Assembly (NCBI GenBank): GCA_964631965.1
Contig: CAZWAR010000003.1
Coordinates: forward strand, 2,064 to 66,063
Direction: 5' to 3'
From: an uncultured Gaiellales bacterium
GTDB taxonomy: Bacteria > Actinomycetota > Thermoleophilia > RBG-16-64-13
Length of the DNA stretch: 64,000 nucleotides
Shown here: positions 1 through 64,000 of the stretch, piece by piece
How positions within the stretch are numbered: position 1 is the first letter of the stretch
Layout of the letters: each line of letters begins with the position of its first letter
Position numbers and translations under genes: made by a program
The notes under the pieces: generated by a model
Told to the model about the DNA's origin: nothing
The model's database searches: none
The model's input: only the letters and a program-made list of their open reading frames with translations

Positions 1-455
1 GAGGATGCAGGCCATGAAGGGCTCGAGCGATACTTCCGCTTCGGTAAGCATTTTATACGGAGGGTCGACGAAGAGCAAATCAAACCTCTCCCCCGCTTGG
101 CTGAACCCCTGCAAAGCCACTCGATAGTCCGCGACCATCACCCGGCTTTCGGCCTCGTACTCCAGATCGTGGATGTTCTGTCGCAGCACGGCCGCCACGG
201 CCCGGTCCGCCTCGACGAACACACAGCGCTTCGCTCCCCGGGAGAGTGCCTCGAGACCCATGGCTCCTGTACCGGCGAAGAGGTCGAGCACCACCAGCCC
301 GGCCACGGGCCCCAACGAGTCGAAGATGGCTTCCCGGACCATCTCGCTCGTCGGGCGCACCGTGCTGTCGGAAGGCACGCGCAGGCGCCGGCTGCGCCGG
401 GCGCCTGCCACCACTCTCACACTGTTCCTCACTCCCGGCCGCATGCCACCGCCAT
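1..455 (-). CDS. rsmD: 16S rRNA (guanine966-N2)-methyltransferase RsmD, 3' end truncated by window start
   Basis: Minus-strand translation from ATG at 455 gives MRPGVRNSVRVVAGARRSRRLRVPSDSTVRPTSEMVREAIFDSL...VVLDLFAGTGAMGLEALSRGA...FVDPPY, the typical RsmD N-terminus and SAM-binding motifs. It lies downstream of recG as in many genomes. The six-frame track only shows antisense ORFs here. Confidence 0.75.
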
Positions 456-488
456 TCGCCCGCTCGCGCCTCCCTGCACCGCTGCCGC

Positions 489-2783
489 TCACACCCGCTC
501 CAGCCACGAGATCCTGCGACCGAACCGGTCTTCTGCGGCTTCCAGGAGCGCCGCCAGGCTCACGCCCTCCTGGCATTCGCCGTCGTCGCCTCCCGAACGA
601 ACTGCCGTCCCCGACCCCGGGCTTCCGCCGCCCACCGCGCGGCCGTCCGGTCGGGACACGCAGTCGAGCACGTCGGCCGCCTCGGCCCGAGCCTCCTCGA
701 GAAGAGCGCGGTCGCGGAGCAGAGACGCGACATGCAGGTCCCCCAGTCCGGACTGCCGCTCTCCGAACAGTTGGCCCGTTCCTCTGGCCCGGAGGTCGGC
801 CTCCGCCAGCGCGAAGCCGTCGTTCGTCGTCGAGAATACGCGCAGTCTCTCGAGCGCGGCGTCGTCCTCGTCGCTCGTGAGGGGGAGGAAACAATAGGAT
901 CCCGCCTCTCCCCGGCCCACGCGGCCCCGCAACTGATGCAGCTGCGAAAGTCCGAAGCGCCGCGCCCCCAGGATCACCATCACGCTTGCGTTGGGCACGT
1001 CCACCCCGACCTCGATGACGGAGGTGCTCACGAGGACGTCCGCCTCCCGAGCGGCGTATTCGGCCATCGCGGAGGCCTTCTCACCGGGGGGCAGCTGCCC
1101 GTGCAGCAACCGCAATCGGTAACCGGCCAACTCGCCTGCTTCCAACTCGGCGAAGGTCTGCCGCGCAGAGGCGGCCTCTAGACCCTCGCTCTCTTCGATG
1201 AGCGGACATACGACATAGGCCTGCCGGCCCGCTTCGATCTGCTCCCTCACGAAGCGCCACATCCGCCCCGTCGATTCCTGACCAACCAGTCTGGTGACCA
1301 CCGGCCGCCGGCCGGCGGGCATCTCGTCCAGGACGCTCACGTCGAGGTCCCCGTACAACGTGAGGCTGAGAGTACGCGGGATGGGCGTCGCCGACATGTG
1401 CAACGTGTGCGCCCGGGTCTCCTGCGCCTCCCCAGCCAAGATCGCCTCTCGCTGGCTCACGCCGAAGCGATGCTGCTCGTCCACCACAGCCAGGCGCAGA
1501 TCGTGGAAACGTACCCCTTGCTGGATAAGGGCGTGAGTCCCGACCACCACGTCCAGGTCCCCAGACTCGAGCCTCTTGCGCACCGCCCTTCGCTCCGCGG
1601 CGGTCTGGCTGCCTTTGAGCAGGCCCACACGCACCCCGTGGCGCTCCAGTTGCGCCGAAAGGCCCAGGGAGTGCTGGTCGGCCAGGACCTCGGTGGGCGC
1701 CATCAACGCTCCCTGGCCTCCTTGCTCGACGGCTCTCAGGAGACAGTACGCGGCTATCATGGTCTTGCCCGACCCGACGTCACCGTGCAGCAGACGCCGC
1801 ATGGGGACCGCCCGCCTCAGGTCGCGTTCGATCTCTGCGATCACCCGGGTCTGAGCTCCGGTCGGAGCGAAAGGCAGGTCGGCGAGATACGCAGCCGAGA
1901 GCGCGGCCGGAGCAGCCAGGGCCCGAGCCCGCTCCCGAGAGTCCTGCGCGCGCCGCCGCCTCAGCAGGGCCAACTGCAGCAACAGGAGTTCCTCGAAGGC
2001 CAGACGTTCCCGGGCTCTCGCTGCTTCCTCCAAGTCCGAGGGAAAGTGGCAGGCAATCACCGCCTCGGCCCGGCCGGCATACCGCCGCCGGGCGAGCATC
2101 GCGGGAGGAAGAGGATCACTGATGTTGACGGCGAGAGGGGCGGCCTCGTGCAGAAGTGTCCGTATCGTACGGACACTCAGGTCGGCCGTGCTCGGATAGA
2201 CAGGGACCAGTCCGAGGATGTGTCGGCTCTCTTCGGCCGCTCCGAGGATCTCGTGCCGCTTCACCACGAAGACCGGGGCCCCGCGCTGTCGCGTCAGAGT
2301 CCCCCTGAGCAACACCTCAGGCCGTTCCCGGAAAGCGGCTTCGAGGTACGACTGGTTGTACCACAGAGCCACGACGCTGCCACTCTCGTCGCTCACCAGA
2401 GCCTCCAGCACCTTGACCCGCCGACGAACCGTCTCCCGGCATGCGCAAGAGATCACTGTGCACCGCAGCGTTACCTCGGCCCCAACCACCAGATCTGCGA
2501 CCTCCACCACTCGCGACGGCGGTTCGTGACGGAACGGGAGGTGCCAAAGGAGGTCTCCCACGGTCGCGAGACCCAAGCCCCGAAGGCGGCGCTCGGTGGC
2601 CTTGCCCACTCCGCGCAGGCTCGCGATCGGGCGATCGAGCGACCCTGGGTCAAGTCTCCGCTTGGACGTCGGAGAGAGCGGCAGCCGCGAAGCCGGCTCA
2701 CCGCCTTGTGCGCCCATCTCCGCGACAGACCGCCCCTTCCCGCCGAAAGGGTAGTGCCCACTGCCGCGTGTCGCCCCGCTCAT
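489..2783 (-). CDS. recG: ATP-dependent DNA helicase RecG
   Basis: 764 aa. Contains the Walker A motif GDVGSGKT, the DEQHRFG helicase motif, a wedge domain and a C-terminal helicase domain. Confidence 0.95.
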   Translation of the reverse strand: MSGATRGSGHYPFGGKGRSVAEMGAQGGEPASRLPLSPTSKRRLDPGSLDRPIASLRGVGKATERRLRGLGLATVGDLLWHLPFRHEPPSRVVEVADLVVGAEVTLRCTVISCACRETVRRRVKVLEALVSDESGSVVALWYNQSYLEAAFRERPEVLLRGTLTRQRGAPVFVVKRHEILGAAEESRHILGLVPVYPSTADLSVRTIRTLLHEAAPLAVNISDPLPPAMLARRRYAGRAEAVIACHFPSDLEEAARARERLAFEELLLLQLALLRRRRAQDSRERARALAAPAALSAAYLADLPFAPTGAQTRVIAEIERDLRRAVPMRRLLHGDVGSGKTMIAAYCLLRAVEQGGQGALMAPTEVLADQHSLGLSAQLERHGVRVGLLKGSQTAAERRAVRKRLESGDLDVVVGTHALIQQGVRFHDLRLAVVDEQHRFGVSQREAILAGEAQETRAHTLHMSATPIPRTLSLTLYGDLDVSVLDEMPAGRRPVVTRLVGQESTGRMWRFVREQIEAGRQAYVVCPLIEESEGLEAASARQTFAELEAGELAGYRLRLLHGQLPPGEKASAMAEYAAREADVLVSTSVIEVGVDVPNASVMVILGARRFGLSQLHQLRGRVGRGEAGSYCFLPLTSDEDDAALERLRVFSTTNDGFALAEADLRARGTGQLFGERQSGLGDLHVASLLRDRALLEEARAEAADVLDCVSRPDGRAVGGGSPGSGTAVRSGGDDGECQEGVSLAALLEAAEDRFGRRISWLERV

Positions 2784-3637
2784 TCCTGGATGAAGCTGAG
2801 TGCCACCGCACCGGGGCCGACATACGTGCCGATGACCGGACCGACGATGCTGGCCGGCTGGATCCGCAGATCACGGTCCTCGACGCCGTCGATCAACGCC
2901 CGCAACTGGTTCAGCACGGGCTCGTTCAATGCGTGGGACAGGCTGACGTACACGGGGCTCCCGGGCGTGGTGCGTTCCACCAGCCCATCCCGCATTACCT
3001 CAAGGGCCTGGGACAGGCCGCGGACCTTCTTGAACACGTCGATGATGCCCTCGTCGATGACCAGCACCGGCTTGATATTGAGGAGGGTACCGACCAGATG
3101 CGAGGCCTTCCCGATCCGCCCTCCCTTGTATAGGTAGTCCAGAGTGGTGGGCAGGAAGTAGAAAGTCTTCTCTTTGACGAACCTGGTGATGTAGGCCTCG
3201 AACTCCTCCTCGGGAGTCCCCTTTTCGAGCCGCTCCATCAATCGCGCTACGAACAGGGCGATGCCCCCGGTGGCCAGTTCCGAATCCACCACCCGGACGC
3301 CGTCTATCTGACCGGCGGCCACATCAGCACTGGCGACAGTGCCGCTGAACTTGCCGCTCAAGTGCACCGAATAGACGCGGTCGTACCGCTCCCGCAGGCT
3401 TTTGTAGACATCGAGGAACGCGCCGGCCGACGGTTGCGACGTCCGCGGGAGCACCGGACCGTTCTTGAGCCGGTCGTAGAACTCCTCAGGCTTCAGGTCG
3501 ACCCAGTCGAGCCGGGCTTCCTCTCCGAAGTACACGGTCAGCGGCACTGTGGTGATACTCGGGTCGTCCGCCAGATAGTCAGGCAGGTCCGCGGTGGAAT
3601 CGACGACGATGGCCGTGGTCGTCCGGTCGATGATCAT
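2780..3637 (-). CDS. DegV family fatty-acid-binding protein (FakB)
   Basis: 285 aa with DegV signature (IVVDSTADLP, TSQPS). Has a 4-nt overlap with the recG start and is adjacent to a DAK2/FakA gene. Confidence 0.85.
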   Translation of the reverse strand: MIIDRTTTAIVVDSTADLPDYLADDPSITTVPLTVYFGEEARLDWVDLKPEEFYDRLKNGPVLPRTSQPSAGAFLDVYKSLRERYDRVYSVHLSGKFSGTVASADVAAGQIDGVRVVDSELATGGIALFVARLMERLEKGTPEEEFEAYITRFVKEKTFYFLPTTLDYLYKGGRIGKASHLVGTLLNIKPVLVIDEGIIDVFKKVRGLSQALEVMRDGLVERTTPGSPVYVSLSHALNEPVLNQLRALIDGVEDRDLRIQPASIVGPVIGTYVGPGAVALSFIQE

Positions 3638-3679
3638 CTCGGCCCGGCTCCTTTCTTTGCCAGATGAACGGGCTTCCCG

Positions 3680-5320
3680 CTATTCCGCTGAGAGCAGGAC
3701 GGGATAGAAGGGCTGGCCGCCCTGATGGAGGTCCATCTCCACCAAGGGATAGGCACCGCGTAGACTCTCCAGTGCTGCCGCCGCATGGTCTGCGTTCTCC
3801 TCGTCGCCTATCAGAGCGGTGAGCACTCCCCGACCCCCGTCCAGTAGCAGGGCCACCACCTGACTGACGACCGGTTCCAACTGGCTGCCGGCCACGACCA
3901 CCCGATCGTCGATGAGACCGATGAAGTCGTCCGCCCTGACCTGGACGCCATCCACAAGCGAGTCCCGCACGGCCCGAGTGATCTCTGCCGTCGCCACTCC
4001 CTCGATAGCCGCCCGCATGTCCCTGGCGTTCTCCGCCCCGGGCCTCCGCTTGTCGAGGGCCACGGCCGCGCTCAGTCCCGCTTGGATGGAACGGGTCGGT
4101 ACGACGATGACCTCCTTGTCGGTGAGGTTCACTGTCTGCTCCGCCGTCATGATGATGTTGCCGTTGTTGGGCAGGATGATCACCGACGGGGCCGCCGCCT
4201 TCTCCACCGCCCGCATGAGGTCTTCCGTGGAAGGGTTCATCGACTGCCCGCCTTCCACTATGAGGTCGACCCCCAGGTCGCGGAAGAGGGCCTTGTTCCC
4301 CTCGCCGGTCACCACGGCGACGACCTGGGTGAGACCGGCATCCGAGACCGACTCCTCCGTCGGCACGGCGGCGAGGCGCCGCTCGCGGGCCGCTCTCTGC
4401 TCCTTCATGTTGTCGATCTCGATCTCTGACAGTGTGCCCACCGGAGTCACCAGGGCCAGCACCGCCCCAGGTTCATCGGTGTGCACGTGCACCTTTATCT
4501 GCCGGTCGTCCCCGACCACCAGAAGGCTGTCCCCCAATCGCCCGAGCTCGTCCTCCAGCAGGGCCCTATCGAGACCCCGGCCGGTGAGCAGAAAGCTGGT
4601 GCAATAGGTGAAGTCGCCCACCTCCTCGGCTTCGGCCATCACAGGCAAGGGGGGAAGGGCCGCCTGTGCGGACCTCTTCATCGGCGCCGCCCTTCTGCCA
4701 CCTGGTCCGGCTGCGGCGCCCTCCACGAGGACCACAAGACCGAAACCTCCCGCATCGACCACTCCGGCATCGGCCAGGACCCGGAGCAGCGTGGGCGTCC
4801 TTTCCACGCTCGCCCATCCGGCAGACACCACCAGGCTCAGGAACTCCTGTAGATCGTTCCCATCGGGCGCCTCGGCTGCAGCCTCGGACATCTCCCGCAA
4901 CACGGTGAGCATCGTGCCCTCCACCGGCCTCCTCACCGCTCGATATGCGGTTTCGGTCGCGTGACGCAAAGCTCTTGTGAGGACCTCTTGGGTGACGGGT
5001 CCGTCCTGACCAAGGACCTCCATCGCTCCCCGGATGATCTGGGAGAGGATCACCCCGCTATTGCCCCTCGCCCCCATGAGAGCCGCCTGAGCAAGAGCCG
5101 AGCACACCTCTCGCTCGGCAAGCCCGTCGGGCAGCCGAGATACGGATTCGACCATGCCCTTGACTGTAAGGGCCAGGTTGGTTCCGGTGTCGCCGTCCGG
5201 CACCGGATACACGTTGAGATCGTTGATCTCCTGTTTGCGCTCCTCGAGGGCCGCGTACCCGGCGGCAAGCAGTTCCCGGGCGCGGGATGGCGTGAGCGAG
5301 TCTTCCGCGTTACTCCCCAA
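3680..5320 (-). CDS. fakA: DAK2-domain fatty acid kinase FakA (YloV-like)
   Basis: 546 aa with an N-terminal DAK2 domain (DGDTGTN). Sits in the conserved rpmB-asp23-yloV-recG neighbourhood. Confidence 0.85.
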   Translation of the reverse strand: MGSNAEDSLTPSRARELLAAGYAALEERKQEINDLNVYPVPDGDTGTNLALTVKGMVESVSRLPDGLAEREVCSALAQAALMGARGNSGVILSQIIRGAMEVLGQDGPVTQEVLTRALRHATETAYRAVRRPVEGTMLTVLREMSEAAAEAPDGNDLQEFLSLVVSAGWASVERTPTLLRVLADAGVVDAGGFGLVVLVEGAAAGPGGRRAAPMKRSAQAALPPLPVMAEAEEVGDFTYCTSFLLTGRGLDRALLEDELGRLGDSLLVVGDDRQIKVHVHTDEPGAVLALVTPVGTLSEIEIDNMKEQRAARERRLAAVPTEESVSDAGLTQVVAVVTGEGNKALFRDLGVDLIVEGGQSMNPSTEDLMRAVEKAAAPSVIILPNNGNIIMTAEQTVNLTDKEVIVVPTRSIQAGLSAAVALDKRRPGAENARDMRAAIEGVATAEITRAVRDSLVDGVQVRADDFIGLIDDRVVVAGSQLEPVVSQVVALLLDGGRGVLTALIGDEENADHAAAALESLRGAYPLVEMDLHQGGQPFYPVLLSAE

Positions 5321-5702
5321 GCCTGACCCCCTGCACGTAGATGTGCAGGCCGCTGACCGGCCTTCCCGTCATTTTCTCGACGCTGTAGGCCACTTGCGAA
5401 CGCACGTTGCCTGCTACCTCGGCCACGTTCAAGCCGTACTCGACGATGATGTAGAGCTTGATGTGCAGTTGATCGGCGCTCTGGGCGACCTTGATGCCCT
5501 GGTGAAGGCGCTCACGCGAGAGGAGCGAGGCCACTCCCTGCCGGAGGTTGGGAGACGCCATCCCCACGACCCCGTAGCATTCGAGAACCGTCCACCCGAC
5601 GATATCGGCGATCGCCTTCTCGCTGATGTTGAGATGGCCGCCGACGGCTCCCTCGCGAGCTTCTGGAGCACTACCCGCCCGCGCGCCCCTTCTTGCGCTC
5701 AT
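5310..5702 (-). CDS. Asp23/Gls24 family alkaline-shock protein (YloU-like)
   Basis: Internal start MSARRG... at 5702; Asp23 motifs (ISEKAIADIVG, YGLNVAEVAGNVRSQV). Has a 4-nt overlap with the upstream DUF1858 gene. Confidence 0.8.
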   Translation of the reverse strand: MSARRGARAGSAPEAREGAVGGHLNISEKAIADIVGWTVLECYGVVGMASPNLRQGVASLLSRERLHQGIKVAQSADQLHIKLYIIVEYGLNVAEVAGNVRSQVAYSVEKMTGRPVSGLHIYVQGVRLGE

Positions 5703-5917
5703 GCTTTCGAAGACTCCTCGATGCGGGCCAGCCTGTTGAGTTCGTCCACGACGGTTCCAGGATCTATGCCGTGCATCCTCGCCCCGTCCTCGATGGATTC
5801 CATGCTCACCCCCATACAACCGATACACGCCATACCGTGAGCGGCGAACACGTCCTTGGCGCGCGGGTCGGCCTGCAGGGCTTCCATCATCGACATGTCT
5901 TTGGTAAAGGTCGCCAT
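5699..5917 (-). CDS. DUF1858-like small redox protein (hybrid-cluster-protein-associated disulfide domain)
   Basis: 72 aa: MATFTKDMSMMEALQADPRAKDVFAAHGMACIGCMGVSMESIEDGARMHGID, typical of the DUF1858 family with a CxGC motif. Confidence 0.6.
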   Translation of the reverse strand: MATFTKDMSMMEALQADPRAKDVFAAHGMACIGCMGVSMESIEDGARMHGIDPGTVVDELNRLARIEESSKA

Positions 5918-6105
5918 CTCCTCCCCAGTCGGACATTTGTCCCTGCCTAAGTACTATACCCTACAGCACAGAGCGCTTTGTAGCTACACTAGGCGCGTCG
6001 GCCAGGCGCAGCGGTCACTGCGATTCTCCCCGGCTTGTCACGGACAACGCGTTGCGGCATACTATTGAATTCCGTGCCCGCAACCGAAGAAGCAGAGTGA
6101 TCCCC

Positions 6106-6297
6106 ATGTCCAAAGTGTGCGTCATATGCGGCAAGAAGCCCAGCTTCGGCAACAACCGCAGTCATTCCATGCGTGCCACCCCGCGCCGTTGGGATCCCAA
6201 CGTCCAGAAGGTCCGCATCCAGCTCGACGGCAAACCAACCCAGGCTTACGTCTGCGCGAAGTGCCTCAAGGCCCACAAGGTCCAGAAGGTCGCCTGA
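6106..6297 (+). CDS. rpmB: 50S ribosomal protein L28
   Basis: MSKVCVICGKKPSFGNNRSHSMRATPRRWDPNVQKV...CAKCLKAHKV, 63 aa. Start is internal to the 6052 ORF. Divergent to the asp23 cluster as in the conserved arrangement. Confidence 0.9.
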   Translation: MSKVCVICGKKPSFGNNRSHSMRATPRRWDPNVQKVRIQLDGKPTQAYVCAKCLKAHKVQKVA

Positions 6298-6315
6298 CCC
6301 TCTGACCTCGTTCCC

Positions 6316-6350
6316 GCCGGCCGGTACCACCTGTCACCGGCCGGCAGCGG
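6316..6350. terminator. Candidate bidirectional GC-rich hairpin between convergent rpmB and ribH
   Basis: ccggccggt-N10-accggccgg inverted repeat with no clear U-tract. Confidence 0.3.
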
Positions 6351-6399
6351 CGCCGGCCCATGCGCCGTGCGACTCGCCTCTCCTTGTGCTCTCCCCGTC

Positions 6400-6903
6400 C
6401 TACGCTTTCGGCTGGTCTCCGGCCGGTCGGTCGAGGTTCTTCACCAGGTTCGCCATCTCCAGAGCCGAAACGGCTGCGTCCCAGCCCTTGTTGCCCGACT
6501 TCGTGCCGGCCCGCTCCACCGCCTGTTCAATGGTGTCCGTCGTGAGCACACCGAAGATCACCGGGACCCCGGCGTCCAACTGCACCTTGGCCACGCCTTT
6601 TGCCACTTCGGAGGCCACATAGTCGAAGTGCGGCGTCGAGCCCCGGATAACCGCGCCCAGACAGATGACCGCGTCGTAGCGCTTGGTCGCTGCGAGACGC
6701 TGGGCTATCACCGGGATCTCGAACGCCCCGGGCACCCAGGCCACGTCGATATCAGCCCCTTCGGTACCATGACGCGTGAGGCAGTCCCAGGCTCCGGAAA
6801 GCAGCTTGCTGCTGATGAACTCGTTGAACCTGCTGACGACCATGGCGAAGCGAAGCCCTTCACCGTTCAGAAAACCCTCGAACACCAGCCCTTTGCTATC
6901 CAT
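6400..6903 (-). CDS. ribH: 6,7-dimethyl-8-ribityllumazine synthase
   Basis: 167 aa lumazine synthase ([19 protein letters not shown]). Confidence 0.95.
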
Positions 6904-8176
6904 CGCCCTCGTCCTTTCGCTCGACTTCCGGGTATTGCAGTCCCTGATGGTGCAGGATGTGGCCCATCTTCTCTCTCTTGACCCGCAGGTAGTTCAGGTT
7001 CGCCCGGGTCGGCCTCATCTCGAGCGGTACACGCTCGGTGATGGTGAGCCCATAGCCCTCCAGCCCCACCAGCTTCCTCGGGTTGTTGGTCATGATCCTG
7101 ATGGTGGTGAGCCCCAGGTCAACCAGGATCTGGGCACCGATACCGTAATCGCGAAGGTCGGGGGCGAAACCCAGCTCCACGTTCGCCTCCACCGTATCCA
7201 GCCCCTGTTCCTGGAGTTCGTACGCACGAAGCTTGTTGAGCAGCCCGATGCCCCGGCCCTCCTGCCGCATGTACAGAAGGACGCCGGCCCCCTCCTGCTC
7301 GATCCGCTCGAGAGCGGCCTGCAACTGATCGCCGCAGTCGCAGCGCATGGAGTGGAAGACGTCTCCAGTGAGACATTCCGAGTGCACCCGTACGAGGATA
7401 TTCTCTTTCCCGGCCACGTCGCCCTTGACCAGGGCCAGGTGCTGCCCGCCGTCGAGAAGACTCTCGTATCCGTGCCCGACGAAATCTCCAAACCGCGTGG
7501 GCATCTGCACCAGCGCCGCTCGCTTGACGAGCTTCTCGGTCCTTCGCCGGTAGCGGATGAGGTCGGCCACGGTGATCATCTTGAGCCCGTGGCGCCCGCA
7601 GTATCGCATGAGATCGGGCACGCGGGCCATGGTTCCGTCTTCGTTCATGACCTCACAGATGACGCCCGCCGGAATGAGACCTGCAAGCCGGGCGAGGTCC
7701 ACGGCAGCCTCGGTCTGCCCCGTCCGGCTCAGCACCCCACCAGGCCGGGCGATGAGTGGGAACACGTGGCCCGGCTGGACGAGATCTTCCGGCCGGCTCC
7801 GCGGATCGATGGCCACCCGTATGGTATGCGCACGGTCGGCCGCGGATATCCCGGTGGTCACGCCCTCCCTGGCTTCGATCGACACCGTGAAGGCCGTGCC
7901 GAAGCGCGACGTGTTGGAACGTACCATGGGGCGTAGGTGCATGTCCTCCGCCCGCTCCTCGGTGATGGAGAGACAGATGAGACCCCGGCCGTGAGCGGCC
8001 ATGAAGTTCACCGACTCCGCCGTCACGAACTGAGCGGCCATGGTCAGGTCGCCCTCGTTCTCCCGGTCCTCGTCGTCGACCACCACCACCATGCGGCCGT
8101 TCCTGATCTCCTCGATCGCCTCCTCGATGGTGGCAAAGCCTTGTCCTTCAGTCATACTGAACGATCCTCCTATCAA
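6896..8176 (-). CDS. ribBA: Bifunctional 3,4-dihydroxy-2-butanone-4-phosphate synthase / GTP cyclohydrolase II
   Basis: 426 aa with an N-terminal DHBP synthase domain (RENEGDL) and a C-terminal GCH-II domain ([15 protein letters not shown]). Confidence 0.95.
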
Positions 8177-8838
8177 GCGAACCCTTGTTCGCGAAGAAAT
8201 TCCTCTGTCAACCCGGCGGCGCCGGGGCCTTCGTCTCCCGCCGCGTGAGAGAGTGTCTGCAGCGCTTGCAGAACGTACCGGGCGAGCACATCCACTTCCA
8301 GGTTCACGCGCTGCCCCGCCCTCACTCCGCGCAGGGTGGTCTCGGCCAGTGTGTGCGGGATGATGCCGACCGTGAACGCATCACCGGTCACCTGCATCAC
8401 CGTGAGGGAGATCCCATCGACGGCGATCGATCCCTTGGCTGCCACGGCGCCCGCTACCTCGGCCGGCAGCGAGAGTTCCACCTCCCGGGCGATCCCCGCC
8501 TGTCTCATCCCCCGCACCACCGCAACTGCGTCGACGTGACCGAGCACCAGGTGACCCCCCAGCCGGTCCCCCCAGCGTAGGGACCGCTCCAGGTTCACCA
8601 GCGAACCGGGCTCCGCTTGACCGAGCGTGGTGCGGGAAAGGGTCTCCGGCATGCACTCCACGACGAAGCCGTCACCATCCAGACTGACGACCGTGAGACA
8701 GGCTCCGCTCACCGCGATAGAGTCCCCGATCTTCGTGCCGTCCAGCACGGCCGCGGCGCGCACGCTCAGCTTTCCTCCCGCCGGGCTCCGTTCGAGGCGC
8801 CGAACCACTCCTACCTCTTCGACTAGTCCCGTGAACAT
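8173..8838 (-). CDS. ribE: Riboflavin synthase alpha subunit
   Basis: Starts at [10 protein letters not shown] with two lumazine-binding repeats ([13 protein letters not shown] / [12 protein letters not shown]). Confidence 0.9.
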
Positions 8839-10019
8839 CAGTACACGTCCCTGGTGTAGCCGGTCATGAGCACGTCGCACCCGCTCCTCTCCACCTCGAC
8901 CTCGCGAAGTGACAGGGCGTCTCCCATGAGCTGAGGGCCCTCACTCCACAGCGCTCCACGGTGTTCGGTCCCCGGGGCCAGCTTCGGACACAAGAAACAG
9001 GCCACCTTGTCGATGAGACCCTCAGCCCACCAGGCGCCGGCCAGGCGCCGGCCTCCCTCGAGCAGGACGCTCTGCACCCCTCGGGCGGCAAGTTCGGTCG
9101 CCACAGCCACCGGCTCGGGGTTGCCCTCCGGTCCGGAGGCCACCGTCACAACGCCGACTCCAAGGGCCCGCAGCCTGGTGGCGGCCTCGTCCGCGCCCGG
9201 GTCCCCGCCGACCACCAGCACAGGTCCTTCCGTCACGCTCCGCACCAGGGCGGCCTCCGTCGGGAGAGCCCCAGCCCGACCGACCACGACCCGTAGGGGT
9301 TGGTGGCAAGGATCGACATTGCGCGCGGTGAGTAGGGGGTCGTCCGCACGGGCCGTGCCAGCTCCAACCACCACCGCGTCGCTCCACGAACGCCAGCGGT
9401 GCACGAGTTGCCGGCTCTCAGCGCTCGATATCCAGCGAGAGTTGCCGCTGTCGGTGGCCAGACGACCATCGGCGGTCATGGCGTACTTATAGGTGACGAA
9501 CGGCAGTCCGGTGGCCACCATCTTTCGCAACGCGTCGTTCTGTCGCTTCATCCGGCGCTCGAACTCGCCTTCCGCACAGTCCACCGTCAGGCCGGCCTCA
9601 CGCAGCAGCGCCAGACCGCGCCCGTTCACCCCGGGCGTCGGGTCCACGGCCCCGACGACCAAGCGCGAGAATCCTGCGGCCACGAGGGCCGTGGTGCAGG
9701 GAGGCGTCCGGCCGAATGTGCAACAGGGCTCCAAGGTGACGTACATGGTGGTGCCTTCGCACGCGACACGAGCAGCCGCATGGTCGAGCGGGACGTTCGG
9801 GGCGGCGCTGCCCCCCGCCCGGAGGACGGCGTCCTTCATGGCGGCTATCTCCGCATGGTCCTTCCCGGGACCGGCGTGATAGCCCTCGCCCACGACGTGG
9901 GCATCCCGCACGATCACCGCCCCCACGACCGGGTTGGGACTCGTGCAGCCCCGGCCTTTTTCGGCCAGGGCGAAGGCCCGTTCGAGCATCAGGATGTCAT
10001 GCGCCTCTAGAGCAGACAT
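8838..10019 (-). CDS. ribD: Bifunctional diaminohydroxyphosphoribosylaminopyrimidine deaminase / 5-amino-6-(5-phosphoribosylamino)uracil reductase
   Basis: 393 aa with a deaminase zinc motif (HAEIAAM, TLEPCC) plus a reductase domain. Confidence 0.95.
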   Translation of the reverse strand: MSALEAHDILMLERAFALAEKGRGCTSPNPVVGAVIVRDAHVVGEGYHAGPGKDHAEIAAMKDAVLRAGGSAAPNVPLDHAAARVACEGTTMYVTLEPCCTFGRTPPCTTALVAAGFSRLVVGAVDPTPGVNGRGLALLREAGLTVDCAEGEFERRMKRQNDALRKMVATGLPFVTYKYAMTADGRLATDSGNSRWISSAESRQLVHRWRSWSDAVVVGAGTARADDPLLTARNVDPCHQPLRVVVGRAGALPTEAALVRSVTEGPVLVVGGDPGADEAATRLRALGVGVVTVASGPEGNPEPVAVATELAARGVQSVLLEGGRRLAGAWWAEGLIDKVACFLCPKLAPGTEHRGALWSEGPQLMGDALSLREVEVERSGCDVLMTGYTRDVY

Positions 10020-10190
10020 TAAGACCCCTCAGCCTCATGGCCCAGGGGTCCGCAGAGCGATGGCGTACGCTCCGGTCTTCTCTCCTCCAGACTGTACTGT
10101 CGGCCCAGGGATTCCACCTGGTCTGCCCCTGAGGGCTCGCGGGCTGTCACCGCCGGTAGGGAATTTCACCCGACCCCGAAGACCAACTAC
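10020..10190 (-). ncRNA. FMN riboswitch (RFN element) with expression platform, upstream of ribD
   Basis: Minus-strand RNA GGUCUUCGGGGUCGGGUGAAAUUCCCUACCGGCGGUGACAGCCCGCGAGCCC...GGUGGAAUCCCUGGGCCGACAGUACAGUCUGGAGGAGAGAAGACC matches the FMN aptamer consensus almost base for base (aptamer about 10074-10186, P1 GGUCUUC/GAAGACC). Downstream, a hairpin GACCCCU...AGGGGUC includes the GAGGGG Shine-Dalgarno 5 nt before the ribD ATG at 10019. Confidence 0.9.
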
Positions 10191-10314
10191 TGAATCGCAC
10201 CCGCAGGTGCAGCGGGAAATCTACCACAACCCGGACCAAGCCGTCATGTGCGGCCCCTCCGATCCTGCCCTGCCCTGCTCGGGCAGGCCGGCCCGTCCCG
10301 CGACCGATCCCCGG

Positions 10315-11010
10315 TCAGGCCGCAGCGTCCCCCGCCATGAGCGCCTGCAGCAGCCTGGCCTCGTCTCCCGGGTCTTCCGCTCCAAACACGGCCGAACCAG
10401 CCACGATCCAGTCGGCACCCAACTCGACCACCTCCCGGATGTTCGAGCGGTTGACCCCCCCATCAACCTCGATGGCGGCCTCCGGCCGGATCATAGCCCG
10501 CACGAGGGGCACCTTCCTCAGCGCAGCGGGGATGAGCTTCTGTCCGCCGAAGCCCGGGTTCACGGTCATCACCAGCACCAGATCCACGAGGGAGGCCACG
10601 TCTCTGATGGCGGAGACCGGAGTGCCGGGATTGAGCGCGACACCCGCCCCTGCGCCCCTTCCCTTGATCATCTCGACAGCATGGTAGAGCCCCGTGCTCG
10701 CCTCGGCATGGATGCTCAGCACATCGGCGCCTGCATCGGTGAACTCGTCAACGAACTGCTCGGGATTCTCGATCATCAGATGCACCGAGAGCAGGCCGCC
10801 GCGGTCGTGGACCGACGGAGCGATGGAGGCGACAACAGCCGGTCCCATCGTCAGGTTCGGGACGAAATGACCGTCCATGACATCGCAATGGATGACGCGC
10901 ACGCCGGCGTCCATCACCTGGGCGATCTCGTCACCCAAGCGGGAGAAGTCCGCCGACAGAATCGATGGGAGCAGGTGGACTTCCCGATAGACGGCCGCCG
11001 GCACCGTCAT
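10315..11010 (-). CDS. rpe: Ribulose-phosphate 3-epimerase
   Basis: PSILSADFSRLGDEI, HCDVMDGHFVPN and VMTVNPGFGGQ motifs. The start is assumed at MTVPAAV. Confidence 0.9.
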   Translation of the reverse strand: MTVPAAVYREVHLLPSILSADFSRLGDEIAQVMDAGVRVIHCDVMDGHFVPNLTMGPAVVASIAPSVHDRGGLLSVHLMIENPEQFVDEFTDAGADVLSIHAEASTGLYHAVEMIKGRGAGAGVALNPGTPVSAIRDVASLVDLVLVMTVNPGFGGQKLIPAALRKVPLVRAMIRPEAAIEVDGGVNRSNIREVVELGADWIVAGSAVFGAEDPGDEARLLQALMAGDAAA

Positions 11011-11035
11011 GCGCCCTTTCCTTCCCCTCGGAGAC

Positions 11036-12022
11036 TCATCCTCCACCCTCCTCCGGAAAACATGCGCCCGTGATCGGAGTGATGCTCGCCCCCAGCCGGC
11101 CGCGATATCCACGAACGAATTCGGCCGCCGTCATCCGCCCCCTCCCGTCCGGCTGCAGGCTCAGTATCTCCACAACCCCTTCCGTGCATCCCAGGAACAA
11201 CCGGGTGGGGGTCGCTTCGATCGCCCCCGGCCGGCCGACGGCCGGGACGGCGTCCGCGGGCGTCTCCATGCCGAGAACGCCGTACGGCCAGGTGCGCCAC
11301 ACCTTGAACCGGACACCCCCGCACGCGACCCGGGCGCCCACCCGCGGGCTGAGGGCGCGCACCTGATCGTGGACCGCACGCGCGGAGCACGCCGGGTTCA
11401 GGAAACAGTCCTCCTGGCACAGCTTCTCCGCGTAGACGCTCTCCCCGTCCTGTTCCGTCCAGACAACCGTGCCATCCTCTATCCCTGTCAGCACTTGGTC
11501 GACGCCTCTGGCTCCGAGAAAGGCGAGGGCGCGGGCCAGCGTACCGGCGTCGTCCCACAGGCTTATCGACAAAGAGGTCTTGAGCGCCCAAGGGCCGGCA
11601 TCTAAGGCCTCGACCACCCGCATGACGCTGACGCCCGTACACTCCTCGCCAGCCGCAAGGGCTCGCTCGATGGGGGCGGCGCCCCGGTAGGCCGGCAGCA
11701 GCGAGGCGTGGATGTTGATGCACGGAACGGAGTCGAGCAGATTCCTTCGCAGGATCTGGCCGAAAGCAGCCACCACGAGCACCGCCGCCCCGGAAGTCCG
11801 TACCTGTTCGACGACTGCGGGAGCGTTGATGTCCTCGGGCTGGATGAGGTCCAACCCGAGGCGTCCGGCGGCGGCCGCCGCCGCAGGCGCGGCCGCCCGT
11901 CTTCCTCTTCCCACCGGGCGGTCCGGCTGAGAGATCACGAGGGTTGGGCGGCGTCCCAGCCCGACCAGGTCCTCGAGGGTCCAGGCCGCGAAGTCTGGAG
12001 AGCCTGCGAAGGCGAACTTCAC
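11036..12022 (-). CDS. fmt: Methionyl-tRNA formyltransferase
   Basis: MKFAFAGSPDFA..., INIHASLLPAYRGAAPI; 4-nt overlap with def. Confidence 0.9.
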   Translation of the reverse strand: MKFAFAGSPDFAAWTLEDLVGLGRRPTLVISQPDRPVGRGRRAAAPAAAAAAGRLGLDLIQPEDINAPAVVEQVRTSGAAVLVVAAFGQILRRNLLDSVPCINIHASLLPAYRGAAPIERALAAGEECTGVSVMRVVEALDAGPWALKTSLSISLWDDAGTLARALAFLGARGVDQVLTGIEDGTVVWTEQDGESVYAEKLCQEDCFLNPACSARAVHDQVRALSPRVGARVACGGVRFKVWRTWPYGVLGMETPADAVPAVGRPGAIEATPTRLFLGCTEGVVEILSLQPDGRGRMTAAEFVRGYRGRLGASITPITGACFPEEGGG

Positions 12023-12567
12023 CTGTCGGTCTCAAGCGCGCGCTCGCGGAGTTCCTTCAAAGCGCGCCGCCTCTCCTCAGGGGTTGCTCGGTCCAGTATC
12101 AGACGGCCCTCGAGATGGTCGATCTCGTGCTGCATGATCCGGGCCACCAGTCCGGATGCCTCCAGCTCGATGGGCGTACCTCCCAGATCCTGGGCCGTGA
12201 CCACCACCTCGTTGGCACGTTCCACTTCGACGGTGCACCCCGGCACCGAGAGGCAACCTTCCCCGGTAGTGTTGCATTCCTCCGAGCGGGAGATTATCTG
12301 TGGATTCACGAACACGTGCTCCGCCTCTTCGTGTTCCGGATCCCTCCACACCATGATGCGGCTCAGCACTCCAATCTGCGGGGCGGCCAAGCCGACCCCC
12401 TCTTCCCGACGCATCACCTGCAGCATGGTGTCGGCCAGTTTCTCCAGGCGCGAGTCGAACGCGGTGATGGCATGGGTCTGTTGTCGGAGAGCGGGATCCC
12501 CAAACGTGCGCAGGCGCTCGAGTGGAACCTGCGGGCTCTGCTCCTTCTCTCGTTCCCTCCGTGCCAT
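12019..12567 (-). CDS. def: Peptide deformylase
   Basis: GVGLAAPQIG, EGCLSVPG and HEIDHLEG motifs. Confidence 0.95.
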   Translation of the reverse strand: MARREREKEQSPQVPLERLRTFGDPALRQQTHAITAFDSRLEKLADTMLQVMRREEGVGLAAPQIGVLSRIMVWRDPEHEEAEHVFVNPQIISRSEECNTTGEGCLSVPGCTVEVERANEVVVTAQDLGGTPIELEASGLVARIMQHEIDHLEGRLILDRATPEERRRALKELRERALETDR

Positions 12568-12592
12568 CGTGACCTTTCTGCCCCTCGTATAG

Positions 12593-14911
12593 TTACCCGA
12601 AAGATAGCGGATCGACGTCTGCCGATAGGACGACGCCCCGGCGCCGGTAAGGCTCTTCGAGCTGCGCCAGCGCCTGCCTTATTATAGTCCGCGCCCGCTC
12701 ACCTTGGCGGGCCGCCACCATGATCTGCCAGCGATGCCGTCCCCGGAGACGGGGCAGCGGCGCAGGGCCGTGCAGCTCGCCATTAGGAAAGTACGTCGCC
12801 ATTCTCTCCACCAAGTGCCGAGCCGCTGCTTGGGCCTTGAGCGCGTCGGGCGACGACGTGACGAGCCGGACGAGCTCCGCGTAGGGTGGATAACCCAACC
12901 TCTGCCGCATCGCCAGTTCCTCGCGGTAGAAGGCTTCTTCCTCTCCGGCCAGAGCCATGCGGATGCAGGGCACGTCGGGATTCGCGGTTTGCACTAGGAC
13001 TCGACCGGGGCGCTCTGCACGACCGGCTCGCCCCGCCACCTGGGTCAGCAGCTGGAACGTCCGCTCGGAGGCCCGGAAGTCGGGCACATAGAGACCCACG
13101 TCCGCGTCGGCGACGACGACCAGCGTCACATTAGGGAAATCGTGCCCCTTGGCCACCATCTGGGTGCCGACAAGCACCCCGGGCCGCGATGCCCCGAACG
13201 CTTCCAGCACAGCCTGAGTCTTCGCTCCGCTCCCCATGACGTCGGAGTCCATCCGAAACACCTGCTCACCCGGCACCAAGGTCCGCAACTCGCCGTCCAA
13301 GCGCTCGGTACCCGGAGCCGCTCTGGTGAGCGGCGCTTCCCCACACGAGGGACAGGCCGGTGGCTGCGCGTAGCCCCGGCCGCAGTGGTGGCAGAGCAAC
13401 CTCTGCTCTCCCTTGTGGAAGGTGAGAGAGAGTTCGCAGTCGGCGCACATCAGGACGTGACCGCACGCTTCGCAGTGGACGTAGCCGGCGTACCCTCTCC
13501 GGTTGAGCAGGATGATCGCCTGCTCCCCGTTGCGGAGGACCTCCGCCAGCGCCTGCCGGGAGCGCGCCGCGAGCAGGAGACCGGCGCCCTGGCGCCTCAT
13601 GTCCACCACTTCGACCTCCGGAGGCGCTCCAGCAGCCCGCCGGGACAGCCGGATGCGCTCGTCGGAACAGGCCATGCGCTCCACTGCGGGGGTCGCGCTC
13701 CCCTCGAGCAGAAGGCCACCCCTCGGCCGTAGCCGCATCTCGGCGACAGTCCTCACCCGGTAGCGAGGCTCCTCTTCCTGCTTGTAGGAGCTGTCGTGCG
13801 CCTCGTCGACGATGATGAGTCCCAATTCCTGCACGGGGGCGAACACCGCTGAGCGCGCCCCCACAACCACGGTTGCCTCCCCGGCGGCCACGCGCCGATA
13901 CTCCCTCGCCCTCTCCCCGGGAGCAAGCCCACTGTGGAACACGCCTACCCGGTGTCCGAACCGAGCTTTCACTCGCCGGATGGTCTGCGGCGTGAGCGCG
14001 ATCTCCGGGACCAGGAGTATGGTTCCTTTCCCGCCCGCGAGCGCGTGCTCCATCACCCGCAGATACACCTCCGTCTTCCCGCTGCCTGTGACCCCCCACA
14101 GAAGCCGCTCCGCATACTCAGGCCGATCCAGGACGGTAGTCAGGGCCTCGATCGCCAGGTCCTGCTCCGGCCACGGCACAACCACCTGACCGGCTTGCCG
14201 GGCTGCATCCTCCCCGCCTTCCTCTTTGCCGACCATTCTCTCGGCCGGGCCGCTGCCAACCGCGGGTGGGGCCGCAGAGGACCCTTCCTCGACCGGCGGC
14301 GCAGACCGCGCCTCGAGGAGCCCTTTCGCCTCCAGGGCGGCGACCACCCTCCGCCCGACGCCGGCCGCCTCGCAGAGCGCAGCCTTGCGCATACCCGAGG
14401 GAGGAACGGCCTCCCACGCCACCCGTTGCTTCGCGGTCAACCCGGCGATCAACTCGGAGTCGGCTCCGGGCGTCGGGAACACGTGATCCTTGCGGACTCT
14501 CGTCCTCGAAGCTCTACCGCTCGCCGCTCCAATAGGCGCCACCAGCCGCAGGCACGATTCCAGGGAACACAGGTACCGTGTAGACATGTGCGACGCCAAC
14601 TCGAGGAGGTCCACAGGTATGGAGTCGGGACCGACGCTCTCGACGGACCGCAATCCCTCGAGCGGCACCTGCATCGACTGCCGGTCCGCGGTCGCTTCCC
14701 CGCCGCAGTTCGCGGCATCCAGCGTCTCGAGCACCACGGCCCGCACCGTCCGCCGGCCGAACGGGACCGTCACGATGGAGCCGCGCACCACCGCCCCGGC
14801 GACGTCCTCGGGTACGACATAGTCGAACTGCCGGTGGCCGAGGTGGTGCAGCCGCAGCAACGGGACGACCCGGGCCACGAGCCCTTTATGCTCGGCCGCG
14901 CTGGAAGCCAC
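12593..14911 (-). CDS. priA: Primosomal protein N' (replication restart helicase PriA)
   Basis: 772 aa with a DEAH helicase core and a Cys-rich zinc-binding insert (CEACGHVLMCADCELSLTFH...CHHCG). Confidence 0.9.
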   Translation of the reverse strand: MASSAAEHKGLVARVVPLLRLHHLGHRQFDYVVPEDVAGAVVRGSIVTVPFGRRTVRAVVLETLDAANCGGEATADRQSMQVPLEGLRSVESVGPDSIPVDLLELASHMSTRYLCSLESCLRLVAPIGAASGRASRTRVRKDHVFPTPGADSELIAGLTAKQRVAWEAVPPSGMRKAALCEAAGVGRRVVAALEAKGLLEARSAPPVEEGSSAAPPAVGSGPAERMVGKEEGGEDAARQAGQVVVPWPEQDLAIEALTTVLDRPEYAERLLWGVTGSGKTEVYLRVMEHALAGGKGTILLVPEIALTPQTIRRVKARFGHRVGVFHSGLAPGERAREYRRVAAGEATVVVGARSAVFAPVQELGLIIVDEAHDSSYKQEEEPRYRVRTVAEMRLRPRGGLLLEGSATPAVERMACSDERIRLSRRAAGAPPEVEVVDMRRQGAGLLLAARSRQALAEVLRNGEQAIILLNRRGYAGYVHCEACGHVLMCADCELSLTFHKGEQRLLCHHCGRGYAQPPACPSCGEAPLTRAAPGTERLDGELRTLVPGEQVFRMDSDVMGSGAKTQAVLEAFGASRPGVLVGTQMVAKGHDFPNVTLVVVADADVGLYVPDFRASERTFQLLTQVAGRAGRAERPGRVLVQTANPDVPCIRMALAGEEEAFYREELAMRQRLGYPPYAELVRLVTSSPDALKAQAAARHLVERMATYFPNGELHGPAPLPRLRGRHRWQIMVAARQGERARTIIRQALAQLEEPYRRRGVVLSADVDPLSFG

Positions 14912-14984
14912 GTCTCCTCCAACCGCTCAAGATCGGGCGCGCCCGCATACCGACGCGCCGCCGGCCAGACGGCAGCCTCTCCGG

Positions 14985-16193
<1,209 letters not shown>

Positions 16194-16312
16194 CGCTCTT
16201 GACCTCCGAGACTCTACTTATCGCCAGGGGCACGCAAGCGGCCGCCCCTCGAAACGCCGTCGGCACACTGTAGCAGATGAAGCGGACACCCAGGCGGTGC
16301 CCCATGCGTCCA

Positions 16313-17614
16313 TCACCCGGTAGGACGGGTGTCGATAACCCGCCGCAATTCGCCGAGCGGCACCGTCCGCGGCTCGACCAGGCGCACCCGCGGGCGTATC
16401 CCCAACTCCTGGCGCATCCGCTCCTCCACACTCCGCTGGAAGCCCTGCAGCCTCCTCACGGTGTCGGCCATGAACGACGGCTCCACCTCGATCTGGATCT
16501 CGAGCTGGTCCATGACTCCCTCCCGGAACACGATGATCCGATAGCGGGGGTCGACCCCCTCCAGGTCGGCGAGCACAGCCTCTATGGATCCCGGGTACAC
16601 GTTGACTCCTCGGATGACGAGCATGTCGTCCGTGCGCCGGTACACCTTGCTGTGCCGGGCGAACACCCTACCGCAGGCGCACGGCCGGTAGCTGACGCTG
16701 GCCAGGTCGCCCGTGCGATAACGGATCACGGGCAAGGCTTCCTTCGTGAGCGAGGTGAAGACGAGTTCGCCCTCCTTGCCGTCGGGCACAGGCTCACCGG
16801 TCGCCGGATCCACCACCTCCACCAGGAAGTGGTCCTCGTTGATGTGCAATCCGTCCTTGTTCCAGCACTCGTAGGAAACTCCCGGTCCGATGACTTCCGA
16901 CAGACCGTATATGTCGGTGGCCGACATGCCGGTGCGCGTCTCGATCTCTTCCCGGGTCCGGTTGGTCCAGGGCTCCGATCCGAGCAAGGCCACACGGAGG
17001 TCGAGGGCTCCGAGGTCGTAGCCGAGCCGGGGCGCCACCTCGGTGAGGTGGAGAACGTACGACGGGGTTCCCACGAGCACCGTCGTATTAAAGTCCCTCA
17101 TGACTTTCAACTGCCGCTGGGTGTTGCCGGTGGAGGTCGGCACCACCGTGACACCCACCCGCTCGAGGCCCGCGTGCATGCCGAAGGCACCGGTCGTCAA
17201 TCCGTACTCGAAAGTTATCTGGGCTACGTCGTGCGAGTGGGCGCCGCCCGCCGCCGCCGCTCGGGCGCACAGTTCCGACCAGGTGTTGAGGTCGCCTCGG
17301 CTGTATCCGACCACGGTCGGAGTGGAGATGGCCCCCGACGTGGAGTGGATCCGGATGATCTTCTCCAGAGGCAGCGCGAACAGCCCGTACGGATAGGCCG
17401 CCTTGAAGTCACCCTTCCCCGTGAAGGGCAGCTTGCGTACGTCTTCCAAAGACTTGACGTCACCGGGTCTGAGCTTCATGGCCGACCAGCGCTCGTGATG
17501 GAACGGCACGTTGTCGTACGCCCACCTCAGAGTCATCTGCAGACGCTTGAACTGCAGAGCGCGCAGTTCCTCCCGGCTCATCGTCTCGTACTCGGGGTTC
17601 CAGATCTCGTTCAT
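16313..17614 (-). CDS. Phenylacetate-CoA ligase family protein (PaaK-like adenylate-forming enzyme)
   Basis: Start MNEIWNPEYETMSREELRALQ...; PaaK/coenzyme F390 synthetase-like. Last gene of the ACT-liv operon. Confidence 0.8.
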   Translation of the reverse strand: MNEIWNPEYETMSREELRALQFKRLQMTLRWAYDNVPFHHERWSAMKLRPGDVKSLEDVRKLPFTGKGDFKAAYPYGLFALPLEKIIRIHSTSGAISTPTVVGYSRGDLNTWSELCARAAAAGGAHSHDVAQITFEYGLTTGAFGMHAGLERVGVTVVPTSTGNTQRQLKVMRDFNTTVLVGTPSYVLHLTEVAPRLGYDLGALDLRVALLGSEPWTNRTREEIETRTGMSATDIYGLSEVIGPGVSYECWNKDGLHINEDHFLVEVVDPATGEPVPDGKEGELVFTSLTKEALPVIRYRTGDLASVSYRPCACGRVFARHSKVYRRTDDMLVIRGVNVYPGSIEAVLADLEGVDPRYRIIVFREGVMDQLEIQIEVEPSFMADTVRRLQGFQRSVEERMRQELGIRPRVRLVEPRTVPLGELRRVIDTRPTG

Positions 17615-17633
17615 GACTGCTCCCTGGACCTCG

Positions 17634-18422
<789 letters not shown>

Positions 18423-18461
18423 CTGCTGCTCTCCCGCTCACCATGCGGCGTACCCTCTCGG

Positions 18462-19712
18462 CTACTCGGCGAGGATCCAGGTCCCGCCCTCGATCTTCAC
18501 CATGATCATGTCCGAGGCCACGAGCCCGTCATGGTCTGTGGCGCTGTAGTTGTAGATGCCGTCCGGGCCGGGGAACCCGGTCGTTGAGTTCAGAGCCAAC
18601 TGGATGGCCGCGGCGTCGGTGCTGCCTGCGCGGGTGATGGCATCCGCCAGGATGGTGATGGCCTCGAACGCGTAGCCGGCAAACGGATTCGGCTGGGCAC
18701 TGTAGGTGTACTCGTAGTCGTGTATGAACGCCTCCGTCACTTCTTTCTGCTTGGGATCGGTGATGGAGCTCGGCACGAGCAGCCGCCCGCCCGGGAAGAC
18801 GACCCCCTCCGCAGCGTCGCCGGCAAGCTCGATGAACGTGCGGTTGGCGATGCCGTGGCTGCCCACGTAGGGAATGGTCATGCCCAACTGCTTCATGTTC
18901 TTCGCCGCGAGCGCCGGACCGGGGTTCGTGCCCCAGACCACGAGGACTTCAGGATTCTCGCCTTTGATCTTCGTCAGCTGCGCGGTCATGTCGGTGTCGT
19001 TCGTCTTGTAGGACTCGGACGCCACTACTTCGAGCCCCTTGCCCGGAGCCTGCTTGGCGATCTCGGCATTTCCCGAAGAGCCGAAGGCGTTCTCGTCGTG
19101 GAGTACGGCCACCTTCTTCACCTTGAGGCTGTTCGCGATGTAGTCGAGCGCACGTTCCACGGCCAAGGCGTCCTTCTGCGGTGTCCGCCAAATCCATTGG
19201 TTGGGCTCTTTGTCGGTGACGTCATTGGCAGCCGCCATCGCGATCTGCGGAATGCCCTCCTGCGCGGCGATCTCCTTCACCGCCAGCGTGGAAGAGGACG
19301 TCGTGGCCGCGATGAGGGCCACGGCCTTGTCCTGCTGCAGCAGCTTGTTGGCCGCCGTCACCGCCTCTTTGGGATCGCTCTTGTCGTCTTCCACGACGAT
19401 CTTGAGAGGCCGGCCGAGAACACCCCCCTTGGCATTGATGAGATCCTCTTCCATTTGCAGGACGTTCCGCTCCTGCTCGCCCAGCGCCGACCCCGGTCCG
19501 GTGGCCGACACGATTGCGCCGATCACGATGGGGTCTCCGGTCGGAGCGGCAGCCCCACCCGTGGTGTCGGTACTCGCAGCCGTCGTGGTTGTGGTCTCGC
19601 CGCCGCAGCCGACCGCGAGCATCGCGACCAGCAGGACGGCTGCCACCAGCAGCACGAGACTCACACCCGGGATCGTGCGCGCTCCATTGTTCTTCTTCAC
19701 CGACCTGCTCAT
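18462..19712 (-). CDS. Branched-chain amino acid ABC transporter substrate-binding lipoprotein (LivK-like)
   Basis: 416 aa with a lipobox LAVGC and a type I periplasmic binding fold. Confidence 0.8.
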   Translation of the reverse strand: MSRSVKKNNGARTIPGVSLVLLVAAVLLVAMLAVGCGGETTTTTAASTDTTGGAAAPTGDPIVIGAIVSATGPGSALGEQERNVLQMEEDLINAKGGVLGRPLKIVVEDDKSDPKEAVTAANKLLQQDKAVALIAATTSSSTLAVKEIAAQEGIPQIAMAAANDVTDKEPNQWIWRTPQKDALAVERALDYIANSLKVKKVAVLHDENAFGSSGNAEIAKQAPGKGLEVVASESYKTNDTDMTAQLTKIKGENPEVLVVWGTNPGPALAAKNMKQLGMTIPYVGSHGIANRTFIELAGDAAEGVVFPGGRLLVPSSITDPKQKEVTEAFIHDYEYTYSAQPNPFAGYAFEAITILADAITRAGSTDAAAIQLALNSTTGFPGPDGIYNYSATDHDGLVASDMIMVKIEGGTWILAE

Positions 19713-20497
19713 TGCAGCTCCTCCCCTAGGTACGCCTTGATCACTTCCTCGTTGTTGCGGATCATCAGCGGAGGCCCCTCGGCTATCTTCCTCCCGTAGT
19801 CGAGGACCACCACCTCATCCGATATCTCCATGACGAAGTTCATGTCGTGTTCCACCAGGAGCACAGTGACACCCTCGTCCCGTATTTTCCTCACAGTATC
19901 CGCTAATCGTAAGGTTTCGTCGTCATTCAGCCCCGCGGCCGGTTCGTCGAGCAGGAGCAACCGGGGCCCCGAGGCCAGCGCCCGGGCGATCTCGAGCAGG
20001 TGCCTCTCCCCCATGGGCAGGTTCTCTGCCGGTTCCTCGGCCAAGTGACCGATCCCGATCCTCCGGAGGGCCTCGTGCGCAGCCTTGAACGTTTCGGCCT
20101 CCTCTCGCCGGTGGCGCGGCAGAGTCAGGGCGGCGGCGAGCAGGCCGGCCCTCGTCCGCGAGTAGCGGCCGACCGCCACGTTCTCCACGACGCTCATGTC
20201 GTCGAACACCAGGCTGTGCTGGAAGGTACGCCCCACGCCCATGCGACAGATGCGGTGCGGCGTTTTGCCCCTCACCTCCACGTCCGCTAGCAGCACGGAA
20301 CCCTCGGTGGGCCGGTACGACCCCGAGATGATGTTGAAGAGAGTGGTCTTGCCGGCGCCGTTCGGTCCGATGAGGGCTTTGATCTGGTCCCGATATACGG
20401 TGAAGGTGACCTCGCGCAGTGCATCGAGCCCGCCGAAGCGTTTCGACACGTTCTGTACGCTGAGAAGGGGCATGCCGTTACTCCTCCGTCCCCGCAC
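19709..20497 (-). CDS. livG: Branched-chain amino acid ABC transporter ATP-binding protein (LivG-like)
   Basis: GPNGAGKTT and LPMGERH motifs. Confidence 0.85.
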   Translation of the reverse strand: MRGRRSNGMPLLSVQNVSKRFGGLDALREVTFTVYRDQIKALIGPNGAGKTTLFNIISGSYRPTEGSVLLADVEVRGKTPHRICRMGVGRTFQHSLVFDDMSVVENVAVGRYSRTRAGLLAAALTLPRHRREEAETFKAAHEALRRIGIGHLAEEPAENLPMGERHLLEIARALASGPRLLLLDEPAAGLNDDETLRLADTVRKIRDEGVTVLLVEHDMNFVMEISDEVVVLDYGRKIAEGPPLMIRNNEEVIKAYLGEELQ

Positions 20498-21488
20498 CGG
20501 GTTCCGGCCCGGCAGTTCCCGAGCCCCGCCGGCGGTCCCAGAGGTCCTTTGTCCGACGCCAGAGGTACGGAGTCCCCCTCCCAGCCAACACCATGATGGC
20601 GATGAGCAATACGCCGAACACGAGGTTGGTGAGGTCCTGGTTCACCCGTTTGAGCAGTTCGGGCAGGATGACGATCACCATCGTCCCCCAAAGCGCCCCC
20701 CACAGGGTCCGCAGGCCTCCAATGATCACCCCTGTGATGAGGATGATCGAGAAGGTGATGGTGTAGCTTTCGGGGCTGATGTACCGAATGTGGTAAGCAT
20801 CGAAGCTGCCGGCGATGCTGGCGAACACCGCAGCGATCATGAAGACCTGCACCTTGCGATAGGACGAGTCGATGCCCAGGGATTCCGCCGCCGGCTCCGA
20901 ACGATGCAGCGCACGGAGAGACCGCCCCACTCGGGACCCGGTCAGGTTGAGGGCCACGCGGAACATGAGCAGGGCGACTCCCCATGCCACCAGATGATAG
21001 GCGCGGGGCCCGCTCAGGTCGAGACCGCCCAGGTGAAGAGCCGGTATGCCCGTGAGACCGTCGGTACCGTTGGTGAGAGGCTTCAGCTGAACCAGAAGGA
21101 TGTACACGATCTCGTTGATGCCGAGAGTGGCCATGGCCAGGTAGTAGCCCTTGAGCTTGAGGGTGGGTATGCCCACCAAGCCGGCGATGACCGCAGCCAG
21201 GAGCGCAGACACGATGAGAGCCACCCACGGATCGAAACCAGCCTTCGTGGTGAGGATGGCCGAGCCGTACGCACCGATGCCGACGAACGCCGCCTGGCCG
21301 AGTGAGATCTGGCCCGCCTGGCCGAGCAGCAGACTGAGACCGAGCGCCATCATGAAGCGGGTGGCTCCGAAGGAGAGCACCGAAAGGTAATAGGTGTTGC
21401 CAAGGTAGGCAGGGATGGTCATCACGAGCACCGCGAACAGGAAGTAGGCGGCATGCCGACGGAAGAAGCGGAGGGCGGCCTCGGTCAT
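20478..21488 (-). CDS. livM: Branched-chain amino acid ABC transporter permease (LivM-like)
   Basis: 336 aa polytopic membrane protein. Confidence 0.8.
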   Translation of the reverse strand: MTEAALRFFRRHAAYFLFAVLVMTIPAYLGNTYYLSVLSFGATRFMMALGLSLLLGQAGQISLGQAAFVGIGAYGSAILTTKAGFDPWVALIVSALLAAVIAGLVGIPTLKLKGYYLAMATLGINEIVYILLVQLKPLTNGTDGLTGIPALHLGGLDLSGPRAYHLVAWGVALLMFRVALNLTGSRVGRSLRALHRSEPAAESLGIDSSYRKVQVFMIAAVFASIAGSFDAYHIRYISPESYTITFSIILITGVIIGGLRTLWGALWGTMVIVILPELLKRVNQDLTNLVFGVLLIAIMVLAGRGTPYLWRRTKDLWDRRRGSGTAGPEPGAGTEE

Positions 21489-22363
21489 TGCCTGCCCACC
21501 ACCTTTGCTCCAAGCAGTCCGGCCGGGCGCAGGAACAGCACCAGCAGCAGGATCACGAAGGCGATCGCGTCCTTGTAGCCGGCGGAGACCAGCCCTACTC
21601 CGAGGGCTTCGATGATGCCGAGGGCGAAGCCTCCCAGCACCGCGCCCAGCGGGTTGCCAAGTCCTCCGAGAGTCGCCGCTGCAAAGCCTTTCAGGCCGAG
21701 CAAGGTACCCGAGGAGTAGCCTATGAAGCTGATGGGGGTGATCATCACCCCGGCGGCGGCGGCCACGGCCCCGGTAAGGGCAAACGTGAACATCACCACC
21801 TTGCGGTAGGAGATACCCTGCAGCCGGGCCGACTCAGGGTTCACCGCACAGGCGCGGATGGCCGTCCCGAACAGGCTCCTGCGATAGAAGACCGTGAGGG
21901 CGACGACAACCACCACGGTGAGGCCCACCACCCACAACGTCTGCGGCACCACGGTCGCCCGGCCGACGGCTATGGGTGTCTCGCCACTGAACGCGGGCAG
22001 CGACTTCGCGTCCCTTCCCCAGATGAGCATGGCCGCCGTCTCGAAAACAAACGAGGCCCCTACAGTAGCGATGATCTGCGCGAGCACGCCCTTCCGCAGG
22101 AGGGGCCGGATGGCTACCTGCTCCATGCCCACGCTGACGGCGGCAACCGCCGCAACCGCTCCCAGGAAGCATGCCCACAATGGCAGCCCGGCTTTGTACA
22201 GTGTCACTCCCATCATTCCGCCGAGCATGACCATCTGGCCCTGGGCGAAGTTGATGATCTGCGTGGCGCTGAATACAAGAGTGAAGCCGATGGCGGTGAG
22301 CGCGTACACGCTGCCGCTGGTGATACCGCTGAAGATGTACTGCAGGAACTGGTCGAAGGTCAC
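21485..22363 (-). CDS. livH: Branched-chain amino acid ABC transporter permease (LivH-like)
   Basis: 292 aa polytopic membrane protein; 4-nt overlap with livM. Confidence 0.8.
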   Translation of the reverse strand: MTFDQFLQYIFSGITSGSVYALTAIGFTLVFSATQIINFAQGQMVMLGGMMGVTLYKAGLPLWACFLGAVAAVAAVSVGMEQVAIRPLLRKGVLAQIIATVGASFVFETAAMLIWGRDAKSLPAFSGETPIAVGRATVVPQTLWVVGLTVVVVVALTVFYRRSLFGTAIRACAVNPESARLQGISYRKVVMFTFALTGAVAAAAGVMITPISFIGYSSGTLLGLKGFAAATLGGLGNPLGAVLGGFALGIIEALGVGLVSAGYKDAIAFVILLLVLFLRPAGLLGAKVVGRQ

Positions 22364-22384
22364 AGCCGGCGCCGCTCGCTGGGC

Positions 22385-22810
22385 TCAGACCGTGTCACCC
22401 GGGCCGAGCACCCGGAAACCGCTTTCGACCAACAACTCTTCCATGCGCTCCAGATCCTCTGTCTTTATGCAGAGCGTGTCCCGGTTCCCTTGGTAGATAT
22501 ACTCGATATCCAAACCGGAGTCATGGACAGAGCGCACGACGGCGGCCAGTGCTCCAGGCTCATCCCGAAGCAGCGTCCGCACCACAGGGTGCTCCACCAC
22601 CATGTAACCCGCGCGGTCGAGAGCCTCCTTCGCAGGTTCCACTCTGTCGACCACAAGGCGAAGAATGCCGTAGTCGTTCGTATCTGCGATGGTGAACGAA
22701 TGAATGTTCACGCCGGCCGCAGCCAGAGTGGCGAGTGCATCGGCCAGATGCCCGGGCTTGTTCTCCACGAAAACGGAGAGCTGTGGAACGCTCACGGGAA
22801 CCCCCAACAC
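22385..22810 (-). CDS. Tandem ACT-domain protein (first gene of the ACT-Liv-PaaK operon)
   Basis: 141 aa with two ~70-aa ACT-like repeats (VFVENKPGHLADALATL... / LRDEPGALAAVVRSV...). Confidence 0.7.
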   Translation of the reverse strand: MLGVPVSVPQLSVFVENKPGHLADALATLAAAGVNIHSFTIADTNDYGILRLVVDRVEPAKEALDRAGYMVVEHPVVRTLLRDEPGALAAVVRSVHDSGLDIEYIYQGNRDTLCIKTEDLERMEELLVESGFRVLGPGDTV

Positions 22811-22872
22811 GCGGCTGATCCGATCGACTACAGGGATGTCCGGGGCGCCAGACCGGAACGGACGCTATTCTA

Positions 22873-24687
22873 ATGGATATGCGCGAGCGTGAACACTGCC
22901 GTCTCGTGGCTCTTGGTCAGGAGCCACCGAACCTTCTCGTCAAGGGGGGGCGCGTTTTCTCGCCGTTCACCGGGGAGATGTTCGAAGCCGATGTGGCGAT
23001 ATGTGGGTCGCTCATCGCAGGCGTCGGCCACTACCCGGGTGAAGCCGCGGCCGTGATCGATGCGCGCGGGATGTTCGTGCTGCCCGGTTTCATCGACGCC
23101 CATGTGCACCCGGAGACCTCTCTGCTATCTCCTCCCCGCTTCGCCGAAGCCTTGGCCGTCCACGGCATAACCACCACTCTATCGGAGCCCCATGAGATCA
23201 CGAACGTCATGGGTCCCGCCGGCATCGATTTCTACTTGGACGCCCGGCCAGGACTGCCCCTGGACCTGCGGATCATGATCCCCACGACGGTCCCGGCCTC
23301 GCCCTTCGAACATGCCGCGGGCAGTCTCGACGCGGCAGTCGTCGCCCGCCTGCTCGAGGAGGACGGGGTCACCGGCATGGGCGAGGCCATGAACTACATG
23401 GGCCTGATATCGGGGGAAGCCTCCGGACAGCTATTCGACCTCTCCGGCCACCGCGTTGTCGACGGCCACGCCCCGGACGTCACCGGCCGCCAGCTTGCCG
23501 CGTACATGGTCGCCGGACCCAGCACCGACCACGAGACCTCCGATCCTGACCTCATCCTCGAGCGGCGCAGGCTGGGCATGTGGACTCTCATCCGCGAGGG
23601 CTCCGCAGCCCGCGATCTCACTCGGGCCCTGCCCTACCTCGTCGAGCACGGTACCGAGCGCACCGCCCTCTGCACCGACGACCGCAACGCTGCGGCCCTC
23701 GCAGAGCACCACCACCTCGACGGCGTGGTGGGCGCGTTGTGTAGGGCAGGCGTGCCGGTGGCGGCCGCGCTGCGCGCCGCCACGGTCAACCCGGCCCAGT
23801 TATACCGGCTCTTCGACCGCGGCAGTCTGACGCCCGGCTTCCGCGCCGATCTTCTGATAGTCGATGATCCGGCGTTCCCGCATCCACGGGAGGTGGTCCA
23901 AACGGGCCGGTTGACCGCCCGCCACGGGGAGCTCGTCATCCCGCTACCCCCTACTCCGCGTCTCGACTCTCCTCCGTTCCGTCTGGAAGTGTCAGACGCA
24001 CGGGACCTCGCCCCTCCTGCACCAGACGGAGTGCATCGCGCCCGGGCAATCCACCTCACGCCGCGCGCGATCACCAACGAGGAGCGGTTCGTAGAGATGA
24101 CAGCCGCCGGCGGCCGGCTGCACGCCGATCCTGAGAGGGACATCTGCCTGGCGGCTTTGATGGAGCGCAGGCCGGGAGCAGCCCGACCGGGCGCTTCGCA
24201 GGAGTTGCCAGTCCTTTCAGCGGCTTCCTTCCCTCTGTCCGACAAAGCGCGCGGGGCCACCCTGTCACGAGGGAACAGAATAGGTCGCGGCCTGGTGAGC
24301 GGCCTCGGGTTGCGCAGCGGTGCGATCGCCACCACCATCGCTCATGACGCGCATCACCTGCTCGTGGTCGGCGTGGAGCCGTCCGACATGCTGCTCGCCG
24401 CGCGTGCAGTCGCCGCGGCCGGCGGCGGGCTGGCGGTCGTCGAGGGGGACAAGGCCGAGATCCTACCGCTCCCGCTCGCCGGGCTCATGGCCGACCTGCC
24501 CGTGAAGACCGTCGCTGCTCAATTGCGCGCACTGGAACGGGCGGCCGAGTCTTTGGGCGTTGATTTCGAGGAGCCGTTCATGGTGCTGAGCTTCATCACT
24601 CTGAGTGTGATACCACGGCTCCGCCTCACCCTCGACGGCCTCCTCGACGTCGGAGACCAAGCCCTCGTTCCGGTCATCGTGGCCTAG
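22873..24687 (+). CDS. ade: Adenine deaminase
   Basis: 604 aa with PGFIDAHVHPETSLLSP, SEPHEITNV and a C-terminal adenine deaminase domain. Confidence 0.85.
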   Translation: MDMREREHCRLVALGQEPPNLLVKGGRVFSPFTGEMFEADVAICGSLIAGVGHYPGEAAAVIDARGMFVLPGFIDAHVHPETSLLSPPRFAEALAVHGITTTLSEPHEITNVMGPAGIDFYLDARPGLPLDLRIMIPTTVPASPFEHAAGSLDAAVVARLLEEDGVTGMGEAMNYMGLISGEASGQLFDLSGHRVVDGHAPDVTGRQLAAYMVAGPSTDHETSDPDLILERRRLGMWTLIREGSAARDLTRALPYLVEHGTERTALCTDDRNAAALAEHHHLDGVVGALCRAGVPVAAALRAATVNPAQLYRLFDRGSLTPGFRADLLIVDDPAFPHPREVVQTGRLTARHGELVIPLPPTPRLDSPPFRLEVSDARDLAPPAPDGVHRARAIHLTPRAITNEERFVEMTAAGGRLHADPERDICLAALMERRPGAARPGASQELPVLSAASFPLSDKARGATLSRGNRIGRGLVSGLGLRSGAIATTIAHDAHHLLVVGVEPSDMLLAARAVAAAGGGLAVVEGDKAEILPLPLAGLMADLPVKTVAAQLRALERAAESLGVDFEEPFMVLSFITLSVIPRLRLTLDGLLDVGDQALVPVIVA

Positions 24688-24744
24688 CGGGGAGACCGGG
24701 CGGTCACCCAACCCGGAGGGCACGCCGCCCCAGACCCGGACCTG

Positions 24745-26013
24745 TCAGTCGCTTCTCAGGGCACCCTCGGTGTAGTTCAGCGAAGCGTTCCAGAGTAGCC
24801 ACTCCGAGTAGCCCAGCTCCTCGGCGGCTCTGATCTCTGCCTTCACCTCCGTCGTCCCGTACTTGACGTAGCCGCCGCCCCCGTTCATGGAGAAATCCTG
24901 CAACCAGGGGCGGATGGTGGCTCCGGTGCCCGGCATACGCTGTTTTGCCTCCTGAAGCGCTTGGCTGACTAGTTGATAGGGGCTCGCGTTGGGCGACGCC
25001 AGACCGAAGGAGTTCACGGCGTAATGTGACGGATAGACCATCGGACAGATGATGTCGAGGTTCTGAGCCATCTGCTCAAGGATCTGTCCGATCCCCTGGT
25101 CGTCGGGGCTCTTCACCCGGAGGGTCATGCCGAAGACATCGGCCGAGATCCAAACACCGAGCGGCTCCAGACGCTTCTTGGCAAATGCCAGGAACCCCGA
25201 GATGGCATCGCTCATCTTCATCCCATTCTGACCCGCGTATACAGCCTGCTTGATGGGGCCTCCGTCCGGGAACCGCACGTAGTCGAACTGAATCTCGGCG
25301 AATCCATGCCTGGCAGCGTCCTCGGCCACCTCGACCAGATACTCCCACACCTCGCGTGAGAACGGGTTGATGAACCGCGTGTGGTTGCTGTAGGTCTCCC
25401 ATATCTCCCCGGTCTCGCCGTTCATGACCGCGAGATCGGGCCTGGCGTTGGGCAACACGGAATCCTTGAAGCACACGATCCGGGCTATCGGAGTGATGTG
25501 ATGTTCCCGCAGCGTCGCTATGAGAGAGTCGACATCCTTGATGCGGGCGCTGATTGTCCCGAGATTCCTGGCCGCCGGGGCGTCACAGTTGTATGTGATG
25601 CTTCCCCAATCGTCCTTGACATCCACGACGAACGCATTGATCTCCGTGGTATCCGCCAGATCCAGTAACGGCTGAAGCAGCTCCGGGTCCGCCAAATGCT
25701 GACTGCCCACGTAGATCCCCTTCACCGGAACATACGAGAGATCGCGCAAAGCCCGCATGTTGACGAGAGGTTCGAGCGGCTGGTCGATCTGAGCCTGCAC
25801 GGCCACGGGAGACAATGAGACGCCCGCTGGTGAAGCCCAGGGGAACCCTTTGCCCCCCACGATGACACTTCCGAGAGACCACAGGAGGATGTATCCGCCG
25901 GCGAAGAAGACCACGCTCGCCAACGCGATCAGGGTGAGCTTGCTCTTTGCCCCCTTGCGCGGTCGAGCCGGTCTGCCCGAGTACGGACGTCCGTTTGCTG
26001 TGGCCTGGCCCAT
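24745..26013 (-). CDS. Membrane-anchored putative glycoside hydrolase (TIM-barrel GH-like family, DUF4015-type)
   Basis: 422 aa with an N-terminal TM segment and a TIM-barrel-like core (INAFVVDVKDDWG, FAEIQFDYVRFPDGG, ICPMVYPSHY). Family assignment is from memory and uncertain. Confidence 0.55.
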   Translation of the reverse strand: MGQATANGRPYSGRPARPRKGAKSKLTLIALASVVFFAGGYILLWSLGSVIVGGKGFPWASPAGVSLSPVAVQAQIDQPLEPLVNMRALRDLSYVPVKGIYVGSQHLADPELLQPLLDLADTTEINAFVVDVKDDWGSITYNCDAPAARNLGTISARIKDVDSLIATLREHHITPIARIVCFKDSVLPNARPDLAVMNGETGEIWETYSNHTRFINPFSREVWEYLVEVAEDAARHGFAEIQFDYVRFPDGGPIKQAVYAGQNGMKMSDAISGFLAFAKKRLEPLGVWISADVFGMTLRVKSPDDQGIGQILEQMAQNLDIICPMVYPSHYAVNSFGLASPNASPYQLVSQALQEAKQRMPGTGATIRPWLQDFSMNGGGGYVKYGTTEVKAEIRAAEELGYSEWLLWNASLNYTEGALRSD

Positions 26014-26058
26014 AGTGGGGGGTATTGTAGCAGAGGGCTCTGCTAGACTTGTCCGACC

Positions 26059-27162
26059 ATGCGGCGCAGGAAAGTGCTTCGTTTTCTAGGGATCGCCTTC
26101 ATCGTGGGGGCCTTTCTCGGGCTGGTTTCGGGGCTCGCGTTCGGCGGTTCCCAGTCGGAGACGGGTACGCCCCGCGCCGTCCTGCCCACGGGCGACCAAT
26201 CCAACCCGGTATCGTCGCCCGCTTCCGCCGGTACGCCATCCACGTTCACGGGACCGATGACCGCGGCCAAGGCGGAGGCCATGGGGGCGAACGAACTCGG
26301 ACAGATCCCGGTCCTGTACTACCAGAGGATCGGGGATGAGCGGGGTGACGACATCCGCAGCCCCGCAGCCCTGGCCGACGACATCGAACTGCTCGAGTCG
26401 GAGGGGTTTCAACCTATCGACCTGCGCGATCTCGCCGCCGGAAACATCGACATCCCTGCCGGGACCTCCCCGGTCGTGCTCACGTTCGACGACTCCAGCC
26501 TGGGGCAGTACAACATCCTCGACGACGGGACCCTCGACCCACAGTGCGCGGTGGGAATCCTCCAGGCGGCCGTCGAGTCGGGCGGGTGGGCGCCGAGAGC
26601 CACCTTCTACTGTCTCATCGACGTGAAATCCAAAGACTACGAGTTGTTCGGCCAGGCCGACCGGCGCCAGGAGAAGCTGCGCAACCTCGTGGACTGGGGC
26701 TACGAGATCGGCAGTCACACGTACAGCAACGTCAATCTCAAGAAGGCCTCCGCCCTCGATGTCCGGAAGGAACTGCAGACATCACAGGAGACTCTGCAGG
26801 GGTTGATCGGCAACAACTATCAGGTCACCAGCCTCTCGGTACCCTCCGGCGACTACCCCGATGACAAAAGCCTGCTCTCGTCCGGGGCCTACGAGGGCAA
26901 GACCTACGTGTACACCTCGGCGGTCACCCTCGGCGAGTCCCTCTCTGTCTCACCCTTCTCCACGCTTTTCGATCCGATGCACATCACCCGGATCACGGTG
27001 ACGGGTAACAGCCTGCGCGACGCTATCGACGAACTCAAAGCGCATCCTGAACTGCGGTACATCTCGGATGGGGACCCCACGACCGTATCGGCACCGTCCC
27101 AATCGGCCGCAGCTCTGGGCTCGCTCAGCGAGGACCTGGGCCGGCCTGTGATTCTCTACTGA
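26059..27162 (+). CDS. Polysaccharide deacetylase (CE4/NodB-homology) family protein, N-terminally anchored
   Basis: 367 aa with N-terminal signal/TM, a CE4 motif 1 (VLTFDDSSLG) and a motif-2-like IGSHTYSNV. Confidence 0.75.
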   Translation: MRRRKVLRFLGIAFIVGAFLGLVSGLAFGGSQSETGTPRAVLPTGDQSNPVSSPASAGTPSTFTGPMTAAKAEAMGANELGQIPVLYYQRIGDERGDDIRSPAALADDIELLESEGFQPIDLRDLAAGNIDIPAGTSPVVLTFDDSSLGQYNILDDGTLDPQCAVGILQAAVESGGWAPRATFYCLIDVKSKDYELFGQADRRQEKLRNLVDWGYEIGSHTYSNVNLKKASALDVRKELQTSQETLQGLIGNNYQVTSLSVPSGDYPDDKSLLSSGAYEGKTYVYTSAVTLGESLSVSPFSTLFDPMHITRITVTGNSLRDAIDELKAHPELRYISDGDPTTVSAPSQSAAALGSLSEDLGRPVILY

Positions 27163-27204
27163 TCGAGTCGCGTCCGCCTGCGGCGCGCGAGGCAGCGTCC
27201 GGTC

Positions 27205-27423
27205 TCACCCGGCCCTGAGGCTCACGCCTTCCCCGCCCTCAACGACCTCGGAACTCCCTCCGCAGAGACCGCAGGTGACGCGCTCCCCGCTCCAGATGCC
27301 CGCTCGCAGGTGCAGCAGCACGTGACAGTAAGGACAGGGAGTGTCCAGATCGGGCTCTTCGTTCTGGAGGGCCACCTTTTCGTCCACGATCTCCCATAAG
27401 GGATCGAACTTCTTCTTTGCCAC
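27205..27423 (-). CDS. Small zinc-ribbon protein (LysW/Trm112-like CPxC...CxxCG architecture)
   Basis: 72 aa: ...PCPYCHVLLHL...RVTCGLCGGSSEVV. Divergent to lipB. Confidence 0.45.
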   Translation of the reverse strand: MAKKKFDPLWEIVDEKVALQNEEPDLDTPCPYCHVLLHLRAGIWSGERVTCGLCGGSSEVVEGGEGVSLRAG

Positions 27424-27482
27424 CGCTCCTCCAGGTCTCGAGGGACCGATATCTCGGTCCTGCGTACGGTATCTTTCCTGAG

Positions 27483-28202
27483 ATGGAACGAGTCTCTCAC
27501 ATCGCAGGCCGGCGCCTCAAGCCGCCGATCCCCGAGTACCAGGTCTTCGACCTCGGCGTAGCCCCCTACCAGCCGGTTCAAGCGCTCCAGAACCGGCTGC
27601 GGGCGGCCGTGATCGCCGGCCAGATCCCCGGGGTCCTTCTCCTCCTGGAGCACGAGCCGGTGATCACGATGGGTAGCCGCGCCGGGCTCCAGGACCTCCG
27701 CGGGTCCTGCGGCGTCCCCGTCGCCGAATCTGAGCGAGGCGGGCAGGCGACCCTTCATGCCCCCGGACAGCTCGTGAGCTACCCGATCGTCCCTATCCCA
27801 GGGCGCGACCTCAGCACTTACGTCAGGGGGCTCGAAGAGGCGAATATCCTTGTTCTCAAACGGTTCGGGGTCGCCTCCGAACGCCGCCCCGGCCGTCCGG
27901 GGCTCTACGTGCAGGGCGACAAGATCTCGTCTGTGGGTCTGCGCTGCCAGAGGTGGGTCGCCAGTCACGGCACCTCTCTCAACGTAACCATCGACCTTTC
28001 CCTTTTCTCAACCGTCGTTTCGTGTGGAGAGCCGGACCTCGGGCAGGTCAGCATCGAAAGCTTGACTGGAGCCCGCCCCGCGATTGCAGCGGTCAAGCTG
28101 GCGTACATACACGCAGTCATACAGGTATTCGGGTGGCGGCTCTCGCCCCTTCGAGCCGCGCCCTACGGTGAGGTTGAGGCTCAGCTCGGATTGAACGGGT
28201 GA
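27483..28202 (+). CDS. lipB: Octanoyltransferase (lipoyl(octanoyl) transferase LipB)
   Basis: Start MERVSH; LipB motifs (LLLEHEPVITMG, LHAPGQLV, KISSVGLR). Confidence 0.85.
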   Translation: MERVSHIAGRRLKPPIPEYQVFDLGVAPYQPVQALQNRLRAAVIAGQIPGVLLLLEHEPVITMGSRAGLQDLRGSCGVPVAESERGGQATLHAPGQLVSYPIVPIPGRDLSTYVRGLEEANILVLKRFGVASERRPGRPGLYVQGDKISSVGLRCQRWVASHGTSLNVTIDLSLFSTVVSCGEPDLGQVSIESLTGARPAIAAVKLAYIHAVIQVFGWRLSPLRAAPYGEVEAQLGLNG

Positions 28203-28231
28203 GTCGACCTCAGACGGAAAGTCCTAAGTAG

Positions 28232-28304
28232 TGCCCACGGCAGGATTCGAACCTGCGACACCTGGCTCCGGAGGCCAGTGCTCTATCCCCTGAGCTACGT
28301 GGGC
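28232..28304 (-). tRNA. tRNA-Arg (anticodon CCG)
   Basis: Minus-strand GCCCACGTAGCTCAGGGGATAGAGCACTGGCCTCCGGAGCCAGGTGTCGCAGGTTCGAATCCTGCCGTGGGCA. It has a cloverleaf with a D-loop (AGCTCAGGGGATAGAGC), an anticodon loop CU-CCG-GA and a T-arm (GGTTCGAATCC). The CCA tail is not encoded. Confidence 0.85.
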
Positions 28305-28347
28305 ATTATTGGAGAGTCGACCGGCGCGCAGCGTCGACGGAGCGCCA

Positions 28348-29283
28348 TTATACCCGTTCGAGCCGGGCCGTGCCTTTGTCGGGATATGGCACCACCATGA
28401 CGTCAAGATCGCGGGGAACGATGGTCGACCGGAACACACGCCGTGCCTCGTCTCGGAGTTCCCTCCACCCGTGCCGCGAACTGAGGTGGGTAAGCACCAA
28501 GGTGTCCACACCGGCCGCACGTGCGACTTCTGCCGCTTCCCTAGCCGTCGAGTGACCTGTCTCGAGCGCGCGTTCCTTCTCTGTGTCGGAGAAGGTGGAG
28601 TCATGCACGAGCACCGCCCCACCACGCGCCAGTTCCATCACCCCTTCGGCCGGTCTGGTATCTCCGGTTATCACGATCTTCCTTCCAGGGCGGGCTTCGT
28701 CCACGATGTCGGTGGGCCGCACGACCCGTCCGTTCTCCGTCGTGACTGTCTCGCCTCTCTGAAGCTTGCCGAAGTCCGGCCCCGGGGTGATACCGAGCTC
28801 GACTGCACGCTCAGGGTGGAACATCCCAACCCTCGGTCTCTCCTCGAGGCACCAAGCCAGCCCGGGGAGACTGTGCTGGGTGCGTGCCGCCTTGACCACG
28901 TATTCGGGCATCTCGTAGACCGTACCCGGCCGAGCCTCTTCCACCAGAAACGGGAACCGGGGTCGGCCTATGATCCCCTCCACCTCGCGGAGCAGCTCAT
29001 AGAGCCCCTCGGGTCCGAAGAGTTGCATCGGCTCCTCGCGCCCACCGAGGCTGAGGGTCTTGAGGAAGCCGGGCAGGCCCAGGTAGTGGTCTCCGTGCAG
29101 GTGCGTGATGAGGATGGTATCGATGTGCGCCAGCCCCACCGACCGCATCAGCTGGCGCTGTGTTCCTTCCCCACAATCCACGAGGATCCGCTCCCCGCCG
29201 CGGATGATGAGGGTAGCCGGCGATCCCCTGTCGACCGTGGGGGTCGCTCCGGCAGTGCCGAGAAAGACGAGATGGAGATCCAC
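28348..29283 (-). CDS. rnz: Ribonuclease Z (tRNA 3'-end processing MBL-fold endonuclease)
   Basis: 311 aa with HLHGDHYLG and an RNase Z exosite region; adjacent to a tRNA gene. Confidence 0.85.
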   Translation of the reverse strand: MDLHLVFLGTAGATPTVDRGSPATLIIRGGERILVDCGEGTQRQLMRSVGLAHIDTILITHLHGDHYLGLPGFLKTLSLGGREEPMQLFGPEGLYELLREVEGIIGRPRFPFLVEEARPGTVYEMPEYVVKAARTQHSLPGLAWCLEERPRVGMFHPERAVELGITPGPDFGKLQRGETVTTENGRVVRPTDIVDEARPGRKIVITGDTRPAEGVMELARGGAVLVHDSTFSDTEKERALETGHSTAREAAEVARAAGVDTLVLTHLSSRHGWRELRDEARRVFRSTIVPRDLDVMVVPYPDKGTARLERV

Positions 29284-29294
29284 AAAGTCTCCTG

Positions 29295-29744
29295 TCAGTC
29301 TTGGGGTTGAGGCTCGGGCGGGAGGTTCGTTGTGAACCTGATCCTATCCTCGGGAGTGCCCGTGGGCTGGTGAAAGAAGGTGGGATTGCTGCAGGCAGCG
29401 CTCGCTGCCCCCGGGTACGCCTGTTCCACCCACACCTTGCACTGTTTGCGCGGCGAGCGATTGAGCTTGATGGCCCCGTACGTATCGACCCCCCGCGCAC
29501 GGCCGCGGCGGTTCTCGAACGCCGAGAGGTCGAATTCGGGCGCAAAGACCTTGTGCAGGCAGCCGAACATCCTGGTCTCGTCGTCGTCATACACGTAGAC
29601 CGAGGAGCAACCGGAATCGAGGCAATGCTGGGGCGAGACGACCCTCTCACAGATGACCTCGCACTCCCGGCACTCCAAACGGGTACGCTGCAGCCGGCGT
29701 CTCCATGCTCCAAGCCTGCTAGAGATGCGGGAATGTCTCTCCAT
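29295..29744 (-). CDS. Cys-rich hypothetical protein (unknown function)
   Basis: 149 aa with CRECEVICE...HCLDSGCSS...FGCLHK. I recognise no family. Confidence 0.4.
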   Translation of the reverse strand: MERHSRISSRLGAWRRRLQRTRLECRECEVICERVVSPQHCLDSGCSSVYVYDDDETRMFGCLHKVFAPEFDLSAFENRRGRARGVDTYGAIKLNRSPRKQCKVWVEQAYPGAASAACSNPTFFHQPTGTPEDRIRFTTNLPPEPQPQD

Positions 29745-29807
29745 GGGCGTGAGTATACCCGCCGTGAGCCCGCAGGGGCCGAGTTCGGCGCGGCCATCCG
29801 CTCGGCC

Positions 29808-30809
29808 TCATTCGACGGCCTCACGGCGCGTACCGGGTACCAGCCTCGTGCGCACCAGGGATCGGTCGGTGGCCCAGCGAAGCACTGCAGGTGAGAACGT
29901 CACTCCGCCGTCGACCCCCATGTCAACAGTTCGCGTGGCGAACACGGCCCCATGCAGCCTCGTCCCCTCCAGGAACACAGCTCCCCCGTCAGCGACGATG
30001 ACCCCGTACACGTCCCCGCGTTCGCTCGCATCCACCGATGCCCCACCGATGACCACGAACAGAGCCGGCATGGTCGCCTCGTTCCCCCAATCGGCCGGTA
30101 TGGAGGTGGTCCCGGACCGGCGATCAAAGATTATGACCTGCGGACCCGGTGCCAGACCGTCCCGGGCGGGGAGACCGTCTGCACCGACAGCCGGCGCGGA
30201 GTCCATGCAAAAACGCCGCCAGCCGTCATCGAGGCCCCACGAACGCCCTAGCCCACTCAGGCTGACACCTGGACCGAGAAGTGGTGACGGTGAAGCCATC
30301 CTCACAAGTCCGGTCGGCTGAAGGCCTACGGCCTCCTCGGTCTGCAACCAGGCATTCGCCCGCCCGGACGCCCAGGTGACCTGATCGGCCACCAAGCCGA
30401 CGAAAGGCAAATCGAATCCGTCGCTTCCGCGCTCGATCCATGCAGACACCTCGACCGGCAACACCGACGTCTCATGCGCCGCGGTGACCTCGAGTAGCAG
30501 GTCCGGGCTCCCCGTCCCCGCGGCGACACTCGCCCACACCCCCGCCGGCCAGCCGTCGCGAGCGTCAAGTCGCCGCTCGAACGTACTCCAAGAACCGAGC
30601 AGGTCGTCGCGCACCCATGCCAGTGCGCTATCGTTCTCTTCCATCAACAGCCGTCCCCTGGCCTCGGCTTCGTTGCCGCTGTCGAGACACACCGCCACAG
30701 CGGCCACCACCTGGACCAGCACCGCTACCCCCAGGCAGACGAACAACACCAACAGGAGAATGGACCCCTCCTCGCGGGCAGACGCGGGCCGCCCGGAGAG
30801 GCCGCTCAC
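29808..30809 (-). CDS. GspK/ComGG-like pilus-associated membrane protein (N-terminal TM helix, no Glu+5)
   Basis: In-frame GTG at 30809 overlaps the TGA of the upstream pseudopilin (GTGA coupling). The N-terminus is VSGLSGRPASAREEGSILLLVLFVCLGVAVLV. It is the last gene of the pseudopilin run. Confidence 0.5.
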   Translation of the reverse strand: MSGLSGRPASAREEGSILLLVLFVCLGVAVLVQVVAAVAVCLDSGNEAEARGRLLMEENDSALAWVRDDLLGSWSTFERRLDARDGWPAGVWASVAAGTGSPDLLLEVTAAHETSVLPVEVSAWIERGSDGFDLPFVGLVADQVTWASGRANAWLQTEEAVGLQPTGLVRMASPSPLLGPGVSLSGLGRSWGLDDGWRRFCMDSAPAVGADGLPARDGLAPGPQVIIFDRRSGTTSIPADWGNEATMPALFVVIGGASVDASERGDVYGVIVADGGAVFLEGTRLHGAVFATRTVDMGVDGGVTFSPAVLRWATDRSLVRTRLVPGTRREAVE

Positions 30810-31465
30810 CGACCCACCTCGGTTGAAGCCACCATTTCCGGCCGACCAGGACCACGATCGGCTCGGCCGACCAGATGAATGAAAACCGTGTCGAGCTGAC
30901 AAAGCGTAGTGGCCGGCATCGCGTCGCATTCTTGCCCGAGGCAAACGAAAGAGAACCTCGAGCTGGTGGTGTCCACGTCCTCCAGCATGGTCTTGCTGTC
31001 GCGATAGAGGGCGTGAGGGAAGACCTCGGGCATGAGAGCCGGACAGAAGCCCCAGCGACGCATGAGCGTCCCCCCTATCAACTCCCATTCGACTATGGTC
31101 GACACTCCCGAATCAGACAACCGGAGCAACACGAGCTGGGATGGCGTGGCCTGCAGAACCAGCCCGTCGACTTGGAAGGCGCAGCCGGAAGCGGTGGAGA
31201 GCCGCACATCCTGCTCGAGCCTCGCCACCGCCACCCGCCCCTGCGCGACCCACACCGCGTTGTCTCCCTCGACTGCCGCTAAGGACTCCAACGACACCCA
31301 GATGGGTGCCACTGCGAGTGCCAGACACAGGGCAAGAGCAAGGCCGAGGAGCACCTCTATGAGCGAATAACCCTCCGAGCCGGCGGCTCCGACCCCCCTC
31401 CTCTCGGGCCGGCACGCCCCCCGCATGCTCCTGACCCACCGGTCGAGGCGTACCGTCCGAGACCT
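30806..31465 (-). CDS. Prepilin-type N-terminal cleavage/methylation domain pseudopilin
   Basis: ...GSEG|YSLIEVLLGLALALCLA (G-1, E+5). The start is assumed at MRSRTV. Confidence 0.65.
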   Translation of the reverse strand, partial: RSRTVRLDRWVRSMRGACRPERRGVGAAGSEGYSLIEVLLGLALALCLALAVAPIWVSLESLAAVEGDNAVWVAQGRVAVARLEQDVRLSTASGCAFQVDGLVLQATPSQLVLLRLSDSGVSTIVEWELIGGTLMRRWGFCPALMPEVFPHALYRDSKTMLEDVDTTSSRFSFVCLGQECDAMPATTLCQLDTVFIHLVGRADRGPGRPEMVASTEVGR

Positions 31466-31475
31466 CATAACCCGT

Positions 31476-32252
31476 CTAGAAGTAGAGGTCGACACCCCGC
31501 CCCTCCTCCATCCACCACCATTGCCATTGACCGCCGAGCGCCGCCCCGGCCCAGCCTGACACCGGCGGATCCGCGGTGAAGACCAAGCCTGGCGGATGCG
31601 CCATGACCGGCTCCGATCCCCAGGAGACGTGCATGGCGGACGTGCCCGCCTGGGGGCGATGGACCACCACGGCCGGACTGAACGAGGGCAACCCTGCCGA
31701 GACGTTCGCTGCCGGTGGGCCTCCGGTGGGAGCGGGGACGACCGACCGCCGGGGCGGCCCCCAGATTCCATCGCCGGTTCGGACCCGGGCGATCACTTCG
31801 TCGCCTTCGAGCCCTGTCCACTTCCAAGGTTCTATCCGCGTCTCTCCAGGCAGGTCGGGTTCGGCGCTCGCGTCGAGCACGGGCGTCTCCAGGAGGAGGA
31901 GCCCGTCCGCCCATATGCCCAGCGTGGCCTCCGATGTCGACGAACACGCCCCGGGCGCGGTGCTCACATGTAGAACCGGCCCCGGACCCCACCAAGCCCC
32001 AGCCACTCTGGGGCCCCACTCCCAGGCCGCGGCCGTAGCGGGTGCCCAGGCCGCGGACTGAGCGCCGGCAGCCTGTCTCGCCAATCGAGACCGTTCGACC
32101 ACACCGGCGAACGCTGTGAAGAGAGGAACCACCAGGATCCCTACGAGCGCAACGGCCGCGATGACCTCCAAGAGTATGAAGCCGTCTCGCAACCGCAGGA
32201 GGCGTCGCAGGGTGCGCGCTCGCCTCCTTTTCACTGCGCCGCCTCCTCGCAA
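31476..32252 (-). CDS. Prepilin-type pseudopilin
   Basis: ...LRDG|FILLEVIAAVALVGILV prepilin motif; 258 aa. Confidence 0.65.
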   Translation of the reverse strand: MRGGGAVKRRRARTLRRLLRLRDGFILLEVIAAVALVGILVVPLFTAFAGVVERSRLARQAAGAQSAAWAPATAAAWEWGPRVAGAWWGPGPVLHVSTAPGACSSTSEATLGIWADGLLLLETPVLDASAEPDLPGETRIEPWKWTGLEGDEVIARVRTGDGIWGPPRRSVVPAPTGGPPAANVSAGLPSFSPAVVVHRPQAGTSAMHVSWGSEPVMAHPPGLVFTADPPVSGWAGAALGGQWQWWWMEEGRGVDLYF

Positions 32253-32761
32253 GACCTCCTGGTGAGGCCACTCTCCAGACGCACCGTGACCCGGTAGTCG
32301 TCGCCCGGAGCTTTGAAGTAGACGGAGCCGGCCGCATTGGGATGACCGGAGAGAGCGGCAAAGACGACGATCACCCCCTGGGCGGTCCGCCAGCGGGGAA
32401 CGTTTGCGACCTCGGCCACTGGGGGAACGGCGCTCCCGAGGTCCCAGCTGCTGCCACCCGGGTCCGCCGCTACGGCCAGGCCGGCGGGTGACGATTCGAG
32501 GACTTCATTCGTCCCCTGCCACACTGCTCCGGTTTGGGCGCACGCTGCCGCCACCTGCCATATCTGGGCTCCGCCCCTTGCCTCCACCGTCTCGATACCC
32601 CGGGGCAGCAGCACCAGCCCGATTGCGAGACAGATCCCCAGTAGTACGAGGACGACCAGCAGCTCGACGAGCGAGTGCCCCGATTGTCCGGAAACTACCG
32701 GGTGGGCGGAGGCTGGATGAGCGGCCCGCGAGCGAAGCCTTGAGTGCGTCCCACTTTGCAT
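32231..32761 (-). CDS. Prepilin-type pseudopilin (GspH-like position)
   Basis: ...SGQSG|HSLVELLVVLVLLGI (G-1, E+5). The N-terminal extent is uncertain. Confidence 0.6.
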   Translation of the reverse strand: MQSGTHSRLRSRAAHPASAHPVVSGQSGHSLVELLVVLVLLGICLAIGLVLLPRGIETVEARGGAQIWQVAAACAQTGAVWQGTNEVLESSPAGLAVAADPGGSSWDLGSAVPPVAEVANVPRWRTAQGVIVVFAALSGHPNAAGSVYFKAPGDDYRVTVRLESGLTRRSCEEAAQ

Positions 32762-32834
32762 GGGCCAAGGCTACTGGGGGTTCGGCCGATCAGAGATCGG
32801 ACCTTAGTCTGGCGCTGGCGGAGGAGGCACGTGA

Positions 32835-32865
32835 GGCCGGCGGCGCTCGCACGAGCGCCCGGCCT
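32835..32865 (-). terminator. GC-rich hairpin downstream of pilin gene 1 (candidate attenuating terminator between major pilin and pseudopilins)
   Basis: ggccgg-gcgctcg-tgc-gagcgc-cgccggcc inverted repeat 70 nt after the pilin stop. Confidence 0.4.
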
Positions 32866-32933
32866 GCCGAACGAGCAGACCAGGGCGGACCCGGCCTCCG
32901 CCTTCTCCGACAATACTCAGAATCTGCGGTCGG

Positions 32934-33479
32934 CTACCAGCCTAGTCCCGCAGTCCCCTCGATGACCTTCACCTTCACGTAGCCGCTCTCAGAAACGTTC
33001 AGCGCGTTGACCTGGATGCCGAACATGTTACCGCTCTCGCTCTTGCACGCCAGGTCGACGATATCCCCCGACTCTGGGTAGTACTCCACCTGGTTTGCCG
33101 CCGCGTCGGCGGTTAGCGCGTCGCTTATCCAGGCCGGTTCCGTGCTCACCAGATCATCGTCGGCCCGAATGAAATCGATACTCGGCTCGATGGCGTGAAG
33201 ATCGTCCGCTTCGATCAGTGTGTAGTCGTTTGTATCGACGAAAGCGCCCTGGATCGCGGTGAGAGAGTTTCGAACCAGCGAGTAGGCCGCTGCGTCCTGG
33301 GCGTGCTGGCGCTGCCCCATGAAGGTGGGGATGGCAATGGTGGCCAACACGGCGATGATGATGATGACGACCAGCAGTTCGATGAGCGTGAACCCGGCCG
33401 CGGCGTGACTCCCGACTCGGAGACTCCGCAGCATCCGCTGCCAGCGCCTGTTCCACATTATCTTCTCGATGGTCTTCAT
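32934..33479 (-). CDS. Type IV pilin (PilA-like major pilin), paralog 1
   Basis: ...AAAG|FTLIELLVVIIIIAVLATIAIPTFMGQRQ; C-terminus ...GTAGLGW. Confidence 0.8.
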   Translation of the reverse strand: MKTIEKIMWNRRWQRMLRSLRVGSHAAAGFTLIELLVVIIIIAVLATIAIPTFMGQRQHAQDAAAYSLVRNSLTAIQGAFVDTNDYTLIEADDLHAIEPSIDFIRADDDLVSTEPAWISDALTADAAANQVEYYPESGDIVDLACKSESGNMFGIQVNALNVSESGYVKVKVIEGTAGLGW

Positions 33480-33513
33480 GAGCCGCGCCCTCCTTCTGCG
33501 GCTTGATAGTATG

Positions 33514-34158
33514 TCAGGACGTGCTAGGGGTCGTGTTGTTCAAGTCCAGGGTGAGCCCCGATGCCGCAGCTATCCGACGCAACTCGTCCACTTCTCCCGC
33601 TCTTCCCTGCCGCTCGAGGAGCGAGATCAATACCACATAGGCGTGGGGATAGGAGCTGTCAGTCACCAGTGCCCTTCGCAAGCTGGCCTCAGCCGATTCT
33701 TCTTCTCCGGCGGATAACTGGGCCGAGCCCAAGAAGCTGAGATACTGAGCCGTGGGCTGGAGCCGACACGCTTCCTCGAATACCTGCACGGCTTTCCCGG
33801 CCTGCTCTTGGTGGTTCAGATAGTTGAACCCCAGTTCCACCCTGATCTGGGCTTCTCCGGGGTCCATCTCCACAGCCTTCTCCTGGACGGGAAGCGCTTC
33901 ATCCCACCGACGCTGAACGTACAGCACGGCGGCGAGAGCTTTCGTGGCAGAGACATCATCGGGATGCGCCGCCACGCATTGCTGGTAGAGCTTCGCGGCT
34001 GCGGCGAGATCCCCGGACTCCATCGCCTTCCCGGCTTGAGAAAGCGTACCGGAGCAGCTCGCCAGGGCGACGGCCAGCAGCACGAACGAGACCATGGATA
34101 CCCAGCGGGTGATGGTCGCTCTGTGGTTTGTGTCTGCCCGGTCGGGTCTTTCCTGCAT
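33514..34158 (-). CDS. TPR-repeat lipoprotein
   Basis: 214 aa with a signal peptide and lipobox (ALASCSG) and TPR-like repeats. Located between the two pilin paralogs. Confidence 0.65.
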   Translation of the reverse strand: MQERPDRADTNHRATITRWVSMVSFVLLAVALASCSGTLSQAGKAMESGDLAAAAKLYQQCVAAHPDDVSATKALAAVLYVQRRWDEALPVQEKAVEMDPGEAQIRVELGFNYLNHQEQAGKAVQVFEEACRLQPTAQYLSFLGSAQLSAGEEESAEASLRRALVTDSSYPHAYVVLISLLERQGRAGEVDELRRIAAASGLTLDLNNTTPSTS

Positions 34159-34236
34159 CTGCGACTCCTAGCGAACTCCGGACTGGATACCACCGTTCTT
34201 GGTGACGTTCGCAGCCAGAGCAGTTACTTGTCCTCT

Positions 34237-34274
34237 AGCGAAATGGGGCCCCACAGATGGGGCCCCATTTCGCT
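34237..34274 (-). terminator. Perfect 16-bp-stem palindrome downstream of pilin gene 2
   Basis: agcgaaatggggcccc-acagat-ggggccccatttcgct begins 19 nt after the pilin-2 stop. Confidence 0.5.
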
Positions 34275-34292
34275 CAGGTTTCGTCTTGATGA

Positions 34293-34775
34293 TTACCAGC
34301 CGGCGCTGGTGTCGCCGTCGATGGTCTTGACAAAGGTCGTCGAGCCTCCGGCGCCCTTGTCGGTCACCACGCCGAACACGTTGCCGGATTCGCTAGCGGT
34401 CGCGATCTCGAAAGTGGTGCCATCGCCGAAGAAGTCCACGGCAGCGTCGGTAGCCACCTGGGTCGCAGCCACGGCCGGCGTATCCGCGCAGACGCCGCCG
34501 TCGGCGTCTTTGACGAATTCAATCGACGGCTCGATAGCGTTGAGCTCGTCGCCGGTCACATCATACGTGCGGGAGTCGACATAGGCGGATTCCAGGGCGG
34601 TCATGGCATTGCGGACGAGTGATTTAGCAGCTGCGTCCTGGGCTTTCTGACGCTGGCCCAGGAAGGTCGGGATGGCGATCGCCGCCAGGATGGCGATGAT
34701 GATGATCACCACCAGGAGTTCGATGAGGGTGAAACCTTTTTCGCCCTTCATCCTTTTGTGGATCTTCATGAACAT
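34293..34775 (-). CDS. Type IV pilin (PilA-like major pilin), paralog 2
   Basis: MFMKIHKRMKGEKG|FTLIELLVVIIIIAILAAIAIPTFLGQRQ...SAGW. GGAGGAGGA Shine-Dalgarno 8 nt upstream of the start. Confidence 0.8.
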   Translation of the reverse strand: MFMKIHKRMKGEKGFTLIELLVVIIIIAILAAIAIPTFLGQRQKAQDAAAKSLVRNAMTALESAYVDSRTYDVTGDELNAIEPSIEFVKDADGGVCADTPAVAATQVATDAAVDFFGDGTTFEIATASESGNVFGVVTDKGAGGSTTFVKTIDGDTSAGW

Positions 34776-35312
34776 CGTGTGTGTTCCTCCTCCTGTTTGT
34801 TCGCGGACTCTTTTTGTTTGAGACCGCGAACCTTTCGCGGCCCAGCACGCCAGGTGTGACGTACCGCTTTCTTCATCGGCCAGTGTGGGGCAGGACTTTA
34901 GGGTTTCTTTTGCGACTTTGGTGCAATTTTGGCGCGGCTGTCTACTGAGAGCTCGCACACGCACGTCGAACGCGCCCTATATGGACCATTCGAAGCCCCG
35001 AACGGCACCTCGGCCTAAAGGCCCAACCCGCGCCTGCCGATACTCCTGACAGGACTAGAACGGGGGTCAACGTGGTCCCGGCCGAGTCTTCTCGGATCCC
35101 TCCTCCAGAGAGGGTCATTCATCCGCCATGCGGCCGAAACCTCAAGGCTTGTGCGGTTCTGCCGATACACATGGAGAACCCATCGAGGGAGGCACCGAGG
35201 CATGAATGCTTCAGCGCTCAGGTATAGGATCGGTCCGGCCAGATCCTCAGATGATCGCCCGTGTCCAGACGCGCGCCGTCGCGGAACCGGAGACCGGCAC
35301 CGCCTGCGCGAG

Positions 35313-36881
35313 ATGGTTGGACGCACTCGAGGCTTCACCGTAGTCGAGGTGCTGGTCGCGGGTCTGGTGCTCGTGGTCGGCCTCATCTTCATCGCCCACT
35401 TCTTCACGGCCTCGGCCATGCGCGTGCTCGCCTCCGACACCCGGTCGGTCATGGCTCAGATCGCCACCGAGGAAATCGAGACGATCCGCGGTCTGCAGTA
35501 CCAGGACATCGGCACGGTCGGCGGCCACCCGCCCGGGCAACTCGCAGCCGTCGAGACCGTCAACAGGGAAGGGAGCGACTTCGAGATCCAGCGAGACATC
35601 ACTTACTTCGAGGACGACGCGTACTCCGGGCCGTATCCGGCCAACTACCGCCGGGTCACAGTCACCGTTACCGCGCTCGATAGCGACGCTCTCGACCCCG
35701 TCGTCATGACTACGAACATCGCGGGTGGTGCGAAAGGAGGCACCCTCGACATCACCGTCACCGATCTGAGCGGTCAGGGCCTGCCGGACGCTCCCCTCGT
35801 CATCTCGGACAACCTGCTGGTCCCCCACGTCTTGATAAACGCCCCCACCATCCGCACCGACGGAACCGGCCATCTCCAGGTGCCCGGCTTGACCGAGGAC
35901 CCCAACGGCGGCTATTTCGTCAGCGCGAGTTACCCGGGCTACAACAGCGCAGCCCTGGAACAAGGGGTAGTCGTCGCGACGGGCCAGACCACGGTGGTCC
36001 AACTGATCATGGACAGGCTTGCGACCATGCACATCCACCTGACGGACCAGTATGGCACCGCCCTCTCAGGGGTCCCTCTCCGGGTCACGGGATTCCTGTC
36101 CGTTAGCCCATGGACCTTTGAGCAGACAGTCACCACCGATAGCAGCGGCAATGCCACACTCGAGGACATCCGGTTCTCGACCTCTCTCGAGCCGTACTTC
36201 ATCGAGCTCGTCACACCGCACAATCCGCCGCTGGCTCTGCCCACCGGCGTGAGCGCGCCTGCCATCGATTCCAGCTTCCTGCCTCTCCCGGACGGTAAGA
36301 TCCCGGTAATCCTCGATCCCGGTCAGACCCAAACTGTCAACCTCGTCGTATCCACCGGTCCTGCCGTCACTTCCGTAAGTCCGGCCAGCGGCGGCCCGTC
36401 CGGCGGCACCACAGTTGTCATCAACGGTGCGAACTTCAATGGAGCCACCGCAGTCAAGTTCGGCAGTACCGACGCGGCCAGCTTCGTCGTCGACTCCGCT
36501 GCCCGCATCACTGCGGTCTCTCCGGCAGGCTCCGGCACCGTAGACATCACCGTGACCACACCCAACGGCACTTCGGCCCAGGTCGCGGCCGACCAGTACA
36601 CCTACGTGTCGCTTCTTCCCCCAACGGTGCAAGCTGTGAGCCCCAGCAGTGGCTACCGGGGTGGCGGCACGACGGTAGTCATCACCGGCACGAACTTCGT
36701 CAACGTGACCAAAGTGCAGTTCGGATACCGGGATGCGGACAGCTTCATCGTCGAGTCCAGTACGACGATCCGGGCCGTCACACCTTCGGGCTGGGGCACT
36801 GTCGACGTGACCGTCACCAATTCGGCGGGGGCCTCAGATACCTGGTGGGGCGACTGGTTCACATACACCTGGCGCAGGTAG
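35313..36881 (+). CDS. Modular prepilin-type protein with beta-sandwich and two C-terminal IPT/TIG domains (putative pilus adhesin / minor pilin)
   Basis: MVGRTRG|FTVVEVLVAGLVLVVGLIF prepilin leader; internal PEGA/CarboxypepD_reg-like segments; two IPT-like repeats (PAVTSVSPASGGPSGGTTVVINGANF..., PTVQAVSPSSGYRGGGTTVVITGTNF...). Confidence 0.7.
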   Translation: MVGRTRGFTVVEVLVAGLVLVVGLIFIAHFFTASAMRVLASDTRSVMAQIATEEIETIRGLQYQDIGTVGGHPPGQLAAVETVNREGSDFEIQRDITYFEDDAYSGPYPANYRRVTVTVTALDSDALDPVVMTTNIAGGAKGGTLDITVTDLSGQGLPDAPLVISDNLLVPHVLINAPTIRTDGTGHLQVPGLTEDPNGGYFVSASYPGYNSAALEQGVVVATGQTTVVQLIMDRLATMHIHLTDQYGTALSGVPLRVTGFLSVSPWTFEQTVTTDSSGNATLEDIRFSTSLEPYFIELVTPHNPPLALPTGVSAPAIDSSFLPLPDGKIPVILDPGQTQTVNLVVSTGPAVTSVSPASGGPSGGTTVVINGANFNGATAVKFGSTDAASFVVDSAARITAVSPAGSGTVDITVTTPNGTSAQVAADQYTYVSLLPPTVQAVSPSSGYRGGGTTVVITGTNFVNVTKVQFGYRDADSFIVESSTTIRAVTPSGWGTVDVTVTNSAGASDTWWGDWFTYTWRR

Positions 36882-36885
36882 AGCT

Positions 36886-37596
36886 ATGAACAACAAGACA
36901 ATCTCATCGAAGGCCCGCTTCTGGCTCTCGCTACGGAGCCCCAGAGGATTCACGCTGATCGAACTGCTGGTGGTCTGCCTGACCGCGGGCATCCTGGGTA
37001 TGGCCATCCTAGGCGTATACGAGAGCGTCATGCGCTCGTGGGCCGACACCAGCCACCGCATCGTCAACCAGGACGACGCGCGCTACGCCATCAACGAGAT
37101 CGCCCGCTACCTCCGCATGGCTGAGTCCTCGGCCTCCAACCTCTCGTCCCAGTCGGACGCAATCGCTACGGCCACGGCGAGCGAGCTCGTCTTCTACGCC
37201 GATATCAACGGCGATGGACTGGCCGAGAAGTGCCGGTACTACCTGGATGGTACGACTCTCCGGCTGGCCACCCTTCCCCCGGATACCTCCGACAGCCCGC
37301 CTACCTACCCCACTGAGTACGTCACCGACGGAGTCGTCATCATGCAGGGCATCCAGGACCCCAATCTGTTTACGTACTACAGGCTGAACCCGGCATACGC
37401 CCTCAATCCCATACCGGAGAATGACACCCTGGAACAGGTGGTCAATCCCGCTTCAGCGGCCGATCTGCGGAGCATTGTCGCCGTCGACATCCGTCTTCGG
37501 GTGAACGAGACTCCCGGCTTGCCGAAGGCCAATGTGGCCTTGGACACCCGTGTCCAGATCCGCCAGCGCTACAACGGAGGTCTCAGTGGAGTCTAG
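36886..37596 (+). CDS. PilW-like minor pilin (prepilin-type)
   Basis: ...SPRG|FTLIELLVVCLTAGILGMAILG; 236 aa. Confidence 0.65.
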   Translation: MNNKTISSKARFWLSLRSPRGFTLIELLVVCLTAGILGMAILGVYESVMRSWADTSHRIVNQDDARYAINEIARYLRMAESSASNLSSQSDAIATATASELVFYADINGDGLAEKCRYYLDGTTLRLATLPPDTSDSPPTYPTEYVTDGVVIMQGIQDPNLFTYYRLNPAYALNPIPENDTLEQVVNPASAADLRSIVAVDIRLRVNETPGLPKANVALDTRVQIRQRYNGGLSGV

Positions 37597-39139
37597 ATCT
37601 CGCACCATCGGCCGTCTACCGGGTCGCCTCGGCCTGCGACTGCAGAGCGAGCGCGGTTACGTGTTGATCCTCGCCATGCTGGTGTTGGTAGCCATCGGTA
37701 TGGCCTCGGCCGCCCTGCTCTCGGCGATATCCGTGAACCAGCAGCACGTGTCCCGCGACCGGTCCTACTCGCAGTCGCTCACTGTGGCGGAAGCGGGCTT
37801 GAACCAGTACCTCTGGATGGTGGCGAGCGGAGAAAGCTCGCGCAGCAACGGTTTCGCCATCGCCGGCAACACCGAGGCCGATGACCCCTTGTTCAAGGAA
37901 TTCGAGTTCAACGACATCCACGATGCCTCGGTCAAGGGTGTGTACGCCACGCAGGTGTCCCCTCCCAGCGCAACGAACCCGAACGTGACCGTGACGGTCA
38001 CCGGGCAGGCGACCTCGCCCATGGACACTCCGAGAACCGTCACTGCTTCTCTCGGGCGTCCCTCGTTCAGCCAATACCTGCTGCTCACCAACGACGAGGT
38101 CTGGATCGGTGGGCCGCTCGATCGCGTCTGGCACGGCAAGACCTTCTCGAACACCGGCATCTGTGTGGACACGGCCAACCTCGTCGAGACGATGTCCTGT
38201 TCCAGGGCCACGTATTCCAGCAGCATGTTCGGAGGCACTCGCAACGGCGTCTGGTCGGGCTACCTGTATACAGTCCCCCTCAACGATCCTTCCCGGGCGC
38301 TGTGGCAGTTCCCCGTGCCGGCCATCAGCTTCTCGACGGTGACCTCGGACTTCGTCAATCTGAACAGCCTGGCCGTAGGCAACGGGGTGAACCTACCGTA
38401 CTCAACAAGTACTTCGCACGGAGAAACCCAGGGTTGGTATATCAAGCTCCTACCGGACGAGAAGTACCAGATCAAGCGAGTGACCGCGGAAAGTGAGTCG
38501 ACGGGCGGGAGCGGCGGCAGCCTCAGCTACGTGAACCCCAGTTCCCCGGTTCCGAGCACGATTCTTAGCTACCCGACCAACGGCGTCATCTACGTGAACG
38601 ACAATGTGTGGGTGGAGGGCACCGACATCGATGGGCGCATCACCATCGCCAGTTCCGGGCAGCTCAACCCAACCGGCAAGAACTCGGCCACCTCCATCCA
38701 CATCGTGGGCAACCTCACCTACTCCCACAAGGATGGCACGGTCGCCGTGGGCCTCATCGCTCAGAACGACATCGAGATACCCCGATACGCGCCTTTGGGA
38801 GCGGGCGGTTCCGTCTCCCTGCAGGACATGGAGATCGACGCCGCGCTCATCGCGCAGCAGGGCAGAGAGTCCTGCAACGCGGCCGATTCGCTCAACAACG
38901 CATACGGGCCCGTCCGCGACATGCTCACCATCTACGGTTCGGTCAGCTCGTACCACACGCCCTATCGCAGCACGGTCAACAACTACGGTACGACCCTGGG
39001 CGGCTTCGCCAACGGCACGAACACGTACGACCCCTGGCTGCTGAACGACCCGCCGCCGTACTTCCCCACGGTCGGGAGCTACCAGATCCTGAACTGGCAG
39101 GAGTTGCCCAATACCCAGTCGGTGCTTCCCAGCCCATGA
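37586..39139 (+). CDS. PilX-like minor pilin with large C-terminal beta-helix-like domain
   Basis: GTG start after a GGAGG Shine-Dalgarno. PilX_N-like segment ERGYVLILAMLVLVAIGMASAALLSA...LTVAEAGLNQ. C-terminal repeated VxVxGxxIxGxI strands. Confidence 0.6.
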   Translation: MESRSRTIGRLPGRLGLRLQSERGYVLILAMLVLVAIGMASAALLSAISVNQQHVSRDRSYSQSLTVAEAGLNQYLWMVASGESSRSNGFAIAGNTEADDPLFKEFEFNDIHDASVKGVYATQVSPPSATNPNVTVTVTGQATSPMDTPRTVTASLGRPSFSQYLLLTNDEVWIGGPLDRVWHGKTFSNTGICVDTANLVETMSCSRATYSSSMFGGTRNGVWSGYLYTVPLNDPSRALWQFPVPAISFSTVTSDFVNLNSLAVGNGVNLPYSTSTSHGETQGWYIKLLPDEKYQIKRVTAESESTGGSGGSLSYVNPSSPVPSTILSYPTNGVIYVNDNVWVEGTDIDGRITIASSGQLNPTGKNSATSIHIVGNLTYSHKDGTVAVGLIAQNDIEIPRYAPLGAGGSVSLQDMEIDAALIAQQGRESCNAADSLNNAYGPVRDMLTIYGSVSSYHTPYRSTVNNYGTTLGGFANGTNTYDPWLLNDPPPYFPTVGSYQILNWQELPNTQSVLPSP

Positions 39140-39188
39140 GAGCCCCGGACGGGCCGCGGCGCCGTCTGGCTCCTTGGCTGCCTGCCGC

Positions 39189-39617
39189 TCAACGACCGCT
39201 GCTACCGAAGCCTCCCTGGCCCCTGCTGGTGTCGCCGAGTTCGTCCACGGCGAGATAATCGGGCTCTTCCACCTTCTGGATCACGAGTTGCGCGATCCGC
39301 TCCCCTACGGCGACCGTGAACGGTGCGGCTCCTGAATTGTAGAGCGACACTCGCACCTCGCCACGGTATCCGGCGTCGATCAGACCGGGGGAGTTCGTCA
39401 GCATGATGCCGTGCTTGAAGGCCAGCCCGGAGCGGGGTTGCACGAACCCCCCATAGCCCTCCGGGATGGCCAGAGCGATGCCCGTGCCCACCTCCCGGCG
39501 CTCGCCCGAGGGGATGGTCACCTCCTCCACCGCGAAGAGATCCGCACCGGCGTCGCCCGGATGGGCCCGGCGAGGTAGCTGAGCCTGCGGGTGGAGCAGG
39601 CGGACCCAGAGTTCCAC
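39189..39617 (-). CDS. dut: dUTP diphosphatase
   Basis: 142 aa; GDAGADLF, RSGLAFKHG and GLIDAGYRGEV motifs. Confidence 0.9.
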   Translation of the reverse strand: MELWVRLLHPQAQLPRRAHPGDAGADLFAVEEVTIPSGERREVGTGIALAIPEGYGGFVQPRSGLAFKHGIMLTNSPGLIDAGYRGEVRVSLYNSGAAPFTVAVGERIAQLVIQKVEEPDYLAVDELGDTSRGQGGFGSSGR

Positions 39618-39695
39618 CTCAGCCCCTCCCGTGCGGAGAACCGACCTCGGGGCCTGCCGTGAGCCGCGTTGATGCCGACGTTGCCGAATGCCCCA

Positions 39696-40859
39696 TCACA
39701 GCCTCAGCGACCGTTCGATGCGGTCCACCGCCTCGGCGATGCGGTCGTCGGGAGTCGTGAGCGACAGGCGCACGAATCCCTCTCCGGCCGGACCGTATCC
39801 CCGCCCGGGGGTGATGACCACCGCGGCCTGCTCGAGCACGTGATCGCAGAAGCTCCCCGACGTGTAGCCCTCAGGCACAGGGATCCACATGTAGATCGTC
39901 CCTTTGAGACGCGGCACCGTCATCCCCACCGAAGTGAGAGCCTCGGCTAGGAGATCCCGGCGCCGCCGGTAGACCTCGCACATCTCGTGCACGAAGTCCC
40001 ACGGACCATTGAGGACGAAGGCGGACGTCTTCTGCAGGGCGTCGAACATCCCCGAGTCCATGTTGGTCTTCAGGCGCCACAAGTGTTCAAGGATCTCGTG
40101 GTTGCCCACGGCGAAGCCCGTCCGCCATCCCGTCATGTTGAAGGGCTTGGAGAAGCTGAAGAACTCCACCCCCACGTCCTTGGCTCCAGGCGTGGCCAGG
40201 AAGCTGGGGGCCACATACCCGTCGTACGTGAGCTCGGAGTATGCGTTGTCGTGGACGACCGCGATGTCGTACTTCTTCGCGAAGGCCACCACCCGAGCGA
40301 AGAAGTCGTCCTCCACTACCGCACCCGTCGGATTGTTCGGGTACCCGATGAACAGGACCTTGGCGCGCCGGGCGCCTTCCTCGCTTATCGCTTCCAGGTC
40401 CGGGAGGAAACCGCGCTCGGGCCCGAGTGGGAGGTTGCGCACCTCGGCGCCCGCCAGAATGGAGCCGCCGGAATACACCGGATAGCCTGGGTCGGGGACC
40501 AGAGCGAGGTCACCGGCGTCGAGCATCGCGAAGCAGATGTGGGCCAGGCCTTCTTTGGCGCCCAGCAGTGCCATGAACTCCCGGCTGGGATCGATGTCCA
40601 CCCCGAAGCGGCGTTTGTAGAAGGACGCAGCCGCGGCAGCGAAGTCGGGATGGCCCCAGTTGCTCGGGTACCGGTGATTTGCGGGATCGGCCACCTGCCG
40701 TTGCATCTCCTCCACTATGTACCCGGGGGTGGGCAGGTCGGGGTCGCCGATGCCCAGACTGATGACGTCGATACCCGCCGCGCGCTTCTCCGCGATCTTG
40801 CGCTCCGCCTCCGCGAAGAGATAGGGCGCCAGGTTGTCCATCCGGTGGGAGAATCGCAC
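39696..40859 (-). CDS. dapL: LL-diaminopimelate aminotransferase (class I/II PLP aminotransferase)
   Basis: 387 aa fold-type I aminotransferase (NPTGAV, SFSKPF). Adjacent to dapF, with dapB in the window. Confidence 0.6.
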   Translation of the reverse strand: MRFSHRMDNLAPYLFAEAERKIAEKRAAGIDVISLGIGDPDLPTPGYIVEEMQRQVADPANHRYPSNWGHPDFAAAAASFYKRRFGVDIDPSREFMALLGAKEGLAHICFAMLDAGDLALVPDPGYPVYSGGSILAGAEVRNLPLGPERGFLPDLEAISEEGARRAKVLFIGYPNNPTGAVVEDDFFARVVAFAKKYDIAVVHDNAYSELTYDGYVAPSFLATPGAKDVGVEFFSFSKPFNMTGWRTGFAVGNHEILEHLWRLKTNMDSGMFDALQKTSAFVLNGPWDFVHEMCEVYRRRRDLLAEALTSVGMTVPRLKGTIYMWIPVPEGYTSGSFCDHVLEQAAVVITPGRGYGPAGEGFVRLSLTTPDDRIAEAVDRIERSLRL

Positions 40860-40885
40860 GTCCGCCTCCTTGCTGTGCCGTAGGT

Positions 40886-41866
40886 TCAGTGCGCCGGCGG
40901 CGCCGGCCAGCCCAGCCGGCGCAGCAGATCGTCGCTCAACGTGCAGGTGAAGACCTCTTCGGCCGGTCCGGTCATGAAGACCCGCAGTCCGGTGCCGGCC
41001 GAATGGTCGCCGGATTCGCTCGGGTCACCCGGATCCGAGGCGGAATGATCAGTCGAACCGTTAGCAGCAGCACCGCCGGCCTCGTCCCCCACCTCGACGA
41101 CAAGGTCGCCGCCCGGAAGACGCACGGTCACCGGACTGGTGGCCAACCCGAGCCGTACTGCCGCCACGCCAACCGCAGTCGCTCCGGTGCCACATGCTTG
41201 CGTCTCCCCCACACCACGTTCCCACACCCGCATCCTCACCGACCCGTCGGGCTCCGGGCAGATGAACTCGACGTTTACCCGGTTCGGGAACAAGAGATGA
41301 CGTTCGATGGCAGGGCCGATCGCGGCCAGTGGGACCGCCGCCGGGTCGTCTACCACGATGATGCAGTGCGGGTTGCCCACGTCCACGAAGGTGAACCGGT
41401 AGGTGATGCCGGCGGCCTCAAGCGCCGCATCCACTACACCATCCTCGTAGCCGCCGCTGAGAACCGCCATGTCTATGCTGGCGCTCGCGAACCGGGCCCG
41501 ACCCATGTCCACTCTCACGAGCCCGCCCTCGAGGAGCCGGGGAGTGATGGGGCCCGCCAGCGTCTCCACCCTGAATTCAGACCCAGGAGAGACGATCCCA
41601 GCGGCCTCCAAGTAGCGTGCGAAGATGCGGATACCATTGCCGCACATCTCCGATTCACTCCCGTCGGGGTTGAAGATGCGCATGCGGCTCACGGCGTCGG
41701 GCACCGCTCCGGTGGGCCGGCAGCGAAGTAGGACGCCGTCCGCGCCGACGCCCCGATGCCGGTCGCAGAGAAGGACGACGGCGTCTGGCGTCAGCGGGTC
41801 GAGAAGGGAGGATTCCTCCACCACCAGGTAGTCGTTCCCCAGTCCATGCCACTTAGCCAGGTCCAT
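40886..41866 (-). CDS. dapF: Diaminopimelate epimerase
   Basis: MDLAKWHGLGNDYLVV and MCGNGIR motifs. Has a low-complexity Ser/Asp/Gly insertion near the C-terminus. Confidence 0.85.
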   Translation of the reverse strand: MDLAKWHGLGNDYLVVEESSLLDPLTPDAVVLLCDRHRGVGADGVLLRCRPTGAVPDAVSRMRIFNPDGSESEMCGNGIRIFARYLEAAGIVSPGSEFRVETLAGPITPRLLEGGLVRVDMGRARFASASIDMAVLSGGYEDGVVDAALEAAGITYRFTFVDVGNPHCIIVVDDPAAVPLAAIGPAIERHLLFPNRVNVEFICPEPDGSVRMRVWERGVGETQACGTGATAVGVAAVRLGLATSPVTVRLPGGDLVVEVGDEAGGAAANGSTDHSASDPGDPSESGDHSAGTGLRVFMTGPAEEVFTCTLSDDLLRRLGWPAPPAH

Positions 41867-41917
41867 CGATGTCGACGCTCCTCAGCGGTCCGTTGCGTCA
41901 GCGAGCGGGGCAGAAGC

Positions 41918-42838
41918 TCAGCCCCCGGCCAGATCCAGGATCTCGCGGGCCATGTCCTCCGGTTCCCTGTCTCGGACGTTCATCATAACAGCGTCCTTGA
42001 CCTTCCGTAGCCAGGTGAGCTGCCGTCTGGCGTAGCGCCTGGTAGCCGCCGCCATCTCTTCTGCGGCCTCCTCCCGCGACAACCTCCCGTCCAGGTATCC
42101 GCAGATCTCCGGGTACCCGATCGCACTCCGTATGCCGGACCCTCCAGGCAGGGTCGTCTCCGGGCCGCGAGCCTCGCGGAAGCGTCGCACCTCCTCGATA
42201 GCCCCCTCCTGCAGCATCCGCCCAACCCGCGCGTCGATACGCGGGTAGAGGATTTCACGATCCAGCGTCAGTCCCACCACGAGGGTGGGCCGCTCGTAGC
42301 GAGGGTTCCACAGATCGTCCCGTCCGGACCATCCCGCTCCCCCTACCAGCACTGCCTCCAGGGCCCGCACTACTCTCCTCGAGTTCCGCGGATCAACCGC
42401 TACGGCGGCAGCCGGATCGAGGCGGGCGAGTTCGGCGTGCAGCGCGCCGGGACCTTCGCCTGCTGCGCGCTCTTCGAGACGGGCCCGCACCTGGGCGTCA
42501 CCGGGGGCTACGGCCAGAGGAGCGACCGCCGCCCTCAGGTACAGTCCCGTACCGCCGGCCAGCAAGGCCACCCCGTGCGCAGCCACGTCTTCAGCGACGA
42601 GCGGCCGGGCACAGTCCGCGTACTGCGCGGCGGAGAAGGGTGCGAGCGGGTCGACGAAACCGACGAGCGCGTGCTGCGCTCCCTCCGTGTCCCGTAGCCG
42701 CGGCTGGTTCGTGAGCACCGGGAACCCCACGTAGACCTGCATCGAATCGCACGAGACGACCCGCACGCCGAGAGTGGTGGCAAGGGCGGTAGCCACTGCG
42801 GTCTTGCCGACCGCCGTTGGGCCGAGAAGGCCGATGAC
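41918..42838 (-). CDS. miaA: tRNA dimethylallyltransferase
   Basis: Start MVIGLLGPTAVGKT; VSCDSMQVY motif. Confidence 0.85.
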   Translation of the reverse strand, partial: VIGLLGPTAVGKTAVATALATTLGVRVVSCDSMQVYVGFPVLTNQPRLRDTEGAQHALVGFVDPLAPFSAAQYADCARPLVAEDVAAHGVALLAGGTGLYLRAAVAPLAVAPGDAQVRARLEERAAGEGPGALHAELARLDPAAAVAVDPRNSRRVVRALEAVLVGGAGWSGRDDLWNPRYERPTLVVGLTLDREILYPRIDARVGRMLQEGAIEEVRRFREARGPETTLPGGSGIRSAIGYPEICGYLDGRLSREEAAEEMAAATRRYARRQLTWLRKVKDAVMMNVRDREPEDMAREILDLAGG

Positions 42839-42951
42839 CATCCCGGCACCCGGCGCGGATCGGAGGCCGTCCGCTCTTTCTTGGCCTTGGAGACCGGGCG
42901 CCCGACCGGCCGCCGCCCGCGCAGACCCTCTGCCGGGGTCGGGACCGGCGC

Positions 42952-44304
42952 TCATGGCGCTTCCCGGCCCCGGAAGCTCGTGGATGTGGCCTCCAGAAGT
43001 TCCACCATGACGAGGTCCCCCGGAGCGGCCGTCGAAGAGAAGTTCACCGGTTTGTGCCCACGGGTACGCCCCATCACCTCTCCCGCGCCGTGGCGGCTGG
43101 TCCGTTCCACCAAGACCTCTACGATGCGGCCCAGCATTGCCTGATTGTGTTCCCGTCCCAGCCGCTGCACCAGGTCGACCAGACGCGTCATCCGCTCCTC
43201 GCCCACACCGGGAGCGAGGCGGCCGGGCAGCCCCGCAGCCGCCGTGCCGCGTCGCGGGGAGTAGATGAATGTGAAGGCCGCGTCGTACCTGCACTCTTCC
43301 ACCAGGGACAGCGTCTGCTCGAAATCAGCTTCCGTTTCACCGGGGAAACCGACTATCAGGTCGGTGGTGAGCGCCACTTCCGGTACCGCCCGACGCAGCC
43401 GCCCTACCAGGTCGAGATATCCGGCCCGGTCGTACCGCCGGTTCATCGCGGCCAGAACGCGGTCGCTCCCGGACTGCACCGGCAGATGGACGTGCTCGCA
43501 CACCGGGTTGTCTCCGGCAATAAGGGCTATCAGGGCGTCGGACATGTCTTTGGGGTGAGAGGTCATGAAGCGCACCCGGCGTATTCCCTCCACCTCGGAT
43601 GAAGCGTGGAGCAGATCGGCGAACGACTCCTTCCCTCGGAAGGCCGGTTCCTTACCGTAGGCGTTGACGTTCTGCCCGAGAAGCGTGATCTCCCGTACAC
43701 CGGAGGCCGCCAACTCCTCGATCTCGCTGACGATGTCCTCAGCGGGACGGGATGCTTCCGGCCCTCGCACGGAGGGCACGATGCAGTACGTACAGTGATT
43801 GCTGCAGCCCGCAACGACCTGCACCCAGGCAGATGGACCATCCACTCGCACGCGGGGCAGATCTGCGCTCCAGCGCGTCGTGGTCTCCGCAAAGGCGCCC
43901 ACAGCTCGCTCCCCCGCCCAGCGCCGCGCCAGCAGCCCAGGGAGTTCATGCAGGCTCTGCGGCCCCAGCAGGACGTCGACGAACGGGAACTCGCGGAAGA
44001 ACCCCTCCTTACGGCTCTGGGCAAGGCAGCCGGCCACCACCACCAATCGAGACGGCCGCTCCCTCTTCAGGCGGGCGGCATCCCCCAGATGGCCGGCGAG
44101 CCGGGTATCGGCCTTCTCCCGTATGGAGCAGGTGTTGTAGAGAAGAAGGTCGGCGTCCCTGGGCGTGGCGGCCGCCTTCATACCCATTTCTTCGAGCAAG
44201 CCAGCGATGCGCTCCGAATCGTGCTCGTTCATCTGACAGCCGAAAGTGCGCAGAAAGTAGAGGCGAGGAGCTGCGTAGCCGGTCCCGCTCATCACTCTCT
44301 CCAT
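42952..44304 (-). CDS. miaB: tRNA-2-methylthio-N6-dimethylallyladenosine synthase
   Basis: 450 aa with an MTTase N-terminus (FGCQMNEHDSE), a radical-SAM CSNHCTYC motif and a TRAM domain. Confidence 0.85.
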   Translation of the reverse strand: MERVMSGTGYAAPRLYFLRTFGCQMNEHDSERIAGLLEEMGMKAAATPRDADLLLYNTCSIREKADTRLAGHLGDAARLKRERPSRLVVVAGCLAQSRKEGFFREFPFVDVLLGPQSLHELPGLLARRWAGERAVGAFAETTTRWSADLPRVRVDGPSAWVQVVAGCSNHCTYCIVPSVRGPEASRPAEDIVSEIEELAASGVREITLLGQNVNAYGKEPAFRGKESFADLLHASSEVEGIRRVRFMTSHPKDMSDALIALIAGDNPVCEHVHLPVQSGSDRVLAAMNRRYDRAGYLDLVGRLRRAVPEVALTTDLIVGFPGETEADFEQTLSLVEECRYDAAFTFIYSPRRGTAAAGLPGRLAPGVGEERMTRLVDLVQRLGREHNQAMLGRIVEVLVERTSRHGAGEVMGRTRGHKPVNFSSTAAPGDLVMVELLEATSTSFRGREAP

Positions 44305-44369
44305 GTCTCTGATTCGCCTCTCGAAAGATGGCCACCCGAGCGGCGAGGCCTTGCGGGCGGCTCCGACCC

Positions 44370-45911
44370 CTACTTGGCGTAGTCGACGGCGCGGCTCTCG
44401 CGGATGACGGTCACGCGGATGGTACCTGGGTAGTCGAGTTCCTGCTCGATCTCTTTCGCTATCTCGCGGCAGAGCAGACCGGCGGCCTGGTCGTCCACCT
44501 CATCCGGCTTGACCAGCACGCGGATCTCCCGGCCCGCCTGGATGGCGTAGCTCTTCTCCACCCCCGGCCTATTCTCCGCGATGCGCTCGAGGGACTCCAG
44601 CCGCTTGATGTAGGTCTCCAGGGTCTCGCGTCGGGCACCCGGCCGAGCCCCGCTCACCGCGTCTCCCGCGGCCACGAGCACGGCCTCGACGGTCTGCGGT
44701 TCCACCTCGGCATGATGGCTCTCGATGACGTGCACAACCATCTCGGATTCCCCATACCGACGCGCGAGGTTGGCTCCGATGGCGGCGTGGGATCCCTCCA
44801 CCTCGTGGTCGACGGCTTTACCCAGGTCGTGCAGCAATCCGGCCCGCTTGGCCAGCTTGGCGTTGACCCCCAGTTCGTTCGCCATGAGTCCGGCGAGGTG
44901 AGCCACCTCGAGCGAGTGCATCAGCACATTCTGCCCGTAGCTCGTGCGGAACTTCAGGCGGCCGAGCAGACGAAGGAGTTCGGGGGCCAGCCCATGAACG
45001 TTGGCGTCGAGCACAGCCTGCTCGCCCGCATCCTGGATCTCCTTCTCCACCTCATCGCGAGCCTTGGAGTACATCTCCTCGATCTTCGCGGGGTGGATGC
45101 GCCCGTCGGCGACCAGCTTCGAAAGAGTCAGCCGGGCTATCTCCCGACGGACTGTGTCGAAGCCTGACAGGACGACCGCTTCCGGCGTGTCGTCGATGAT
45201 GAAGTCGATACCGGTAAGGTTCTCGAGCGTGCGGATGTTGCGCCCCTCCCGCCCGATGATTCGGCCCTTCATGTCGTCGGACGGCAGCGGAACCACCGAC
45301 ACCGTGGTGTCGGCGACGTGGCTGGCGGCGGTCCGCTGAATGCATGTGGAGAGGATGTCTCGGGCCCGGCGGTCACCTTCGTGCCGCGCCTCCTCCTCGA
45401 TGGACCTGACCATCTTGGCCATGTCGTGCCGGACCTCATCCTCCGTGCGCTTGAGGATGATCTCCGCAGCCTGGTCTCTCGTCATCCCCGAGATCTCCTC
45501 GAGTTGGCGCTGCTGCTCCGTCCGGGCCGCCTCGGCCTCCTCCAGCACCCGGCGGTAGTGCACCTCCCTGTCGCTGACCGACTGTTCGCGTCGGGACAGG
45601 TCCTTCTGCATCTCGTCGATGCCCTCTTCCCGGTTCAACAGCCTGTTCTCCAGCTGCACCAGCTCCTGGCGGCGTTCTTTGATCTCCGCCTCAGCCTGGG
45701 TACGCAGCTGGTGCATCTCATCCTTGAGTTCCACCCGAGCTTCGCGCTGTATCGCGTCAGCCTGCCGCTGCGCATCCTGAACGATGCTCTCCGCAGCCTT
45801 CTCGGCGGAATTGATCTTCGCTTCTCCCACGTATTTGCGAGCCAGGAAGCCCGCCACCACCCCGATGATCGCTACCACTAGGACCACAGCGATCCACACG
45901 CCAGTCATCAT
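44370..45911 (-). CDS. rny: Ribonuclease Y
   Basis: 513 aa with an N-terminal TM helix, coiled coil, KH domain and HD domain (SLEVAHLAG...LLHDLGKA). Confidence 0.9.
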
Positions 45912-45986
45912 CTCTTCATCACCATTCCAGTCCGCACGTGCGATTCAATTCACATATCAGGTGTGCGAAGATCGTTCGTGGACATG

Positions 45987-46010
45987 AAAAAAGCCGAACT
46001 CACGTCCGGC
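45987..46010 (-). terminator. Rho-independent terminator (hairpin GCCGGAC-GUGA-GUUCGGC followed by UUUUUU)
   Basis: Read directly on the minus strand. Confidence 0.7.
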
Positions 46011-46217
46011 CGATACAATCCAAACAGGTGACCTCGCCCTACAGAGGAGCAGCCCTTACCGGCGAGTCGGCCGCCTCTACCAGCAGACCCCCGCACGGTT
46101 ATGTTCCCCGCAATCTAAGTCTTCGGCTCCGACGCTTCGCCGGATACGCCGACTTACAGAGCAATCTATAGCCAAACGGCAAGGTCGCGCGCTACCGCTA
46201 TCGACCGATCATCACAC
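45987..46217 (-). ncRNA. Candidate ~230-nt non-coding transcript between recX and rny (promoter to intrinsic terminator)
   Basis: Bounded by a TTGACA-N17-TAAACT promoter and a hairpin+U6 terminator. No ORF of 60 aa or more lies on this strand. Predicted closing stem UCGGUCGAUA/UAUCGGCCGG. Confidence 0.45.
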
Positions 46218-46224
46218 TCAGCGG

Positions 46225-46253
46225 AGTTTACGTGTACAGAGATAAAGTGTCAA
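46225..46253 (-). promoter_or_regulatory. Sigma-70-type promoter (-35 TTGACA, 17-nt spacer, -10 TAAACT)
   Basis: Minus-strand ttgacactttatctctgtacacgtaaact. The -35 overlaps the recX stop codon. Confidence 0.55.
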
Positions 46254-46990
46254 GGAATGCTGGGGGATTCTGGCTCGGAGTCGGTCTCCCTGCGCATCTG
46301 CGCCACCACCCGGTCGATGGTATCCCAGTCGTAGCCACGCCTGGCTAGGAACCCCGACAGCCTTCGCTGGGCGCCCTGAGGATCGGAAAGGAACTCTCCG
46401 CCGAACCGTCGGCGAATGGTCTTCTCGAGAGCATCCGGCAGAGCATGGTCTTCCGGCAAGCGGTCCTCGGCGTCTTCCGCCGCACGAGAAGCTCCCTTAC
46501 AGGCCGCCAGTACCTCTTCTACGACCGGACGTTCTACCCCCCTGCCGACCAGTTCCCCACGGATCTTCCGCGGGCCCCATCCGCTCCGCTCCTTCTCCGC
46601 GGCGTATGCGGCTGCGAACCGGCGGTCGTCGAGGTATCCCAGCCTGACCAGCCATTCGACCGTGCTGCCCACCTCGTCCGCATGGAAGCCCTCTCTGTGA
46701 AGCCGCGTCTCCACTTCCCTGACCGAGCGATCCCGCACACTCAGAAGACGGAGTGCCTGCTCCCGAGCCCTGTACGGCCCGTCCTGCTCGATGAGGTCCT
46801 CCTGTTGCTCGACGGTGAGGATGGCGCCGGCGCGCAGCCCGGCGCGATCGGCGACCTCGACCGCCAGGTCGAAGGCCCTCCGTCCGTCGAGGTGGACTGC
46901 GACTCGCTCGCCCCGACCGCGCCGGGCCACGAGGGCCGTGACCTCACCCTCACGCAGGAGTAGAGGTCCTTTCCGTCTGGAGACCTCCAC
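46250..46990 (-). CDS. recX: Recombination regulator RecX
   Basis: 246 aa with RecX three-helix repeats; immediately downstream of recA. Confidence 0.85.
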   Translation of the reverse strand: MEVSRRKGPLLLREGEVTALVARRGRGERVAVHLDGRRAFDLAVEVADRAGLRAGAILTVEQQEDLIEQDGPYRAREQALRLLSVRDRSVREVETRLHREGFHADEVGSTVEWLVRLGYLDDRRFAAAYAAEKERSGWGPRKIRGELVGRGVERPVVEEVLAACKGASRAAEDAEDRLPEDHALPDALEKTIRRRFGGEFLSDPQGAQRRLSGFLARRGYDWDTIDRVVAQMRRETDSEPESPSIP

Positions 46991-47002
46991 CAGACCCTCT
47001 GG

Positions 47003-48076
47003 CTAGTCGGCCGCGGTGTCCGCTGCCGCCTCGGCCTCCGTCGGCCCGGCATCACCGGCAGCCGCCCGGGCACGGGCGCCGTCGCCCTCGGCCCATTCAG
47101 GGTTCACCGCGTCGATGACCTCGCGCCGTAGTTGGGCCACCAGTTCCTGGTTGTCGCGGAGGAACTGCCGCACGTTCTCCCGACCCTGACCGAGACGCTG
47201 GTCCCCGTAGGAGAACCAGGCGCCGCTCTTCTGCACGATCTTGTTCTCGACTGCCAGGTCGAGCACATCCCCTTCGGAGGAGATGCCCACTCCGTACATG
47301 ATGTCGAACTCCGCCTCTTTGAACGGCGGCGCCACCTTGTTCTTGACCACCCGCACCCGCACTCGGTTGCCCACGGCCTCCGTGCCCTCCTTCAAGGTCT
47401 CGATGCGGCGGATATCCAGACGAACCGAGGCGTAGAACTTGAGCGCCCGACCGCCCGGCGTGACCTCCGGGTTGCCGAACATGACCCCCACCTTCTCGCG
47501 GAGTTGGTTGATGAACACGGCTGTGGTCTGGGTCTTGCTGATCGTCCCGGCCAGCTTGCGCAGAGCCTGGCTCATGAGGCGGGCCTGAAGACCGACGTGG
47601 GAGTCACCCATCTCGCCTTCGAGCTCCGCCCGGGGCGTAAGCGCCGCGACTGAGTCGATGACCACGATGTCCAAAGCGCCGCTGCGGATAAGAAGCTCGG
47701 CGATCTCCAGAGCCTGCTCCCCGTTGTCGGGTTGCGACACCAGCAGCTCGTCGATGTTGACCCCGATCTTGCGTGCGTAGGCGGAGTCCATAGCGTGCTC
47801 GGCGTCGATGAACGCTGCTTTGCCCCCGGCCCTCTGGGCCTCAGCGATCATGTGAAGGGCGAGCGTGGTCTTGCCGCTCGATTCCGGACCGAATATCTCC
47901 ACCACTCGGCCGCGTGGCACCCCGCCCACTCCCAGAGCCAGGTCGAGCCCCAGCGAACCGGTGGAGATGGCCGGTACCTTCAGCACCGCTTCGTCACCCA
48001 GCCGCATGATGGACCCCTTGCCATACTGTCGCTCTATCTGCAGAACGGCCATTTCCAAGGCCTTGTCCTTTTCCAC
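47003..48076 (-). CDS. recA: Recombinase A
   Basis: 357 aa with [12 protein letters not shown] Walker A and full RecA core conservation. Confidence 0.97.
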
Positions 48077-48085
48077 CGGTGCCTC

Positions 48086-48667
48086 CTATGCCCCGTCACT
48101 ATCGCCGGCAGACAGGGTCCGCCGGCAGACGACCGTGTACACTGCTCCCTCACGCCTCAACTCACTCCGGTAGAGGCAGACCGACTGTACCGCAAACCTC
48201 GCGGCCTCGCTCTCATACTTTGGCCCCACCGGACCCGGCACCCGCAGACGGGCGATTGTCAAATGCGGCCTAAAGGGTCTTTTCTCCCGCTGCATGACTC
48301 CCTCGGCTTCGAGACCCTCCATGACCCTCTCGAACACTGTTTGGAAGACCCCGTGTTGATCGGCCACCTCGAGGGTCACAACTCGCGTTCGCGACGGCGA
48401 GGGCAGGAGCAGGAACCCGGCAAGGGTGGCCTCTCCGCCCAGCCCCACCGGCAGCCTTTCCACCACCTCCCGAGCCAGGACCGCCTTTGTGGCATCCACC
48501 TCACCGGCAAAGGCCAGCGTCACGTGCCACTGCTCAGCCGGCAGCAATCGCAGTCCACGAACGCGGGGCAAGGCCTCCTGCGCCCGGCGAACCACTCCCT
48601 CCAGTTCCCGCGGAAGAGGGACCGCGACGAAAAGCCTCTGTGTCTCCCCTCCCTCCGCCGCTGCCAT
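48086..48667 (-). CDS. thpR: RNA 2',3'-cyclic phosphodiesterase (2H phosphoesterase, ThpR/LigT)
   Basis: Two H-x-T-x motifs (HVTLAF, HLTIARL). Confidence 0.8.
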   Translation of the reverse strand: MAAAEGGETQRLFVAVPLPRELEGVVRRAQEALPRVRGLRLLPAEQWHVTLAFAGEVDATKAVLAREVVERLPVGLGGEATLAGFLLLPSPSRTRVVTLEVADQHGVFQTVFERVMEGLEAEGVMQREKRPFRPHLTIARLRVPGPVGPKYESEAARFAVQSVCLYRSELRREGAVYTVVCRRTLSAGDSDGA

Positions 48668-48695
48668 GGTCCCACTCCTTACCTACCGTCTACCC

Positions 48696-49274
48696 CTATT
48701 CGTGCCCCTTCTGAAGAGCGTGCACGAAGTAATCCACACCGCTGACCACCGTCAGCACGAGCATCATCACCACCCGATAACGGCTTATGGGCCACCCGAA
48801 CAACGTCCACTCCGGTTTGATCCAGCGCGGCTCGATGATGAGGAACGCGATGGCCAGCATCTGGCTCGCAGTCTTCGCCTTGCCCCACTTGCTCGCCGGT
48901 ATGACCGTGCCCTCCGCGGCCGCCACCATCCGCAGGCCCGTGACTGCGAACTCGCGGCCTATCACTACCATAGCAACCCAGGCGGACAGACGGCCGAGTT
49001 CGATGAGCGAGACCAACGCTGCCGTAACGAGCAGTTTGTCAGCCAACGGATCGAGGAACGTCCCCAGCCGCGTGGTCTGACGAAAACGCCTGGCCAGATA
49101 TCCGTCCAGAGAATCGCTCGCCGCCGCGAGCACGAACACCGCAAGGGCAAGCAGATCGCCGTAGGGTAGGTCCACGAGCAGAAACGCCATCAGAACCGGG
49201 ACCAGCACCACGCGGAAGAAGGTGATGGCATTGGGGACGTTCCACGTCACGCCCGGCTCCCTCCTCCGGCCCAC
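48696..49274 (-). CDS. pgsA: CDP-diacylglycerol--glycerol-3-phosphate 3-phosphatidyltransferase
   Basis: CDP-alcohol phosphatidyltransferase motif DSLDGYLAR...GTFLDPLADK. Confidence 0.9.
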   Translation of the reverse strand: MGRRREPGVTWNVPNAITFFRVVLVPVLMAFLLVDLPYGDLLALAVFVLAAASDSLDGYLARRFRQTTRLGTFLDPLADKLLVTAALVSLIELGRLSAWVAMVVIGREFAVTGLRMVAAAEGTVIPASKWGKAKTASQMLAIAFLIIEPRWIKPEWTLFGWPISRYRVVMMLVLTVVSGVDYFVHALQKGHE

Positions 49275-50620
49275 CCACCGACGAAGTCGTACCCGACAGC
49301 CGACTCGATGGTCACTTTGATGACGTCTCCCACCCTCACCCGGTCCGGCAACTCGCCCTCGATGTACACCACTCCATCCACTTCGGGCGCCTGGCCGCGT
49401 GTCCGCCCGACCACCTGTGGTCCCTCGCTGCTCTGGGATGGCTCGATCTCGTCGACCATCACCTCCACCGTGCCGCCCACCTGCCGCGCGTGTGCAGCCT
49501 CCGCCGTCTCAGCCAGTACCTGACTCAGGCGGTTGAAACGCTCCCGCGCCACCCGCTGGGGGACACGCGGCATCAGCCTGGCAGCCGGAGTACCCTCCTC
49601 GGGACTGTATACGAACGCCCCGGCGTAATCAAACTCGGCCTCGCGCACGAACTGGAGAAGATTCTCGAAGTAATCCTCCGTCTCCCCGGGAAACCCCACG
49701 ATGAAGGCGGTGCGGATCGCCACCCCGGGAATGAGCCGGCGAGCCCGGTCCAGCAGTCTCAGGTAGGAATCGCCGTCTCCGGCCCGACCCATGCGACGCA
49801 GAACCGCAGGATGGGAATGCTGCAGGGGTAGGTCCAGGTAGGGGCACAGCTTGCCGCCCTCGCCCATTCTCGTGAGGAAGGCCTCGCCCACGTGCTCGGG
49901 CTGTAGGTACATCACTCGAAGCCATGTAACCCTTGGATCCCGGGCCAGGGCTCCGACCAGGGCGGTCAGGTCCAGACCTTCGTTCTCCCAGCGGGCCGTG
50001 TCCTGCCCCACGAGCACCAGTTCCTTCGCGCCGACGGCCAAGCACGCCTCGGCCTCCGCCAGGATCTCCGCTGGAGACGACGCACCGTATCGACCTTTGA
50101 TCCCGGGGATCGCGCAGAACGTGCACAGCTCGTCGCACCCATCAGATATCTTGACGTATGCGTACGGCACTGCCGCACACGGAACGGCGACCAGCGACAG
50201 CGGGGCCCCGCCCACCACGCCCTTGCTCGACTCGGGAAACGCGCCGGTCTCCACCCGGTCCAGAGCCTGTACGAGTTCCACTTGTTCCGGCCCGCCTATC
50301 AGCCCTGACCATCCCGCGACCTCCGGGATACCGACCTCGAGCTCCCGACGGTAGCGTTCAACGAGGCAGCCCACCGCCACGACCTTCTTGTCCGGATACG
50401 TCGCCGTGGCCTCGAGGATGGCCGAGATCGATTCCTCTTTCGCCTCCCGGATGAACCCGCACGTGTTCACGAGGATGTGGGTGGCTTCCTCAGGCCCCGT
50501 CACGATGAATGCGCCGGCCGCTGCGAGTGAGCGGGCCAGTCTTCTGCTGTCCGCTTCGTTCTTCGGGCACCCGAGTGTGTGGATGTACACCCGCGAACTG
50601 CCGGAGACATCCCGGCTCAT
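49247..50620 (-). CDS. rimO: Radical-SAM methylthiotransferase, likely ribosomal protein S12 methylthiotransferase RimO
   Basis: MTTase domain (LGCPKNEADS), radical SAM (CDELCTFCAIP) and TRAM. Positioned next to pgsA/recA as in Clostridia. Confidence 0.6.
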   Translation of the reverse strand: MSRDVSGSSRVYIHTLGCPKNEADSRRLARSLAAAGAFIVTGPEEATHILVNTCGFIREAKEESISAILEATATYPDKKVVAVGCLVERYRRELEVGIPEVAGWSGLIGGPEQVELVQALDRVETGAFPESSKGVVGGAPLSLVAVPCAAVPYAYVKISDGCDELCTFCAIPGIKGRYGASSPAEILAEAEACLAVGAKELVLVGQDTARWENEGLDLTALVGALARDPRVTWLRVMYLQPEHVGEAFLTRMGEGGKLCPYLDLPLQHSHPAVLRRMGRAGDGDSYLRLLDRARRLIPGVAIRTAFIVGFPGETEDYFENLLQFVREAEFDYAGAFVYSPEEGTPAARLMPRVPQRVARERFNRLSQVLAETAEAAHARQVGGTVEVMVDEIEPSQSSEGPQVVGRTRGQAPEVDGVVYIEGELPDRVRVGDVIKVTIESAVGYDFVGGWAGGGSRA

Positions 50621-50621
50621 G

Positions 50622-51464
50622 CTACTCAGTGGTCTCGGTGGATCCGGACTCCTGCCGCTCCACCCCCGTCTCCGTGACCAGGAATGTGCCGGCTTCGCCG
50701 GTGACAGTGAACGGCGTCCCGTTGATAGAGATCGAAAGCACTTCCGGGATGCCCGCCCTCAACCAGTAGCGCTTGGCGGCATTGAACGTCTGCGTGCCCC
50801 CGGCCGACAAGGTGCCGGCGTACAGTTCGGCACCATCCTCCCCATACTGCCGCACGACGAGCCAGCAACTCCCCTCCGTGACCGAGAGGACCATCGTGAC
50901 GTTCTGTCCCGTGGTGGTAACCACGGTGCTGGCCCCCGAACTGGTGGTCGTGGTGTCCGCCTCCTTGTCCGTGGATGTGGTTGTCACTGCCAAGCCACCG
51001 GAGACGACGGTCGATACCGTGGTGGAACTGGGAAGATTCTCGGGACCTATGACGGCCCCCCCGCTCCCGGGCCTGGCACCCAGCCAGGCGATCACAACGA
51101 TAACGGCGACGGCGAGGAGCGCAGCAGCCACATAACCGCGCTGGTGCCGGCCCCGTTTCTTTCTGCGGTCTCCGGCCTGGGTGCGCCGCGGCTGGAAAGG
51201 CTCGGGCCGGGTGGGTACGGCTTCCTCCTTCTGTTCGTGTGCGCCGCCGTACTCGTACAGAAGAAGGTCTGGATCGAGCTTCAGAAAGACGGCGTAGGAC
51301 CGGAGGAAGCCCTTGACCACGGTCGACCCGGGCAGAACGTCAAAGTCGTTCTCCTCGAGGGCTTCGAGATACTTGGAACGGATCTTCGTGACCTTCTCGA
51401 CATCGGATATCGAGAGCCCCCGCTTAATCCGCGCCTCACGAAGGGTGTTGCCAATGTCTGGCAC
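50622..51464 (-). CDS. RodZ-like HTH-domain membrane protein
   Basis: N-terminal XRE HTH (LREARIKRGLSISDVEK), a TM segment and a C-terminal DUF4115-like domain. Confidence 0.7.
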   Translation of the reverse strand: MPDIGNTLREARIKRGLSISDVEKVTKIRSKYLEALEENDFDVLPGSTVVKGFLRSYAVFLKLDPDLLLYEYGGAHEQKEEAVPTRPEPFQPRRTQAGDRRKKRGRHQRGYVAAALLAVAVIVVIAWLGARPGSGGAVIGPENLPSSTTVSTVVSGGLAVTTTSTDKEADTTTTSSGASTVVTTTGQNVTMVLSVTEGSCWLVVRQYGEDGAELYAGTLSAGGTQTFNAAKRYWLRAGIPEVLSISINGTPFTVTGEAGTFLVTETGVERQESGSTETTE

Positions 51465-51474
51465 TTGGGTCCGG

Positions 51475-52572
51475 TTATGCCTCTCCGATCAAGCGCGCCA
51501 TGTCTGCCGCGAACCGGCACGCATCACTTTCAGGGTCGGATGTCGTCTCGAACTCGAGAACGAATCGCCTGCCCTCTACGCACGACCGTTCGTAGAGCGG
51601 ATCGTAGTAGCTGGCCAAAAGAGCCTCCACGACGTCTCTAAATCTACCATCCGCAAAAGCCCTTTCCAAGGACAGCACTTCCTCCTTGGGAAGCCGGGCG
51701 CCGATGAGCTCGAGGCTCCGGCGGAAACGGTCATGGTCGCCCTCGGCCCAGCTATCAGGAGAATACTCCTGGATGATCCGTGCCGCCCTGGCCTCTGCCG
51801 GGGCCCTCACCAGCACCGGCGTGCCCGACCGGATCGCATCCGCCACGGTGCCCGGCACGAACAGCCTGCCGATCTTGCCGCCTTCGCACTCCAGAATCAG
51901 GTAGTCTCCGCGGGCGCCTCGTAACTCGTCCCAGAGAAGCGCGTCGAAGTCCTTCTGCCTCCGCTCTCCCGGTTGGTTCAATCCCCCCAGCAGGGATCCA
52001 CGGTGCAGGGCCAGACCCTCGAGATCCACTACCCACGGCCGGGGCGTATCGAGTCGCGGAGAAATGCGCACCAGCTCACGGATGAGGGCGCTTTTCCCCG
52101 CTCCGGTGTGACCGTAGAGCGTGAAGACCGGTACCGGCGGGCGCCAGTGAGCCATTCCTTCGAGGACTTCCTTGCGATACGCACGGTAGCCGCCCCTTAC
52201 GATCACGGCATGGACGCCGACCAGCGCCAACAGAAGAACGACGTTGCGGCTGCGTTCGCCTCCACGCCAGCACATCACCGCGAGCCTGCGGCCCTTCGGT
52301 AGTGAACGAGCCAAGGCCACGAGCGAACCAAGGTACACGGGCAGCCCCGGACTGACGAGCTCCATTGCAACCAGTCTCGCTTTCGCGGCTCCCTCGTTCT
52401 TGTAGGAGACCCCGACTGCTGCGCGCGCCGGGTCGTCGAGCAACGGATGGTTCAGGGACCCGGGCATGTGCCCTTCTGCGAATTCCGCGGGCGAGCGGAC
52501 ATCGACGACCTGGAACCCACCTTCCATCGCCTCCGCCGCGGTGATGGAAGGCACCTGCAGGTTCTCAGTCAC
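51475..52572 (-). CDS. mnmH: tRNA 2-selenouridine synthase (MnmH/SelU), rhodanese + P-loop
   Basis: Rhodanese motif (VVDVRSPAEFAEGHMPGSLN...MCWRGGERS) and P-loop GHTGAGKS. A candidate GTG start at 52572 overlaps the ftsK 3' end. Confidence 0.6.
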   Translation of the reverse strand: MTENLQVPSITAAEAMEGGFQVVDVRSPAEFAEGHMPGSLNHPLLDDPARAAVGVSYKNEGAAKARLVAMELVSPGLPVYLGSLVALARSLPKGRRLAVMCWRGGERSRNVVLLLALVGVHAVIVRGGYRAYRKEVLEGMAHWRPPVPVFTLYGHTGAGKSALIRELVRISPRLDTPRPWVVDLEGLALHRGSLLGGLNQPGERRQKDFDALLWDELRGARGDYLILECEGGKIGRLFVPGTVADAIRSGTPVLVRAPAEARAARIIQEYSPDSWAEGDHDRFRRSLELIGARLPKEEVLSLERAFADGRFRDVVEALLASYYDPLYERSCVEGRRFVLEFETTSDPESDACRFAADMARLIGEA

Positions 52573-55399
52573 TTTCGAGCTCGTCTCCTCGATCCCCCAC
52601 TCCGCTCTCGAGACGAAGCTCGGCCAACACCTGCTCGACTTCGTCCGTCTCCACGAGAATCTGCCGGGGCTTGCTGCCCTCCCACGGTCCGACGACGCCC
52701 CGCCGTTCCAGCATGTCGATGAGCCGGCCCGCACGCGTGTAGCCGACACGCAGCCGACGCTGCAGCATCGACACCGAGGCGCTGCCGGTCTCGATCACCA
52801 ATCGCGCGGCTTCGGCCAGCAGATCGTCCGCGTCGGGGTCGAACTGCTCCTCCTCCACCCTCTTGAGCTCCTTCGGGTCGGGCGGTCTGCGTAGCAGCTC
52901 CTCACGGAACTCCGGCTCCGCCTGCCGCCGCCAGTGGCCCACCAAGAGGGCTATCTCCTCCTCGGTGATGAACGCGCCCTGCACTCGTTCCATATGGCTG
53001 GATCCAAGGGGCTTGAACAGCATGTCGCCACGGCCCAGAAGGGTCTCGGCCCCGTTGACATCGAGGATCACCCGCGAGTCGATCTGGCTGGAGACCGCGA
53101 AGGCGATACGCGAGGGGATGTTGGCCTTGATCATGCCGGTGATGACATCCGCCGACGGCCTCTGGGTAGCGACCACCAGGTGGATGCCCACCGCTCGCGA
53201 TTTCTGAGCCAGGCGGATGACGTATTCCTCCACCTCCTGCGGGGAGACCATCATCAGATCGGCCAGTTCGTCGATGACGACCACGATGTAGGGGACCGCG
53301 CGCTCTCCGCGGCGCGCCCTCGCCTTGTTCATGTCGCCCAGGCTGCGGCAATGCTCGAGTTCCATCAACTCGTAGCGGTCCTCCATCTCCTTGCAGACGT
53401 TGTGCAGTACTCCGGCCGCATCCTTCATGTTCGTCACGACGGGCACGAGCAGATGCGGGATACGGTCGTAGTGGGACAGTTCGACCTTTTTCGGATCGAC
53501 CATGATCATTCGCACCTGCTCGGGCGTGCTGCGCAGCAAGATGGACGAGACGATGCAGTTGACGCAGCCGCTCTTGCCGGAGCCGGTGGTACCGGCGATA
53601 AGCAAGTGGGGCAATTTGGCCAGGTCGGAGTACACCGGCTTGCCGGAGATGTCCTTGCCCAGCCACACGTGGAGCGGGCCGGCGCCCTTCGGGAACTCGC
53701 GGTAGATATCCCCCAGGGTGACGAAGTCGGGACGCTGGTTCGGCACCTCCACGCCCACCGCCGACTTGCCGGGGATCGGGGCAAGGATGCGGATCTCGGT
53801 GGTTGCCAGTGCGTATGCGAGGTCATCCTTGAGCGAGGACACCTTGGACACCTTCGTCCCCGGCGCCAACTGCAACTCGTAGCGCGTCACCCGCGGCCCC
53901 ACGACCATGCCGACCACACGGGCCTCCACCCCGAACTGCGCGAGGGCCTGCAGCACGACGGCAGCCGTGTCGCGCTCTGTGGTGCGCCCGGCTGACATAG
54001 GGGCGCTCTTCTTGAGCAGTTCCGCCTCCGGCAGGAGGTAGTTGGGCGTCTCGACCGGCAGTTCGCTCTGCCGCGGGGTCCGGGCGAGCCCCGGCAGCGT
54101 CTCCTGCCGTCCGTCGAGCGTCTCCTCCGTGGGGTCGGACCGCTGAGCCCCCGCCGGTTCAGCCGAACCAGGCCCTCCCTGCCCCCGGTTCCGGCCATCG
54201 ATGCCGGTAGACACCGAGCCGGACCCTTCGGCCGCCCCCGTCGAGGACAAGCCTGCGTTGCCTGTGGCCGAGCCCCCCTCTCCTCGGACAGCGCCCGAGG
54301 CCGTCCGGGCCGAGCCCGACCCGGTCACAGCTGTCGTGGCCCCGGGGTCCTCGCCCGGCGTCGGGGGTACACCATAGAGATCCGCGAACACCTGAGCTCC
54401 GTCGAGTACTGCCGGGCCCTGCGGGGCCCCGCGTGCGGGTGCAAGCGGGCTGCGCTCGCCCGCCTTGCCGTCGGACCAGTCGTCGAACTCGTCCCCAAAA
54501 GGACTGGTTTCCGGGGACCGTCCCGAAGGCAGGGTGTCTGCGTCGTCCCCGACCAGGTCCACAGGACCGAGCCTGGGCACCCCCACCGCTCGGACCGAGC
54601 CTCCAGAGGCCGTCTGCCACCCGACGCCCGTCCCTCCGGCGAACATCCCTGAGTCTGCGCCGTCCAAACGCCCGGCCGGGTCTCGGACCAGGGTCATCCC
54701 GCGTCCCGCTCCCTCCTTGACCATTCCGGCGGCTCGCTTCGTCCCTCGACCGATACGGGCCGCGGTCACCCCCGTGGCCAGACTGAAGCCGGCGAGCACC
54801 GCGACCCAGCCGACGATACCCACTCCGACAGTTCCAGACAACCTACGTAGCAGCGCATAGAAGGCCTCCCCCAAGCCGCCGGCGCGCCCTTCGAACTCCG
54901 CCCGGGAGAAGTAGTCGACCCCGTGACCTCCGAAGGGTGGAGCCCCGGCCGCCACCAGAACGAACAGGCCGAACAGGAAGACCAGGGCACCGGCGAACCA
55001 ATAGGAGTGCCGCAGCCCGGTCTCGAGCACCGTGGTCACCGAGAGCCCGAGGAGCACGATCGGCACCACCAAGGCCAGGTGGCCGAAGGCGAACGTCAGT
55101 CCAGCCGCCACACCGCGGCCCAGCACGCCTCCAGTCCCTCCCGCGAGAAGCACCACGAAAAGGAAGACGGCCACGCCGAACAGCACGAGCGCGGCCATTT
55201 CGCGCTGCCGTCCCGGCTTGGGCGACCGGCTCTGCCCACCTTTCGGCACGGGATTCTTCCTGCTTCGGCCGGACGCGGAGACCGCTCTCGTCGGCTCGGT
55301 GCCCGCCCGAGTGCCATGCGCCGCGCGGGGAGCCGAGGCCGAAGAACGGGGCTTAACGGCAGTCCGCGCCGCCTGTTGGCTGCTGCTCCGGCCGGGCAT
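52565..55399 (-). CDS. ftsK: DNA translocase FtsK
   Basis: 944 aa with an N-terminal membrane domain, a Pro/Gly-rich linker, a motor domain (HLLIAGTTGSGKS) and a gamma winged-helix. Confidence 0.95.
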   Translation of the reverse strand: MPGRSSSQQAARTAVKPRSSASAPRAAHGTRAGTEPTRAVSASGRSRKNPVPKGGQSRSPKPGRQREMAALVLFGVAVFLFVVLLAGGTGGVLGRGVAAGLTFAFGHLALVVPIVLLGLSVTTVLETGLRHSYWFAGALVFLFGLFVLVAAGAPPFGGHGVDYFSRAEFEGRAGGLGEAFYALLRRLSGTVGVGIVGWVAVLAGFSLATGVTAARIGRGTKRAAGMVKEGAGRGMTLVRDPAGRLDGADSGMFAGGTGVGWQTASGGSVRAVGVPRLGPVDLVGDDADTLPSGRSPETSPFGDEFDDWSDGKAGERSPLAPARGAPQGPAVLDGAQVFADLYGVPPTPGEDPGATTAVTGSGSARTASGAVRGEGGSATGNAGLSSTGAAEGSGSVSTGIDGRNRGQGGPGSAEPAGAQRSDPTEETLDGRQETLPGLARTPRQSELPVETPNYLLPEAELLKKSAPMSAGRTTERDTAAVVLQALAQFGVEARVVGMVVGPRVTRYELQLAPGTKVSKVSSLKDDLAYALATTEIRILAPIPGKSAVGVEVPNQRPDFVTLGDIYREFPKGAGPLHVWLGKDISGKPVYSDLAKLPHLLIAGTTGSGKSGCVNCIVSSILLRSTPEQVRMIMVDPKKVELSHYDRIPHLLVPVVTNMKDAAGVLHNVCKEMEDRYELMELEHCRSLGDMNKARARRGERAVPYIVVVIDELADLMMVSPQEVEEYVIRLAQKSRAVGIHLVVATQRPSADVITGMIKANIPSRIAFAVSSQIDSRVILDVNGAETLLGRGDMLFKPLGSSHMERVQGAFITEEEIALLVGHWRRQAEPEFREELLRRPPDPKELKRVEEEQFDPDADDLLAEAARLVIETGSASVSMLQRRLRVGYTRAGRLIDMLERRGVVGPWEGSKPRQILVETDEVEQVLAELRLESGVGDRGDELESD

Positions 55400-55400
55400 C

Positions 55401-57119
55401 TTATACCTCGACCACTATGGGGAGCACCATGGGCCGGCGCCCCGCTTCCTTGTGCAGAAACTTCTGGAGCACGTCGTGCACCCTGGTTTTGACCACCGCG
55501 ATATCGGACGCTTGGACCATCTCTTCGCCTCCCAGCGCTTCGAGGACCCGTTGCTTGGCCTTCTCCGTGAGTTCGTCGAGATCCCCGGCATGAGCGAACC
55601 CGCGGAAGACGATCTCCACGTCGCCCACGATCTCCCCGTCTTGGGAGCTGCGGACCACCACGATGATCACCAGGCCGTCGTTTGCGAGATGCTGGCGGTC
55701 CCGCAGGACCAGGTCGCGAAGGTCCCCCATGGCGAATCCGTCGACCAGCGTCATGCCGGCCTGGACCCGGTCCACGATCCCAACGCCCGCGTCGCTCAGC
55801 TCGAGTACATCGCCGTTCTCAAGCAGGAACACGTGGTCGGCCGCCACACCAGTGGCTTTGGCCAGCTCTGCATGGAAGTGGAGATGGCGATGCTCTCCGT
55901 GGATCGGCATGAAGTATGTCGGCCGCACAAGATTGAGCATCACTTTCAACTCTTCGGCCGCGGCGTGGCCGGACACATGAACCCCTGCATGCGACTCGTA
56001 TATCACGCGCGCGCCCGCAGCGAACAACCGGTCTATGGTGCGGTACACGCTGGTCTCGTTACCGGGCACAGCGCGGGCCGACAGTACCACCGTGTCGTCT
56101 TTCACGATCTGGACCAGGGGATGGTCATGCGAGGCGATACGGGCCAGAGCGGACAACGGTTCGCCCTGGCTGCCGGTGGAAAGAATGGCCACCCGATCGG
56201 GCGGGAGGAGGCCGATGTCGTGTGGCTTGATGAGTAAGCCCTGTGGTACATCGAGGTAGCCCAGGTTCTGGGCGATGTTCACGTTCTTGACCATGCTCCG
56301 GCCGATGACGGCCAAAGAGCGTCCATACTTCTCGCAGGTGTTCATGACCTGCTGGATACGATGGATGTGGCTGGCGAAGGACGCCACGATCACCCGCCCC
56401 GGAGCCAGGGCGAAAATGCCCTCCAAAGCGCCGCCCACGCTGCGCTCCGGCATTGTGAAGCCCGTCTTGTCGGCGTTGGTGCTGTCCGACATGAGCAGCA
56501 ATACTCCCTTGCTCCCCAGTTCGGCGAACCGCTGCATGGCCGTCGGCCGGTGGTCGATAGGTGTCTGGTCGAGCTTGAAGTCGCCCGTGTGCACCACCGT
56601 GCCGACCGGGGTGTGGATTCCCACCCCCACGCCGTCGGGGATGCTGTGGCTCACTTCCAGAAACTCCAGGGAGAACGGACCGAGGCTCAGTTGCTTCGCT
56701 GTGGTTATCTCGTTCAGCGACACCTTCCCCTGCAGACCGTGCTCTCCCAGCTTGGCATTCACCAAGCCGAGCGTGAGCCGAGTCCCGTATACCGGCGCGT
56801 CCACTTGTTTCAACAGATAGGGCAGAGCCCCGACATGATCCTCGTGCCCGTGGGTGAGGATGATACCCAGCAGACGCTCGCGGTTCTCGACCACGTACGA
56901 GAAATCAGGTAGCACCAGATCGATGCCGAGCATCTCGTCATCGGGGAACATGAGGCCGGCGTCGAGCACGAGCAGTGCGTCGCCGTACTCCAGAGCCATC
57001 ATGTTCTTGCCGATGGCTCCCAGCCCGCCGAGGGGTATCACTTTGAGAGCTTTGTCTGTCACGATTCCGGGTCGACGCCTCCAAGGCGCGATGAACAGGC
57101 CGACAACCACCGCCGCCAA
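55401..57119 (-). CDS. rnj: Ribonuclease J
   Basis: MBL + beta-CASP fold (HGHEDHVG). Confidence 0.9.
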   Translation of the reverse strand: MAAVVVGLFIAPWRRRPGIVTDKALKVIPLGGLGAIGKNMMALEYGDALLVLDAGLMFPDDEMLGIDLVLPDFSYVVENRERLLGIILTHGHEDHVGALPYLLKQVDAPVYGTRLTLGLVNAKLGEHGLQGKVSLNEITTAKQLSLGPFSLEFLEVSHSIPDGVGVGIHTPVGTVVHTGDFKLDQTPIDHRPTAMQRFAELGSKGVLLLMSDSTNADKTGFTMPERSVGGALEGIFALAPGRVIVASFASHIHRIQQVMNTCEKYGRSLAVIGRSMVKNVNIAQNLGYLDVPQGLLIKPHDIGLLPPDRVAILSTGSQGEPLSALARIASHDHPLVQIVKDDTVVLSARAVPGNETSVYRTIDRLFAAGARVIYESHAGVHVSGHAAAEELKVMLNLVRPTYFMPIHGEHRHLHFHAELAKATGVAADHVFLLENGDVLELSDAGVGIVDRVQAGMTLVDGFAMGDLRDLVLRDRQHLANDGLVIIVVVRSSQDGEIVGDVEIVFRGFAHAGDLDELTEKAKQRVLEALGGEEMVQASDIAVVKTRVHDVLQKFLHKEAGRRPMVLPIVVEV

Positions 57120-57154
57120 GCTGCGACCAGCGCACGGCGTAGCGGCAGTCCTAC

Positions 57155-57898
57155 CTAAAGAATGTTCTCCAAACCGACCACGAGTCCTTGCAGCGAGCGG
57201 ACCCGTTTGACTGCCAGCAGCACGCCTGGCATGAACGTGTCCCGGGTGATGGAGTCGTGCCGGATGCAGAGGGTCTCCCCTGGACCACCGAACAATACTT
57301 CCTGGTGGGCCACAAGGCCCGGGAGGCGGATGCTGTGGATGATGACTTCCTTGTCGAGCCCTCGATCGGCCCAGGCTTCTTCCACGCGCAGACGCGTGAG
57401 CCTCGACGTCCCCGAAGGGGCGTCCACCTTCTTGTCGTGGTGGAGCTCCACGATCTCGCAGGACCCGAAGTACTTGGCCGCCTGTTTGGCGAACTCCATC
57501 ATGAGCACGGCGCCCATGGCAAAGTTCGGGGCGACGAGCACGGGGGTCACATGGTGCTCGGCAGCTGCTCCGATCTCGGCCAGGTCGGCGGGGCTCAGCC
57601 CGGTGGTCCCCACCACGACCGGCACGTGACGTTCGAGGCTCGTCAGTACGTTCGCCTTCACTGAATCCGGGATGGTGAAATCGACCACGACATCGACGTC
57701 GACGATGTCCAGAGCGCTCTCCAAACGGGCGAAGTCCCCGCCCATGCCCAGCAACGGTCCTCCGCCCTCCCCGAAACCGGTGTCCACCGCCGCTGTCAGC
57801 TCCAGGGCTTCGTCAGCCCTCACTGCGTTGATCGTCGTGGTGCCCATGCGCCCCAATGCGCCGCAGACCGCGACCCTGATCCTGTTGTCGGCGTCCAT
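57155..57898 (-). CDS. dapB: 4-hydroxy-tetrahydrodipicolinate reductase
   Basis: IRVAVCGALGRMG and HHDKKVDAPSGT motifs. Confidence 0.9.
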   Translation of the reverse strand: MDADNRIRVAVCGALGRMGTTTINAVRADEALELTAAVDTGFGEGGGPLLGMGGDFARLESALDIVDVDVVVDFTIPDSVKANVLTSLERHVPVVVGTTGLSPADLAEIGAAAEHHVTPVLVAPNFAMGAVLMMEFAKQAAKYFGSCEIVELHHDKKVDAPSGTSRLTRLRVEEAWADRGLDKEVIIHSIRLPGLVAHQEVLFGGPGETLCIRHDSITRDTFMPGVLLAVKRVRSLQGLVVGLENIL

Positions 57899-57915
57899 CC
57901 CTTCCGGCTCCTAGC

Positions 57916-59193
57916 TCACATCAGCCCGGCCAGACAGTCAGCGGGCACCACCCCTTCGAACTCCGCCCGGTGAGCTCCTATACCCACCACGGACAGCCTC
58001 CCGGGCCGGTAAAGCTCAGATGCCAGCTCGAGTACCTGCTCAGGGGTCACGGCGTCGATGCGTGCAGCCAGCTCGTCGAGCGAGAGTATCTCGGTGTCGG
58101 TGAGCACACCTTTGCCCAGCCGAGTCATCCTGCTGGAGGTGCTCTCCAGGCCCAGGATAAGCCGTCCTTTCAGATGCTCCTTGGCTCTCTGCAGCTCTTC
58201 TGTGGGTACCGGCTCGGTGACGAGCCGAACCAACTCCCGGGAGACGGTGTCCATGACCGCCTCCAGGCGTTCGGGGCGGCAGCCGAAGTAGAGACCGGTC
58301 AGACCGGTCTCCTGATAGAGGCTGGAGAAAGAATAGACGCTGTAGACAAGCCCACGCTTCTCCCGGACTTCCTGGAACAACCGGGAGCTGAGCGAGCCCC
58401 CGAAAAGACTGTCGAGCACCGAGAGTTGATAGCGCCGGTCGTCGTCCCGGGCCAGGCCCACACCGCCGAGACAGACATGCATCTGCTCGGTGTCCTTCTC
58501 CTCAAACCGCCGCTCGGGCCTCGCGAGCGGGTTCGCCAAGGCCCGTTGCGGCTCCGCGCCGTTCGAGTCCATCTGCCGTTCCAGCAACAACCCCCGGATC
58601 TCGTCATGAGAGACCCTCCCGGCCGCCGCCACCACCATGTCGCTGAACTGGAAACGCCGGCCGTGATAACCCCGGATGTCCGCCTCGGATGCTTCGGCGA
58701 TGCTCTTGCGCGTGCCCAGTATGGGGTGAGCCAGCGGATGGCCATCGAGCACGACCTCGGCCAGGACGTCGTGGATGAGGTCCTGAGGGGAGTCGTCCAC
58801 CATGGCGATCTCCTCGAGGACGACCTCCCGCTCCCGGTCTAGGTCGGCGAATGTGGGAGTCATCAGCATGTCGGCCATGACATCCATGGCCACGGGAAGC
58901 TGATCGTCCAGGAAGCGGCCGTACACGACCACGTACTCCCGGGATGTGCTCGCGTTCAGCTCCCCTCCAAGGGTGTCGAAGACCTGCGCGGTCTCTTCCG
59001 CCGTATACTTCGACGACCCCTTGAAGAGGAGATGTTCGAGAAAATGGGTGGCGCCTTCGAGCGGGCCGGTCTCATCCCGTGAGCCTGCGGGGATCCAGAA
59101 GCCCAAACACACCGACCTGAGATGGTCGAGCTTCTCGGTGATCAGCCGCTGGCCGTTAGGGAGACTTTCTAGCCGGTAGTCGTCGGCAGTCAC
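57916..59193 (-). CDS. M16 family zinc metallopeptidase (YmfH/PqqL-like)
   Basis: Inverted zinc motif HFLEHLLF...E. Confidence 0.8.
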   Translation of the reverse strand: MTADDYRLESLPNGQRLITEKLDHLRSVCLGFWIPAGSRDETGPLEGATHFLEHLLFKGSSKYTAEETAQVFDTLGGELNASTSREYVVVYGRFLDDQLPVAMDVMADMLMTPTFADLDREREVVLEEIAMVDDSPQDLIHDVLAEVVLDGHPLAHPILGTRKSIAEASEADIRGYHGRRFQFSDMVVAAAGRVSHDEIRGLLLERQMDSNGAEPQRALANPLARPERRFEEKDTEQMHVCLGGVGLARDDDRRYQLSVLDSLFGGSLSSRLFQEVREKRGLVYSVYSFSSLYQETGLTGLYFGCRPERLEAVMDTVSRELVRLVTEPVPTEELQRAKEHLKGRLILGLESTSSRMTRLGKGVLTDTEILSLDELAARIDAVTPEQVLELASELYRPGRLSVVGIGAHRAEFEGVVPADCLAGLM

Positions 59194-59263
59194 TAACCTT
59201 CCTTCCGGAGACTCGATTCACGACGAAACACCGGTCGCTCAGCGCATCGCCTGCGATGAAGCT

Positions 59264-61390
59264 TCATTTCGAATCGGGTCCTTTGGACAAGTTCTCCAAT
59301 AGTCTGAGACTGATCTTCTCCTTGCCTCCCGGCTGCTGCTGCACGTCGAGGACCTCCACCCGTACAAGGTCACCTCTGTTCACCACTTCCTCCACCGTCG
59401 CCACCCGGCGATCGGCCAAACGAGAGATGTGGACGAGTCCGTCGGTCCCCGGTTTGAGCGTTACGAACGCACCGAAGGAGGTGGTGGACGCCACCCGTCC
59501 CTCGACGATGTCGCCGGCCTGGGTCTCCCGGGTGAGCAGGTTGATCCGCTCGATGCACTGATCGCCAAGCTTGCCGTCGGTCGCGAAGACCTTGATGAGG
59601 CCGTCTTCAGCCACATCGATGGTGCACTCGAATTCGGCCTCCATGCCCCTGATGGTCTCGCCGCCCTTGCCGATTACCGCTCCGATCTTCTCGGGGTCGA
59701 TGCGGATGGTGGCGATGCGTGGCGCGAACTCGGACAGCTCGGAGCGGGGCCCGCTGATGGAGTCGGCGATACGCTCGAGGATGAAGAGCCGGGCCTTCCG
59801 GGCGCGGGCAAGCGCGTCGCGCATGATCTCGAAGGTGACGCCGGTGATCTTGATGTCCATCTGCAGAGCGGTTACGCCCCGATCGGTACCGGCCACCTTG
59901 AAGTCCATGTCACCGAGGTGGTCCTCCACCCCGGCGATGTCGGTGAGCACCACGTAGTCATCGCCCTCTTTGATGAGCCCCATGGCGATACCGGCCACCG
60001 GACGCGCGATGGGCACGCCGGCGTCCATGAGCGCGAGGGTTGAAGCGCACACGCTTGCCATGGAACTGGAACCGTTGGATTCCAGGGTCTCCGAGACCAG
60101 GCGGATCGTGTACGGGAACTTCTCCTCGTCAGGTACCACAGGGACGAGGGACCGCTCGGCGAGGGCACCGTGACCGATCTCCCGGCGGCCGGGGCCGCGC
60201 ATGAAGCCGGTCTCGCCCACGCTGAAAGGCGGGAACTTGTAGTGATGCATGAATCGCTTGGACTCTTCGATGTCCAAGCCGTCGACACGCTGCTCGTCGC
60301 GAGCCGCCCCCAGGGTGAGCAGGGTCATGACCTGGGTCTGGCCCCGGGTGAAGAGACCCGAACCGTGCGTGCGCGGAGCCACGCTCACTTCACAGGTGAT
60401 GGGCCTGATCTCGTCGACTCCCCGAGCATCGGGACGCTTCTTCTCCACAGCGATGGTCCGGCGCACGTGTTCCTTCTCGACTGCGTCGAACGCCTTGGAG
60501 ACCCCCACCGCCTCGGCGATCTGTTCCTCCGTCGCATCCTCCGGCAGCCAGTTGCCGACGACTTCCTGCTTGAGAACGGCCAGAGCATCGGCTCGGCCGT
60601 GCTTGTCGAAGACGTTGAACGCCTCGGTGAGTCGCTCCCCATAGCGTTCCTTAATCTTGTCCATCAAGGCGCGGTCGGGGAGCTTCTCCACGAACTCCAT
60701 CTTCGGCTCGCCCGCCTCGGTCTGCCAGGTCGAGACCACGTCGCAGATCTTCTTGATGGCCTCGTGTGCAACCTCGAGAGCTTCCACGAGATCTGCCTCG
60801 TCGACCTCCTCGCAGCCTGCCTCCACCATGCCGATGGCGTCCTTGGTGCCGGCCACCACCAGATTGATGGGGCTCAGATCGATCTCCTCGTAGGTGGGGT
60901 TGACGATCCAACTCCCTTCTACCTTGGCGACGCGCACCGCACCGACAGGGCCGAGGAACGGCGCCTCAGACAGGGCCAGAGCCGCGGAGGCCCCGGTCAC
61001 CGCCAAGACGTCGTAGGGGTTTTTCCGGTCCACGGAGAGGACCGTCGCCACGATATGAGTCTCGCGGTTGAAGCCCTTCGGCCACAGCGGCCGGATGGGC
61101 CGATCGATCAACCTGGCGTTGAGGATGGCCTGGTCGCTCGGCCGCCCTTCCTTCTTGATGAAACCGCCGGGGATCTTCCCCGCCGCATACATCCCCGCCT
61201 CCACGTCGACCGTCAGCGGGAAGAAATCCACATTCCGCTCGTTGGCGGCTACCACTGCCGTCACCAGCACCATCGTATCGCCCGAACGGACGAGCACCGA
61301 TCCGCTGGCCTGCTTCGCCAACCTCCCGGTCTCGAAGCTGATGATCCTATCGCCTACAGCTACCTCAGTCCGACTCACTCCACTTGCCAC
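59264..61390 (-). CDS. pnp: Polyribonucleotide nucleotidyltransferase (PNPase)
   Basis: 708 aa with two RNase PH domains, KH and S1. Confidence 0.97.
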   Translation of the reverse strand: MASGVSRTEVAVGDRIISFETGRLAKQASGSVLVRSGDTMVLVTAVVAANERNVDFFPLTVDVEAGMYAAGKIPGGFIKKEGRPSDQAILNARLIDRPIRPLWPKGFNRETHIVATVLSVDRKNPYDVLAVTGASAALALSEAPFLGPVGAVRVAKVEGSWIVNPTYEEIDLSPINLVVAGTKDAIGMVEAGCEEVDEADLVEALEVAHEAIKKICDVVSTWQTEAGEPKMEFVEKLPDRALMDKIKERYGERLTEAFNVFDKHGRADALAVLKQEVVGNWLPEDATEEQIAEAVGVSKAFDAVEKEHVRRTIAVEKKRPDARGVDEIRPITCEVSVAPRTHGSGLFTRGQTQVMTLLTLGAARDEQRVDGLDIEESKRFMHHYKFPPFSVGETGFMRGPGRREIGHGALAERSLVPVVPDEEKFPYTIRLVSETLESNGSSSMASVCASTLALMDAGVPIARPVAGIAMGLIKEGDDYVVLTDIAGVEDHLGDMDFKVAGTDRGVTALQMDIKITGVTFEIMRDALARARKARLFILERIADSISGPRSELSEFAPRIATIRIDPEKIGAVIGKGGETIRGMEAEFECTIDVAEDGLIKVFATDGKLGDQCIERINLLTRETQAGDIVEGRVASTTSFGAFVTLKPGTDGLVHISRLADRRVATVEEVVNRGDLVRVEVLDVQQQPGGKEKISLRLLENLSKGPDSK

Positions 61391-61499
61391 TTCGTTTCTC
61401 CCGTCTGAGGGCCTCCTTGGCCCCCTTCCTGCCGATTCTCTCTTCTCTGCCGCTTCCTTCCCACGGGAGCTCGGACGAACCGGGCCCCGGCATACCCAC

Positions 61500-61766
61500 C
61501 TACCTCCGAAGACCGAGTTCCCTGATCATAGTGCGATACCGCTCGACGTCCTCGCGCTGGAGGTAGTCGAGCAGGCGACGACGGCGTCCGACCATCTTCA
61601 ACAGGCCGCGGCGCGAATGGTGGTCTTTCGAATGGATCTTCAGGTGTTCGGTGAGTACGTTGATCTGCTCGGTGAGGATACCTATCTGCACCTCAGGCGA
61701 GCCCGTGTCACCCTCGTGCTTCTTGAAACGGTCGATGATCTCGGTCTTGCGCTCCTTGCTCAACAT
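61500..61766 (-). CDS. rpsO: 30S ribosomal protein S15
   Basis: [69 protein letters not shown]...; 89 aa, start internal to the listed ORF. Confidence 0.95.
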
Positions 61767-61965
61767 ACGGCATGGCCTCCTTGGGCTCCTTGCTCCCAGC
61801 GGGGACATTGCGGTCCGGGCCGAGACGCAGGTTTCAATGCTGATGGGCTCCGGGACAGCCGGGCCCATCTTCCGAAGCTTACTTCACTCCGTTACGGTGA
61901 CGTAGGGTACCACAGGGAGGAAAAACCGAATCGTCCCGGGGCTGGAAGGGGCAACGGCGCACGAC

Positions 61966-61997
61966 GGGGCGGGCCTGAGAAATCGCCGGCCCGCCCC
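61966..61997 (-). terminator. Perfect 10-bp GC hairpin (GGGGCGGGCC-N12-GGCCCGCCCC) downstream of the L,D-transpeptidase gene and upstream of rpsO
   Basis: Read directly; no U-tract. Confidence 0.35.
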
Positions 61998-62034
61998 GGT
62001 CTTCCACACGCATCCTCCCGCCTGGCAGGAGAGG

Positions 62035-64000
62035 CTAGTAGATATACACGTACGTCCCCACCGCCACCAGCGGATATATGGCGTCCTGATCCCAGTAGAG
62101 GGTCCGCACGCAGCCGTGACTGGCCGGATAGGTGGGCACGCTCGGATAGCCGTGGATAGCCAGCAGCGTCGTGCTGATGTACAGCGGGTGGTACCGCGGG
62201 CTGGTCTCCATTGTCTTGCGGGTCACCGTGTACGTGCGCGACGGGGTGACGATGCCCACGCTCGCACTTCCTGTTGACACGGGGATGGTCCAAACGACTG
62301 CCCCGTCCTTGCAGTAGAGCAGCACCTGCTTGGTCTTGTTCACTTCGATCCATGGGTTGGTTGCTCCGATCCTGCTTGGGCGGGGCCGGCTGGCCACCGT
62401 CAGCGCGTTGAGGACGGCAGCCGAGACCTTGCCGTCACGGGTGAGACCCTGCCACTTCTCGAAGGCGATGATGGCTCCCGTCGTCTTGCCGTCGAAGACG
62501 CCGTCGACGGTGCCGGGCCGGTATGACAGGTCGCTCAGCCTCTGTTCGACCCACAACCGTTGCCCTGCGGTCAACGTCAGTTCCCAAGGAAGCGTCCCCC
62601 GTATGTCGAAAGCATCAACGCTGATGAACGCTCCCTCGTCGTTCCCCTCGTCCCACGTGATCTCCACCACGTGCTCGCCGCTCCTCAGAAGGCCGGTGCT
62701 CCACGCCGCCTCCTGATAGACCGTACTGGGACTGTACAGGTCCACCAGTACGGGAGCGCTGCCGTCCACCGATACCTCCGCCGAGCCCATCTCCGGACCG
62801 AGAGTCGCGATCCAATCGAGACGGGTCCCGACGAAGTCGACGGTGATACCGCTGCCGCCGCCTCCCAGTTTGTAGTTCCCCCCCGAGGCGGACGGCGATG
62901 AGGCCACGTGCCAGGTGCCCGCGTTCAGCAGCCGCGGATCGTCCTGTTCGTAGCGCGCGGTGAAATAGGCCTGCAGCACATCACCCTCCACATCGAAGGC
63001 ATCGACGCTGATGTACTTGCCGACCGGATTGGAGGTGTCGTACCAGATCTTGACCTCGTGATCTCCCGGCGAGAGGTCCCCGGTCTCCCAGACCTTCTGC
63101 TGATAGGCCACCACGTCGGCCGCAAGGTCTACGTTCACGGCCGGACCCCCGTCCACCGACACGAACGCTCTTGCGAGGGTGGTTCCTCTGGTGGCGATCC
63201 AAGCGAGATAGGTCCCATTGAAGTCGACAACCGCAGCACCCGTCGGGCTGCTGGTGCGGGCATAGCTACCACCGGACGCGTTGCTCGTGAAGAACTCGGC
63301 CCAGGTGCCGCCTCCGAACGCTATACGCCCGTCTGTCTGGTCTACCCGACCCATCCCGCTGAGCGAGCCCAGCACGTCCACGGCGTCGATGGTGACGAAC
63401 TCCCCATATGCGCTCGTGTCGCTGCGCACGATTTTGACCGTGTGGAGACCGCCGTCGAGGTCCCCGGTCGACCACACCCTCTGCTGGTAGACGGCCACGC
63501 TGTTGCGGAGGTCGACGGTGGCGGCGAAGGCGTCGTCCAGATACACCTCGGCGATGCCGGTGGTGGTGCCTCTCATGGCGATCCAGTCGAGCCGGGTGCC
63601 GGTGAAGCTGACGGTGACGGAGGCGTCGGCGCTCGAGGAGCGGCTGTAGCTGTCCTGCCAGGCCAGGGTCTTGGCGAAGGGGGCCCAGCCACCGGCGTAG
63701 AAGAGGCGGGCGTCGGTCTGGTCGTAGCGCATCATGAAGGTGTAGTCGTCGGCGGCGGTGTTCGGGCTCGCGCCTCCGGCCGCCGTCACCACCACATCCA
63801 CCTTCCCGGTCGCGTGAGCCGGAGTGACCGCGGTGATCCGGGTGTCGGAGTCCACGGTGTAGCTGGCCGCGTCCATCCCTCCGAAGGACACCGCCGAGGA
63901 GCCCGAGAGGCCGGTGAAGCCGGTGCCGGTGATGACGAGGGGAACGCCTCCGGCGCTGGGGCCGGAATCGAGGCTGAGGCCGGTCACGGTGGGGGCAGGG
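62035..64000 (-). CDS. L,D-transpeptidase (YkuD) family protein with IPT/TIG domain and tandem ~120-aa repeats; 5' end beyond window
   Basis: C-terminal YkuD catalytic domain (HGYPS...ASHGCVRT), a peptidoglycan-binding-like segment and three tandem repeats (about 62602-63732). The reading frame stays open to the window edge. Confidence 0.75.
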   Translation of the reverse strand, partial: PAPTVTGLSLDSGPSAGGVPLVITGTGFTGLSGSSAVSFGGMDAASYTVDSDTRITAVTPAHATGKVDVVVTAAGGASPNTAADDYTFMMRYDQTDARLFYAGGWAPFAKTLAWQDSYSRSSSADASVTVSFTGTRLDWIAMRGTTTGIAEVYLDDAFAATVDLRNSVAVYQQRVWSTGDLDGGLHTVKIVRSDTSAYGEFVTIDAVDVLGSLSGMGRVDQTDGRIAFGGGTWAEFFTSNASGGSYARTSSPTGAAVVDFNGTYLAWIATRGTTLARAFVSVDGGPAVNVDLAADVVAYQQKVWETGDLSPGDHEVKIWYDTSNPVGKYISVDAFDVEGDVLQAYFTARYEQDDPRLLNAGTWHVASSPSASGGNYKLGGGGSGITVDFVGTRLDWIATLGPEMGSAEVSVDGSAPVLVDLYSPSTVYQEAAWSTGLLRSGEHVVEITWDEGNDEGAFISVDAFDIRGTLPWELTLTAGQRLWVEQRLSDLSYRPGTVDGVFDGKTTGAIIAFEKWQGLTRDGKVSAAVLNALTVASRPRPSRIGATNPWIEVNKTKQVLLYCKDGAVVWTIPVSTGSASVGIVTPSRTYTVTRKTMETSPRYHPLYISTTLLAIHGYPSVPTYPASHGCVRTLYWDQDAIYPLVAVGTYVYIY

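Follow-up and report, generated by a model that had tools for sequence, protein, structure and literature searches.

What does a 517-residue protein with a pilin-like N-terminus and a large beta-helical remainder do in an uncultured Gaiellales bacterium (Actinomycetota, Thermoleophilia)? A first-pass annotation of the window (the whole 64-kb stretch of DNA that was analysed) had described the product of the gene at 37586..39139 as a PilX-like minor pilin carrying a ~400-aa repetitive, beta-helix-like C-terminal domain, and had implied that its size was an oddity, PilX proteins usually having fewer than 200 aa. We conclude, with a probability of about 80%, that the protein is the distal cap subunit in the priming (tip) complex of a type IV pilus, built on the architecture of Thermus ComZ. 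The whole analysis was built on MAG sequences, with no cultured host.

The plus-strand open reading frame is a genuine gene, because its GC3 is 0.84 against a GC2 of 0.50 and because 196 close homologues span its full length. Its product is identical to an NCBI-annotated protein of 517 aa (P0001), and homologues start at the equivalent position. The GTG start (37586-37588), the GGAGG Shine-Dalgarno and the 11-nt overlap with the preceding gene, all given by the first-pass annotation, were re-read in place; the overlap arises from the TAG stop of the upstream frame (37594-37596), and the gene itself ends with TGA at 39137-39139. A scan of 34600..39400 for promoters and terminators returned nothing exceeding shuffles. 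The features of the locus are collected in Table 1.

Table 1. Features of the pilin locus, in positions of the window; a slash within a motif follows the leader glycine.
Feature	Position	Strand	Remarks
GGAGG Shine-Dalgarno	37576..37580	+	5-nt spacer, then GTG start; read from sequence
CDS of 517-aa PilX/GspK-class, ComZ-like minor pilin	37586..39139	+	focal gene
Basic leader, aa 1-24 (6 Arg)	37586..37657	+	ends at conserved Gly24; pLDDT <50 for aa 1-21
Alpha-1 helix, aa 25-81	37658..37828	+	N-terminal end hydrophobic; AlphaFold2 helix H25-81
Pilin head, aa 82-160	37829..38065	+	four beta-strands, GspK-like
Beta-solenoid, aa ~161-495	38066..39070	+	ice-binding-protein/ComZ type
C-terminal segment, aa 496-517, and stop codon	39071..39139	+	final strand E500-507 (model)
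PilW/GspJ-like minor pilin, 236 aa	36886..37596	+	G/FTLIE (Glu5); N_methyl E 3.4e-5
PilV/GspI-like minor pilin	35151..36881	+	G/FTVVE (Glu5); type_IV_pilV N-terminus E 2e-5; true start likely ATG 35313
Major-pilin-like	34293..34964	-	G/FTLIE; N_methyl E 4.8e-9, PilA/GspG-type matches; true start likely ATG 34775, 34769 or 34751
TPR protein between two pilin genes	33514..34158	-	TPR families; conserved in synteny
Second major-pilin-like gene	32934..33479	-	N_methyl E 5.8e-7
Second minor-pilin cassette, four genes	29808..32761	-	
Second-cassette pilin	32231..32761	-	G/HSLVE
Second-cassette pilin	31476..32252	-	G/FILLE
Second-cassette pilin	30806..31771	-	G/YSLIE; true start probably internal
Second PilX-type cap, 333 aa	29808..30809	-	shorter IBP-like solenoid, no Glu5

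The N-terminus has a glycine at position -1, a hydrophobic helix, no glutamate at +5 and AEAGL about 45 residues past the glycine. The leader has a net charge of +3.5, and its closing glycine and the tyrosine that follows (G24 and Y25) are conserved in at least 90% of homologues; a putative prepilin-peptidase site, G/YVLIL, lies at this junction. Residue +5 is leucine, whereas Glu5 is present in both upstream genes and in the other pilin genes examined by motif scan. Within alpha-1, the PilX_N-type motif AEAGLNQYLWM is invariant, including A68, A70, G71 and L72 of AEAGL (aa 68-72) in the close-family alignment (A1). Membership in PilX_N was judged by the PF14341 gathering score of 25.5 bits, which the focal protein fails, having no Pfam match at E ≤ 1. 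Among full-length relatives, 27 of 102 match PF14341 at E ≤ 0.1 (best 7.4e-9), with the matches at the N-terminus (e.g. aa 18-64 of P0131). The focal protein thus belongs to PilX_N by transitive homology only, because these relatives match the model and it does not, and the proposed PilX_N-type N-terminus holds by way of the family rather than in the protein's own Pfam check. PF14341 is present in close ComZ homologues too (N-terminal fragments retrieved with a ComZ fragment), which have the equivalent layout KG/IALV...AAEAGLQKY.

The family to which the protein belongs is conserved at ~500 aa and comprises 1348 clusters at 50% identity; the nearest species-representative relative, from an uncultured Actinomycetota MAG, is 82% identical. 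Neither Pfam nor NCBIfam returned a match to the focal protein at E ≤ 1; its solenoid has no Pfam model, and the family is missed by the current models of both libraries. Searching the PDB with the single protein sequence and with the close-family profile gave noise only. Near-invariant residues of the broad family alignment (A2) are, with few exceptions, Gly, Pro, Trp or Tyr and thus of a structural kind; the alignment held no catalytic-type constellation of conserved residues and no identifiable conserved binding-site residues. A self-BLASTP at E ≤ 1000 found no off-diagonal match, so the domain called repetitive by the first-pass annotation has no sequence repeats, and its repetition is structural only, as the coils of a solenoid.

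The AlphaFold2 model (pLDDT 85.2, pTM 0.73) has three parts: at the N-terminus a long pilin helix, next a small pilin head that is GspK-like, and last a beta-solenoid of ~335 residues. The beta-helix was therefore correctly foreseen and its length was not: the solenoid covers ~335 rather than ~400 aa, because ~80 residues past the helix form the pilin head. The motifs quoted for this reading were all found (ERGYVLILAM from aa 22, LTVAEAGLNQ from aa 65, IYVNDNVWVEG from aa 335, IHIVGNLTY from aa 371 and IAQNDIEI from aa 391), with the last three, the strand motifs, all on predicted strands (E334-348, E371-379 and E387-398). Within the solenoid, aa ~221-282 make up a loop that carries short helices, and aa ~283-328 an excursion in which strands are consecutive. 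The solenoid runs into a highly conserved C-terminal motif, PPPYFPTVGSYQILxWxELP, of which P489, P490, P491, P494 and W504 are near-invariant even across the broad family. By analogy with ComZ and cyanobacterial PilX, the conserved strand past the solenoid (aa 500-507) probably returns to the pilin sheet. It is compatible with the insertion topology of ComZ, by analogy with which the solenoid here probably interrupts the pilin head and is not simply appended at the C-terminus. The overall description as a PilX-like pilin with a beta-helix was essentially right, PilX_N similarity and a predicted beta-helix both having been found.

A Foldseek search of the PDB gave ComZ of Thermus thermophilus HB27 (PDB 6QVI; Salleh et al. 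2019, PMC6561018) as the only significant match (E 4.9e-9, probability 1.0), at 11-13% identity and a global TM-score of 0.29; the domains are oriented differently from those of ComZ, because this global score is low. Sequence and profile comparisons found no significant similarity to ComZ: an HMM built from A2 ranked it first in the PDB at a non-significant E of 0.14, and hhalign of A1 against an alignment of the ComZ N-terminus gave E 4e-4 with a probability of 34% over 29 columns. The likeness lies in the design. The ComZ chains have 498-534 residues against 517 here, and the two proteins have in common a PilX_N-type hydrophobic N-terminal helix with AEAGL, a GspK-like pilin head, a large triangular IBP-type solenoid with a long loop, short helices and a consecutive-strand excursion, and the place of last gene in a minor-pilin set. 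Unlike ComZ, the focal protein is acidic, its partner PilV carries TIG domains, and its hosts are presumed monoderm Actinomycetota, so that no secretin passage would be needed. As compared by description, the cyanobacterial PilX proteins (PilX_Com and PilX_EPS/HpsA) also combine a pilin fold with a bulky triangular IBP-like solenoid, lack Glu5 and co-occur with a dedicated PilV; they differ in phylum and in that NCBIfam, which would cover any HpsA model it holds, has no match to the focal protein at E ≤ 1. All cyanobacterial PilX share the PilX-plus-solenoid design, and a PilY1-like plug role has been proposed for them (bioRxiv 10.64898/2026.02.12.705559). The large size is therefore not new, as solenoid PilX/ComZ proteins of ~500 aa were already described in both systems. 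PilX of Pseudomonas, by contrast, is a protein of ~195 aa that lacks any additional domain; the adhesin with which it works, PilY1, is a separate protein.

The features by which we recognise a ComZ-type tip pilin, namely a GspK-like head on a long alpha-1 helix, a large triangular beta-solenoid like that of DUF3494 ice-binding proteins and a gene position beside PilV/GspI-like and PilW/GspJ-like minor pilins, are all present. The PilW-like gene, with weak GspJ/GspH N-terminal matches, is translationally coupled to the focal gene, and the PilV-like product ends in two IPT/TIG domains (TIG E 2.5e-22) and also has an Ig-like region. The three genes stay syntenic in nearly every Actinomycetota locus and in most of those from Patescibacteria, where they lie inside pilB-pilC-(pilin)-...-pilM operons; no pilB, pilC, pilM, pilD or pilT lies within the 64-kb window. 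We propose that prepilin peptidase would remove the basic leader at Gly24, and that the hydrophobic alpha-1 helix would serve as the membrane anchor and bundle with the alpha-1 helices of the upstream PilV/GspI-like (TIG) and PilW/GspJ-like products. By analogy, the resulting GspI-J-K-like trimer would nucleate pilus polymerisation. No subunit could be added above a protein that lacks Glu5, which would place it at the very tip. The solenoid, too bulky for the body of the fibre, would likewise sit there, plugging the filament end and presenting a binding surface.

As to the ligand of this cap, we lean towards a surface or glycan over DNA. A tip adhesin whose solenoid binds polysaccharide, a cell surface or a mineral surface, modelled on cyanobacterial PilX_EPS/HpsA or on the beta-helical tapirins of Caldicellulosiruptor, has a chance a little short of even: the broad alignment offers no conserved binding site, NCBIfam, any HpsA model in it included, has no match to the protein at E ≤ 1, and similarity to tapirins is modest and generic to beta-helices. 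That the protein acts at the tip as a receptor of DNA in natural transformation, making it the functional equivalent of ComZ, is unlikely; this proposal concerns the ligand and leaves the tip-pilin framework unchanged. ComZ, the closest solved structure, binds dsDNA as well as the neighbouring PilA2-type pilin (PMC6561018), cyanobacterial PilX_Com sets are required for transformation (bioRxiv 10.64898/2026.02.12.705559), and recA and recX are found ~8 kb from the gene in the window (in locus L056, immediately next to the pilB operon), a proximity that is weak evidence and may be chance. However, the protein is strongly acidic in its mature form, with a pI of 4.74 (4.75 for the solenoid) and a net charge of about -16, no comEA, comEC or dprA occurs in the 64-kb window, and the DNA-binding lysines of ComZ are not alignable at 11-13% identity. 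Also against it, pilin mutants of T4P-2 in Saccharibacteria TM7x, whose proteins may belong to the focal family, kept an unchanged competence. Like the focal protein, PilX1 and PilX2 of TM7x are large, modular minor pilins of PilX type with no canonical PilD signal; instead of a solenoid they are described with jelly-roll and beta-propeller domains, and PilX2 is required for host binding (PMC11623550). Distant members of the focal family occur in Saccharibacteria and have lectin-like or beta-propeller inserts.

Other identities depart from the pilus tip itself. In its pilin head the protein matches GspK and XcpX, and the minor-pilin sets of type II secretion (T2SS) and type IV pili (T4P) are homologous, so it might be the GspK of a type II secretion system or of a Com-type pseudopilus rather than part of an extended type IV pilus. 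We regard this as very unlikely: no T2SS GspK model in Pfam or NCBIfam matches, and the region past the head is nearly all-beta, whereas GspK, a T2SS tip pseudopilin like XcpX, has an alpha-helical insertion domain at a different point of the sheet. Actinomycetota and Patescibacteria, the host taxa, are moreover generally without an outer membrane and a T2SS secretin, PilM-type genes adjoin relatives, and two major-pilin-like genes are adjacent here. Among right-handed beta-helices there are many lyases and hydrolases of polysaccharides, and the pectate lyase PelI stands at Foldseek rank 5; a membrane-anchored, pectate-lyase-like glycoside hydrolase or lyase is nevertheless highly improbable. 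PelI matches at E 1.5 with a TM-score of 0.10, Pfam and NCBIfam have no match (Pectate_lyase_3, the family proposed for checking, included), the broad alignment lacks conserved acidic or basic catalytic residues, and the fold is of the ice-binding/ComZ type. That an ice-binding or antifreeze protein (DUF3494) has here acquired an incidental membrane anchor is scarcely credible. The likeness is in fold only, with no Pfam ice-binding match at E ≤ 1, and the solenoid here is joined to a pilin module (helix and GspK-like head) and has loops and short helices in place of the long flanking alpha-helix. DUF3494 proteins such as ColAFP (3WP9) and FfIBP show no sequence match and have an entirely different genomic context, whereas the focal gene is last in a minor-pilin operon and its relatives lie inside pilB...pilM operons. 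The authors of the ComZ study judged an equivalent fold resemblance uninformative on function (PMC6561018).

A second minor-pilin set in the window, on the minus strand and independent of the first, bears on how many kinds of tip the ComZ-like cap may be part of. Two differently tipped pili from one machinery are suggested, because this second set ends in its own shorter solenoid cap; such an arrangement has been proposed for cyanobacteria (bioRxiv 10.64898/2026.02.12.705559), where two distinct minor-pilin sets, each with its own solenoid cap, occur per genome, as they do here per window. Compared by hhalign with the focal family profile, the second cap (29808..31088) showed no relation beyond the transmembrane helix, and the kinship of the two caps is in predicted architecture only.

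These findings reveal no new kind of machine. They extend the design of a Glu5-less PilX/GspK cap with a solenoid, and with no separate PilY1 adhesin, to uncultured Actinomycetota (Thermoleophilia, Gaiellales), and they extend this recently recognised cap design to Patescibacteria, in which type IV pili mediate an episymbiotic lifestyle. They define a large family that Pfam and NCBIfam models overlook, show two such caps side by side at one locus, each with its own minor-pilin set, let hundreds of proteins annotated as "hypothetical" be named, and offer experimentalists a candidate for a tip adhesin or receptor. More tentatively, and with the odds somewhat against it, the ComZ-type cap may be no peculiarity of Thermus or cyanobacteria but the standard tip module of Terrabacteria type IV pili, and perhaps the ancestral one, modular, multi-cap and replacing PilY1, across Deinococcota, Cyanobacteria, Actinomycetota, Chloroflexota-labelled MAGs and Patescibacteria. 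If so, the scaffold would accept inserts of lectin, beta-propeller and glycine-rich type, a genome would as a matter of routine encode at least two caps and hence differently tipped pili, and the PilX adhesins with which episymbiotic Saccharibacteria bind their hosts would fall within the focal family.

The 517-aa product of 37586..39139 (+) is best read, with a probability of roughly 80%, as the subunit that caps the priming complex of a type IV pilus, on the basis of fold resemblance, the Glu5 pattern, synteny and operon context. The reading frame of the first-pass annotation was confirmed from the sequence: a GTG start at 37586, a stop at 39137-39139, an 11-nt overlap with the preceding gene (upstream TAG at 37594-37596) and a GGAGG Shine-Dalgarno sequence at 37576-37580. 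The NCBI-annotated protein is 100% identical, homologues have an equivalent start, and GC by codon position (GC3 0.84) supports the frame. Several other open reading frames called mechanically in the window (30806..31771 (-), 34293..34964 (-), 35151..36881 (+) and 41918..43294 (-)) are far longer than the likely genes. Prepilin motifs lie 55-134 residues inside such frames, and the miaA frame overlaps miaB; their true starts are probably internal, as is usual at 65% genomic GC.

An AlphaFold2 model was built on a 65-sequence alignment (pLDDT 85.2, pTM 0.73). The motifs quoted earlier are present at aa 22, 65, 335, 371 and 391, the last three coinciding with predicted beta-strands. The proposed PilX-like pilin with a beta-helix holds as an architecture, although the modelled solenoid spans ~335 rather than ~400 aa. 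Self-BLAST of the protein found no internal sequence repeat, so the C-terminal domain is repetitive in the structural sense only. It is probably an insertion in the pilin head, between its last two strands, and its fold is of the ice-binding/ComZ type instead of the suggested Pectate_lyase_3 type.

Features of the minor-pilin genes and of the modelled product of 37586..39139
Feature	Position	Strand	Description
PilV-like gene	35151(35313)..36881	+	G/FTVVE with Glu5, Ig-like region, two TIG domains
PilW/GspJ-like gene	36886..37596	+	G/FTLIE
Basic leader	aa 1-21		disordered
N-terminal helix	aa 25-81		57 residues
Four strands	aa 103-157
Long beta-rich region	aa 164-480
Loop with short helices	aa ~221-282		breaks beta-rich region
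Run of consecutive strands (excursion)	aa ~283-328		breaks beta-rich region
Last strand	aa 500-507

The closest structural parallel is ComZ, the tip pilin of Thermus thermophilus HB27 (PDB 6QVI), whose pilin head resembles GspK and whose solenoid resembles the ice-binding protein FfIBP (Salleh et al., PMC6561018); our protein has the same two partial resemblances. In ComZ a loop with a short helix (216-301) precedes antiparallel strand pairs (301-362) (PMC6561018), an element order that appears to parallel our model, judging from secondary structure. Direct sequence evidence for homology is marginal: ComZ ranks first when the broad-family profile is compared with the PDB (E 0.14), and hhalign against the ComZ N-terminus gives a probability of 34%.

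No Pfam or NCBIfam model, PilX_N included, matches the protein itself even at E<=1; the predicted PilX_N similarity stands only transitively, through relatives. PilX_N matches the N-termini of 27 of 102 full-length relatives (best E 7.4e-9), and PF14341 is present in close homologues of the ComZ N-terminus, which share the layout (KG/IALV...AAEAGLQKY). Here the N-terminus reads SERG/YVLILAM..., with Gly24 and Tyr25 kept in at least 90% of homologues and Leu rather than Glu at +5; AEAGLNQYLWM (aa 68-78) is near-invariant.

A word-indexed search returned 196 full-length proteins (47-83% identity), labelled hypothetical, PilX or PulG by JGI, and an exhaustive profile search returned 1348 clusters (50% identity), including 217 below 1e-30. 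Genome matches were MAGs throughout. The close relatives belong to Actinomycetota (Thermoleophilia, Gaiellales), apart from one bin labelled Anaerolineae. At 22-30% identity, full-length relatives occur in Patescibacteria (Saccharibacteria, Parcubacteria, Kaiserbacteria, Paceibacterota) and in two bins labelled Gammaproteobacteria. Four distant members of 680-920 aa carry inserts after the N-terminal helix and ahead of the conserved head and solenoid: P0257 and P0154 (Laminin_G_3), P0231 (DUF5122 beta-propeller) and P0203 (Gly_rich_2). By description, these resemble the large PilX1 (jelly-roll/lectin-like) and PilX2 (beta-propeller) of Saccharibacteria TM7x, whose accessory domains are described as other than a solenoid (PMC11623550).

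Three tightly packed genes share one strand, with 37586..39139 at the end. Synteny of this trio holds in nearly all loci from Actinomycetota, and the trio can be recognised in most of those from Patescibacteria, where it lies within pilB-pilC-(pilin)-PilV-PilW-[homologue]-pilM operons (loci L032-L043, L051, L055 and L056; e.g. L056 4198..13904). At about 520 aa the PilV-like pilin is oversized, combining an Ig-like region of MG4/CarboxypepD_reg type with two C-terminal IPT/TIG domains; its relatives have CarboxypepD_reg/Big-type domains in their place. In the opposite orientation, a TPR protein that may have a lipoprotein signal (33514..34158 (-)) lies between the major-pilin-like genes 34293..34964 and 32934..33479, an arrangement kept in about a dozen Actinomycetota loci. 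The remaining window is core chromosome (recG, priA, metK, dut, dapF, miaA/B, rny, recX, recA, ftsK, rnj, pnp). In L056 recA-recX lies directly upstream of the pilB operon, and in the window recA (47003..48076) and recX follow 37586..39139 at a distance of about 8 kb; this closeness may be chance. A Cys-rich 149-aa frame (29295..29744 (-), CRECEVICERVV...CLDSGCSS) separates RNase Z from another minor-pilin cassette, and close to the window end 62035..63987 (-) encodes an unusual 650-aa multidomain cell-wall enzyme (TIG, CE2_N, PG_binding_1, YkuD L,D-transpeptidase).

Following prepilin cleavage at Gly24, the protein would form a GspI-J-K-like trimer with the PilV-like and PilW-like products and, since it is without Glu5, would end their shared helical stack. 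The solenoid, too bulky for the fibre body, would therefore sit at the distal pilus tip; the same argument was made for ComZ (PMC6561018), and a PilY1-like "plug" was argued for cyanobacterial PilX (bioRxiv 10.64898/2026.02.12.705559). A ComZ-like DNA receptor is made less likely by the acidity of the mature protein (pI 4.74, net charge about -16) and by the lack of com genes nearby; neither these nor pilus assembly genes were found within the 64-kb window. Across the broad family, conservation falls almost entirely on Gly, Pro, Trp and Tyr residues, which argues against an enzyme. A possible adhesive role is suggested by the TIG domains of the PilV-like partner, the lectin-like, beta-propeller and Gly_rich_2 inserts of distant relatives, and weak similarity to tapirins and other beta-helix adhesins. 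Ice-binding, pectate-lyase and T2SS identities were disfavoured.

The size of the protein had seemed odd for a PilX, usually under 200 aa, but it is not anomalous because ComZ (2019) and cyanobacterial PilX share the architecture. Every cyanobacterial PilX is reported to have a triangular solenoid of ice-binding-like type inserted between its penultimate and final strands, in two subfamilies tied to two distinct minor-pilin sets (bioRxiv 10.64898/2026.02.12.705559, February 2026). We found no description of the design in Actinomycetota or Patescibacteria in the searchable literature. The probable tip-cap protein adds a new lineage to a known solenoid-cap design, in a family that is large yet without a Pfam model. 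Together with the shorter solenoid cap at 29808..30809 (-), it places two such caps adjoining in one locus, echoing the cyanobacterial two-pilus model.

Follow-up and report, generated by a model that had tools for sequence, protein, structure and literature searches.

Is the DNA between recX and rny a gene for a free-standing small RNA, or is it an untranslated leader that belongs to rny? A first-pass annotation of this stretch of DNA (64,000 nucleotides in full, hereafter the window) described a non-coding transcript of about 230 nt in the recX-rny spacer, bracketed by a promoter and a terminator. It proposed that the transcript might be an sRNA, a cis-regulatory leader of rny, or both. We compared the spacer with related loci and modelled the secondary structures that its RNA could adopt.

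Gene context and transcription signals

The gene order recA-recX-rny-miaB-miaA is constant across all loci that we looked up, and the recX-rny spacer is the invariable site of the leader element in all of the related ones. The features of the locus in the window are listed in Table 1.

Table 1. Genes, transcription signals and predicted RNA elements around the recX-rny spacer, in window coordinates and in the direction of transcription.
Feature	Position	Strand	Description
recX	46990-46250	minus	three RecX Pfam domains; TGA stop inside the -35 hexamer
sigma-70-type promoter	46253-46225	minus	TTGACA 46253-46248, 17-nt spacer, TAAACT 46230-46225; 10/12 matches
5'-terminal element	46217-46201	minus	GUGUGAUGAUCGGUCGA; conserved among homologs
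candidate antiterminator, 5' strand	46208-46199	minus	UCGGUCGAUA; would pair with 46015-46006
P0, putative local 5' hairpin	46206-46183	minus	GGUCG(A) 46206-46201 with CGACC 46187-46183; weakly supported
core	46185-46031	minus	predicted three-way junction closed by helix P1; model R2, 131 bits, E = 1e-36
helix P1	46185-46178 with 46038-46031	minus	ACCUUGCC with GGCGAGGU; 95-96% paired
J1/2 junction strand	46177-46156	minus	GUUUGGCUAUAGAUUGCUCUGU; A/U-rich, predicted single-stranded, conserved GGCUAUAGAUGG motif; from the consensus of the model-fitted alignment
P2 arm	46155-46117	minus	AAGUC..GGC..[UCCGGCG/CGUCGGA hairpin]..GCC-GAA-GACUU; constrained fold
P3 arm	46109-46046	minus	GGGG 46109-46106 with CUCC 46049-46046, irregular stem, hairpin CUGCU/GGCGG 46086-46071; constrained fold
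candidate antiterminator, 3' strand	46015-46006	minus	UAUCGGCCGG; overlaps the first 6 nt of the terminator 5' arm
intrinsic terminator (predicted)	46011-45987	minus	GGCCGGAC-GUGA-GUUCGGCU hairpin 46011-45992, then U run to 45987
post-terminator rny 5' UTR	45986-45912	minus	conserved; ribosome-binding region GGAAUGGUGA, mostly GGAGUGGUG in relatives
rny (RNase Y)	45911-44370	minus	ATG at 45911; Pfam RNase_Y_N, KH_1 and HD domains
miaB-like gene	44304-42952	minus	next gene after rny

The interval between the promoter and the terminator is non-coding. As had been claimed, its minus strand holds no open reading frame (ORF) of 60 aa or more (the longest has 48 aa), and a dip in GC content is evident, with values of 0.535-0.61 over 45800-46299 compared with 0.64-0.75 in the flanking sequence. 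The opposite strand contains one 77-aa ORF, which is not kept in relatives, and no conserved leader ORF was found on either strand of the homologs. A leader peptide or small protein was rejected because the position and length of the ORFs vary among homologs, some of which lack any ORF of at least 25 aa. The start codons within the 5' element (GUG UGA; AUG AUC GGU CGA UAG) were also discarded, as their frame is not kept across homologs.

A near-consensus promoter that overlaps the recX stop codon is present where the first-pass annotation had placed it. Its form, CTTGACAC-N17/18-(G)TAAACT, is common to about 36 related loci. Judging solely from the position of the -10 hexamer, transcription would start at approximately 46218-46217, and the RNA probably begins with the 17-nt GUGUGAUGAUCGGUCGA. 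At the other end, the textbook terminator described about 75 nt before rny was also found, and we count eight pairs in its stem, including one G.U, compared with seven in the earlier description. The distance from the end of the U run to the ATG of rny is 75 nt. The sequence of the hairpin and the U run is that of an intrinsic terminator, at which termination is predicted.

Taken from the single sequence of the window, the promoter, the terminator and the fold energy are each within chance. One promoter-like site was seen in 3 kb against 0.3 expected, two terminator-like sites were seen against 1.2 expected, and the fold energy of the window RNA does not differ significantly from that of shuffled sequences (z = -1.0 to -1.4). 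The case therefore rests on conservation in relatives.

The leader family and its structured core

The promoter, the 5' element, and a core and a terminator that both covary are found again in the recX-rny spacer of about 36 related metagenomic loci, which were matched with nhmmer E values of 1e-20 to 1e-62 and covariance-model E values of 4e-15 to 2e-41. The first-pass annotation had named conservation in relatives as a test of its transcript and covariation in orthologous recX-rny spacers as a check. The region is indeed conserved in these spacers, and double changes occur in 22 of the 42 core pairs and in four of the eight terminator pairs. About 140 other rny loci lack the leader element, and the Firmicute rny loci among L002-L160 gave no match to the model or in nhmmer searches. 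The element is single-copy in the window, where a search for further copies of the element or of the 5' motif found none; the 5' element occurs once even when up to three mismatches are allowed.

Searches against Rfam 15 at gathering thresholds returned only an FMN riboswitch and a tRNA in the whole window, both located elsewhere. In the spacer, only a chance snoRNA match was obtained at E <=10 (20.8 bits compared with a threshold of 50), with no match to T-box, rne5 or known riboswitch families, and 15 homologous loci gave no matches. The earlier failure to recognize SRP, 6S, tmRNA or RNase P signatures was thus borne out by the searches of the window, the spacer and the 15 loci. A literature search found no published description of a motif upstream of rny. 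On these comparative grounds, the leader defines a family of structured, uncatalogued RNAs, about 230 nt long, in uncultured Thermoleophilia-type actinobacteria.

Default RNAalifold on MAFFT alignments recovered only P1 and the terminator, and model R1, which was built from this result with 16 pairs, was discarded as poor. The structure of model R2 was obtained by RIBOSUM-scored RNAalifold, with three pairs added by hand. In the R2 alignment, 83% of the cells of the core are paired, compared with 38-49% for slid partners. The number of core pairs with double changes exceeds that in shuffled alignments (14.8 +/- 2.4), and none of 500 shuffles reached it. A sequence-only alignment gave double changes in 18 of 39 core pairs, compared with 12.6 +/- 2.3 in shuffles. 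Double changes are found in nine of the 13 modelled pairs of P2 (helices 73-88% paired) and in 13 of the 20 pairs of P3 (73-86% paired). The sequence of the P3 terminal hairpin is wholly different by lineage (CUGAU/AUCAG, CUAU/AUAG and GCCGC/GCGGC). The J2/3 junction, on the 3' side of the P2 arm, carries a conserved UAGAU. This conserved, aptamer-like core with covarying helices and junction nucleotides is seen in the main clade, which comprises 28 loci. The divergent members L091, L097-L099 and L171-L179 keep the promoter and the 5' element and give no R2 core match, despite which L091, L097 and L171-L177 keep the terminator as well.

The signals on both sides of the core are also conserved. 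A terminator hairpin is located at the homologous position in 30 of the 33 homologs checked, and about 24 of 30 homologs have a good U run; a weak one is seen in L001, L082, L091 and L171. In the homolog alignment, 99.6% of the cells of the terminator stem are paired. The 75 nt beyond the terminator are conserved in relatives, and none of 30 homologs has a second sigma-70-like promoter between the terminator and rny. Within the 5' element, CGGUC never varies, and there is hardly any variation in GUGUGAUGAU and GA (16-29 homologs). Two lineages (L098/L099 and L178/L179) retain the promoter and the 5' element and have lost the terminator; L098 and L178 gave the same promoter call. The antiterminator described below is therefore not enough by itself to explain the conservation of the 5' element, and the promoter in these lineages must feed rny.

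Competing helices and a possible attenuation mechanism

Long-range complementarity between the ends of the transcript had been noted from the single sequence. It is real, and in our structural model it is made up of helix P1 (ACCUUGCC/GGCGAGGU) and a candidate antiterminator (UCGGUCGAUA/UAUCGGCCGG). The pairing of UCGGUCGA(UA) with (UA)UCGGCCGG extends P1 and covers six of the eight nucleotides of the terminator 5' arm. This alternative helix would sequester the arm and exclude the terminator, which makes it a candidate antiterminator. The seven core antiterminator pairs are standard in 27-29 of 29 homologs. L175 and L177 carry a double change from C-G to U-A, and their terminator 3' arm is altered to match. 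The remaining changes are wobble-compatible and fit the antiterminator and the terminator alike. Because both strands are almost invariant, the comparative support for the helix consists of one compensatory event, in two related sequences, together with the changes of dual fit.

In transcripts ending before the terminator 3' arm, the antiterminator appears in the best fold of 25 of 30 homologs, compared with 19% when the 5' 22 nt are shuffled. The best fold of the equivalent window transcript contains it, as does the centroid. When the whole leader is folded, the terminator state is ahead by only 4.6 +/- 3.1 kcal/mol among the homologs. The energy of the antiterminator duplex is about 1.2 sd better than that of shuffled 5' ends (mean z -1.2), which is too weak to serve as stand-alone evidence.

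The 5' element would be contested between the local 5' hairpin P0 and the antiterminator, and ACC between P0 and P1. P0 is paired in 89% of the cells and shows no double changes, and it forms in the first-50-nt fold of 19 of 30 homologs and in the terminator-state fold of nine. Because of the lack of covariation and the low count in terminator-state folds, P0 was rejected as a robust competitor and is kept as a weak part of the model only. A pairing between GAUGA at the 5' end and UCAUC in the linker was dropped, as it finds, in our reading, no support in the variants of L081, L085 and L087.

Both the sRNA and the leader remain within what the first-pass annotation proposed, and the comparative data favour a cis-acting leader because of the constant recX-rny site, the lack of a second promoter, the conserved post-terminator UTR, the terminator-less lineages, and the combination of P1 with the antiterminator. 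With moderate confidence, we interpret the conserved sequence as an attenuator leader that acts in cis on the rny-miaB-miaA operon; the terminated RNA, about 230 nt long, would be a by-product. Transcription would begin from the conserved promoter at approximately 46218, and the first ~190 nt would fold into the P1-closed three-way-junction domain. The extreme 5' end (UCGGUCGA) would then pair with the terminator 5' arm (UCGGCCGG), converting P1 into a long rod and blocking the terminator hairpin. In this antiterminated state, the polymerase would read through and produce an rny mRNA whose 5' UTR is about 307 nt long. When the 5' element is unavailable, the terminator would form and the ~230-nt RNA would be released; the element could be lost to pairing through the P0 hairpin, a bound factor or its removal. 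What the comparison demonstrates is that each part is conserved, that core and terminator covary, that the antiterminator complementarity is kept with one compensatory event, and that the predicted energies of the two states are close. We infer the start site, the actual termination and the switching, and the ~307-nt length of a leader transcribed from rny's own promoter from the position of that promoter.

Our preferred guess for the input signal, a tentative one drawn from the analogy with Bacillus subtilis rny, is feedback from RNase Y itself. In B. subtilis, rny has a 164-nt 5' UTR and a sigma-A-type promoter, and RNase Y cuts mainly in the first 50 nt (Korobeinikova et al. 2023, PMC10303841). 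Autoregulation there proceeds via mRNA decay, and the same paper does not mention the word "terminator" (PMC10303841). The two systems share the gene, a promoter of its own and a long untranslated leader, whereas the leader described here would be about 307 nt long and has a predicted intrinsic terminator, a candidate antiterminator and a covarying three-way-junction core. The preferred target of RNase Y is a G/A within an unpaired, A/U-rich stretch that is followed by structure (PMC11780869). By analogy, RNase Y may cleave the present leader, and the J1/2 strand, which has a G/A in an unpaired A/U-rich stretch, is a possible site. The conserved stretches of this kind that RNase Y would cut are GUGUGAUGAU at the 5' end, UAUAGAU in J1/2 and UAGAU in J2/3, and the cuts would destabilise either the antiterminator or the read-through mRNA.

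A more specific version, which we consider decidedly unlikely, is that the leader acts as a co-transcriptional sensor of RNase Y activity. The nascent RNA would be cut at a conserved unpaired G/A, either close to its 5' end or within a junction strand, and the cut, or the 5'-exonuclease trimming that ensues, would take away or loosen the antiterminator strand. The terminator would then form and rny transcription would be aborted.

Alternative explanations and known systems

An ON switch of the pbuE type shares the attenuator architecture with the explanation above and differs from it in the signal alone. A metabolite or an RNA-binding protein would be recognized by the three-way junction as its aptamer; once bound, it would stabilise both P1 and the antiterminator, and rny would be switched on. 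The covarying arms, the conserved junction strands (GGCUAUAGAUGG, UAGAU and GAGUUAGG) and the closeness of the two states in predicted energy are consistent with such a switch. In addition, P1 runs directly into the antiterminator, and therefore stabilisation of P1 would favour read-through. However, no part of the leader is less conserved than the supposed aptamer, which is missed by R2 in all of the divergent members named above, whereas riboswitches usually show the opposite pattern. The core has no likeness to any Rfam aptamer, and an operon of rny, miaB and miaA suggests no ligand. We regard a ligand- or protein-sensing switch of this type as fairly unlikely.

A constitutive structured 5' UTR without any switch is less probable again, and we regard it as unlikely. 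The terminator would be fixed and partial and would also end recA-recX transcripts, the 5' structures would only guard the rny mRNA from 5' exonucleases, and the antiterminator complementarity would arise as a side effect of the near-palindromic CGGCCG/CGGUCG. CGGCCG is self-complementary, and therefore similar sequences pair easily. The duplex energy of the antiterminator barely beats that of shuffled ends. The lack of covariation in P0 and the persistence of the 5' element in lineages without the terminator also fit a static UTR. Against a by-product of the palindrome, L175 and L177 have broken it: their 5' CGGUUG complements, rather than copies, CAGCCG and CAACCG. The predominance of the antiterminator in the best folds of transcripts ending before the terminator 3' arm, well above that of the shuffled controls, and the close energy balance in most homologs also argue for a switch.

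An independent gene for a trans-acting sRNA, with rny transcribed by leakage through the terminator or by read-through from recA-recX, is very unlikely: a self-contained unit that runs from a strong promoter to a good terminator and has a conserved structured core would suit it, and in other bacteria terminated leaders are able to act in trans, but the element lies immediately 5' of rny in every locus, an alternative rny promoter was found in 0/30 homologs, two terminator-less lineages keep the promoter and the 5' element, and a conserved antiterminator would be purposeless for a plain sRNA gene.

The proposed attenuator leader of rny can be compared with several known systems. In Escherichia coli, the leaders of rne (RF00040, rne5), rnc and pnp are autoregulatory leaders of ribonuclease genes that act on mRNA stability. 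Like the rne 5' UTR, the present leader is a structured one ahead of the gene for the main decay-initiating ribonuclease, presumably matching supply to demand. Unlike the rne, rnc and pnp leaders, it carries a predicted intrinsic terminator, and its gene encodes RNase Y rather than RNase E, RNase III or PNPase.

The mutually exclusive helices of the terminator and the candidate antiterminator resemble those of the pbuE adenine riboswitch, the BglG/LicT RAT and the PyrR attenuators. As in the platforms of ON riboswitches, the antiterminator would be a continuation of the closing helix of a three-way-junction domain, and anything that stabilises this helix would favour read-through. In contrast to these riboswitches and attenuators, the core of about 155 nt is unrelated to known aptamers, the antiterminator 5' strand is formed by the extreme 5' end of the transcript and lies about 190 nt away from its partner, and the switch parts are better conserved than the core. 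The leader is a new RNA family of an already known kind. If the terminator works, the locus would also yield a discrete structured RNA of about 230 nt, like the 5'-UTR sRNAs that arise from premature termination, and this RNA could serve an additional function.

The family, for which we give a concrete secondary-structure model, does not extend beyond one uncultured clade. In bacteria that possess RNase Y, most mRNA decay is initiated by this enzyme. To our knowledge, B. subtilis is the only bacterium in which the control of the RNase Y level has been worked out, and there it operates via mRNA decay. If the attenuator explanation is true, this leader would be the first case known to us in which the supply of RNase Y is set by transcription attenuation. 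If the cleavage-dependent version is also true, a ribonuclease would regulate itself through cleavage-dependent attenuation and not through the decay of its mRNA.

Conservation of the recX-rny spacer

The 338-nt spacer between recX and rny contains the signals described in the first-pass annotation, namely a promoter overlapping the recX stop codon, a terminator with a GUGA loop whose U run ends 75 nt before the rny ATG, a lowered GC content (0.54-0.61 versus 0.64-0.75 in the flanks), and complementarity between its ends (10 bp between UCGGUCGAUA, 46208-46199, and UAUCGGCCGG, 46015-46006). The longest sense ORF in the spacer encodes 48 amino acids, in agreement with the stated lack of an ORF of 60 or more on that strand. 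In the window sequence alone, these features are not beyond chance: promoter-like sites number one (0.3 expected), terminator-like sites two (1.2 expected), and the fold-energy z-score is -1.0.

Features of the window and of two pairs of divergent loci
Feature	Position	Strand	Remarks
recA	48076-47003	minus	
recX	46990-46250	minus	
Promoter	46253-46225	minus	TTGACA-17-TAAACT; recX stop codon inside -35 hexamer
P2 arm	46155-46117	minus	AAGUC..GGC, inner hairpin, GCC-GAA-GACUU
P3 arm	46109-46046	minus	base GGGG with YCCC, irregular stem, terminal hairpin
Terminator hairpin	46011-45992	minus	GGCCGGAC-GUGA-GUUCGGCU, then U run ending at 45987
Post-terminator stretch	45912-45986	minus	75 nt
rny	45911-44370	minus	RNase_Y_N, KH and HD domains
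miaB-like gene	44304-42952	minus	
Antisense ORF	45938-46171	plus	77 aa; probably no gene
FMN riboswitch (RF00050)	10071-10187	minus	114.5 bits (gathering score 66.2), full-length match
tRNA gene (RF00005)	28232-28304	minus	69.9 bits
Terminator-less leaders, L098/L099	about 2050-2410		
Terminator-less leaders, L178/L179	about 1670-2000		

By its RNase Y protein, the organism falls among uncultured Thermoleophilia-type Actinomycetota; protein matches with 75-93% identity are labelled, for example, Thermoleophilia bacterium or Actinobacteria bacterium RBG_16_64_13. We collected 180 rny loci (L001-L180) from a genome scan, a metagenome scan, and twelve contig look-ups; in every relative looked up, the order is recA-recX, a spacer of 310-410 nt, and rny-miaB-miaA. 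Searches by nhmmer with the spacer, and then with its profile, matched L001, L081-L100, and L161-L180, in each case immediately before rny, and no other place (E-values down to 3e-62); the window has a single copy. A pattern of the promoter and the 5' element, the conserved putative RNA 5' end (46217-46201), occurs at 36 loci, all within this group. Conservation is highest in the promoter (CTTGACAC-N17/18-(G)TAAACT), in the 5' element (GUGUGAUGAUCGGUCGA), in CGACCUUGC and the complementary GGGCAAGGU, in GCCGRRGACUUAGAU and UGGGG, and in the terminator (CGGCCGRGC-N4-GCUCGGCC, followed by U's).

ORFs in the homologous leaders show no conservation on either strand, so the element is a non-coding RNA feature rather than a small gene. 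The antisense ORF of the window varies in position and length among relatives, some of which lack any antisense ORF of at least 25 aa. The rny gene of the window begins with ATGATG (45908-45911, minus). The ATG that the aligned relatives conserve directly precedes ACN and corresponds to the second of these, and the first is missing from several relatives, so the true start may be 45908.

With Rfam 15, the whole window matched only an FMN riboswitch and a tRNA, both elsewhere; the spacer gave only a chance snoRNA match at E of 10 or less, and 15 homologous loci gave none. The leader therefore belongs to no catalogued RNA family; the first-pass annotation had found no resemblance to SRP, 6S, tmRNA or RNase P. 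Full-text literature searches turned up a paper on B. subtilis rny autoregulation and none that describes a structured motif preceding rny.

Structure of the core

The core (46185-46031) is predicted to be a three-way junction closed by P1, in which ACCUUGC(C) pairs with (G)GCAAGGU (95-96% paired), with two arms, P2 and P3. Its junction strands, GGCUAUAGAUGG, UAGAU, and GAGUUAGG, are conserved and rich in A and U. The terminal hairpin of P3 has unrelated sequences in different lineages (CUGCC/GGCAG, CUGAU/AUCAG, CUAU/AUAG, GCCGC/GCGGC, and CGUGCC/GGCACG). In L089 (860-890), L167, and L168, the P1 3' strand is tandemly doubled (GGGCAAGGUGUAGCAAGGU), which would permit two alternative P1 registers.

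In a sequence-only MAFFT alignment, 82% of the cells are paired, versus 40-51% for slid partners, and 18 of 39 pairs changed on both sides (12.6 ± 2.3 in shuffles). A covariance model of the core, R2 (160 positions, 42 pairs), matches 28 loci (E 4e-15 to 2e-41), including L095 from outside the seed alignment, and none of 139 other rny loci. In the R2-fitted alignment, the paired fraction is 83% (38-49% for slid partners), with double changes in 22 of 42 pairs versus 14.8 ± 2.4 in shuffles, none of 500 reaching the observed value. Because a fitted alignment leans towards the structure, this support is good but not definitive.

Terminator and candidate antiterminator

In the terminator stem, 99.6% of the cells are paired and four of eight pairs show double changes. 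The 5' element is complementary to the terminator 5' arm, and this candidate antiterminator adjoins P1 in the window; its seven core positions form standard pairs in 27-29 of 29 distinct homologs. Similarity between strands could mimic such complementarity because CGGCCG is palindromic. Two loci, L175 and L177, break the palindrome: with CAGCCG and CAACCG as terminator arms, they carry the complement, CGGUUG, in the 5' element, and the terminator 3' arm is altered to match. This is one three-way compensatory event.

For the full-length leader, predicted energies favour the terminator state, by 4.6 ± 3.1 kcal/mol (n = 30). In 23 of 30 homologs, transcripts that end just before the terminator 3' arm have a best fold with at least six of the seven core antiterminator pairs. 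Under a looser criterion (six or more of seven arm nucleotides pairing with the first 26 nt), the antiterminator appears in 25 of 30, versus 19% with the first 22 nt shuffled. It is present in both the best fold and the centroid predicted for window positions 46217-46000; its duplex energy alone is only about 1.2 sd better than that of shuffled 5' ends. A competing 5' hairpin, P0 (GGUCGA with UCGACC), shares ACC with P1 and would sequester the 5' element when the switch is off. P0 is present in 19 of 30 early-transcript folds and only 9 of 30 terminator-state folds, and shows no covariation in the homologs.

The L098/L099 and L178/L179 leaders keep the promoter and the 5' element (GACGAACGGUUGAC and GACGAUCGGUUGAC) and lack a terminator at the corresponding position; in L098, its 3' arm is apparently deleted. 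This retention shows that the 5' element serves for more than antitermination. In truncated-transcript folds of L097, L171, L173, and L175, the antiterminator is kept and closes a large central domain of different sequence. R2 does not recognise the central domain of the L171-L177 and L097 leaders, which could be a second structural subtype. In L001 (2895-2925), a C-to-G change in the terminator 5' arm (GGCGGGGC) removes one pair from terminator and antiterminator alike, and the U run is weak; decay of this copy or an error in the assembly may be the reason.

Possible function of the rny leader

On the basis of these sequence patterns and predicted folds, we lean towards a transcription attenuator, in which the antiterminator together with P1 would give read-through and the terminator would give a product of about 230 nt. 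As its input signal we favour, quite tentatively, feedback from RNase Y, for three reasons. The B. subtilis enzyme cuts its own 164-nt 5' UTR, mostly within the first 50 nt (PMC10303841). The preferred target of RNase Y is G/A within unpaired, A/U-rich RNA that is followed by structure (PMC11780869). This G+C-rich leader has just three conserved stretches that are both unpaired and rich in A and U, namely UGAUGAU at its 5' end and UAUAGAU and UUAGAU in the junctions, and each of them contains G/A.

An ON switch of the pbuE type that senses a ligand or a protein seems unlikely, as within this family the core varies more than the switch parts, contrary to what is usual for riboswitches; double pairing duty of the 5' element and the terminator 5' arm is one possible reason. 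A constitutive structured UTR with a leaky terminator is a still weaker candidate. Least probable is an independent sRNA: none of 30 homologs has a sigma-70-like promoter between terminator and rny, the post-terminator stretch, with only a very small predicted hairpin, is conserved up to the ribosome-binding region (...UGACCNAACCAGGCGGCGGUGACGCGCGCGANUGGAGUGGUGR-N4-5-AUG), the element is never found apart from rny, and the terminator-less lineages keep the promoter. On this evidence the element is more likely an rny mRNA leader than a free-standing sRNA gene, which supports and sharpens the cis-regulatory option of the first-pass annotation. The leader represents a new RNA family of an established type, a candidate attenuator preceding a ribonuclease gene, and is confined to a single uncultured clade.
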